Shown here in pieces: positions 1 to 35,052 of a DNA stretch of 35,052 nt; position 1 is the first letter of the stretch; every line of letters starts with the position of its first letter. The notes beneath the pieces were generated by a model that saw only the letters and a program-made list of their open reading frames with translations, made no database searches and was not told where the DNA came from. The stretch comes from a virus (Duplodnaviria; Caudoviricetes). The DNA lies in IMG/VR virus record IMGVR_UViG_3300020183_000248, positions 1-35,052 of that record; one strand, given 5' to 3'. Made by a program: the position numbers and the translations under genes.

Positions 1-307
1 GCCAACCCCCGCCTTCGAGTACATCCTCAATCGCATCCCATACTTCTCGATCCGTCAGCCCAACCCATTCACGCTTGCCTAGCTTGCATATGCCGCACAG
101 GCACTCAACCTGCTCTTGCTCTGTCTTTGGTGGTGCGGCGTAGAGGGGTATATCGCAATTGCTCGTACCCAACTTTCCCTTGTGTTTTGCTGAAATGATT
201 TCTTGGTCATCGTCATCAAAATCAAGACTACTTGCCCAAGCCACTGGCTCAACATCACCCCACACGCCAACCTCCCCAACCTTTGCTAAATCGATTTCCT
301 TACTCAT
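1..307 (-). CDS. Phage hypothetical protein, EPVAW / PLY-APP / WVGLTD type (partial, runs off left edge)
   Basis: Read manually: MSKEIDLAKVGEVGVWGDVEPVAWASS...IPLYAAPP...REWVGLTDREVWDAI. ATG at 307 overlaps the upstream stop, with an AGGGG SD. The motif set is typical of small proteobacterial phage proteins. Confidence 0.8.
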   Translation of the reverse strand, partial: MSKEIDLAKVGEVGVWGDVEPVAWASSLDFDDDDQEIISAKHKGKLGTSNCDIPLYAAPPKTEQEQVECLCGICKLGKREWVGLTDREVWDAIEDVLEGGGW

Positions 308-501
308 TGCATAGCCCCTCTGCTCATTGACCTGACGTAGAAGTGAATCTCTATTGCTCGATGTAATTCCATCTCATCAACCCCTGCTAGCTCACAAAGG
401 ATGGGTAGATAGGCGACATGTCTTGCCAGTTCTTCTTGCCATCGGTCGATTGATGCCTGGGTTTCCAGGTCTTTAAGTTTCTTTTTACTCATTGGACTCA
501 C
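304..501 (-). CDS. Hypothetical protein (65 aa)
   Basis: ORF overlaps both neighbours in the co-oriented early operon. Confidence 0.7.
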   Translation of the reverse strand: MSPMSKKKLKDLETQASIDRWQEELARHVAYLPILCELAGVDEMELHRAIEIHFYVRSMSRGAMQ

Positions 502-685
502 CGGCGGGTGTTGTCAGATGCCATGTCCTGAATGCCTTGTGCTTTGCCATAGTCTCTCTGCATTCAGTCGAAGGTGGCTTCCAACCATGTTCCCGCCAAA
601 TAGCTTCAACGGGACGAAACCATCTATCCGGTGGAATTTGATGGTCAATAAGATCAGCCCATGAGGGCATTTGTTTGTCTTCCAT
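485..685 (-). CDS. Hypothetical protein (66 aa, WxxHGWxPPS motif)
   Basis: GGAG SD upstream; overlaps the next gene. Confidence 0.75.
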   Translation of the reverse strand: MEDKQMPSWADLIDHQIPPDRWFRPVEAIWREHGWKPPSTECRETMAKHKAFRTWHLTTPAGESNE

Positions 686-710
686 GTATGTTGACTCCAG
701 TAAGGTAGAG

Positions 711-750
711 AAAACGCCCCAAAAGCCCTCTAAAGGGCTTCCAGGGGCAT
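711..750 (-). terminator. Long stem-loop followed by U-run (terminator or RNase III-type processing site)
   Basis: Minus strand ATGCCCCTGGAAGCCCT-TTAG-AGGGCTTTTGGGGCGT-TTT, intergenic. Confidence 0.6.
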
Positions 751-760
751 TGATAGCGGG

Positions 761-952
761 TTAAACGGTTAGATCTGGCAAGCATTCGCGGACAAATGCG
801 TGAGCATGTTCGATATCGATAAAACGGCGAAGGGTTACCGTGTTATCGCTATCAGTATCGATCAATCGAACCGCCCAGGGCAGACTGCCTGAGACGTAGT
901 AGACGTGACATGCCATGTTGTCATTGGTATCGACAAATAAATGATCATCCAT
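761..952 (-). CDS. Early hypothetical protein (63 aa)
   Basis: AGGGG SD, co-oriented, ends just before the hairpin. Confidence 0.7.
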   Translation of the reverse strand: MDDHLFVDTNDNMACHVYYVSGSLPWAVRLIDTDSDNTVTLRRFIDIEHAHAFVRECLPDLTV

Positions 953-961
953 GATGTACCC

Positions 962-1039
962 CTATAAGTTAAAAAATACTGCGCAAGCGAAGGCAATGCC
1001 GAAAGTGGCAGCAATGAACCAGTCGATTAGGCTTTGCAT
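962..1039 (-). CDS. Single-TM microprotein (25 aa) MQSLIDWFIAATFGIAFACAVFFNL
   Basis: Read manually. Fills the gap between neighbours exactly and contains a ~19-aa hydrophobic stretch. Confidence 0.6.
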   Translation of the reverse strand: MQSLIDWFIAATFGIAFACAVFFNL

Positions 1040-1041
1040 GG

Positions 1042-1176
1042 TTAACGCACGTAAACAAGGTAAGGTTCTTGGCCGAACAGAGTCATTGTCGCAACGACAA
1101 TGTCTGCTTGCTCTTTTGTCATACGCTCAGTTTGATGCGGTTCGCCGTAGGCGTCCCAATAGAAGATTATGTACAT
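1042..1176 (-). CDS. Early microprotein (44 aa) MYIIFYWDAYGEPHQTERMTKEQADIVVATMTLFGQEPYLVYVR
   Basis: Read manually; GGAG SD; tightly packed with neighbours. Confidence 0.7.
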   Translation of the reverse strand: MYIIFYWDAYGEPHQTERMTKEQADIVVATMTLFGQEPYLVYVR

Positions 1177-1197
1177 GATGTTTATCTCCGTGGTTGT

Positions 1198-1243
1198 GAT
1201 GCTGATCGCATCCCATAGCCCACTGGTTGCAATGGGCTATAGG
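1198..1243 (-). promoter_or_regulatory. Tandem intergenic hairpins (candidate mRNA processing/stability element)
   Basis: ATAGCCCA-N10-TGGGCTAT (1215-1240) and GATGC-N5-GCATC (1198-1212), between the ardC stop and the next RBS. Confidence 0.5.
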
Positions 1244-1249
1244 CTGAAA

Positions 1250-2101
1250 TCATGCGGCTAGTGGCATTTGCTCTTCTGCAACTTTGGTATCGATCAAGTA
1301 ATCCATTGCAGCCTGAGCCTTGCTTGCTGCTTTGATAATGGCGTTTTTATCTTGCTTTAAGACTTTGAGCCAGGATTCGATGTAACTGGCATGTTGCAAC
1401 TGACCATCAACGCCAGTTTTCATGCAAAGCATGGCTGCACCTAATTCAGCAATTAGCTCCTCGAAAGCATAGGCTTCGGAACCAAAGCGATTCAACAATT
1501 GCCGATCGAGCCTTGTTTTTGCTCCGGTTGCATGGATGCACTCATGTAAAAGCGTTGCATGGTAATCAGCAAGTGATCTAAAGCTACTAAGTGCAGGCAT
1601 ACCGATTGCATCCTTGGAAGCCTGATAGAACGCACTGCTAGCTTGCTGTACACCACCAGTAAGAGCAAGGCGATCAACTACAACCTGCACTCTAGAGTCA
1701 ATCGAACCCTCTAGCTTGCCTGAGCCTTTCGAGAATGTTGCGCCTTCGATGTCAGAAGCATTGAAGACGAAGTAATGCTTGAGCATTGGAATAGTGGCGT
1801 TAACATCATTGCCGAGATCATCTTTTTTACTGATTGAAAGTTGCTTCCAAAAGATGATAGGAACGCCTTTAGAACCCTTTTTAACGCTCATGCCTGCATC
1901 GCTTGCTTGCTTGAACGTGAGCCAAGCATTCGACTTGCCAAGGCCTGCCATGCCAAGCCAAAGTTGATTCATGCCCCGATATACAGTGCCTGAAATCGGA
2001 TTGTATGACTCGCAATCCTCATGCCAGGGTTTGACCCAAGGTGCAACGCCTTTTTCGAGTTCAGCAATGATGCGATCGGTTATATATTGTGCGATATCCA
2101 T
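1250..2101 (-). CDS. ardC: ArdC-family antirestriction protein (ssDNA-binding N-domain plus zincin-like metallopeptidase domain)
   Basis: Motifs ITDRIIAELEKGVAPWVKPW, YRGMNQLWL, WLTFKQA, VFNA, YHATLLHECIHATG (HExxH) and YAFEELIAELGAA. A GGAG SD favours the start at 2101 over 2116. Confidence 0.93.
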   Translation of the reverse strand: MDIAQYITDRIIAELEKGVAPWVKPWHEDCESYNPISGTVYRGMNQLWLGMAGLGKSNAWLTFKQASDAGMSVKKGSKGVPIIFWKQLSISKKDDLGNDVNATIPMLKHYFVFNASDIEGATFSKGSGKLEGSIDSRVQVVVDRLALTGGVQQASSAFYQASKDAIGMPALSSFRSLADYHATLLHECIHATGAKTRLDRQLLNRFGSEAYAFEELIAELGAAMLCMKTGVDGQLQHASYIESWLKVLKQDKNAIIKAASKAQAAMDYLIDTKVAEEQMPLAA

Positions 2102-2129
2102 TTTTATATGCTCCATGTGATTAGTAGGT

Positions 2130-2290
2130 AATTAGGATATTAAGCATATGCGGTATATGTCATATGCTACTTATGTAGCATAGTGTACATATGGTAATAA
2201 TTGCTTACATATAACCTATATGTTCCATGCCTATTTTTTATACATATATGTATATGTATGCCCTTTTATATGTCTAACCATACCTATGAC
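2130..2290. promoter_or_regulatory. AT-rich control region with repeated CATATG/TATATG and short palindromes, upstream of the early operon
   Basis: CATATG at 2145, 2161 and 2188; ATGCTAC-TTAT-GTAGCAT; ACATATA-ACC-TATATGT; ATACATATATGTAT. Confidence 0.55.
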
Positions 2291-2545
2291 CTTGACCATG
2301 ACCGGATGTTGATATCGTGGAATACGATCAACCATCCGCCCTCCTATCGGTGTTCTCGATATCAATGGGGTCGCCATGTGCTCGCCATGACTGTCATCAC
2401 CCCCACGTCCAACCATGCGTATGCGTAGTCATCATGGGTATGGGCATGATCGATACGCTGCATCAGATCGGCATCGGCAATCGGTCGATCCAATGGGGCT
2501 TGGGACCGGACGGGAGGTGGCCCCCCAACGCTCTTCCCCCCAAAG
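2287..2545. repeat. Short tandem repeat/palindrome array and G/C tract; candidate genome terminus or packaging region
   Basis: TGACCn x3, TCGCCATG x2, ATGCGT x2, ATGGGY x2, ATCGG x3, an imperfect palindrome at 2303-2338, then G-rich and C-rich runs. Confidence 0.5.
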
Positions 2546-2557
2546 AAAAATGCTTTT

Positions 2558-2566
2558 TGGTATGCT
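2558..2566 (+). promoter_or_regulatory. Extended -10 promoter candidate for the late arm
   Basis: TG-G-TATGCT upstream of the AGGAGGT SD of the first plus-strand gene; no good -35. Confidence 0.4.
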
Positions 2567-2588
2567 GAGGTTTTGCTTAGGAGGTGAT

Positions 2589-2798
2589 ATGAAGATTGAG
2601 AAAGGTGTAGATGTGCCTAGTGAGAGGAAGCGGTTATCGTATCCATATGCACAGATGGATGTAGGGGACAGTTTCTTTATTAAAGATGTGGCATTACAGA
2701 CGATATGCAATGCCAATTACAGGTATGGTAGTAAACATGGTGTGAAGTTTACTGCAAGAAAGCAAGACGGTGGTATAAGGGTATGGAGGATTGATTGA
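2589..2798 (+). CDS. Small phage putative DNA-binding protein (YPxxxMxVGDSF...GIRVWR type)
   Basis: Strong AGGAGGT SD fixes the start at 2589, not 2415; the motif is common in small phage proteins. Confidence 0.85.
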   Translation: MKIEKGVDVPSERKRLSYPYAQMDVGDSFFIKDVALQTICNANYRYGSKHGVKFTARKQDGGIRVWRID

Positions 2799-2971
2799 GC
2801 TTTGAAAAGTTAAAAAAGTGGATAGAGCGATATACGGAGGGTGACAAAACATATCCGTATCAGGCAATGATGTGGTATCGGGAGGAGCAGATGAAAAGGC
2901 CCTTGAATAAGGGTGAGGTTAAGGTGATGATGTGGTTGGAGAAGACTTATGGTTTGGACAAAAGTGAGTGA
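2795..2971 (+). CDS. Hypothetical protein (58 aa) MSFEKLKKWIERYTEGDK...LDKSE
   Basis: Read manually; TTG start overlaps the previous TGA; GGAGGA SD. Confidence 0.65.
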   Translation: MSFEKLKKWIERYTEGDKTYPYQAMMWYREEQMKRPLNKGEVKVMMWLEKTYGLDKSE

Positions 2972-3128
2972 GTGTGCGAGTTGCCGTCACAGTCATCATG
3001 CGGGACAAATTTCGTATGAGACGGGTGAGGTGAGGATGTTGTTGATGTGCAGGTTGCATCAGCGATGGGCTGAGGAACGATGTTCAAAGTATGAGTATGA
3101 GCCAGGGACAAACGCTGATGAAGTTTGA
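2949..3128 (+). CDS. Small Cys4 zinc-finger-like protein (59 aa)
   Basis: Read manually: MVWTKVSECASCRHS...MCRLH...RCSKYEYEPGT. GGAG SD; overlaps the terL start. Confidence 0.65.
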   Translation: MVWTKVSECASCRHSHHAGQISYETGEVRMLLMCRLHQRWAEERCSKYEYEPGTNADEV

Positions 3129-4887
3129 CTTAGATAAGTTCAGTCGTTTTTGCCGTGAGTTAACGGTAGAGACAAAAGAGATGGGAATGCAGAAGTTAGG
3201 CACCAAACTCTTAGGAACCCAAACCTATGTGATGCAAGAGATTGCTAAGGGTTTGCAAGAGGACAAGCATTTCTTTGTGATTCTTAAGGGCAGGCAGTTA
3301 GGGATTACTACGATCTCACTAGCATTAGACCTTTACTGGCACTTCTTACACCCTGGGTTTCAGGGGACGCTTACTACTGATACGGAAGAGAACAGAGACC
3401 AGTTCAGAACGACATTAGCGATGTACATGGATGGTTTGCCACCTGAGTACAAGATTCCGTTAATGAGTCATAACAGAAATCAATTGGTTTTGAAGAATCG
3501 ATCAAGATTGTTTTATCAGGTAGCCGGTTTGCGAAGCAAAGGGTCACTGGGGCGTGGTAAGGCGATTACGTATTTGCATGGCACAGAGACATCGTCATGG
3601 GGTGATGAGGAAGGATTGGCATCGTTGTTGGCTTCGCTTGCCGAGCGTAATCCTGCAAGGCTTTATTTGTTTGAGAGCACGGCCCGTGGATTCAATATGT
3701 TTCATGACATGTACATCACGGCAAAGAGGGCTAAAACACAACATGCGATCTTTTGCGGATGGTGGCGCAATGAGTTGTATCAGGTTGAAGCGACCAATCC
3801 GATTTACAAAGTCTATTGGGATGGCAAGTTAAGTCCTGAAGAAAAGGATTGGACGAAAGAGATTAGAAAACTCTATCAGGTTGAGATCAATACGAGGCAA
3901 ATTGCTTGGTGGCGATGGAAGATGGCTGAGGGTATAAAAGACGAAGCTTTGATGTATCAGGAGTTTCCTCCCACTGAAGACTATGCCTTTGTCATGACGG
4001 GTAGTTCGTTCTTTTCAACGAGTCGTTGTACAGATGCCATGAAGGTGGCAAAAAAAACCAATGTAGATAGTTACCGCTTTGATATTGGTCAATACTTTGA
4101 AGACACAACGCTTATGCGTTCGACTGAGCGCTTAGCAACCGTCAAGGTTTGGGAAGAACCCAAGGCCGAAGGCTATTACGTGATTGGTGCTGATCCAGCC
4201 TATGGGTCATCGGATTGGGCAGATCGTTTTTGTTTACAGGTCTATCGTTGCTATGCAGATGGTTTAGATCAGGTAGCAGAGTTTGCGACCTCTGAACTTA
4301 ACACCTATCAGTTTGCATGGATCATTTGTTATTTTGCTGGCGCATATAGGAACTCAACCTTAAACCTGGAAGTTAATGGGCCAGGGCAGGCGGTAATCAA
4401 TGAGATCAAAAATCTCAAGCGACAGGCAGCAACCCTGCCAGAAAAATATGGGACAGGGTTATTTGCGGTGCTCTCTAACATGCAACATTACTTATGGCGG
4501 CGTAATGACTCGATGGGTGGTTGGTCTAACTCCATTGGGTATATGACAACTGCAGCAACCAAAGAACGCATGATGGCTTACTTCAAGGATTATTTTGAAC
4601 GTGGCATGATGGGTGTGTACTCTGAAGACACCATTGAAGAAATGAAGTCGATTGTCAGAGATGGCTCAAGCATTGCAGCCTATGGGCGCAACAAAGATGA
4701 TCGGGTGATGGCAACAGCGTTAGCCTGTGTAGCTTATGCAGAGCAAGTGCAACCAAGATTGTTGGCTGCTCGCGTGACACGCAAGGTTGTTGCACTGCAA
4801 GCAAGAACCCCGCCTGAGTCACAAGTTGTTGGCAGGCAGATCAACAACTATTTGCAATACCTTGGAATTAAGCAAAGTGCAAACTAA
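3118..4887 (+). CDS. terL: Terminase large subunit
   Basis: Walker A-like LKGRQLGITT, Walker B-like YLHGTE, coupling motif ESTARG, nuclease motifs IGADPA and DDRVMA. Likely start MKFDL at 3118. Confidence 0.93.
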   Translation: MKFDLDKFSRFCRELTVETKEMGMQKLGTKLLGTQTYVMQEIAKGLQEDKHFFVILKGRQLGITTISLALDLYWHFLHPGFQGTLTTDTEENRDQFRTTLAMYMDGLPPEYKIPLMSHNRNQLVLKNRSRLFYQVAGLRSKGSLGRGKAITYLHGTETSSWGDEEGLASLLASLAERNPARLYLFESTARGFNMFHDMYITAKRAKTQHAIFCGWWRNELYQVEATNPIYKVYWDGKLSPEEKDWTKEIRKLYQVEINTRQIAWWRWKMAEGIKDEALMYQEFPPTEDYAFVMTGSSFFSTSRCTDAMKVAKKTNVDSYRFDIGQYFEDTTLMRSTERLATVKVWEEPKAEGYYVIGADPAYGSSDWADRFCLQVYRCYADGLDQVAEFATSELNTYQFAWIICYFAGAYRNSTLNLEVNGPGQAVINEIKNLKRQAATLPEKYGTGLFAVLSNMQHYLWRRNDSMGGWSNSIGYMTTAATKERMMAYFKDYFERGMMGVYSEDTIEEMKSIVRDGSSIAAYGRNKDDRVMATALACVAYAEQVQPRLLAARVTRKVVALQARTPPESQVVGRQINNYLQYLGIKQSAN

Positions 4888-5287
4888 TCCGTACACTAAA
4901 GAAGCGCTTAAACGCATTATGAAGCGTTTTCTTGATGACCCTAATCGTGGTATTTCAATGGCACGGTTTGCTGAACTTGCTGGCATATCGCTTTACACGT
5001 TAAGGGATGTTTTTCTTTACAAAACCGTACCCTTGAGTGTTTATGTGCAACACCGTGTTGGTAAGGCTTACGAGCATGTAAGAAAAGGTGAGGTGCGTGT
5101 CATGGCTAAGGGCAATAAACGCTATGTTGAATACCGCAAAGAACCGCAACTTAAGTTAAGACGTAACACCCAGTTGGTACTCACTGCTGACGGTTTTCAA
5201 ATCAAAACAGGGGTGCAGCTCAAAGGTGATTACACCCAACCAACCCTCGAAGAACAAATAAGGAGTCGTTATGGCCGTCGTTCATGA
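4877..5287 (+). CDS. HTH-containing protein
   Basis: ISMARFAELAGISLYTLRDVF is HTH-like; GTG start overlaps the terL end. Confidence 0.7.
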   Translation: MQTNPYTKEALKRIMKRFLDDPNRGISMARFAELAGISLYTLRDVFLYKTVPLSVYVQHRVGKAYEHVRKGEVRVMAKGNKRYVEYRKEPQLKLRRNTQLVLTADGFQIKTGVQLKGDYTQPTLEEQIRSRYGRRS

Positions 5288-5705
5288 TTACAAATGTCCA
5301 GCACACGGATTCTTTGAAAGCAATCAACCGGTATGTCCTCACGGCTGTGATGATGTGCAACTGGTGTTCTTGCAACCCGTTGGGTTGAAATCTGATAGCA
5401 CCAAACACGCTGATACCACCATGCGTCAATTGGCTAAGGATTACAGCATGGGTGATATTAAGTCAGTGCGTGAAGGTGAAGCCCAGCCTCATGCTTTATT
5501 AAACAACAAACAAGCAGCCCGTAAAGACCATCCTTTTGCGTTAAAGTGGGGTAATCCTACAGAGATTGGCGGTTTTAATTTAAATTCAATCAAAGGTGAA
5601 CAGGTGCAAGGACTTGCAAGCATGAGAGAATCGGGTGTATCGTTGCCTAAATTGCGTCCTTCCACGGTCATTAGAGATCACGAAAACTTACAAGTCAAAA
5701 CCTAA
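5271..5705 (+). CDS. FmdB-like zinc-ribbon protein
   Basis: HDYKCPAHGFFE...VCPHGC; AGGAG SD. Confidence 0.75.
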   Translation: MAVVHDYKCPAHGFFESNQPVCPHGCDDVQLVFLQPVGLKSDSTKHADTTMRQLAKDYSMGDIKSVREGEAQPHALLNNKQAARKDHPFALKWGNPTEIGGFNLNSIKGEQVQGLASMRESGVSLPKLRPSTVIRDHENLQVKT

Positions 5706-7357
5706 TGCGTATACCTGTCAATCCGATTGAGCGTGAGTTTTTCTACAATGACATTGCCAATAAGTGCATGGTCAGTTTGAATGAACGTAAGGCTGACTAT
5801 CAGACGCTGCGCTCTTTTTACTTGTTTGGTTCTGGGCCAGACGAAGCCCCTGCACATTTCAACAAAATATTCCCGCACATTGATCAGCTTGCTAGCTTTC
5901 TTTACTCAGCAGAAACCACACGGTTTTCCATTACCCTAGGTGCCTCGGTCAACCAAGAAGAACAAACGAAAGTCCCTGTACTAACGCAAGCACTCAATGA
6001 TGAGTGGATTAACAGCAACGCCGATCAAATCTTTTCTCAAGCTTTGTCATGGTCATTGTGTTTCAATTCCATGTTTATCAAACTGGTCTACAACAAAGGC
6101 ATTCATCCTTATGTTGTTGAGCCAGGAACTGTGGGTGTCTTGCGTGAAGACAGTGCGCACACGGATCGGCAAGAGGCTATATGCCAGTGGTACTACATCA
6201 CAAAGAGCGAACTCTACAATCGGCTCTACAAGCATCCAAAACGTGAAGAGATTGTCAGGCGTGTAAATGCGACAGAGAAGTCTTCACAAGAAATGCCGCA
6301 AGGTGTTGAGCGACTCATCATGTCGCAAGTCAACCCCACCATGTACGGTAATGTCAATTTGGACTTAGGTGGCGTGTCGCGTTACAGGGCAAGGGTGGCT
6401 GAAGAACTTGTCGAAATGAAAGAACTCTACATTTGGAATGATGAAATTGATGACTATCAGTTTGTCACCATTGCATGCCCAGATGTCGTCATTTATGACC
6501 GTGAAATAGCAAGTGTGTATCTCAAAGGTGAGGTGCCGCTTATTCAGGTCTGCCCAAACCCACAGTATGACTATTACTGGGGAATCTCTGAGGTTAGCAG
6601 ACTAGTTTGCTTGCAGCAAATGCGCAATAAACGCATGAGTGAGATTCTTGATTTGCTTAATAAACAAGTAAGTCCACCAACAGCCTTGGTAGGCTTTATG
6701 GGCATACCGGATGAAAAGAACTTTGCATTAAACCGTGCTGGCGGCTTGCTTTACACCGACTCGCCTAATGCGAAGGTTGAGCAACTTGCCCCGCAAATCC
6801 CTAATGACCTATTTCGTGAGATTGACCAGATTGACAACATGTTTGCTGAAGCGTCTGGCATTGTTTCTGTCTTGCAAGGTCGTGGTGAAACAGGTGTGCG
6901 ATCAGCAGGTCATGCCTCTCAGTTGGCTCGCATGGGTGCGTCCCGTGCCAAACGAAGGGCTTTAGTGGTGGAAGATGCTCTTGAGAAAGTAGCGACGATG
7001 TATCTCAAGCTCATGCGCAGATATGAAGATCGTAGTTACAAAGACATTTACAATATGCCTTTTATGGCCGAACAATTTAGCAATGATTTCGTGGTAAAAG
7101 TCGATGCGCATAGTAATTCGCCGATTTTTATGGAGGATACGCGCCAGTTAGCCTTCAGTCTTTTCAAAGCACAAGCCATTTCAAAAGAGCGTTTAATTGA
7201 TTTGCTTGAACCACCTATGAAACAATTGCTTAAGGATGATTTGAAGAAGCAAGAGTTTAATGCTGCACAGCAGCAACAAACAACGGCTCCTTCTCAAGTT
7301 CCTACGCCCCAGAGTTCTGCTGGCCCTGCCAATATGCCACTTAAACAGGTAAAGTAA
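5705..7357 (+). CDS. Portal protein
   Basis: 550 aa, located after terL, helical, with portal-like YYWGISEVSRL...QQMRN and SGI..V.QG.....VRSA segments and a Q/P-rich tail. Confidence 0.85.
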   Translation: MRIPVNPIEREFFYNDIANKCMVSLNERKADYQTLRSFYLFGSGPDEAPAHFNKIFPHIDQLASFLYSAETTRFSITLGASVNQEEQTKVPVLTQALNDEWINSNADQIFSQALSWSLCFNSMFIKLVYNKGIHPYVVEPGTVGVLREDSAHTDRQEAICQWYYITKSELYNRLYKHPKREEIVRRVNATEKSSQEMPQGVERLIMSQVNPTMYGNVNLDLGGVSRYRARVAEELVEMKELYIWNDEIDDYQFVTIACPDVVIYDREIASVYLKGEVPLIQVCPNPQYDYYWGISEVSRLVCLQQMRNKRMSEILDLLNKQVSPPTALVGFMGIPDEKNFALNRAGGLLYTDSPNAKVEQLAPQIPNDLFREIDQIDNMFAEASGIVSVLQGRGETGVRSAGHASQLARMGASRAKRRALVVEDALEKVATMYLKLMRRYEDRSYKDIYNMPFMAEQFSNDFVVKVDAHSNSPIFMEDTRQLAFSLFKAQAISKERLIDLLEPPMKQLLKDDLKKQEFNAAQQQQTTAPSQVPTPQSSAGPANMPLKQVK

Positions 7358-7509
7358 TGCAAAAAGAAGCCTATCGAACAGCGGGTGATCAACCCAGAAT
7401 GACTAAAGACTTAATGAAAGAAACGAATCGCCCCCCTTCATTGCAATACAATCGCAGTGCAATACAAGGTAAAGTGCGATCTAGTGGTACTCGACAATCT
7501 TCACGTTAA
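7357..7509 (+). CDS. Small basic protein (50 aa) MQKEAYRTAGDQPR...KVRSSGTRQSSR
   Basis: Read manually; TAATG overlap with the portal stop. Confidence 0.7.
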   Translation: MQKEAYRTAGDQPRMTKDLMKETNRPPSLQYNRSAIQGKVRSSGTRQSSR

Positions 7510-7520
7510 AGGAATATGCC

Positions 7521-7565
7521 ATGTACGCACGTATGATGAAGCGTTCACGCAAGACCCGTCGCTAA
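7521..7565 (+). CDS. Arg/Lys-rich micropeptide (14 aa) MYARMMKRSRKTRR
   Basis: AAGGA SD immediately after the previous stop; all Arg codons are CGT/CGC. Confidence 0.55.
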   Translation: MYARMMKRSRKTRR

Positions 7566-7585
7566 CCCCATCCTTAGCGACAAAA

Positions 7586-7619
7586 GGGTATGGCTGCTTG
7601 CCCGATTAACTAAGTGGCC
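7586..7619 (+). promoter_or_regulatory. Predicted H-type RNA pseudoknot
   Basis: P1 GGGUA(7586-90)/UGCCC(7599-7603); P2 GGCUGCU(7592-98)/AGUGGCC(7613-19); 1-nt L1; A-rich L3. Confidence 0.45.
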
Positions 7620-7641
7620 GCGCCTTGATAGGAGAAAAATC

Positions 7642-7677
7642 ATGGCACGCAAAGGACGTAAAGGCCGTCGGAAGTAA
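7642..7677 (+). CDS. Arg/Lys-rich micropeptide (11 aa) MARKGRKGRRK
   Basis: AGGAG SD 7 nt upstream, ATG-GCA start, TAA stop. Confidence 0.65.
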   Translation: MARKGRKGRRK

Positions 7678-7745
7678 TTCCGCTCTCTCCAGGGGGAGGG
7701 AGTCAAAACTATCCCCCATCGATTAATATTGAATGAGCATATGCA

Positions 7746-8183
7746 ATGAGTGTCCCAGCAGACAAACTGATGGAAATGATTCGTAGCGATCAGGCTAAAG
7801 GCCAGATGCCCGATGACGACACGACGAAACCTGCGTTGTCGGGTGCTGAAACGCCGCCGATGGCTTCGCCCATGCTCACGCCTGAAGACAAGAAAGGCGA
7901 TCAAGCCAGTGCAAAGATTAATGTGCAAATGGCAATGGACTTGATGCAGCAGGCATTACCTGCTTTTGGTTCTGAATCTGAAGAGGGCAAAAGAATTCTT
8001 CAGGTGTTAGGAAGTCTCGCAAGGGTCTTTGGTGAAACAGAAGCCAAGACCAAGGAATTGATTCCTGCCGAGATTATTCAGATGATTCAATCGCTGCCGC
8101 AAGCTGGCGGTGCATCTCCAGAGATGCGCGTTATTGCCAAAGCACCCATTGGGGGTACACAATCCCCTCCCATTCCGATCTAG
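7746..8183 (+). CDS. Hypothetical head-module protein (145 aa, Pro/Met-rich)
   Basis: ORF between portal and scaffold. Confidence 0.8.
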   Translation: MSVPADKLMEMIRSDQAKGQMPDDDTTKPALSGAETPPMASPMLTPEDKKGDQASAKINVQMAMDLMQQALPAFGSESEEGKRILQVLGSLARVFGETEAKTKELIPAEIIQMIQSLPQAGGASPEMRVIAKAPIGGTQSPPIPI

Positions 8184-8189
8184 GAGTTA

Positions 8190-8378
8190 ATGATGGATTT
8201 ATTTAAGCCGAGAGGCGCACAAACCATTCGCCGTCCTCTGGACAACAAGAAAGAGAACGGCCAGATTGTTAACCCATACCGTTACTCGGATTTTGGCGGC
8301 TTAAGTTCTGCTGCCAAAGCGGGGTCAAAGAACAAAATGACCTTGAGCAATCCTGGTGATACCAAAAAAGTGATCTAA
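8190..8378 (+). CDS. Small basic head-module protein (62 aa)
   Basis: AGGAG SD; Lys/Arg-rich. Confidence 0.8.
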   Translation: MMDLFKPRGAQTIRRPLDNKKENGQIVNPYRYSDFGGLSSAAKAGSKNKMTLSNPGDTKKVI

Positions 8379-8396
8379 AGACAAAGGGGCTAAGTC

Positions 8397-8933
8397 ATGT
8401 CACTTGAAAACTTATCTGATGGCGAGATTCGAGAGTTGGCACTCCTTGCTAAGGAGTTGCACGACAATCCGGATACGCGCCGTGACGCGCTGCGTTTGAC
8501 GAAGAAAATCCGGCAAGATTTGCCGATTCCTGAGTTGGACTTGCAAGATACGGTTGAAAAGACTCGCGCTCACATGCAATCAAAGATTGATGCCCTTGAA
8601 GCCAAGTTGCGAGAAAACGACGCTCGCAAGACGTTGGAAGAAAGGCGCAATGCTTTGAAGTCAAAAGGTAAAGTATCGTCTGATGACGAGATTAAAGAAG
8701 TTGAGAAGCTGATGGTTGAAAAGAAAATTGCCGACCATGAAACGGCTGCTGACTACTTTAATTGGATGAAACAAGCCGAAGTTGATAAGCCTACCCCGAT
8801 CTTTCAAGGATCGCCTGTGCTTAATAACTTTGATTTGAAGAACTACTTTAAGAACCCGCAGAATGCTGCGCGGGAGAATGCAATGCAAGCCTTGAATGAG
8901 CTTCGCAGTCCGAGGCGACCAATAGGTTTGTGA
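8397..8933 (+). CDS. Probable capsid scaffolding protein
   Basis: Charged coiled-coil protein directly upstream of the capsid gene. Confidence 0.65.
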   Translation: MSLENLSDGEIRELALLAKELHDNPDTRRDALRLTKKIRQDLPIPELDLQDTVEKTRAHMQSKIDALEAKLRENDARKTLEERRNALKSKGKVSSDDEIKEVEKLMVEKKIADHETAADYFNWMKQAEVDKPTPIFQGSPVLNNFDLKNYFKNPQNAARENAMQALNELRSPRRPIGL

Positions 8934-8971
8934 TGTACAACTAGGGGCTAGTTTTTTAGAAGGATTCAATC

Positions 8972-9982
8972 ATGCCTATTGGTGGCGGTATTATCCCAGC
9001 AACGGGTACGAGTCAGTATAACGAACTGACATACGTCACCCGTAGGGCGTTCATTCCCAAACTGATCGTCCAGCTTTACAACTCAACCCCTTTGTTGGCG
9101 GCACTGCTTGCTAACAGCCAGACAGCCTCTGGTGGCGTTTCCTCAGTTACTGTTCCTGTGCAAGGTTCACAATTTGTGAATGCCCAGTGGTCAGACTACT
9201 CAGGTTCGTTTGCCCAGCCCTCCGTGCAGCAAGGTGCATGGAATGCTGAGTGGAATCTGAAACTGATGATTGCACCGGTTCCCTTCCTCGGTATGGAAGG
9301 TGCAGTACAGCAAGACTATGCTGTGATTCCTTTGATTGAGGCTCGCATGAACGATGCGACCAACGTCATGATGGATGCTATGGCAACGTCGCTCTATACC
9401 TCTGATGGTACGGGTGCTTACTCGCAACAGTTCACGGGCCTGCCCATTGCTGTTGATAGTGCTGGTACTTATGCAGGCTTGAGCCGCTCGACCTACACTT
9501 GGTGGGCATCAAGTGAGTACGCTGCTGGCTCGGTTAATCCGACCCGTCAGAACGTGCTTCAGTACATCAGCGGGACAGTTAAGAAGGCTGCTGAAATGCC
9601 AACCTTTGGCGTATGCGGCTTTGGCACATGGACGCTTTTGGCACAAGACTTTGTTGGCCAAGAGACTTACATGATCACGCCTGGAAGCAACTTTGCTACC
9701 GGTGAAGATGGCCCAGGTTCTGCCTTTCGCGCGTTGATGGTTGCTGGTGTGCCGATCTACCCTGATCCTTATTGCCCAGAGGGTACGCTTTACTTGCTCA
9801 ACAGCAATTACCTGAGCATGTACATTCACAACCAAGCGCAGTTTGCGTTCACTGGTTTTGAATCAACCCTTCCCAACTGGCAGATTGGTTATGTGGGTGC
9901 TGTGTTGACCATTGCTGAAATGGTAAGCACCAAGCCCAAGTCCATGACCAAAGTGACCGGTTACAACAGTCTCACGCTGTAA
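8972..9982 (+). CDS. Major capsid protein
   Basis: 336 aa, position after the scaffold, biased codon use, HK97-fold-like segments (SLYTSDG...FTGL; GVPIYPDPYCPEGTLYLLN). Confidence 0.88.
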   Translation: MPIGGGIIPATGTSQYNELTYVTRRAFIPKLIVQLYNSTPLLAALLANSQTASGGVSSVTVPVQGSQFVNAQWSDYSGSFAQPSVQQGAWNAEWNLKLMIAPVPFLGMEGAVQQDYAVIPLIEARMNDATNVMMDAMATSLYTSDGTGAYSQQFTGLPIAVDSAGTYAGLSRSTYTWWASSEYAAGSVNPTRQNVLQYISGTVKKAAEMPTFGVCGFGTWTLLAQDFVGQETYMITPGSNFATGEDGPGSAFRALMVAGVPIYPDPYCPEGTLYLLNSNYLSMYIHNQAQFAFTGFESTLPNWQIGYVGAVLTIAEMVSTKPKSMTKVTGYNSLTL

Positions 9983-9992
9983 GGAGCAGATC

Positions 9993-10337
9993 ATGGCACT
10001 TGGTTTACCTAAGCTCATACTTGCGTCAAGTTCCCCAAATGCGGATACCGCAGGCGCTTACCTTGACGCGCAAACCGTTTCTATTGCTGCTAGTGGCACC
10101 GCATTGGTTCCAGCAGGTATGTACCTGTTTCAACCCAATGCAAGTGTAAAAGTTCAGACGACGTTTAATGACACGCCGACTTGGACAGACACTATTGCCG
10201 TTAACGTCGGTGGTGTGTTGTTCTCAGACGGTATTAACGTACGCTTTTCAAACACCTCGACGGCGCAGGCTGCAACCATGCAGTTGGCAACAATCAATGG
10301 TGGTTTGGCAGTAAGCGGTACTTACAACGCATCGTAA
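9993..10337 (+). CDS. Putative capsid decoration/minor structural protein
   Basis: Beta-rich and Ala/Thr-rich; strong AAGGAG SD right after the capsid gene. Confidence 0.6.
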   Translation: MALGLPKLILASSSPNADTAGAYLDAQTVSIAASGTALVPAGMYLFQPNASVKVQTTFNDTPTWTDTIAVNVGGVLFSDGINVRFSNTSTAQAATMQLATINGGLAVSGTYNAS

Positions 10338-10349
10338 TAGGAGTTAAGC

Positions 10350-10769
10350 ATGGATGCCAACAAAGTCGGCAGTTTATTGCCGCAACAGTTCGGAGGTATC
10401 CTGCTTGGGAAGTTGATCGCTGCGAACATGAATGTGACCACCGATCAACAGATCACCATGTTTAGTAATCCCTCTAAGTTTGTGCTAAGAAGGATTGTGG
10501 TGACCAATGCTTCAACGTCACTGACCACGGCTGCTGGCGGCGTTTATACCGCTGTCAGCAAGGGTGGTACAGCAGTTGTTGCAGCGGCCCAGGCTTACTC
10601 AACGCTTACAACGTCAGCGCTGTTTTTAGACTTAACGCTGAACACGGCAGGTAACGCAAACATCACCGTGAAGTCGTCAGTGCCTAACCTGTACCTATCG
10701 CTTACGACGGCGCAAGGTGGTGCAGCGACTGCTGATGTATACGTTTACGGCGACATACTTGAAGCGTGA
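10350..10769 (+). CDS. Putative virion structural protein
   Basis: Beta-rich, AGGAG SD, head module. Confidence 0.6.
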   Translation: MDANKVGSLLPQQFGGILLGKLIAANMNVTTDQQITMFSNPSKFVLRRIVVTNASTSLTTAAGGVYTAVSKGGTAVVAAAQAYSTLTTSALFLDLTLNTAGNANITVKSSVPNLYLSLTTAQGGAATADVYVYGDILEA

Positions 10770-11104
10770 TTTACGTAACGAACAGAGGGGGTCAACACGC
10801 TGAGGGCAGGTTCTGCAATCAGAAGTTTGACTTTCCTCCAGATCGTTCAATACCTGTGCCGCTTGAAGTGGCACGACATATTTTTGGGTATGGTGATGAC
10901 AACAAAGAACCGTACTTGATTAGGCTTGGTTGGTTGCGCATGAGCACTGATTGGGATCGAGCGATAGAGCGGCTCAACCAGTTTCAGTTTACCAAAGAGC
11001 CAATTCGCACAGGCCAGTCGTTAGCCCCGCTGGTGGAACGAGTAGCCCCTCCTTTGGGTCGTCGGCCAAAGGTCGGGGCGAAATTCCAAGAGCAGGCTAC
11101 TTAA
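10766..11104 (+). CDS. Hypothetical protein (112 aa)
   Basis: GTGA overlap with the previous gene. Confidence 0.75.
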   Translation: MIYVTNRGGQHAEGRFCNQKFDFPPDRSIPVPLEVARHIFGYGDDNKEPYLIRLGWLRMSTDWDRAIERLNQFQFTKEPIRTGQSLAPLVERVAPPLGRRPKVGAKFQEQAT

Positions 11105-11119
11105 GTAGATGGAGCGTTC

Positions 11120-11767
11120 ATGGCAGCCACGTTTACGGGCTATATTGCAGAAGTCAGAAGGCTTTTGCATGATGCTACCGGAGTTTTTTGGTCAGACACA
11201 GAGCTGACCGACTACATCAACTCTGCCCGTGATCGCATTGTGCGTGACACTGGTTGTCTACGCTATCTCGCTCCAAGCACTGCCACCTACAATCAAGAAA
11301 CGCTTGATCTGACAACAATCACGTTGCCAAGCTATGGCGCAAGCATTCTTGATGTGCTCAACCTAAATCTTTACTGGGGCAATACACGCATTCCTTTGCG
11401 TTACTTAGCCTGGACAGACTTTAATGCACAGTTGCGATTTTGGCAGAACTACACAGGCCGTCCTATTGGCTTTTCCCTTTATGGTTTGAACACCATTTAC
11501 TTTGGCCCTGTGCCAGACCAAAACTATCAAATTGAACTTGATACGATTGTCTTGCCTATTGCCTTATTAAGCGACTCTCAGACAGAGCCAATCCCGTCAC
11601 CCTACACATCACCCGTCAAGTTCTATGCTGCTTACCTTGCTAAGTACAAAGAACAGAGTTATGGGGAAGCAGAGATATTCAAAGCGGAATATGAAAAGCA
11701 AGCACGTTCAGTTATTGCTTCTTCAATGACGCGCCGTATGCCAACGTCATTCTCGCAGCCTTACTAA
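11120..11767 (+). CDS. Head-tail adaptor protein
   Basis: VRRLLHD...WSDTELTDYINSA, YFGPVPD, YAAYLAKYK; position before the nozzle. Confidence 0.75.
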   Translation: MAATFTGYIAEVRRLLHDATGVFWSDTELTDYINSARDRIVRDTGCLRYLAPSTATYNQETLDLTTITLPSYGASILDVLNLNLYWGNTRIPLRYLAWTDFNAQLRFWQNYTGRPIGFSLYGLNTIYFGPVPDQNYQIELDTIVLPIALLSDSQTEPIPSPYTSPVKFYAAYLAKYKEQSYGEAEIFKAEYEKQARSVIASSMTRRMPTSFSQPY

Positions 11768-11769
11768 TC

Positions 11770-13509
11770 ATGGCCCAAACGGAACAGCGAAAGTCCTACC
11801 ATGTAACCAAGGACTTCAAGGGCATCAATACGAAGGCCAATCGTACGGCCATCCAGGAAAATGAGTTTGCTTGGATAGAAAACGTCATGCCTATCGGGTA
11901 CTCCAACCTGAAGGTCATTCCTAAAGAAAAGCGTGTTACTTACAGCAGTACCAGTTTTACATGGGGCGGCACAGTGCATTACATGGCACCAGCCAATATT
12001 GGCGGTGTTGCCTATATGTTTGCGTTCTTCACCAATGGAGGTGCGCAGTATGTCAACCTGGAAACGCCAACCGCACCCGTTACGCTGGCAGCGTCTGGGA
12101 CATTCAGCGGAACAAGAACTCAGATTAGTCAATGGAAGAATGAGCGAATCCTCATCATTGACACAACTTATGGATACGCTACGTTCGACGGGACGAATCT
12201 CGTTCGGATCGGTTCGGTTGCCACCATCGAAGTCACCGCAGGTGGCTCAGGCTACTCATCAGCACCGACAGTAACGATTGGCGCTCCTAATCAAACAGGT
12301 GGCGTTCAAGCAACCGCAGAAGCTACGATCTCTGGTGGGATTGTCACTGCGATTACGATTACTGAGCCTGGTACTGGTTACACCTCTGCCCCTGCAATCA
12401 CGTTTTCAAGTGGCGCAGCGACGGCAACGGCAACGATTATTAGCCAGCCTGGTACATCAATCCAGTCATTTTCAGGTCGAGTATGGATTGCTGATGGTAG
12501 AACCATCTACTACACCGCAGCAGACAGCTACAACGACTTTACAAGCATCTCTGCTGGCAATATTACGCTGGTTGATGCGACGCTTTATGGCGACATCACG
12601 CAGATCATTGCTGCAAACAACTTCTTGTACGTGTTTGGTGAGTCATCCATCAACGTGTTTTCAGACGTTCGCGTCAATACGCTTGGTGAGACACTCTTCA
12701 CCAACACCAATATCAGCGCATCCATTGGCACAGAACTGTTTCTAGGTATCTTTGCCTACTTTAGAAGCATTCTGTTCATCAACAGGTACGGCGTTTATGC
12801 TTTGGTTGGCGCAACAACAACCAAGATTAGCGATGCGCTTGACGGCATCTTCCCGAATATTGACTTTAGTTCGACAGTTACGGGTTGCCAGACTCTGATC
12901 TACAACATCTTGGTGTCTGCATGGAACGTCAGGTACAACGATAACGGCACTTACAGGCGTGTCCAGTTGGTTTTCTTTGATCGCAAGTGGTTTATTAGCT
13001 ATCAAGGCAATCTCACGCACATCAACTCATCACCTGTTGATGGTTTGATCAATGCCTATGGCGTTGAATCAGGTGGTGCGTTTTACAGACTGTACGAAGA
13101 TCAGACGGCAAATATTGCCACTGAGGTTGTCACAGCGCTTTGGGACTTGAAAGACCCGATTCGGGATAAGCAAGCGCTCAAACTTGGTGTTGAAGCGACG
13201 TTTCCTGTGTCAGTAGCAGGTTCATTGAATATTTCGATTGATAGTGAGTCAAGAGCATCGACATCAATTGCGCTTGGTAATGCAGTTGCATGGCAGAACA
13301 ACAGTTTTTACAATATTGCGTGGACAAATAACGCAGGAAGCACGTTGCAGTGGGTTTCTTCTGGGTATCAACTCACAGAAGGGTACAAGTTACTGAAGTA
13401 CGATGCTCAGATGTATGGCAAATACCTTGGCATGACGGTAACATCCACGGCACCAGCATTTACCTTCAACGGCTTCCAGCTTGAACATGAATTAAGAGCG
13501 AGGTTCTGA
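11770..13509 (+). CDS. Tail nozzle / stabilisation protein (P22 gp10 / T7 gp12-like beta-propeller) with a GxGY repeat insert
   Basis: DFKGINT...IQENEF start, FSGRVWIA, LYVFGESSI; size and position. Confidence 0.75.
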   Translation: MAQTEQRKSYHVTKDFKGINTKANRTAIQENEFAWIENVMPIGYSNLKVIPKEKRVTYSSTSFTWGGTVHYMAPANIGGVAYMFAFFTNGGAQYVNLETPTAPVTLAASGTFSGTRTQISQWKNERILIIDTTYGYATFDGTNLVRIGSVATIEVTAGGSGYSSAPTVTIGAPNQTGGVQATAEATISGGIVTAITITEPGTGYTSAPAITFSSGAATATATIISQPGTSIQSFSGRVWIADGRTIYYTAADSYNDFTSISAGNITLVDATLYGDITQIIAANNFLYVFGESSINVFSDVRVNTLGETLFTNTNISASIGTELFLGIFAYFRSILFINRYGVYALVGATTTKISDALDGIFPNIDFSSTVTGCQTLIYNILVSAWNVRYNDNGTYRRVQLVFFDRKWFISYQGNLTHINSSPVDGLINAYGVESGGAFYRLYEDQTANIATEVVTALWDLKDPIRDKQALKLGVEATFPVSVAGSLNISIDSESRASTSIALGNAVAWQNNSFYNIAWTNNAGSTLQWVSSGYQLTEGYKLLKYDAQMYGKYLGMTVTSTAPAFTFNGFQLEHELRARF

Positions 13510-16085
13510 TGGCAAAGCCAGTAACAATCCCGAATACATTTGCCACGGCGACGACATCCATCCCGCTTGCCAACCTGGATGCTGATTTCACCACGGTTGC
13601 AACGGCACTCAATGACGCATCGACCTATAGCAACTATGCTTTAGATTCAGGCACAACTAATGCCTATGTGGTTTCGCTTTCTGGGCTATCAACGACGTAC
13701 CAGGCAGGTCTTGCGATTCAGTTTCAGGCAACCAGTGCAAACACTGGAACCTGTACCTTAAACGTCAACGGCCAAGGTGCTAAGAACATCATTTACCCTG
13801 ATGGCAGCACTTTGTCAGCCAATGCCATTGTTGTTGGTGCAATTTGCTCGCTCATGTATGACGGGTCTAGCTTTCAGTTGCTGTCGGTCAAGAATGCAGC
13901 AGGGGGCGGCGGAGGAGGTGGTAGTGTTTCATCTGTTGCGATGTCGGTTCCTGCCTTCTTATCGGTTTCTGGCACACCAATCACAACGTCTGGCACTTTA
14001 GCGGTTAGTTACTCTGGCACACCACTGCCAATTGCCAATGGTGGTACAGGTGCAACCACCGCTGCTGGCATTCGCGTCACGATTGGTGCTGGCGATGTCA
14101 ATGGCCCTGCGGCATCGGTTGATGATGAGATTGCGCTTTACTCAAGTACAACGGGTAAGGTCATCAAGCGAGCAACTACAACCGGTATTCTTAAAGCAAC
14201 GGCTGGCGTATTGTCGGCTGCAACAAGTGGGACTGATTATCTTGTTCCTGGCGGCGCACTTGGCACACCATCTTCTGGCGATCTATCAAACTGTACTAAC
14301 CTTCCTTCTGGAAGCATTACCGGACTCGGTTCTGGCGTACTTACTGCCTTACAAACCGCTATTGGATCAAGCGGTGCATTTGTTCCTACAGGAGGTACAG
14401 GTGCAACCGGAACATGGAACATTGATGTTCTTGGTAATGCAGGCACTGTAACCAACGGTGTCTACACCACGGGCAGTTATTCAAATCCTGCATGGATTAC
14501 AGCACTTGCCGCAACTAAGATCACAGGTACGCTTGCAATCAGTCAGGGCGGTACAGGTCAAAGCGATAAGACTTCAGCGTTTGATGCCCTAGCGCCTAAT
14601 ACAACCAAGGGCGACATGATTGTCTACACAGGAACGGACAATGTTCGTTTACCTGTTGGTACTGACGGTCAGATACTGGTTGCGGATTCAACCACGACTG
14701 AAGGCGTGAAGTGGTTTACTTCAACGGGTTCTGGAACTGTTACGTCGGTTGGTATTAGCCCACCAGCATTCTTGACGGCAGGCTCGCCAGTCACAAGTGC
14801 TGGAAACATCACACTGACTTATTCCGGTACGGCTATACCAATTACTTCCGGTGGTACTGGATTGACAGCATTAGGCACTGCCGGTCAGGTGCTGCAAGTT
14901 AATGCAGGCGGTACAGCACTAGAATACGGTGCGGTAACTGGAACGGGTGATGTTGTTGGGCCAGCATCGTCAGTCAATGCACAGATTGCCTTATACAGTG
15001 GAACGACTGGTAAGTTGATTCAGGCAGCAACAACCACAGGCGTGGTTAAAGCGACAAGCGGTGTTATTGCAGCCGCTGTTGCTGGCACCGATTACGTTGC
15101 ACCAGGTGGAGCACTTGGTACACCTTCATCAGGCACATTAACCAACACGACTGGTCTTCCGATCTCAACGGGTGTTGCTGGTTTGGGGACTGGTATTGCA
15201 ACAGCGCTAGGCCAATCGGTAGGCACTGCTGGCGCACCGGTTCTATTCAACGGCGCATTAGGAACACCATCAAGCGGTACGCTTACTAATGCGACTGGCT
15301 TGCCAATCACTACTGGCGTATCTGGCCTTGGCACTGGTGTTGCAACCGCATTAGGATTTACTGCTGGCACTGCGGGTGGCGTTGTTACTTATGATGGTGA
15401 TGCTGGTACTCCTTCGGCAGCAAACCTTACCAATGCAACAGGACTACCTTTATCAACAGGGATTACTGGTACGTTAGGTGTTGCCAACGGTGGTACAGGT
15501 CTGACAGCCATAGGTACAGCTAATCAGTACCTAAAGGTCAATAGCGGTGGCAGTGCGCTTGAATTTGCAACACTGACGGCAGGTGATGTTAATGGGCCTG
15601 CAAGTTCAACTGACAATGCAATTGCTCGGTTTGATTCGACGACTGGCAAGTTATTGCAGAACTCTAGTGCAACGATCACCGATATTGGTCAGGCATCGTT
15701 TGTTGGTTATGCACAGGTTACGGCTAATACAGGTGCTGGTACATCAGGCTACTTAGAGCTTCAGTCTAATGACGCAGGTTCTGGTACCAAAACATTACGC
15801 ATTCAGCCAAGTAATGCAGCTACAACGTCAACGCAGACTTACACATTCCCAACGGATTATGGCTCTGGCGGTCAGTTCCTAACGACGGATGGCGCTGGTG
15901 CGTTAAGTTGGGCATCTGGTGGTGGTGGTGGATCGGGCGGTCCAGTGCTTGAATCACAGATTGTGATTAGCCAGAACTACACATTTTCAAGCAATACAAA
16001 TGGGTTATCAGTGTCACCTGTAACAGTGGCGGCAGGTTATGCGGTTACTGTTGGTACGGGCCAAGCCTGGATGATTTTAGGTTAA
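13509..16085 (+). CDS. Tail fibre protein (858 aa)
   Basis: N-terminal anchor (LANLDADF), ANTG..TLNVNG.GAK, repeated IANGGTG, GDVxGP and LGTPSSG modules. Confidence 0.85.
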   Translation: MAKPVTIPNTFATATTSIPLANLDADFTTVATALNDASTYSNYALDSGTTNAYVVSLSGLSTTYQAGLAIQFQATSANTGTCTLNVNGQGAKNIIYPDGSTLSANAIVVGAICSLMYDGSSFQLLSVKNAAGGGGGGGSVSSVAMSVPAFLSVSGTPITTSGTLAVSYSGTPLPIANGGTGATTAAGIRVTIGAGDVNGPAASVDDEIALYSSTTGKVIKRATTTGILKATAGVLSAATSGTDYLVPGGALGTPSSGDLSNCTNLPSGSITGLGSGVLTALQTAIGSSGAFVPTGGTGATGTWNIDVLGNAGTVTNGVYTTGSYSNPAWITALAATKITGTLAISQGGTGQSDKTSAFDALAPNTTKGDMIVYTGTDNVRLPVGTDGQILVADSTTTEGVKWFTSTGSGTVTSVGISPPAFLTAGSPVTSAGNITLTYSGTAIPITSGGTGLTALGTAGQVLQVNAGGTALEYGAVTGTGDVVGPASSVNAQIALYSGTTGKLIQAATTTGVVKATSGVIAAAVAGTDYVAPGGALGTPSSGTLTNTTGLPISTGVAGLGTGIATALGQSVGTAGAPVLFNGALGTPSSGTLTNATGLPITTGVSGLGTGVATALGFTAGTAGGVVTYDGDAGTPSAANLTNATGLPLSTGITGTLGVANGGTGLTAIGTANQYLKVNSGGSALEFATLTAGDVNGPASSTDNAIARFDSTTGKLLQNSSATITDIGQASFVGYAQVTANTGAGTSGYLELQSNDAGSGTKTLRIQPSNAATTSTQTYTFPTDYGSGGQFLTTDGAGALSWASGGGGGSGGPVLESQIVISQNYTFSSNTNGLSVSPVTVAAGYAVTVGTGQAWMILG

Positions 16086-16094
16086 GGAAGCGAG

Positions 16095-16889
16095 ATGAGT
16101 AAGATCAAATTCCAAGGTAATGCAAGTGGCACTGGGACGACGACGTTTCAGTCTGCCAACACATCTTCTAACACGACGTTCACGCTTCCTGGTACAGATG
16201 GAACGAACGGGCAGGGATTAGTCACTGACGGTTCAGGGACGCTGAGTTTTGCGACCGTAGGTGGTACAACAACCAATGCCTTGACTATGAACAGTGGCGG
16301 CGCTGGTGATGCGTCAGGAGCTACGTTCAATGGTTCTGCGGCTAAGACGATTAGCTACAACACCATTGGTGCTGCGGCCACTGGTGCGGCAAATACGTTT
16401 ACAGCGGCTCAGACGTTTAGAGCGGCTAGTGCGGTTAGATCAGAAGCGGCTAGTACACAAGATGCAATCGTGGTTGCAGGCAGAGCAGGAGGTACAAGTT
16501 CTTATGCGGTGACACTAACGCCAACAACTTTATCTGCTAACAGGACGGTGACGTTTCCTGATGAAACATTTACGGTTGGTTATCGAAATGTGCCTGCTGT
16601 AGGTACAAAAACCGGTAGTTACTCGCTAGCAGTAGGTGATGTTGGTAAGTATGTGCAGATTGGTTCCGGTGGATCAATTACGATCCCTGATGCAACGTTT
16701 GCTGAGGGTGACGTTATTTCGTTGTTCAACAACACGACAGGCGGAATTACGATCACTTGTACGATTACCACAGCGTATATAGCAGGAACGGATACAGACA
16801 AAGCCACGATGACGCTAGCAACAAGAGGGGTGGCTACGATCCTCTTTATCTCTGGTACGGTTTGCGTAGTTTCTGGGAACGTATCATGA
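16095..16889 (+). CDS. Tail fibre-associated protein
   Basis: Thr/Gly-rich; TFTLPGTDGTNGQGLVTDGSGTLSF fibre motif. Confidence 0.75.
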   Translation: MSKIKFQGNASGTGTTTFQSANTSSNTTFTLPGTDGTNGQGLVTDGSGTLSFATVGGTTTNALTMNSGGAGDASGATFNGSAAKTISYNTIGAAATGAANTFTAAQTFRAASAVRSEAASTQDAIVVAGRAGGTSSYAVTLTPTTLSANRTVTFPDETFTVGYRNVPAVGTKTGSYSLAVGDVGKYVQIGSGGSITIPDATFAEGDVISLFNNTTGGITITCTITTAYIAGTDTDKATMTLATRGVATILFISGTVCVVSGNVS

Positions 16890-17725
16890 CAGGGGTTTTG
16901 CTTTCTTTGTTAGGGGCAAAGACTACTGCTGCAATTCTTCCGCTAGATGTAGAGTGGTTAATAGTCGCTGGTGGTGGCGGTGGTGGAACAATGGGCGGCG
17001 GGGGCGGTGCAGGCGGTCTTCAGTCAGGGACAACGCTCTTAACTGTATCAACAAATTATTCAACGACTGTTGGTGCTGGTGGTGCTGCTGGAAATCTTAG
17101 TGGCGCACAAACAAATGGATCAGATAGTTCGTTTAACGCCACAACAAGTACCGGTGGTGGGCGAGGCGGTGGTGATGTAACTTCAGGTAGCGGCGCTCCA
17201 GGTAATGGTGGTTCTGGTGGCGGCGGTAATCGCGGAGGAAGTAACTTTGGTACTGGTACATCAGGTCAGGGTAATAATGGTGGTACTGGTACAGGAGCGC
17301 AAGCTCAACCATCTCCAGGTGGTGGTGGAGCATCTCAAGCAGGTGCAAATGCTGCTTCTAACCAAGGCGGTAAAGGTGGAGATGGTACAACTTGGAATGG
17401 CACTACTTATGCGGGTGGTGGAGGTGGTTCGACGCAAAGTGGTTATGGCAGCGCAGGAGCCGGTGGTTCTGGTGGTGGTGGCGCAGGTGGTGTAACGACT
17501 GGTGGCACTGCTGGTACTGCAAACCGTGGTGGCGGTGGTGGAGGTGGTGGTTATGTGTCGAGCCACTTAAATGGAGGCGCTGGGGGAAGTGGCGTTGTGA
17601 TATTGAAATATCCAGACTCATACACTATTACGATTGGCGCTGGATTGACTGGGTCAACCTCGTCTGCTGGTGGGTACAAAACAACCACAATTACTGCTGG
17701 TACTGGCAATGTATCTTGGGCATAG
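16886..17725 (+). CDS. Glycine-rich virion/receptor-binding protein
   Basis: VEWLIVAGGGGGG...GGGGAGG...GGAGGSGVVILKYP. Start at ATG 16886 (ATGA overlap), not 16757. Confidence 0.82.
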   Translation: MTGVLLSLLGAKTTAAILPLDVEWLIVAGGGGGGTMGGGGGAGGLQSGTTLLTVSTNYSTTVGAGGAAGNLSGAQTNGSDSSFNATTSTGGGRGGGDVTSGSGAPGNGGSGGGGNRGGSNFGTGTSGQGNNGGTGTGAQAQPSPGGGGASQAGANAASNQGGKGGDGTTWNGTTYAGGGGGSTQSGYGSAGAGGSGGGGAGGVTTGGTAGTANRGGGGGGGGYVSSHLNGGAGGSGVVILKYPDSYTITIGAGLTGSTSSAGGYKTTTITAGTGNVSWA

Positions 17726-17734
17726 GAAATAGGT

Positions 17735-18106
17735 ATGGCTCATTACGCTTTTTTAGATGAAAACAATATCGTCACTGAAGTCATTGTTGGAAAAAACGAA
17801 GGCGAAGACGGTGTTGATTGGGAGCAATGGTACGGCGACTTTCGCGGTCATATTTGCAAGCGTACGAGCTACAACACAATTGGTGGTATTCACAACAATG
17901 GTGGTACACCGTTTCGCAAGAACTATGCAGGAATTGGTTACACATACGATTCACAACGCGATGCTTTTATTCCTCCTAAGCCGTTTGAAAGTTGGATATT
18001 GAATGCAGGCTCATGCCTTTGGGAAGCGCCTAGCGCTATGCCAACGGATGGTGAGATGTATTCATGGGATGAAGCAACCACTTCTTGGGTAGCACAAAAT
18101 GGCTAA
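17735..18106 (+). CDS. Tail-module protein (MAHYA...RTSYN...FRKNYAGIGYTYD type)
   Basis: Motif set commonly seen next to glycine-rich tail proteins. Confidence 0.78.
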   Translation: MAHYAFLDENNIVTEVIVGKNEGEDGVDWEQWYGDFRGHICKRTSYNTIGGIHNNGGTPFRKNYAGIGYTYDSQRDAFIPPKPFESWILNAGSCLWEAPSAMPTDGEMYSWDEATTSWVAQNG

Positions 18107-18665
18107 CACCATCAACGCCACATCTGGCATTGGGATTGTCTCCACAGCAGACAACACCAATGAACTCATCCTGCAAACCAATGGCACGAATGCAATAAGC
18201 ATAGATAGCAGCCAGAACGTATCGTTTGCACAGACGCTGAATCTCGGTGTAGCTGGCACGACCGTAGAACTTACACTTGCTGCCGCACTGGAAACCGTGA
18301 CTATTGCAGCAACAGCCGCCACGGGTACGGTTAACTACGATGTGGCAACACAGTCAATCTTGTACTTTACAAGCAACGCATCTGCTAACTGGACGTTAAA
18401 CATCCGTGGGTCTAGTTCAGTAACGCTCAATAGCCTTATGAGCAATGGGCAGAGCATAACCATTACTCACTTGGTAACCCAAGGTAGTACCGCTTACTAC
18501 AACTCAGCGGTAACTGTAGACGGTACTAGCGTCACACCTAAGTGGTCAGGTGGTTCTGCGCCAACGTCAGGCAATGTGAACAGCGTGGATGCTTACACCT
18601 ATACCTTAGTTAAGACTGGTAGTGGTTCATTTACCGTTTTTGCAAGCCAAACAAAGTACGCATAA
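18099..18665 (+). CDS. Tail fibre-associated protein
   Basis: C-terminal KWSGGSAPT...VDAYTYT motif. Confidence 0.75.
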   Translation: MANTINATSGIGIVSTADNTNELILQTNGTNAISIDSSQNVSFAQTLNLGVAGTTVELTLAAALETVTIAATAATGTVNYDVATQSILYFTSNASANWTLNIRGSSSVTLNSLMSNGQSITITHLVTQGSTAYYNSAVTVDGTSVTPKWSGGSAPTSGNVNSVDAYTYTLVKTGSGSFTVFASQTKYA

Positions 18666-19393
18666 TGCCTATCTTGTCAGCATTTGGAGCGGCTAGAGCA
18701 ATAGGCGGTCCTGTTGCTGGCAGCAGTGGTATTCAACAAGGTGAGTATGCCTATAGTTTTAATGGGTCTACTTCAGTTGTTAGTTATCCAACCAATGCTG
18801 CGTTTACCGCTGGCAGCAATAATTTAACTGTTGAGTTTTGGGTTTACATCACTGCCAATCCAGGTAGCGGTTCTGGCAATCGTTATGCCATTCTTTCACT
18901 TGGCGATGACAATCTTGGTAGCGCAGGCGCATGGGGTATTGGTATAGACAATGCCGGTAAAGTGAACTGGCGCAGGGTTACATCTGGTGCAGTTTATTCA
19001 AACATAAACAGTTCAGCTTCAGTCACACTAAACGCATGGAACTTTGTGGCTGTATCAAGATCGGGCAATACGATCTACATTTTCATAGGTGGTACTCAAT
19101 ACGCTGCAACCTCGATGAGCAATGCGCTCTCTTTGAATAGAGCGCCTATCATAGGACGTTGCGGTTCCACAAACTATTTGAATGGACAGATAAGCAACTT
19201 ACGGTATCGCATAGGAACAGGCATTACAAGTTCAACAGTTCCTACGTCGCCATTGCAAAACATTACCAACACGAAGTTACTGACCTGCCGCAACTCTACG
19301 ATTGTTGACAACAGTACGGCTAATAGCGGTAGTGCCTGGTCAATTACATCGTCAAATGTAACAGTGCAAGCAAGCAGTCCTTATTACCCATGA
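18665..19393 (+). CDS. Concanavalin A-like/LamG domain receptor-binding protein
   Basis: YSFNG, LTVEFWVY, WNFVAVSRSG, YLNGQISNLR, TNTKLLTC. Confidence 0.85.
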   Translation: MPILSAFGAARAIGGPVAGSSGIQQGEYAYSFNGSTSVVSYPTNAAFTAGSNNLTVEFWVYITANPGSGSGNRYAILSLGDDNLGSAGAWGIGIDNAGKVNWRRVTSGAVYSNINSSASVTLNAWNFVAVSRSGNTIYIFIGGTQYAATSMSNALSLNRAPIIGRCGSTNYLNGQISNLRYRIGTGITSSTVPTSPLQNITNTKLLTCRNSTIVDNSTANSGSAWSITSSNVTVQASSPYYP

Positions 19394-19728
19394 ACCTAGA
19401 CAACCTCTCCAATGTTGTTTTTGGTGACGCAGACGGCTTGCGAGAGATGATCTTTGAAAACGCACAGCAGCATCGTACGTTCTACCTACAACTGTTAGAT
19501 CAAGATATCATCATCCCTCAGTATCCAATGGGTGATGCTGACTTAGATGATCTTGATGACTGGCTCTGGTCGCACTACCAAGAGCATGAAGCGCTTGCAA
19601 ACAGATTGAGTCTAGAGAATCCGTTTGATTTGTTTGACACTGATTGGAACCAGGAAGATGATTTCTATGAATGGTTGCAAGGACATCTAAGTGTTCATCA
19701 ATCAATTATCAATCGTTTAGGGCTTTAA
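19390..19728 (+). CDS. Acidic protein with repeated WLxxHxxxH helices (112 aa)
   Basis: ATGA overlap; internal repeat. Confidence 0.8.
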   Translation: MNLDNLSNVVFGDADGLREMIFENAQQHRTFYLQLLDQDIIIPQYPMGDADLDDLDDWLWSHYQEHEALANRLSLENPFDLFDTDWNQEDDFYEWLQGHLSVHQSIINRLGL

Positions 19729-19729
19729 T

Positions 19730-22700
19730 ATGGCTACATTTGCCGTCGCTGATCCAATAAGTAAAGTCGCGGCACAACTTGCCCAATACATAGACCCATC
19801 ATCTTTTGGTGGTGCTTGGACTACACAATCAGGGAAAAGCAGTGGCCCAGGTTATGGTCCTGAAGGTTTTTTGCGAGTTATGGCAGAAAACTTTATCAAC
19901 CAGACAGGGCTTACCGACCTGAACAAGCTGGGTTACGGAAAGATAAATACGCCTGAAAATGCCTCGGTTGTTCAACAGCCTACAGGTTACGATGAAGACT
20001 TCGTCCCAACTGGATATCAATGGGTTACTCCAACGGCTGATTTTGAAGTAGATCAAAACGGTTTTCTTGTTGCGGGTGGCTACCGTGGTTTAACACCTCA
20101 AGAAATTAAAACTGTTAAAGATGTTGGTAATGGTAGGTATACAGCAGACGTAGTAGTGGGGCGTGAAGGCTACTACAACAAAGATACAGGCAAGGCTGTC
20201 AAATTTAACGGTACGCTCGGTGGTTACGGTGAAGGCCCAGGCTGGACAAATACGTCACTTACATTCAAAGACGACAGGCCTGTTATTAAAACAACAGGTG
20301 AAGATTCGAGTGATTTAGGAACCATACTTCCTATCATTTCAATTGCGTTGTTAGCGATACCTGGAATTGGACAAGCCATTGGTTCTGCGATTCTTCCTAC
20401 AGGTGTGTCAGCGGCAACGGCGACTGCTGTAGGCAATGCTGTTGTTAACGCTGGCTTGCAAGTTGCGGCAGGTGCCCCTGTTGAACAAGCGCTTACAAAT
20501 GCAGCAGCTTCTTTAGGCGTATCTCAATTAGTTCCAAACCTATCTAGCAATTCATTTGTTGACAATGCTGTTAGGTCGGTTGCTACGGCAACGCTTACTG
20601 GCGGGGATGTTGAAAAGGCGCTTGCTAATTCATTGATAGCAACGGGTGGTAATGAAGTTTTGGGCAATGTTTCTTTTACAGGTAATGCAACGGTTGATAG
20701 CGGTATTGCCTCTGCAATTACAAGTGGCGTAATGGCTGCTGCGACGGATGGGGATGTTGCCCAATCGATTGCAAAAGGGTTTGCCGCTGGCACAAGCGGA
20801 CAGATTACTAAAGAAGAAAGAATGGCAGAGTCAGCACGATCTGGTGCTGGGTTTGTTGGCGAGGTTGTAACTGAACCAACTAATGTTACAGGTGCTACAG
20901 GTAATGACACGGCAACGAGTGGGATTGGTGTTGATAGTGTTAATGCAGGAGCATCTCAAGATGATGTCTTGAATATTCTGGCGCAAGAGCAAATTGCTAA
21001 TCAAACACAGCCTACAAATTTAGATGCAACTAGCGAGGCGGCTTTTCAAACATGGATTCGTAGTACAGATTGGTTCAAAGAGTTTGTAAATGAATATGGA
21101 GAAGAGCCTGATCTCAATACAAAAGATTACGATTACCGTGCTGCTTGGAAAGCTGGCGTAGTACCTGAACGCGACCCATACGATCAAAATAGATACCATT
21201 GGCCGTCTTCTTTGCCAAGCGGAGAGTTGCTCAAATCGGAAGATCACCCGACAGCATGGAAAGAATATTTCATGCGAGACACCGGAATAAATCCAGATTC
21301 AATTGGCATTAAAACAAAAGAAGAAGCAGAAAGATATTTGAGTAGTAAACAATCAAATGCAGAGCCTGCTATTGATCCACGAATAGTTGCGCAAGGCGTA
21401 ACAGGTGGTCAGTTTGGCGAAGGTGGGTTGCTACAAACTGGAATGGACACTGTTTCTGGATTGACGGGACAAGACACAATTTTTGGTGGGCAAGCGGGTG
21501 GTGACAAAATCTTTGGCGTTTATTCGTTAACGCCGAATCAAACAGCATCTGCCCCTCGATTGGTTTATGACAGAGAAACCAATCAACCTTATGCAGAAGC
21601 GATTGACATTACTGATGTTGATAGCGATGGCAATGTATTAAAATTTAGTGTTTTTAGAGACTTACAAACAGGCAAGGTTGACTATCGCAGAGTTGAAGAG
21701 GCAGGCGATCAAATTGTTGTGCGTGTTTCACAACAACCACCTACATATTATGTAACAGACCAATCCGGCAATATTGCCAGAGATTCACAAGGCAATCCGA
21801 TACTGACAGCAGAAGGTGCTGCTGTTGAAGCGGGTGAGCAAGAAGAGGCTAAAACAGATACTGCCACGGCTGGGCAACCGCAACTTAGTCAGATTGATCA
21901 AGATGTTTTAGAGCAAATACAGCGTGGCCAAGGACTTGTTAGCGAACCGCCTCAAATAACGGCGCAAGTGCCAATGCCAGTTGCACAAGATGTAACACAA
22001 GTTGTTAATGATGGTGGTGAAGACCAGATTGGTGGTCAAGAACAAACTTACATACCGCCTTCTGCGGCAACAACAACGCCTACGGTTACACAACCACCGC
22101 CTGATTCGACCTTTCAATCGTTTCGTAGGGTCGGTAGGTTCGGTAGGTTCGGTAATTTGAATGTAGCAGCACAAGATAGAACGCTACCACCTGCTCCCGT
22201 TGTTGACTCTGCACAAGGGTTGGTTGGAGAGTCTGTTGTTGTTGTTGCGGTTGACCCAGTTAACAACGCAGCGCTTGTGATTGATGCGAGTGGTAATACG
22301 TCTGTTGTACCTGCTATTGATAGTGCTACAGGGAATCCTGTCAATACGGGTGAGGCGGTAACCTTAACGCAAGACAATTCGTTGACTACTGATCAAGCAA
22401 CGGTCGCAGGCAGTCCTGCTACTGATGTAGTAAGTGGCACACCTGTTGACACTGGTGTTGTTGACACTGGAGTCACTGCTCCTGTTGACACTGGAGTCAC
22501 TGATACTGGTGCTGTTGATACAACGCAGGTTGCTATTGGCGGTGAAGCGCCAAGCACCGGCACAGCGGTTGTTGATACAACTGGAGGAGGCTTGCCAAGC
22601 ACAGACGTTGGTGGCGTTGTTGGCGGTGAGCCTGGAGGGGCGGTAGATGTTGGCGAAGTAGGTGAGCAAGCGGGCGGTGATATAGGCGGCTTGCCTGGAG

Positions 22701-23200
22701 GTGACCTAGGAGGTGACCTAGGAGGTGACCTAGGGGGTGATCTAGGGGGTGATCTAGGGGGTGACCTGGGCGCAATAGATGCAGGATTGCCAACTGACAC
22801 AGCAGGTGTTGGGGACACAGGTGGTCAACTTGCGGAGGAACCTTCTGTTCTCCCCCCAGAAGAAATTTATGATTCTGGTGACATTACTGACGATGAAATA
22901 TTACAACTCATTACTGATAGCCTTGCTGGTGGCGTTGAGGCAGATCGCGGAGTAGAAGAAGAGGGTGAGGGCGGGCTTCCTACAGAAGACACGCGATTGA
23001 CCATAACGCCAAGGGTTGTTTCAACACTGCCTGTAAGGGTTCCGGCAGGTCAACGTGTGCAAGATACTACCAGCATATTGCCAACGCGAGTAGCATTGTC
23101 AGAAGGTTCAGGTGACGACGTTTACGGTACACCAGAAGAGGAGCAAGACCCTGTCTGGAATATACGTTCATTGAAGCTCAGAAGAGCATTAAGGATTTGA
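19730..23200 (+). CDS. Large internal virion/ejection protein (1156 aa, acidic, with hydrophobic Ala/Gly segment)
   Basis: First of four large genes after the tail module; TM-like LGTILPIISIALLAIPGIG; low-complexity acidic C-half. Confidence 0.7.
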   Translation: MATFAVADPISKVAAQLAQYIDPSSFGGAWTTQSGKSSGPGYGPEGFLRVMAENFINQTGLTDLNKLGYGKINTPENASVVQQPTGYDEDFVPTGYQWVTPTADFEVDQNGFLVAGGYRGLTPQEIKTVKDVGNGRYTADVVVGREGYYNKDTGKAVKFNGTLGGYGEGPGWTNTSLTFKDDRPVIKTTGEDSSDLGTILPIISIALLAIPGIGQAIGSAILPTGVSAATATAVGNAVVNAGLQVAAGAPVEQALTNAAASLGVSQLVPNLSSNSFVDNAVRSVATATLTGGDVEKALANSLIATGGNEVLGNVSFTGNATVDSGIASAITSGVMAAATDGDVAQSIAKGFAAGTSGQITKEERMAESARSGAGFVGEVVTEPTNVTGATGNDTATSGIGVDSVNAGASQDDVLNILAQEQIANQTQPTNLDATSEAAFQTWIRSTDWFKEFVNEYGEEPDLNTKDYDYRAAWKAGVVPERDPYDQNRYHWPSSLPSGELLKSEDHPTAWKEYFMRDTGINPDSIGIKTKEEAERYLSSKQSNAEPAIDPRIVAQGVTGGQFGEGGLLQTGMDTVSGLTGQDTIFGGQAGGDKIFGVYSLTPNQTASAPRLVYDRETNQPYAEAIDITDVDSDGNVLKFSVFRDLQTGKVDYRRVEEAGDQIVVRVSQQPPTYYVTDQSGNIARDSQGNPILTAEGAAVEAGEQEEAKTDTATAGQPQLSQIDQDVLEQIQRGQGLVSEPPQITAQVPMPVAQDVTQVVNDGGEDQIGGQEQTYIPPSAATTTPTVTQPPPDSTFQSFRRVGRFGRFGNLNVAAQDRTLPPAPVVDSAQGLVGESVVVVAVDPVNNAALVIDASGNTSVVPAIDSATGNPVNTGEAVTLTQDNSLTTDQATVAGSPATDVVSGTPVDTGVVDTGVTAPVDTGVTDTGAVDTTQVAIGGEAPSTGTAVVDTTGGGLPSTDVGGVVGGEPGGAVDVGEVGEQAGGDIGGLPGGDLGGDLGGDLGGDLGGDLGGDLGAIDAGLPTDTAGVGDTGGQLAEEPSVLPPEEIYDSGDITDDEILQLITDSLAGGVEADRGVEEEGEGGLPTEDTRLTITPRVVSTLPVRVPAGQRVQDTTSILPTRVALSEGSGDDVYGTPEEEQDPVWNIRSLKLRRALRI
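22697..22768 (+). repeat. 12-bp tandem repeat x6 (GGRGGTGAYCTR) encoding (GGDL)6
   Basis: Directly visible; in frame. Confidence 0.95.
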
Positions 23201-23201
23201 T

Positions 23202-24284
23202 ATGGCACAGCTTGCTGCATTACTAAGAACCGATCTGTCGCGCATGGCAGAAGAGGTGAGACGCGCCGGTCGAGGTCGAGATACCATGCTTGCGCACATC
23301 ACGCCAAAAGAGGCTGCGCTACTCAAAGCAAGAGGTGGCCGTGGCTCTATCAATCCGCAAACAGGGTTGCTTGAGTTTGAGCCGGAAGATGAGTTTGAAT
23401 ATTCTTATTTGACTCAGCAGCCAACGGCAGACTTTACGCAGCCCGTTAATATCAGCAATGCGCTCATATATAACGATCCAACAAACACAAACGAGCCAAT
23501 ACCTGAGAGCGGTGGCGCAACTGCGTTAACTAATGCGCAAGGCACGCGTAGCTTTGGTCAAAAACTTGGTGCGGTTGATCAAATTCTTGACACTACGCCT
23601 TCATACAGGCCTTCTATGAACTACGGTAAAGCAATGCCCAGAGGAAGTTTTAATGGCTTGGACATTGACCAAGGCTTTGGGGCCAGAGCACCTTCTCAGC
23701 AAATTATAGAAGCCGCTGCCGCCCCCCAAGAAAAAACAGATTTGCAAGGTTTGTTAGGGAAAGCAGGTGACGCATTAAAGTCGCCATTAGGAATAAGCGC
23801 ATTAGCAGGCGGCATCCCTTCTGCGTTGCTAGCGGCTCAAGCAAGACGAGGTGCAGCGGCCACACAGCGTGAACTTGCAGCATTAGGTCAGCCAATTCGA
23901 GAAGCCGGTCAAGCAAAAATTGCTCAAGCTCAGGCAGGTCAGCTTACGGCTGCTCAACGGCAATCGCTTGAAGCACAACGTCTTGCAGCCATGCAGAATT
24001 TGCAAAGGCGTGGTGTTACTGATGCGACAGCAATGCAGCAGGTTGAGAATCAGTTGCAAGCTCAGAAGGCTAAAATGATTGATGATTTGCTTAACCAAGG
24101 CTATCGAGAAATTGCTCAAGGCAATGCTTACATCGAGCGAGGTATGGCTGCTGCGCTTCAGGCTAACGCCGAAGGCAGAAAATTACTCGGTAGTTTTGCA
24201 ACAAATTACATGCAAATGTTAGCCAAAATGGGCGAGCAACAACAACCTTACACGACAACGACCGCTAGGCCAGGGAAGTCATGA
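23202..24284 (+). CDS. Internal virion/pilot protein
   Basis: N-terminal GRGRDTMLAHITPKEAALLKARGGRGSINPQTGLLEF motif; Ala/Gln-rich helical C-half. Confidence 0.72.
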   Translation: MAQLAALLRTDLSRMAEEVRRAGRGRDTMLAHITPKEAALLKARGGRGSINPQTGLLEFEPEDEFEYSYLTQQPTADFTQPVNISNALIYNDPTNTNEPIPESGGATALTNAQGTRSFGQKLGAVDQILDTTPSYRPSMNYGKAMPRGSFNGLDIDQGFGARAPSQQIIEAAAAPQEKTDLQGLLGKAGDALKSPLGISALAGGIPSALLAAQARRGAAATQRELAALGQPIREAGQAKIAQAQAGQLTAAQRQSLEAQRLAAMQNLQRRGVTDATAMQQVENQLQAQKAKMIDDLLNQGYREIAQGNAYIERGMAAALQANAEGRKLLGSFATNYMQMLAKMGEQQQPYTTTTARPGKS

Positions 24285-25747
24285 CTACATCAAGCAATGC
24301 TATAGATCGAATGACAGGGTTAGGCGACGATATTGCAAAAGTGTTAAGCAGTGCTCGCAAACCTCCTCAAGCGCCACCTCCAAATTTTCCTGCTGGAGGA
24401 GAGTTTTCTTCTGAACCAACAGGTTATACAAGAGATGTAGCACGACTTCCACAAGTAGAAAGTGCGCTTTCTGAATTGCCTCAGTTAAGAGCTAAGGCTC
24501 AAGAAGAATTTTTGCGTGGCACCCAGGCGCAGACAGTAGCAAAAGCTGAGGCGCAAAAAGAAGCCGAAACAATGAAGCGCGTAGGGCTAGAAAAGATTTA
24601 CGAAGCGCCAGAAGTGCAACAAGAGACTATTGAGTTTAAGCCTACGCGCATGGAAATGGAGGATTACAAGGCCCTAGCAGGCTTGCTTGTTGGTGCGGCA
24701 GCAATCTTTGGCGCTGGTGGAAAAGGGTCTGCAATGTATGCCCTTAGTGCGCTTAACGGCATGATGTCTGGGTATAACAAAGGCCGTGCTGACTTATTCA
24801 AGCAGCAAGCGCTAGAGTTTGATAAAGCCATAAAGTCTGTGCAAGAAAAAAACAAGCAGGCTTTAGATGCTTTAGCCAGAATGAAAGAAAACTTAGTCGC
24901 GAAAACCGATGAGTTTTTGGCTGAAAAAAGTCAACAAATTGCTATTGATAGTGGTGGAATTCTTGCTGCTCAGTTGCGCATGAATGAACTTGATGCGGCA
25001 GAAAAAACTCTAACAAACTTGCAAAATGGAATGGAAAAAAGAATATCGTCTCATGAGGCTGCGATGGCTAGAAGCGCAGAGAGAGAAGAGGCTAGAAAAG
25101 ACAGGATTGCTTTTCAAAATGCTATGTTGTCATTAAGAGAAAGAAACGTCGCTGTACAAGAAAAAAAGGAAAAAAGTCCAGAAAAAAATCTGAAACCACC
25201 TCCAAAAGAAATTGTTGCGCAGAATCAATTGCGTAATTCGTTAATACCAAAGTTGGAAGAGGCCTTGCCCGTTCTTGACAGGATGAATAAAGAGGGTAAG
25301 TGGAGCACGATGACGACGTTGCTAGCGCTAGGCCAGTATGGAACTAACGCCGCAGAAGCGACGTTCAAAGATGATCCTGAAGCGCTGAACTTAATACTCA
25401 CGCTTGCTTACTTTAGATCAAAAGAGTTTGAAACTGCTGGTAAAGCGCTCACTCGAAAAGAAGATCAAATTCTTGCGCCGATTGTTCGTGGCGACTTGCG
25501 TGTTTACGAAGGTATGCGTAATGCTATGAGTCAAGGATTGAAAACTCTTAAGCAAGAGCAGGCTGGATTAGAGAAAACCTATCCTTACTTGGAAGCCTAC
25601 AACAAAGCGTTTCGAGGTGATGCTGCGGAACCAAGTGCGCCGTCTAAGCAATTGAGTGAACAAGACCAAGCTGCTCTAACCTGGGCGAATGCTAACCCGT
25701 CAGACCCAAGATCAGCGGCGATTAAGGCAAGATTAGGAGTTCAATAA
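24281..25747 (+). CDS. Internal virion/ejection protein (488 aa)
   Basis: Coiled-coil with a Gly/Ala hydrophobic hairpin; position. Confidence 0.65.
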   Translation: MTTSSNAIDRMTGLGDDIAKVLSSARKPPQAPPPNFPAGGEFSSEPTGYTRDVARLPQVESALSELPQLRAKAQEEFLRGTQAQTVAKAEAQKEAETMKRVGLEKIYEAPEVQQETIEFKPTRMEMEDYKALAGLLVGAAAIFGAGGKGSAMYALSALNGMMSGYNKGRADLFKQQALEFDKAIKSVQEKNKQALDALARMKENLVAKTDEFLAEKSQQIAIDSGGILAAQLRMNELDAAEKTLTNLQNGMEKRISSHEAAMARSAEREEARKDRIAFQNAMLSLRERNVAVQEKKEKSPEKNLKPPPKEIVAQNQLRNSLIPKLEEALPVLDRMNKEGKWSTMTTLLALGQYGTNAAEATFKDDPEALNLILTLAYFRSKEFETAGKALTRKEDQILAPIVRGDLRVYEGMRNAMSQGLKTLKQEQAGLEKTYPYLEAYNKAFRGDAAEPSAPSKQLSEQDQAALTWANANPSDPRSAAIKARLGVQ

Positions 25748-28536
25748 TGGCTTTTGATCCAGATGCTTATTTGTCGCAAAAACCTTCTGCTGGGTTTGAT
25801 CCAGATGCTTATTTAGGGCAAAAACCTTCCCGCGAAGCAGAAATTCCACCGTCTAATGAGCCAAAAAAGCAGACTTATGATTTGCTTGGTGGTATTAAGG
25901 AGGTTGGAAAAGCAGGGTTAACAGGTGGTTTAGCAGGCATTTTCACGCCAGAAATTGTCAAGGGTGCTGGATACGGCATGATGGCAATTCCTCAATTGCA
26001 GCGATTTGCACCGCCCGTCATTGAGGCTGGGAGGTCAATGAAAGGTCTAGCACCACGCGCCAAAGGCTCTGTTGCAGGCGGGATTGGCGGGACAATTGGA
26101 GAAACCGCTGGGCAAGCAGTAGAAGCCTATGGCGGCACACCTACGCAAGCAGAGGCTGCAAGGTTTGTTGGCGGGATGGCTGGCCCAGAAGCCCTATTCC
26201 AAGTTACAAGACCGTTTACCGCAGCAGGTGGTTATGGCCTTTCTTTATTGGCTAATAAGTTAGGCGTTCCTATAGGTACAACCGCAAGAACCATAGGGCA
26301 GATGCTGCAAGAAAAAGGTGTCACAGATGCCAATTTGACACAGCGTCAGCGCGAGTTTGTGCAGCAAAAGATTCAGTCAATTAGAGGTGGCGCAGAAACG
26401 ACGCAGCCCATGAAAGACATCATGAGCATGTTGCAGCAAGCCTCTCAAAAGATTATTCGTGATGCTGACGAACAGGCTAAAGGATTAGAGGCTGAAGGCC
26501 AGAAGTTAATAGCGCAAGCGCAGTTTGCTGGTGGCCGTATGACGCAAGATGCAATGATGCGCATCAGTAAGTTGCAGGGTCAGTTTAACGAAGCCGCTGA
26601 CCGTGTGCGAGAGCGAGCAAAAAAGCAAGGTGAATTTGTCATTGATCAAGCTAATGCAACTGCTAAAGAACTTCGTGATGCGGCTGCTAGCAAGGCCCCT
26701 GAAGTTCAAGCTGCAGCAAAAACTCAGGCCGATCAGATAATCGCTGCCGGAAGGAAACAGGCTGACGATTTGACTGCTCAAGCAAAGCAACAGTTGCAAC
26801 GATTGAGCGAAACAAGAGATAGTTTGCTTAAAAGCATTCCAGCAAGAAGAGAAGCGGCTGGGCAAGAGATTGGTGCTGTTGGTCAACGGGTAACGCCTAC
26901 AGACCTTGGAACGCAATTACGTGATCAGTTTTCCAAAGTTTTTGGTGAACTCAAGGCGGTACGCGAAGCTAATGTTAAAAAGTACAAAGACGAAGCATTT
27001 TCTGCTGCGTTAGCGAAAGAACAGGCAGGGACTCGATACAAGCAAATTCCTGAATTCGATAACATTATTCAAGAAATTACTGATGAGATTGTTGACCCGC
27101 AAACAGGTCTTGCTAGAGCGATACCAGAGCAACGCGATCAGTTAACAAAAGTAAGAGATTTACTTGTCAGAGGTATTGGACGTAAAGACCCTCAGACAGA
27201 TCAAATCAAATATCAACCATTAAGTTTTAATGGCTTGGAAACCTTAAGAAGGCAGTTGCGTGATCGAGCGTCTGGCTTGCCAGCAGAAGGTTACGATGCA
27301 ATCAACCAGCAGCAAGCGAGAAGGCTTGCCGAGCGTGTTGAAAAGATCATGGAAGACTTTTCTCCAGGTTTAAGAAAGTATCTTGATCAGTATCGACAAG
27401 ACAGTCAGCCATTAAATCAGTTCAAGAACAAACTTGGCAAAGCAATGGTTGGTGTAGAAGATTTTGACTTCTCTCAATTCGTTACTGACCCGTCAAAACT
27501 TGCTGGTGCTGCATTTAGTTCTGCAAGCACGGTGCGACAGCTCATCAACACCATTGGCGAGCAACCGTCTGAACAGTTTGCACGTTCTTTTCTTGCTGAC
27601 CGCATTCGAGGTGGCACAGCGAAAGATGTGCAAAAAGCTATTGATGACAGTCGAGATTGGATTGGCATCTTTCCTACGTTGCAGAATCAATTGGTGCAGG
27701 CTGCAAGAAATGTTGGCATTGAAGAGCGTGTAATAGGAAAGAGAGAGTCATTAGCCAAGGCGTTGCGTACCAAAATGGGTACGTTCCCTGAGCGTTTTGG
27801 TCAGATTGGGCCTGCTGCGAAAAGAGCGGAAGAAACTGCACTAAGAGAAGCGCAAAGAGCAGAGTCTGAGGGGGAAAAGGCTGCGAAAGGTCTTTTGTCT
27901 GAAGCAAAAGAAGCCGCAGGAAAAGTTGAGTCAGAAGCCTTGACTAAAGCAGGAGATATTGCAAAAGGAACAGAAAAGCAAGTCCGCCAATCCGCTAAAT
28001 CCGTTGCAAGGCAAGCTGGAAGAATTGAAGAAGAAGCTAAAACAGCGGGTGGAAAAGGTTTGACAGAAGCAGGGGAAGCCGCTGGGGAATTAACAAAAGA
28101 GGCCGCTGGCGTTCGTCAGTCGGCAGAGCAAAAAGTCAAAGTAATTCTCGGTGGTCAGACACCCGTTGAAAGGGTAAGAGACTTCTTGCTTGGTGCTAAG
28201 GCTGAGGAATGGGCGCAGATCAGTCCTATCATCAAATCCACGCCTGGAGGTCAGCAGCGACTTGCTGATGCGGTGAGTCAGGTTATTGCTAACCGTGCCG
28301 AGCAAAGCCTTAAAGGTGCCATTGCCGACATGAAGCTCATGCGAGAGAAACTTGTTGACAATGGTCTAATGTCCCAGGCAGATGCCGATAAGATCGTTGA
28401 TCGCCTGCAAGAAATATTTGTTACGCCAATGGCAGAGAAGGCTCGCATTACGATGGCACAGCGCATGATTAGAAATGCGATTGCAAGTTATGCAGCCCCT
28501 GGTGTTCAGCGCGGTGTTAGCGCATTGATGGAATAG
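25747..28536 (+). CDS. Large internal virion/ejection protein (929 aa)
   Basis: FDPDAYL x2 at the N-terminus, Gly-rich hydrophobic region, long Ala/Gln/Lys helices. Confidence 0.68.
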   Translation: MAFDPDAYLSQKPSAGFDPDAYLGQKPSREAEIPPSNEPKKQTYDLLGGIKEVGKAGLTGGLAGIFTPEIVKGAGYGMMAIPQLQRFAPPVIEAGRSMKGLAPRAKGSVAGGIGGTIGETAGQAVEAYGGTPTQAEAARFVGGMAGPEALFQVTRPFTAAGGYGLSLLANKLGVPIGTTARTIGQMLQEKGVTDANLTQRQREFVQQKIQSIRGGAETTQPMKDIMSMLQQASQKIIRDADEQAKGLEAEGQKLIAQAQFAGGRMTQDAMMRISKLQGQFNEAADRVRERAKKQGEFVIDQANATAKELRDAAASKAPEVQAAAKTQADQIIAAGRKQADDLTAQAKQQLQRLSETRDSLLKSIPARREAAGQEIGAVGQRVTPTDLGTQLRDQFSKVFGELKAVREANVKKYKDEAFSAALAKEQAGTRYKQIPEFDNIIQEITDEIVDPQTGLARAIPEQRDQLTKVRDLLVRGIGRKDPQTDQIKYQPLSFNGLETLRRQLRDRASGLPAEGYDAINQQQARRLAERVEKIMEDFSPGLRKYLDQYRQDSQPLNQFKNKLGKAMVGVEDFDFSQFVTDPSKLAGAAFSSASTVRQLINTIGEQPSEQFARSFLADRIRGGTAKDVQKAIDDSRDWIGIFPTLQNQLVQAARNVGIEERVIGKRESLAKALRTKMGTFPERFGQIGPAAKRAEETALREAQRAESEGEKAAKGLLSEAKEAAGKVESEALTKAGDIAKGTEKQVRQSAKSVARQAGRIEEEAKTAGGKGLTEAGEAAGELTKEAAGVRQSAEQKVKVILGGQTPVERVRDFLLGAKAEEWAQISPIIKSTPGGQQRLADAVSQVIANRAEQSLKGAIADMKLMREKLVDNGLMSQADADKIVDRLQEIFVTPMAEKARITMAQRMIRNAIASYAAPGVQRGVSALME

Positions 28537-28538
28537 TT

Positions 28539-28745
28539 ATGAGTCGAAAGAAAAGCGGCATCAATCCAGCACTAGAGTCGGCGATTGCCAAACTCTTGAA
28601 AGATGTCATGGATGATCCGGCAGCATCATTGACAGATAAGTCGAGAGTGATTGACCGTGCGTTGAAGTTAGAAGCGATACGGTTGAAGGCTACATCTGAA
28701 GATTGGGGTAGTGGGTTTCTTGATGGTGATGACGATGAGTCATAG
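28539..28745 (+). CDS. Small helical protein (68 aa), possible terminase small subunit
   Basis: Two amphipathic helices with an acidic tail; the function is inference only. Confidence 0.55.
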   Translation: MSRKKSGINPALESAIAKLLKDVMDDPAASLTDKSRVIDRALKLEAIRLKATSEDWGSGFLDGDDDES

Positions 28746-28748
28746 AAT
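28720..28748 (+). promoter_or_regulatory. Sigma70-type promoter
   Basis: TTGATG-N17-TAGAAT, 32 nt upstream of the ATG at 28781. Confidence 0.6.
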
Positions 28749-28780
28749 AGTGCTTGCAATATCACCAATAGGGGCTAATC

Positions 28781-29032
28781 ATGACTTCACCAATCACCAT
28801 CATCAGGGTGGCTATCGGCGTTTTAACAGACAGGATTCTTACCGTACTTGCTTTAGCGATGTCCTTTTCGCTCTTTTGCTGGGCCATGTGGGGACCAGTG
28901 ATTGAAAGGATTGTGATCGCAACAGGTTTTGCACTGCTGGTGTTTTTGCCAGCGCTCATCAAGGAGAAGCAACGTGATTCAACTCAAAGTCAGCAAGCAA
29001 GTGATCCAAGTGGGGAGCATGGAGCACCGTAA
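28781..29032 (+). CDS. Two-TM membrane protein (holin-like)
   Basis: Two hydrophobic helices and a polar tail; AGGGG SD. Confidence 0.7.
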   Translation: MTSPITIIRVAIGVLTDRILTVLALAMSFSLFCWAMWGPVIERIVIATGFALLVFLPALIKEKQRDSTQSQQASDPSGEHGAP

Positions 29033-29144
29033 GCCAGCCCTCCCCACATTCCCGCTGATGAAGCAGAAGTACACAGCACCAGGAGTGCCATGCTACGGCA
29101 CCATGACTGCTGCCGAGCAATGGGGAAAAAAAGATGGCAAATAA
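28974..29144 (+). CDS. Hypothetical protein (56 aa)
   Basis: GTG start with AAGGAG SD; overlaps both neighbours. Confidence 0.6.
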   Translation: MIQLKVSKQVIQVGSMEHRKPALPTFPLMKQKYTAPGVPCYGTMTAAEQWGKKDGK

Positions 29145-29478
29145 TATTGCGTTTCAACCGATGGGCAAGACCTATCGATTGAATCTCACAACATCATCTG
29201 CTGAGTTGGCAATCAATGCTTACACGCCTTGCAATCAAGTGCGTGTGCATAACGGCACAGCAGCAGAAGTTGCGGTTCGGTTCTCTCAAACGACCGGTGC
29301 AGCAGCGGCATTTCCCGTATCAGGAACGCCATCAGATTCTGTAATCATTCACAACAATCAAACAGAAGTGTTCACCGTGCCACAAGCGTCAATTACTGCA
29401 CAGTCAACGCTTTATGTATCTGGCATTGTTGGTAGTGGAACAGGGTATATCTACATTACTCCAGGCGAGGGTTTGTAA
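29134..29478 (+). CDS. Small beta-rich protein, probably virion-associated
   Basis: C-terminal YITPGEGL; beta-strand pattern. Confidence 0.7.
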   Translation: MANNIAFQPMGKTYRLNLTTSSAELAINAYTPCNQVRVHNGTAAEVAVRFSQTTGAAAAFPVSGTPSDSVIIHNNQTEVFTVPQASITAQSTLYVSGIVGSGTGYIYITPGEGL

Positions 29479-29651
29479 TGGAAATCTCGCTATCAGTTGT
29501 CTTGCAAGCCTTGATAGGCGCAGGTGCTGGTGCTTTTGGTGCTTATGTGGCGATCCGTTCTGATCTTGCAGAACTTAAGGCTAGGGTTGAAGTGCTGCAT
29601 AGTGCAACAGATAAGGCGCATTCGCGCATTGATCAAATCCTTAATAAGTAA
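29478..29651 (+). CDS. Single-TM plus coiled-coil protein (57 aa), holin/antiholin-like
   Basis: Read manually: MEISLSVVLQALIGAGAGAFGAYVAIRSDLAELKARVE...KAHSRIDQILNK. TAATG overlaps at both ends. Confidence 0.75.
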   Translation: MEISLSVVLQALIGAGAGAFGAYVAIRSDLAELKARVEVLHSATDKAHSRIDQILNK

Positions 29652-30130
29652 TGTTTGATCTGCTTTCAGGTGGCTTGTTAGGTTCTATCTTTGGTGGCCT
29701 ATTCAGGTTAGCACCAGAAATCTTAAAACTTCTCGATAAGGCTAATGAGCGTAAGCATGAGTTAGCCATGTTCCAATTACAGACTGATCTTGAGAAACTT
29801 AAAGGTCAGTACAGGATGGAGGAGAAGTATGTTGACTACAGTGAGCAACAACTTGATACCATCAAAGCGGCCTTGCAGGAGCAGAGTCAGACGGCTCAGT
29901 CAGCAGGTTGGTTTGTTGCTGGCATTTCTGCGTTGGTTCGTCCTGGGATCACCTGGGCAATATTCAGTATGTACGCTGCCGTCAAAGCGGCTGCGATTAC
30001 TCTTGCGTTTCAAAGCGATGCGTCATGGGCAGAGGTCTTGACAAAGACTTGGGATGAAGATGACTTTGGACTCTTCACCATGATTCTCACATTTTGGTTT
30101 GTTGGCAGAAGCATCGAGAAGTACAAGTGA
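29651..30130 (+). CDS. Putative holin (3-TM GTA-holin-like)
   Basis: ALVRPGITW and ILTFWFVGRSIEK motifs; directly precedes the lysozyme. Confidence 0.72.
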   Translation: MFDLLSGGLLGSIFGGLFRLAPEILKLLDKANERKHELAMFQLQTDLEKLKGQYRMEEKYVDYSEQQLDTIKAALQEQSQTAQSAGWFVAGISALVRPGITWAIFSMYAAVKAAAITLAFQSDASWAEVLTKTWDEDDFGLFTMILTFWFVGRSIEKYK

Positions 30131-30594
30131 ATGAGGCGCTTGAGCTTGCCATCAATGTGCTTATCAAGCCCTTTGAAGGCTATGCTCGAAAGATGCCTGA
30201 TGGTGGTTGCTGTGCTTATCCTGACCCCGCTACTGGTGGCGACCCTTGGACTATTGGTTTTGGTAGCACTGGCAGTGATATTCGCCAACATACTGTCTGG
30301 ACAAAAGAACAAGCTGAAGATGCCCTTCAGGCGCATGTCAGGTACTTCGTATCCGGATTGGTAAAACTCTCACCGAGGCTTCTTTCTGCAAGCCCTAGAC
30401 GTATTGCCGCGGTGATCAGTTGGGCGTATAACCTTGGTCTAGGCAACTACCGCATCAGCACGTTTAAGAAGCGTATAGACGCATCTGATTGGTCTAGTGC
30501 AGCAGAGGAGTGCCTGAAGTGGAATAAAGCGGCAGGAAGGGTGCTTCCTGGACTTACAAGGCGCAGACAGGCAGAAAGCATGATGATGAGGTAA
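30127..30594 (+). CDS. Endolysin, GH24 phage lysozyme
   Basis: FEG...AYPD...WTIGFG, AYNLG, KWNKAAGRVLPGLTRRRQAE; GTG start at 30127. Confidence 0.93.
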   Translation: MNEALELAINVLIKPFEGYARKMPDGGCCAYPDPATGGDPWTIGFGSTGSDIRQHTVWTKEQAEDALQAHVRYFVSGLVKLSPRLLSASPRRIAAVISWAYNLGLGNYRISTFKKRIDASDWSSAAEECLKWNKAAGRVLPGLTRRRQAESMMMR

Positions 30595-30596
30595 GC

Positions 30597-30845
30597 ATGG
30601 CTAAAGGAACGAATCTGAGCGTTGGAAGGGGAGAGAAACTCTCTGTCAGCAAAGGTGCTGGACTGACTGCCAAGGGTAGGGCTAAGTACAACCGTGCCAC
30701 GGGAAGCAAACTCAAAGCACCAACGAAAGACAAAAGCAATCCAAGGCATAAGTCCTTTTGTGCTCGAATGAAGGGTGTTGTTCGAAAATCTAAAGGCCCT
30801 GCAACTAGGGCGAGAGCTTCTTTGAAGCGATGGGGGTGTCGATGA
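30597..30845 (+). CDS. Small basic phage protein (GLTAKGR...KSFCARM...SLKRWGC; DUF6321-like)
   Basis: Recognisable motif set; GAGG SD. Confidence 0.8.
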   Translation: MAKGTNLSVGRGEKLSVSKGAGLTAKGRAKYNRATGSKLKAPTKDKSNPRHKSFCARMKGVVRKSKGPATRARASLKRWGCR

Positions 30846-30982
30846 AAAAGGGTCTTTACTACAACATCAATAAGCGCAGGCGTTTAGGCTTGCCAGCTAA
30901 GAAGCCAGGACAGAAGGGTTATCCGACCAGAGAGGCTTTTATTCAATCGGCAAAGACTGCCAAAAGAAAACCCCGACGCTAG
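30842..30982 (+). CDS. Small basic protein (46 aa) MKKGLYYNINKRRRLGLPAKKPGQKGYPTREAFIQSAKTAKRKPRR
   Basis: Read manually; ATGA overlap; GLYxNI...SAKTAK motif. Confidence 0.75.
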   Translation: MKKGLYYNINKRRRLGLPAKKPGQKGYPTREAFIQSAKTAKRKPRR

Positions 30983-30990
30983 GTCGGGGA
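30962..30990 (-). terminator. Rho-independent terminator at the convergence of the two arms
   Basis: CCCCGAC-CTAGC-GTCGGGG followed by TTTTCTTTT on the minus strand. Confidence 0.8.
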
Positions 30991-31068
30991 AAGAGGATAC
31001 AGCTTCAGTGAGGCTATCTGCTTGCGGTTGCCTCAACCGCTAACCTACTGGCAGACTCAGCGGAGACA

Positions 31069-31386
31069 CTAGAGTTCATTCTGGAGTAGTTTGATCGCAT
31101 CGTCAAGGCGCATGATGCAAAGTGATTCTTCTCCATCTGCTCGGCATACCACCACCGGTGTCTGGCCTGTCGCTGCTGCACTTGTCTTAGCTTGCTGCAT
31201 CCATTCGTAAACACCAATCTTTCTCCTTCGCTTGCATTCGATCATAAATGGCCCTAGATCGATGTCAGAGCCACCATCCCTTGCTTGACCAAGGACACGG
31301 ATTACTTTGGTTCCCAGGCGCTCTGAAAGCGTTTTACAGACCTCTCGCTCATAAGCAGCACCACGGTCTTTTGCCAGTTTGCTCAA
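31069..31386 (-). CDS. PD-(D/E)XK nuclease, Holliday junction resolvase-like
   Basis: GAAYEREV...GGSDI...IECKRR. Confidence 0.85.
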   Translation of the reverse strand: MSKLAKDRGAAYEREVCKTLSERLGTKVIRVLGQARDGGSDIDLGPFMIECKRRRKIGVYEWMQQAKTSAAATGQTPVVVCRADGEESLCIMRLDDAIKLLQNEL

Positions 31387-31586
31387 AAGTGGGTGCTCCT
31401 TAATAACCGATAGGCATGTCCACGGATTTCATTGTTGACGGCATAGCCAAAGATGTCTGGATCACATAAGGCTTGGAGGAAGTCATCACGTTGCCTAAGC
31501 ATGTGCTCAAGCCTTGCACAGTGGCTTCTGAGTTCCTCATTGAGTGCTCGGAGTGTTTTCACACGCTCATCATCCACTGTGTTCAT
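31383..31586 (-). CDS. Hypothetical coiled-coil protein
   Basis: Tight packing; LCDPDIFGYAV motif. Confidence 0.75.
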   Translation of the reverse strand: MNTVDDERVKTLRALNEELRSHCARLEHMLRQRDDFLQALCDPDIFGYAVNNEIRGHAYRLLRSTHF

Positions 31587-31790
31587 TTAGCTCACCTTCT
31601 TGAGTCTAATGGGCACTTGCCTGTCATCAGCAAAGACTTCATGGGTCGAGAACCGGAACCCACAGACGTTGCACTTACGTCTGCGAAAGTTCCAGTAAAA
31701 CGCTGGATCGCTTTCCAAGAAGAATTGCCGAGTCTCAAGCACGATGGTTTGGTTATCCTCTTGCTTAGAGTGACACTTTGGACATTTCAT
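31587..31790 (-). CDS. NrdR-N-like zinc-ribbon protein
   Basis: MKCPKC...VLETR...RRRKCNVCGFRFSTHE; ATP-cone absent; start at 31790. Confidence 0.8.
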   Translation of the reverse strand: MKCPKCHSKQEDNQTIVLETRQFFLESDPAFYWNFRRRKCNVCGFRFSTHEVFADDRQVPIRLKKVS

Positions 31791-31977
31791 CTTCCCACTT
31801 CTCCTTGGTCTTGCTCTCCAGCATGGCGATTGCCATCCTGTAAGCCTCATCAGCCACGGTGGTATGTGGTGATGCCGTGAGAGAACCTCGCATGATCATG
31901 GCTTGCATAGCCAGCCCTGCAAAGAAGTCAAGTCTTGTTGTAGGATCAGAAAGGGATGTCTGAGTCATCTTTGCCAT
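31765..31977 (-). CDS. Small phage protein (RxDxFAxxAMQA...AYxMAxAML type)
   Basis: Motif recognisable. Confidence 0.75.
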   Translation of the reverse strand: MAKMTQTSLSDPTTRLDFFAGLAMQAMIMRGSLTASPHTTVADEAYRMAIAMLESKTKEKWEDEMSKVSL

Positions 31978-32242
31978 AGGTCACCTCTTTAGCAGGCTTG
32001 GGTTGATAGGGTTTGCGATAGTTTGGGTCTTTGACAAAGGAATCTTCTGTAAGCCTGATGAGCAGGCCATAGTTGGTTTGCTTTCCCCATGCTGCAATTT
32101 TGAAACGATCACCGGGCTTGAAAGTAACTTCTCGATCAAAGACATACTCACCCTTAAAATTTGGTGCTTTGCTGCCTTCTGGTACTTCTTTAGAAAGCAA
32201 TGCGCCTGATCCAGGTTCAAGCGACTTAAGAAATTCAGACAT
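31946..32242 (-). CDS. Putative single-stranded DNA-binding protein
   Basis: GSGALL...KAPNFKG...IAAW plus SSB-like acidic C-terminus DDSDIPF; sits in the recombination module. Confidence 0.7.
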   Translation of the reverse strand: MSEFLKSLEPGSGALLSKEVPEGSKAPNFKGEYVFDREVTFKPGDRFKIAAWGKQTNYGLLIRLTEDSFVKDPNYRKPYQPKPAKEVTYGKDDSDIPF

Positions 32243-32441
32243 CTTCGTTTCCTTTGAATAAGTAATATTGCGCTACCGTTTTCTGTCCCGCACGGTATTC
32301 ACGGGTGATGATGTTGTGACCTTGTCTGCGAAGTTCCTCTACCCTGGCAGCAAGCCGAAAGCACCCTAGATGGTTCAGTGCTTCCAGTGCCGTAATGGGA
32401 CGGCGTTGCAGCCAATCCAAAACGGCCTCTGTCTGCGTCAT
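32235..32441 (-). CDS. Winged helix-turn-helix protein
   Basis: ITALEAL..LGCFRLAARVEELRRQGHNI. Confidence 0.85.
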   Translation of the reverse strand: MTQTEAVLDWLQRRPITALEALNHLGCFRLAARVEELRRQGHNIITREYRAGQKTVAQYYLFKGNEDV

Positions 32442-33271
32442 ACGTCCACTACCAGGGTGTCTACTTTTGGGAGGAATAGTTCTTCACAGTGCGTTTCTTG
32501 AACTCGCCTAATGAAGCGCTCTTTTGCATCCCCGACAAACTGATCGTAGATTGATTCATTCGCGAGAAAGAAGTCGCGAAGTTTCTGATTCTTCGCCTCC
32601 GTGTCCAACTTCTTGTTGCTTGCAATCCTGCCGATCATCCCAAAGAACCCTGCCTGCCATTCCTCTTCATCGTCAAAAGAGTCATGCACTGCACCGTTTG
32701 GAAGCATCAGCTTGAAAGCACCTTCCTTGGCCTCAATGACCGTATCAATCGGTGGCAAAGGCGTAACAGGCGGCAGGTCAACCTTGTGATACTGGTTGCT
32801 AGGAATCGTGTCCAGTTCAGTCTCATCGAGCATCCCCAATCCACAGTGGCCCAAGACAGTGCGTCGAATGGCTTTAGTTGTTGCCTTCATGAAGGCGTTG
32901 CAGAGTTTTTCTCCTGAAAGACCTTCAGTTGGTACTGCTCCTTGATTCTCTGTAAATCTTCCATCCTTGCCAGTGACTCGGACAGATACCACATAGACAC
33001 CATCAAATCGTTCTTTTGAAATAATAGAAGTGGACAATCCATGCACAGAGGCAAGTTGCTGTGTGCATCCTGCGTTTGCATACAGCACCTTTTTTCCATT
33101 AAGTAATAGTAAATTGAACGGCTGTGCTGACGAATCGAGCCCAACTTGCTGGCACCGGTAGTTGTAGTAACTCGTAAGCTGGCCTTCTTTGAGTCCACTC
33201 AAGTCTCCACGAAGAACGATTGAATCGATGATCGACTGATCAAGTTTTGTTGGATCGACTAAATTACTCAT
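32438..33271 (-). CDS. Single-strand annealing protein (Bet/RecT-like recombinase)
   Basis: GDLSGL...CQQVGLD...LY, NAFMKATTKAIRR...GLGMLDETE; near the YqaJ gene. Confidence 0.75.
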   Translation of the reverse strand: MSNLVDPTKLDQSIIDSIVLRGDLSGLKEGQLTSYYNYRCQQVGLDSSAQPFNLLLLNGKKVLYANAGCTQQLASVHGLSTSIISKERFDGVYVVSVRVTGKDGRFTENQGAVPTEGLSGEKLCNAFMKATTKAIRRTVLGHCGLGMLDETELDTIPSNQYHKVDLPPVTPLPPIDTVIEAKEGAFKLMLPNGAVHDSFDDEEEWQAGFFGMIGRIASNKKLDTEAKNQKLRDFFLANESIYDQFVGDAKERFIRRVQETHCEELFLPKVDTLVVDV

Positions 33272-33539
33272 GAATGTTCCTCATGATTTCTTCCATAAAT
33301 ACCGATACTTTGTCTTTGGTTCTTGGGTTCAAGATAAAGCCACCGCTTGTAGAAACAACCATTGTTTTCTCTGGATTTACTTGGTCGATATTGTTCCAAA
33401 GCAATTTACCTTCGATGCAGAACTTCCCAAATTCAATGGCAGTTTCTTGTGATTCGCAAGAACGCAAAAGACGAACGATGTCTTGATCAGTAAATCCAAC
33501 CTCTATCATTGCATCCATAACGTCAATGAAATCTTTCAT
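33264..33539 (-). CDS. Hypothetical protein (91 aa, AT-richer)
   Basis: Overlaps both neighbours. Confidence 0.65.
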   Translation of the reverse strand: MKDFIDVMDAMIEVGFTDQDIVRLLRSCESQETAIEFGKFCIEGKLLWNNIDQVNPEKTMVVSTSGGFILNPRTKDKVSVFMEEIMRNIHE

Positions 33540-34477
33540 TTAAGTAAAAACCTCCTTGATCCAGGTTGTTCTCTTTGAAAGCGGTGGTAAACCTCTGGCA
33601 TTTCTCGCTGCAAGGCTGTTGAATCAAACCGAACAGACCCTTTGGCTTGATTCCAAGTTGCAAGCACTCGACCGTCAAAGGTAAGCAGAGTCCCTGCTTC
33701 ACGCATCGTCGCTTGAATCTCTGCTTGCAGTTTGCTTTCCTCTTCTTCATAGCGCTTTAGATGCGCTTTAAGCTCCTTCAGGCGCGTGCAAGCATCTTCT
33801 AAAGACTGATTAGCCATCGTGGCCTGTCCATTGCTTGTAGGCCATAATTTGCGAGCAGACTCTGGTGTATCAGGGGTTGGTGGTGTTCTGGTCTGGATCA
33901 AACCCCATAGCTCGGCTTCTGTCTTAATTAGCTCTTCCATTTCTTGCTCAGGAATAGCTTGATCAAAAGTGACTAGTTCCTGGCCTCCAAAGAGCACAGC
34001 CAGTATGACTCGATTGACACCATGCACTGCTGCTTCATGGATGCACTGAGCACGGTCTGCCAAGGGCATAAGCGTTTCATCAAACTGGTTGCGTTTAGAT
34101 TGGTTGTAGTTCTTCACTTCGATGAGCGTCTTGCCATCCTCGCTGATGAAATCAAAGTGAGACTTCATGAAGGAGTGCTTCTTGTGCTGAAGTTCGTAGT
34201 CAGCTTCTTTGATGTTGAGTTTTAGCCGGTGAGAGACTTCTCGGCCAATCACGTCTTGCAGTTTCAGTCCCCACTGCACTGCTTCGATGTGGCTTATGTC
34301 TTCACGTTCAGTCTGCCCGATCTTCTCGAGGTAGACCTCACAAGACTTACCGTCAGCGATCTTTCTGGCATCTGTTGCCCAGATTGCTGATCGTCTGTTG
34401 GTTGAAGAGAAATCTTGCAAGGGTTGGTTTAATGTCAGTTTTGTCAGTTCTGCTTCAGTAAGTACAGGTAAGATCAC
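33536..34477 (-). CDS. YqaJ / lambda-exonuclease-like protein
   Basis: VYLEKIG, WGLKLQ, SHFDF, LIEVK, QCIH, AVLFGG, C-terminal SRRF. Likely GTG start at 34477 with GGAG SD. Confidence 0.88.
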   Translation of the reverse strand: MILPVLTEAELTKLTLNQPLQDFSSTNRRSAIWATDARKIADGKSCEVYLEKIGQTEREDISHIEAVQWGLKLQDVIGREVSHRLKLNIKEADYELQHKKHSFMKSHFDFISEDGKTLIEVKNYNQSKRNQFDETLMPLADRAQCIHEAAVHGVNRVILAVLFGGQELVTFDQAIPEQEMEELIKTEAELWGLIQTRTPPTPDTPESARKLWPTSNGQATMANQSLEDACTRLKELKAHLKRYEEEESKLQAEIQATMREAGTLLTFDGRVLATWNQAKGSVRFDSTALQREMPEVYHRFQREQPGSRRFLLK

Positions 34478-34572
34478 TTGCGTCTCCATAGGTTTTTCAA
34501 AATCGTCCAGAAAGTTTGGTTTGTGCATAACCGTCCTTGGTTACAGTTTTGGTTGCAAGGTGGGCAGGTCAT
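34474..34572 (-). CDS. Cys-rich microprotein (32 aa) MTCPPCNQNCNQGRLCTNQTFWTILKNLWRRK
   Basis: Read manually; AGGAG SD; GTGA overlap with the exonuclease gene. Confidence 0.75.
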   Translation of the reverse strand: MTCPPCNQNCNQGRLCTNQTFWTILKNLWRRK

Positions 34573-34580
34573 ATTGACTC

Positions 34581-34934
34581 CTAATAACAACGTAAGATTT
34601 CAACGTCAGGGCCAACAACACAGGTTTTGTAAGCCCCTTTACCCCAATTTCCTGAGGCCCATGCAGAGATTGCTCCTTGCAGCGCCCTTGGTTCAAAATC
34701 AAAGTTTTTAATGGCAACAACATCGCCAGGTTGCATGTCTTTGATAAGTGGGTAATAGAACCTGTGCATCGTCCCTGGTGGGTGCTTAAAGGTTTTGCTT
34801 AATTTCTTCGGCACAGAGACAGTAAGCACGCCATACTCATTGCCATCCTGATCGATGACCTTGTATTTGCAACCTGACGCGTCAAGCAACTTAATCGCTT
34901 GAGCGATGGTGCGTTTAACGATCTCTGGAATCAT
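34581..34934 (-). CDS. Hypothetical protein (117 aa), putative DNA-binding
   Basis: GAGGAGG SD; C-half resembles the 2589..2798 protein. Confidence 0.8.
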   Translation of the reverse strand: MIPEIVKRTIAQAIKLLDASGCKYKVIDQDGNEYGVLTVSVPKKLSKTFKHPPGTMHRFYYPLIKDMQPGDVVAIKNFDFEPRALQGAISAWASGNWGKGAYKTCVVGPDVEILRCY

Positions 34935-35052
34935 GCTGCCTCCTCATCAAAGCAAGTGCTGATGTCTTTAACAGCATCACGGTTCTTGATGACGTTCATC
35001 ATTTGCTTAAGTTCTTCTACCTCATCAAACAAGCGTTCAATGACCTTGACTT
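34931..35052 (-). CDS. Partial hypothetical protein (C-terminal end ...DISTCFDEEAA)
   Basis: Open frame from the right edge; ATGA overlap with the next gene. Confidence 0.65.
   Translation of the reverse strand, partial: VKVIERLFDEVEELKQMMNVIKNRDAVKDISTCFDEEAA

Follow-up and report, generated by a model that had tools for sequence, protein, structure and literature searches.

Judged from sequence comparisons, the head modules of podoviruses harbor a real, ancient and unannotated class of micro-genes that encode candidate polycations, namely predicted peptides of about 9-20 aa in which charge, small size and genomic place are conserved while the sequence itself is free. Two such micro-ORFs lie between the portal and major capsid protein genes of the window, by which we mean the whole 35,052-base stretch of viral DNA that was analysed, and comparison with relatives strongly supports the proposal that both are conserved protein-coding genes.

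Two basic micro-genes in the head module

The window is a single contig of 47.5% GC that encodes terminase, portal, major capsid protein, tail and lysis genes, and within which no tRNA or tmRNA was found. A portal search of the phage collection recovered two records, both of spring metagenome phages, and no cultured close relative; as twelve further matches fall within MAG contigs of unrelated phyla, we assign no host. All features of the head block described here are on the plus strand. The portal gene (5705..7357; 550 aa) matches the PHROG portal families and Pfam SU10_portal above cut-off (E 2.3e-09), while the major capsid protein gene (8972..9982) matches phrog_9953 (E 2.9e-36) and gives a profile match to the capsid protein of PDB 7f38 (E 6e-4). 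The peptide genes thus sit among virion structural genes, in the portal-to-capsid interval.

This interval opens with a basic 50-aa ORF (7357..7509; 11 R+K, 4 D+E), which shares one base with the portal stop and was described as coupled to it in an earlier, sequence-only reading of this DNA. It carries a conserved DQP motif and is lineage-limited, a homologue opening 104 of the 119 distinct near intervals defined below, whereas L150, L152 and L325, which are more distant, show none; PHROG, Pfam and the Atlas contain no match to it. Peptide 1 (7521..7565; 14 aa, 7 R+K) follows, its Shine-Dalgarno (SD) sequence AAGGA (7509..7513) lying 7 nt 5' of the ATG, and peptide 2 (7642..7677; 11 aa, 7 R+K) is led by AGGAG (7630..7634) at the same distance from its own ATG. 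The sequence-only reading had placed three ORFs in this portal-downstream gap, the two micropeptides with precisely these positions, lengths, basic contents and SD sequences, had noted that neither micropeptide has an acidic residue and that eight of their nine Arg codons are CGT/CGC, and had expected annotation to overlook them; all of this was borne out, the micro-ORFs being uncalled in MW202825, MW202753 and the phages Tunturi 1 and 2. It had nevertheless overlooked two pseudoknots, with which the gap is not otherwise empty. A hairpin of variable sequence is predicted across the peptide 1 stop (7558..7581). Relatives often show a GNRA-type hairpin, read off the sequences, directly 3' of this stop.

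For the purposes of counting, we defined a micro-ORF by an SD sequence, a start, a length of 7-22 aa, at least 38% R+K and at most one acidic residue. Three ORFs on the plus strand of the window pass this rule, namely peptides 1 and 2 and one lying out of frame inside the downstream 145-aa gene, and zero ORFs pass it on the minus strand. In 500 dinucleotide shuffles of the gap, two such ORFs were never obtained and one was obtained 13 times. The cassette is covered in three (X1, X4 and X6) of four RNA runs and not in the fourth (X11), although these runs are available as contigs only, possibly include DNA and give no level, strand or ends.

The constant neighbor on the 3' side of the peptides is a gene for a 145-aa Pro-rich protein (7746..8183), with a predicted helical hairpin at residues 51-95 in a model of mean pLDDT 62.8. 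Its 316 homologues are all unnamed, and fold, PDB, PHROG and Pfam searches gave no match. This gene had been labelled the scaffold in the sequence-only reading, and its product is possibly scaffold-like, but the 178-aa ORF directly 5' of the capsid gene (8397..8933) is the likelier scaffolding protein, judging from its position and charged helical make-up; PHROG and Pfam returned no informative family match for the latter. Between these two genes lies a basic 62-aa ORF (8190..8378; net +7), and a small ORF occupies the same position in locus L325. The 145-aa protein, the capsid protein and a 1156-aa protein (19730..23200) have net charges of -5, -7 and -92, respectively, while late large proteins of 360, 488 and 929 aa are neutral to basic. 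The "very acidic internal proteins" once invoked as targets of the peptides are reduced to this one large late protein, and an internal location of any of these proteins is hypothetical.

Conservation among near relatives

Portal searches recovered 154 near loci, the window included. After removal of 29 of these, seven with a portal running off the contig and 22 without a downstream homologue of the 145-aa protein, mostly at contig ends, the remaining 125 yielded 119 distinct portal-to-next-gene intervals. At least one ORF of the form SD-ATG-(R/K-rich)-stop is present in 117 of them, with two peptides in 85 intervals, one in 31 and three in a single case. Of the two intervals in which no peptide was counted, one (L062) has ATA in place of ATG and the other (L142) has a longer Lys/Pro/Met-rich ORF that falls below the cut-off. 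Overall, the gaps contain 204 micro-ORFs in 51,635 bases, as against 43 in the 1,749,962 bases outside the gaps of the same loci, a difference of about 160-fold, and the minus strand of the relatives' gaps contains zero.

The start codon is ATG in 201 of these 204 ORFs, the SD spacing peaks at 6 nt (125/204), and each alternative frame is open in 39 of them at most. The near-group peptides span 9-17 aa and change in length by whole codons. Peptide 1 is represented by 82 distinct DNA versions of 12-17 aa (pN/pS 0.22) and peptide 2 by 46 (pN/pS 0.27); both ratios come from pairs that are related, equal in length and no less than 75% identical in amino acids, a filter that lowers them by capping pN. 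The ORFs show the excess of synonymous and whole-codon length change expected of small coding sequences. At the compositional level, the near peptides have about 57% and 68% R+K, with an acidic residue in only one of 83 distinct forms. Their Arg codons are CGT/CGC in 451 of 513 cases and CGA in one (the window's portal gene uses CGT/CGC for 20 of 32), and they also prefer GCT/GCA and GGT, a codon preference commonly found in genes with high expression.

Pseudoknots around peptide 2

In the window, peptide 2 is bracketed by two H-type pseudoknots. In PK1 (7586..7619), stem 1 pairs 7586-7588 with 7601-7603 and stem 2, with a central tandem G-U, pairs 7592-7599 with 7612-7619; in PK2 (7682..7717), 7682-7687 pair with 7698-7703 and 7692-7697 with 7712-7717. 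An alignment of 65 non-redundant PK1 copies, built from sequence alone, retains pairing in 92.6% of cells, as compared to 40-57% in slid controls. Two-sided changes affect 94 cells versus 23.5 in shuffles, a value reached in 0 of 500 shuffles, and seven of the 12 pairs change on both sides; the copies were chosen by their core motif and the invariance of the core hence derives in part from that selection. Of 118 portal-anchored near intervals, 89 contain the core; the other 29 lack it mainly where peptide 2 has been lost, and also in one clade that retains the peptide. PK1 ends 22 nt 5' of the peptide 2 ATG in the window and about 18-25 nt from it across relatives, leaving the SD sequence outside the pseudoknot and free. 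A script detected PK2 in 71 of the 95 distinct regions that follow peptide 2, versus seven of 285 shuffles; PK2 occurs in many different fully paired sequences and usually lies a few bases 5' of a TTGAC site.

Neither pseudoknot corresponds to an Rfam 15 family at the gathering threshold, the best E value across 7200-7900 of the window being 0.4 and eight relatives yielding two tRNAs only. The PK1 core may resemble part of 16S rRNA, a similarity that we set aside given that the PK1 stem covaries internally. In the part searched of the IMG/VR structured-RNA catalogue (PMC10690425) PK1 and PK2 are unmatched, and they may be in its remainder. In the far group of phages described below the PK1 core was not seen by eye, suggesting that the pseudoknots are lineage-specific additions to the peptide genes.

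Extension to distant phages

A DNA pattern search based on the peptide alone recovered at least 120 viral loci; among the matches listed, 115 adjoin head genes of this family, the other five being short loci without such a match. Locus L325, with 28% identity to the window in the portal and 38% in the capsid protein, preserves the same gene order. Its capsid protein retrieved a far group of 80 loci, three of them without a portal, from which 70 distinct portal-to-capsid intervals were obtained. With the criteria relaxed to 33% R+K and lengths of up to 45 aa, a basic micro-ORF precedes the 145-aa homologue in all 70. This is the slot of peptide 2, whose form is retained in the distant relatives, and peptide 1 is likely to be an additional copy of the polycation gene that is specific to one lineage. 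Tandem arrays of two or three peptides are seen in 86 of the 119 near intervals and in 10 of the 60 resolved far intervals. The far group includes Arg-only (L427, L430) and Lys-only (L408, L428) forms, as well as some peptides with one or two acidic residues. Several of its contigs measure 62-66 kb.

A second DNA pattern detected three loci, two of which (L470 and L471) come from a third, still more distant group that gave no tblastn match to the window's genes. We link this group to the window because both share the same PHROG portal and capsid families, a profile comparison of the L470 capsid and portal proteins with the window's family being weak (E about 0.09). In all 11 loci of the group, two of which are apparently identical, basic ORFs led by an SD sequence, between one and three in number and 11-45 aa long, lie between the portal and a scaffold-like gene. 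The start, SD spacing, stop and charge of the micro-ORFs are kept across very distant phages, and the lack of conservation in relatives by which the sequence-only reading would have been refuted did not materialize. Through its capsid protein (29% identity) the third group reaches Tunturi 1 and 2, which are cultured podoviruses (PMC11924767). Both have in the same slot an uncalled SD-led ORF of 22 aa (11 Lys, 5 Glu) and a Lys-rich gp5 of 43 aa. Tunturi 1 infects Tunturiibacter psychrotolerans X5P2, and the 22-aa ORF lies at about 5736-5804 of record PP887698. No virion proteome came to light, the main text of PMC11924767 being silent on mass spectrometry. By predicted composition the Tunturi 22-aa peptide, with its five acidic residues, and the far peptides with one or two are less protamine-like. 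When the 145-aa protein was compared by profile with the proteins that fill its slot in L470 and Tunturi, no significant match emerged, and we accordingly treat these as positional analogues only.

A wide capsid profile search collected 1031 proteins. Six distant cultured phages, five found via the window's capsid protein and one via that of a far relative, have no free-standing micro-ORF in the slot (Mx8, Mx9, BUCT555, ppBjS10J-1, RHph_I3_18 and 45A6), from which it follows that motor packaging does not need it. In BUCT555, however, the portal is followed by an ORF of 52 aa that contains 14 R+K.

Functional implications

Based on their composition, position and apparent dosage, we propose, with about even confidence, that the peptides are made late and in high copy and are kept in the head as counter-ions of the DNA. 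Under this proposal, short polycations would be translated in large amounts alongside the head proteins, and the peptides (about 1.3 and 1.9 kDa, net +7) would enter the procapsid during assembly. Once enclosed, they would associate with the DNA as it enters, serving as built-in counter-ions that screen DNA-DNA repulsion in the manner of polyamines. PK1 and PK2 might shield a mini-message of ~130 nt from exonucleases; alternatively, PK1 might be an operator at which surplus peptide represses further peptide synthesis, an arrangement known from T4 gp32 and its pseudoknot. We computed that neutralizing 10% of the 70,104 phosphates would take ~880 peptides and 50% ~4,400, both above the copy number of adenovirus Mu; the ~880 copies needed for a tenth make partial screening more realistic than full condensation. 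Retention of small size, charge and place, together with tandem copying, would fit selection on a dosed polycation. The sequence-only reading had the peptides neutralize either the packaged DNA or acidic internal proteins: the former stands as the best remaining reading, whereas the latter has little in its favor. In a bolder version, which we advance tentatively as a possibility, the peptide would be a core protamine-like head gene of a broad freshwater and soil podovirus lineage, built into the procapsid and setting internal DNA pressure without host polyamines, with its dose in this branch set by duplication and by a self-regulating, pseudoknot-bracketed mini-message. The idea that the peptides compensate for a capsid protein poor in R+K was considered and rejected: values of 3.6-5.4% in the near and far groups versus 7.2-8.7% in five isolates without the ORF are offset by 6.5-7.6% in the third group, which has it.

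A function inside the infected cell rather than the particle appears somewhat unlikely. Late in infection, the peptides would bind RNA, ribosomes or a chromosome, whether the host's or the phage's, and this might take the form of shut-off, DNA compaction before packaging, or arginine-rich-motif RNA binding to the nearby structures. Such a reading draws on the general tendency of short polycations to bind RNA as well as DNA, on the structured RNA that flanks peptide 2 in the near group and on a promoter-like site directly 5' of PK1 in L150-L152, which could give the peptide its own small transcript. However, a fixed head-module slot across very distant phages is unexpected for a host-takeover gene, the peptide persists without PK1, and the free exchange of R and K argues against a specific RNA site. 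In another, unlikely reading, the peptides would help assembly by binding to acidic surfaces of the capsid interior, the scaffold or the 145-aa or 1156-aa protein, and would then depart or remain with little contact with DNA. That the 145-aa gene is always adjacent and apparently translationally coupled, along with the acidic net charges of the 145-aa, capsid and 1156-aa proteins given above, would suit such a role, yet apart from charge no pattern of residues is conserved of the kind that a protein interface would require, the Tunturi protein in the 145-aa slot is about neutral, and low capsid R+K does not track the peptide across groups.

The sequence-only reading had itself offered leader peptides as its alternative, and this has been weakened to the point where we consider it improbable. 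A cis-acting leader might be an attenuator or stalling peptide that senses Arg or Lys, or a coupler that passes ribosomes to the next gene, and the near group does have structured RNA around the ORFs. Of the 60 resolved far intervals (10 of 70 being unresolved), 50 have the next start within 20 nt of the peptide stop, and the gene that begins there often has no SD of its own; so short a distance leaves no room for an attenuator, though it fits translational coupling. A coupler, however, need not be basic. Furthermore, U-tailed hairpins occur in only four of 117 near intervals, the window having none, and 94 of the 117 have a promoter-like site between the last peptide and the next gene (again none in the window), at which upstream control would be bypassed, and yet two peptides are kept. 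The use of common rather than rare codons and the absence of a fixed phase to the next gene also count against a leader, as does the occurrence of Arg-only, Lys-only and mixed forms with no run of one regulated amino acid; conservation of charge over sequence, these alternative forms and the tandem copies point to a dosed product rather than an amino-acid-sensing leader. Read-through or frameshift fusion to the neighbors was rejected given that there is no fixed phase to either. Finally, that a conserved non-coding RNA or an opposite-strand gene gives rise to the ORFs as by-products is scarcely credible and largely refuted: real RNA structure is present and two GenBank relatives have minus-strand CDS calls in the gap, but the two records disagree in these calls, none of the other frames is consistently open, variation is synonymous and by whole codons, and the ORFs persist without the pseudoknots.

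Relationship to known packaging proteins

The peptides are very small, strongly basic and almost free of acidic residues, features that are weaker in Tunturi. In microviruses the J-type gene adjoins the capsid gene and its protein acts inside the capsid. This DNA-binding protein (phiX174 J type) is likewise the product of a small basic phage gene and has a basic, unfolded N-terminal part (PMC9865509), but it belongs to ssDNA phages and has a hydrophobic, aromatic C-terminus, whereas the peptides considered here are shorter and end in R, K or H. Adenovirus protein X/Mu is comparable, without any claim of homology, in being a very short, basic, Arg-rich late product of similar size, with 19 aa and 100-300 copies per virion according to PMC7998265. 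Mu, however, is cut by the viral protease from the middle of a 79-aa precursor in a eukaryotic virus; the phage peptides are predicted primary translation products with their own SD, ATG and stop, no such precursor, and Lys as common as Arg. If the counter-ion reading holds, they would work like Mu or J and yet belong to neither. Protamines and baculovirus P6.9 are also small basic proteins that bind nucleic acid and serve to pack genomes (PMC12159748, PMC6163548), but are longer, Arg-dominated and controlled by phosphorylation, unlike peptides of 9-20 aa that are often Lys- and Gly-rich and in some cases lack Arg.

Among phages, the T4 internal proteins are much larger than the micro-peptides and folded. 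IPI-III are described as small non-essential proteins in the prohead at about 360 copies each (PMC9958956). In contrast to the proposed peptides, IPI does not serve as a counter-ion: once injected, it works inside the host as an inhibitor. T4 gene 32 has a pseudoknot operator just 5' of the ribosome site through which a nucleic-acid-binding product controls its own translation (PMC10690425); it is a different gene, PK1 autoregulation is only proposed, and PK1 is without an Rfam match. Tailed phages are generally held to pump bare DNA whose charge is screened by host ions and polyamines (PMC7226272, PMC10681747). Polyamines resemble the peptides in being small polycations that neutralize the packed genome (PMC7226272), although they are host metabolites that cross capsid pores, whereas an encoded peptide would have a dose set by the phage itself and would probably be retained.

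An encoded counter-ion would, if confirmed, change thinking on head pressure, stability in low-salt water and ejection for this lineage, and a protamine-like micro-peptide would rank among the shortest structural genes in phages. Our literature searches brought up no description of such micro-genes in tailed phages; a 2022 catalogue of small phage genes may include them among its anonymous families. A candidate core head gene of 10-20 codons is overlooked by annotation, and tryptic proteomics would destroy its product. Tunturi 1 and 2 allow the question to be addressed in culture.

RNA and promoter-like elements around the polycation micro-ORFs

In three distant loci (L150, about 8300-8360; L151, about 7440-7475; L152, about 7690-7725) we observed a TTGACA site followed 17-18 nt downstream by a TAGTGT-type hexamer, the pair being positioned directly 5' of PK1, the H-type pseudoknot that in the window (7586-7619) lies between peptides 1 and 2, the two SD-led polycation micro-ORFs. 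Based on the occurrence of this pair just upstream of PK1 in all three loci, the sequences suggest a conserved late promoter that would provide the peptide with its own stand-alone transcript.

Another, different conserved element, probably structured, is found 20-100 nt 5' of the peptide's SD in a subgroup of the far relatives (L390-L401, L446, L447 and L455). Among the still more distant loci, L473, from the same contig as L470, displays a complementary purine-rich and pyrimidine-rich stretch between its first and second basic ORFs, which may form a further pseudoknot or hairpin. The far relative L325 carries a tRNA gene (3584-3655) immediately 3' of the portal stop.

Basic ORFs and their annotation

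In the relatives L081 and L082 (MW202825, MW202753) both peptides are uncalled in GenBank, with hypothetical minus-strand CDSs annotated across the cassette instead. Additional basic ORFs occur in some relatives: L456, L458 and L467 possess a second basic micro-ORF 5' of the capsid gene, between it and the scaffold-like gene and thus away from the usual slot before the gene for the 145-aa Pro-rich protein, and L145 has a Lys-rich ORF of 32 aa right after the portal stop, 5' of the homologue of the window's 50-aa ORF. The gap after the portal stop in L148 is about as long as that in L145.

In the window, a 62-aa basic ORF (8190-8378), located after the 145-aa gene and ahead of the likely scaffold gene, is a candidate capsid-lining protein; 42 of the 70 distinct far intervals contain a small ORF carrying a D-x-GG-R/K motif.

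Head and large late proteins

Charged residues are unusually scarce in the major capsid protein of the window (8972-9982; R+K 3.9%, D+E 6.0%), and its homologues (129 near, 35 aligned) show the same scarcity. Elsewhere, a minus-strand gene (1250-2116) strongly matches phrog_7245, annotated as an anti-restriction protein (E 6e-75).

The gene for a strongly acidic 1156-aa protein (19730-23200; net charge -92, pI about 4.1) is followed by ORFs of 360, 488 and 929 aa, and none of the four matched a PHROG or Pfam family. These products are possibly ejection proteins.
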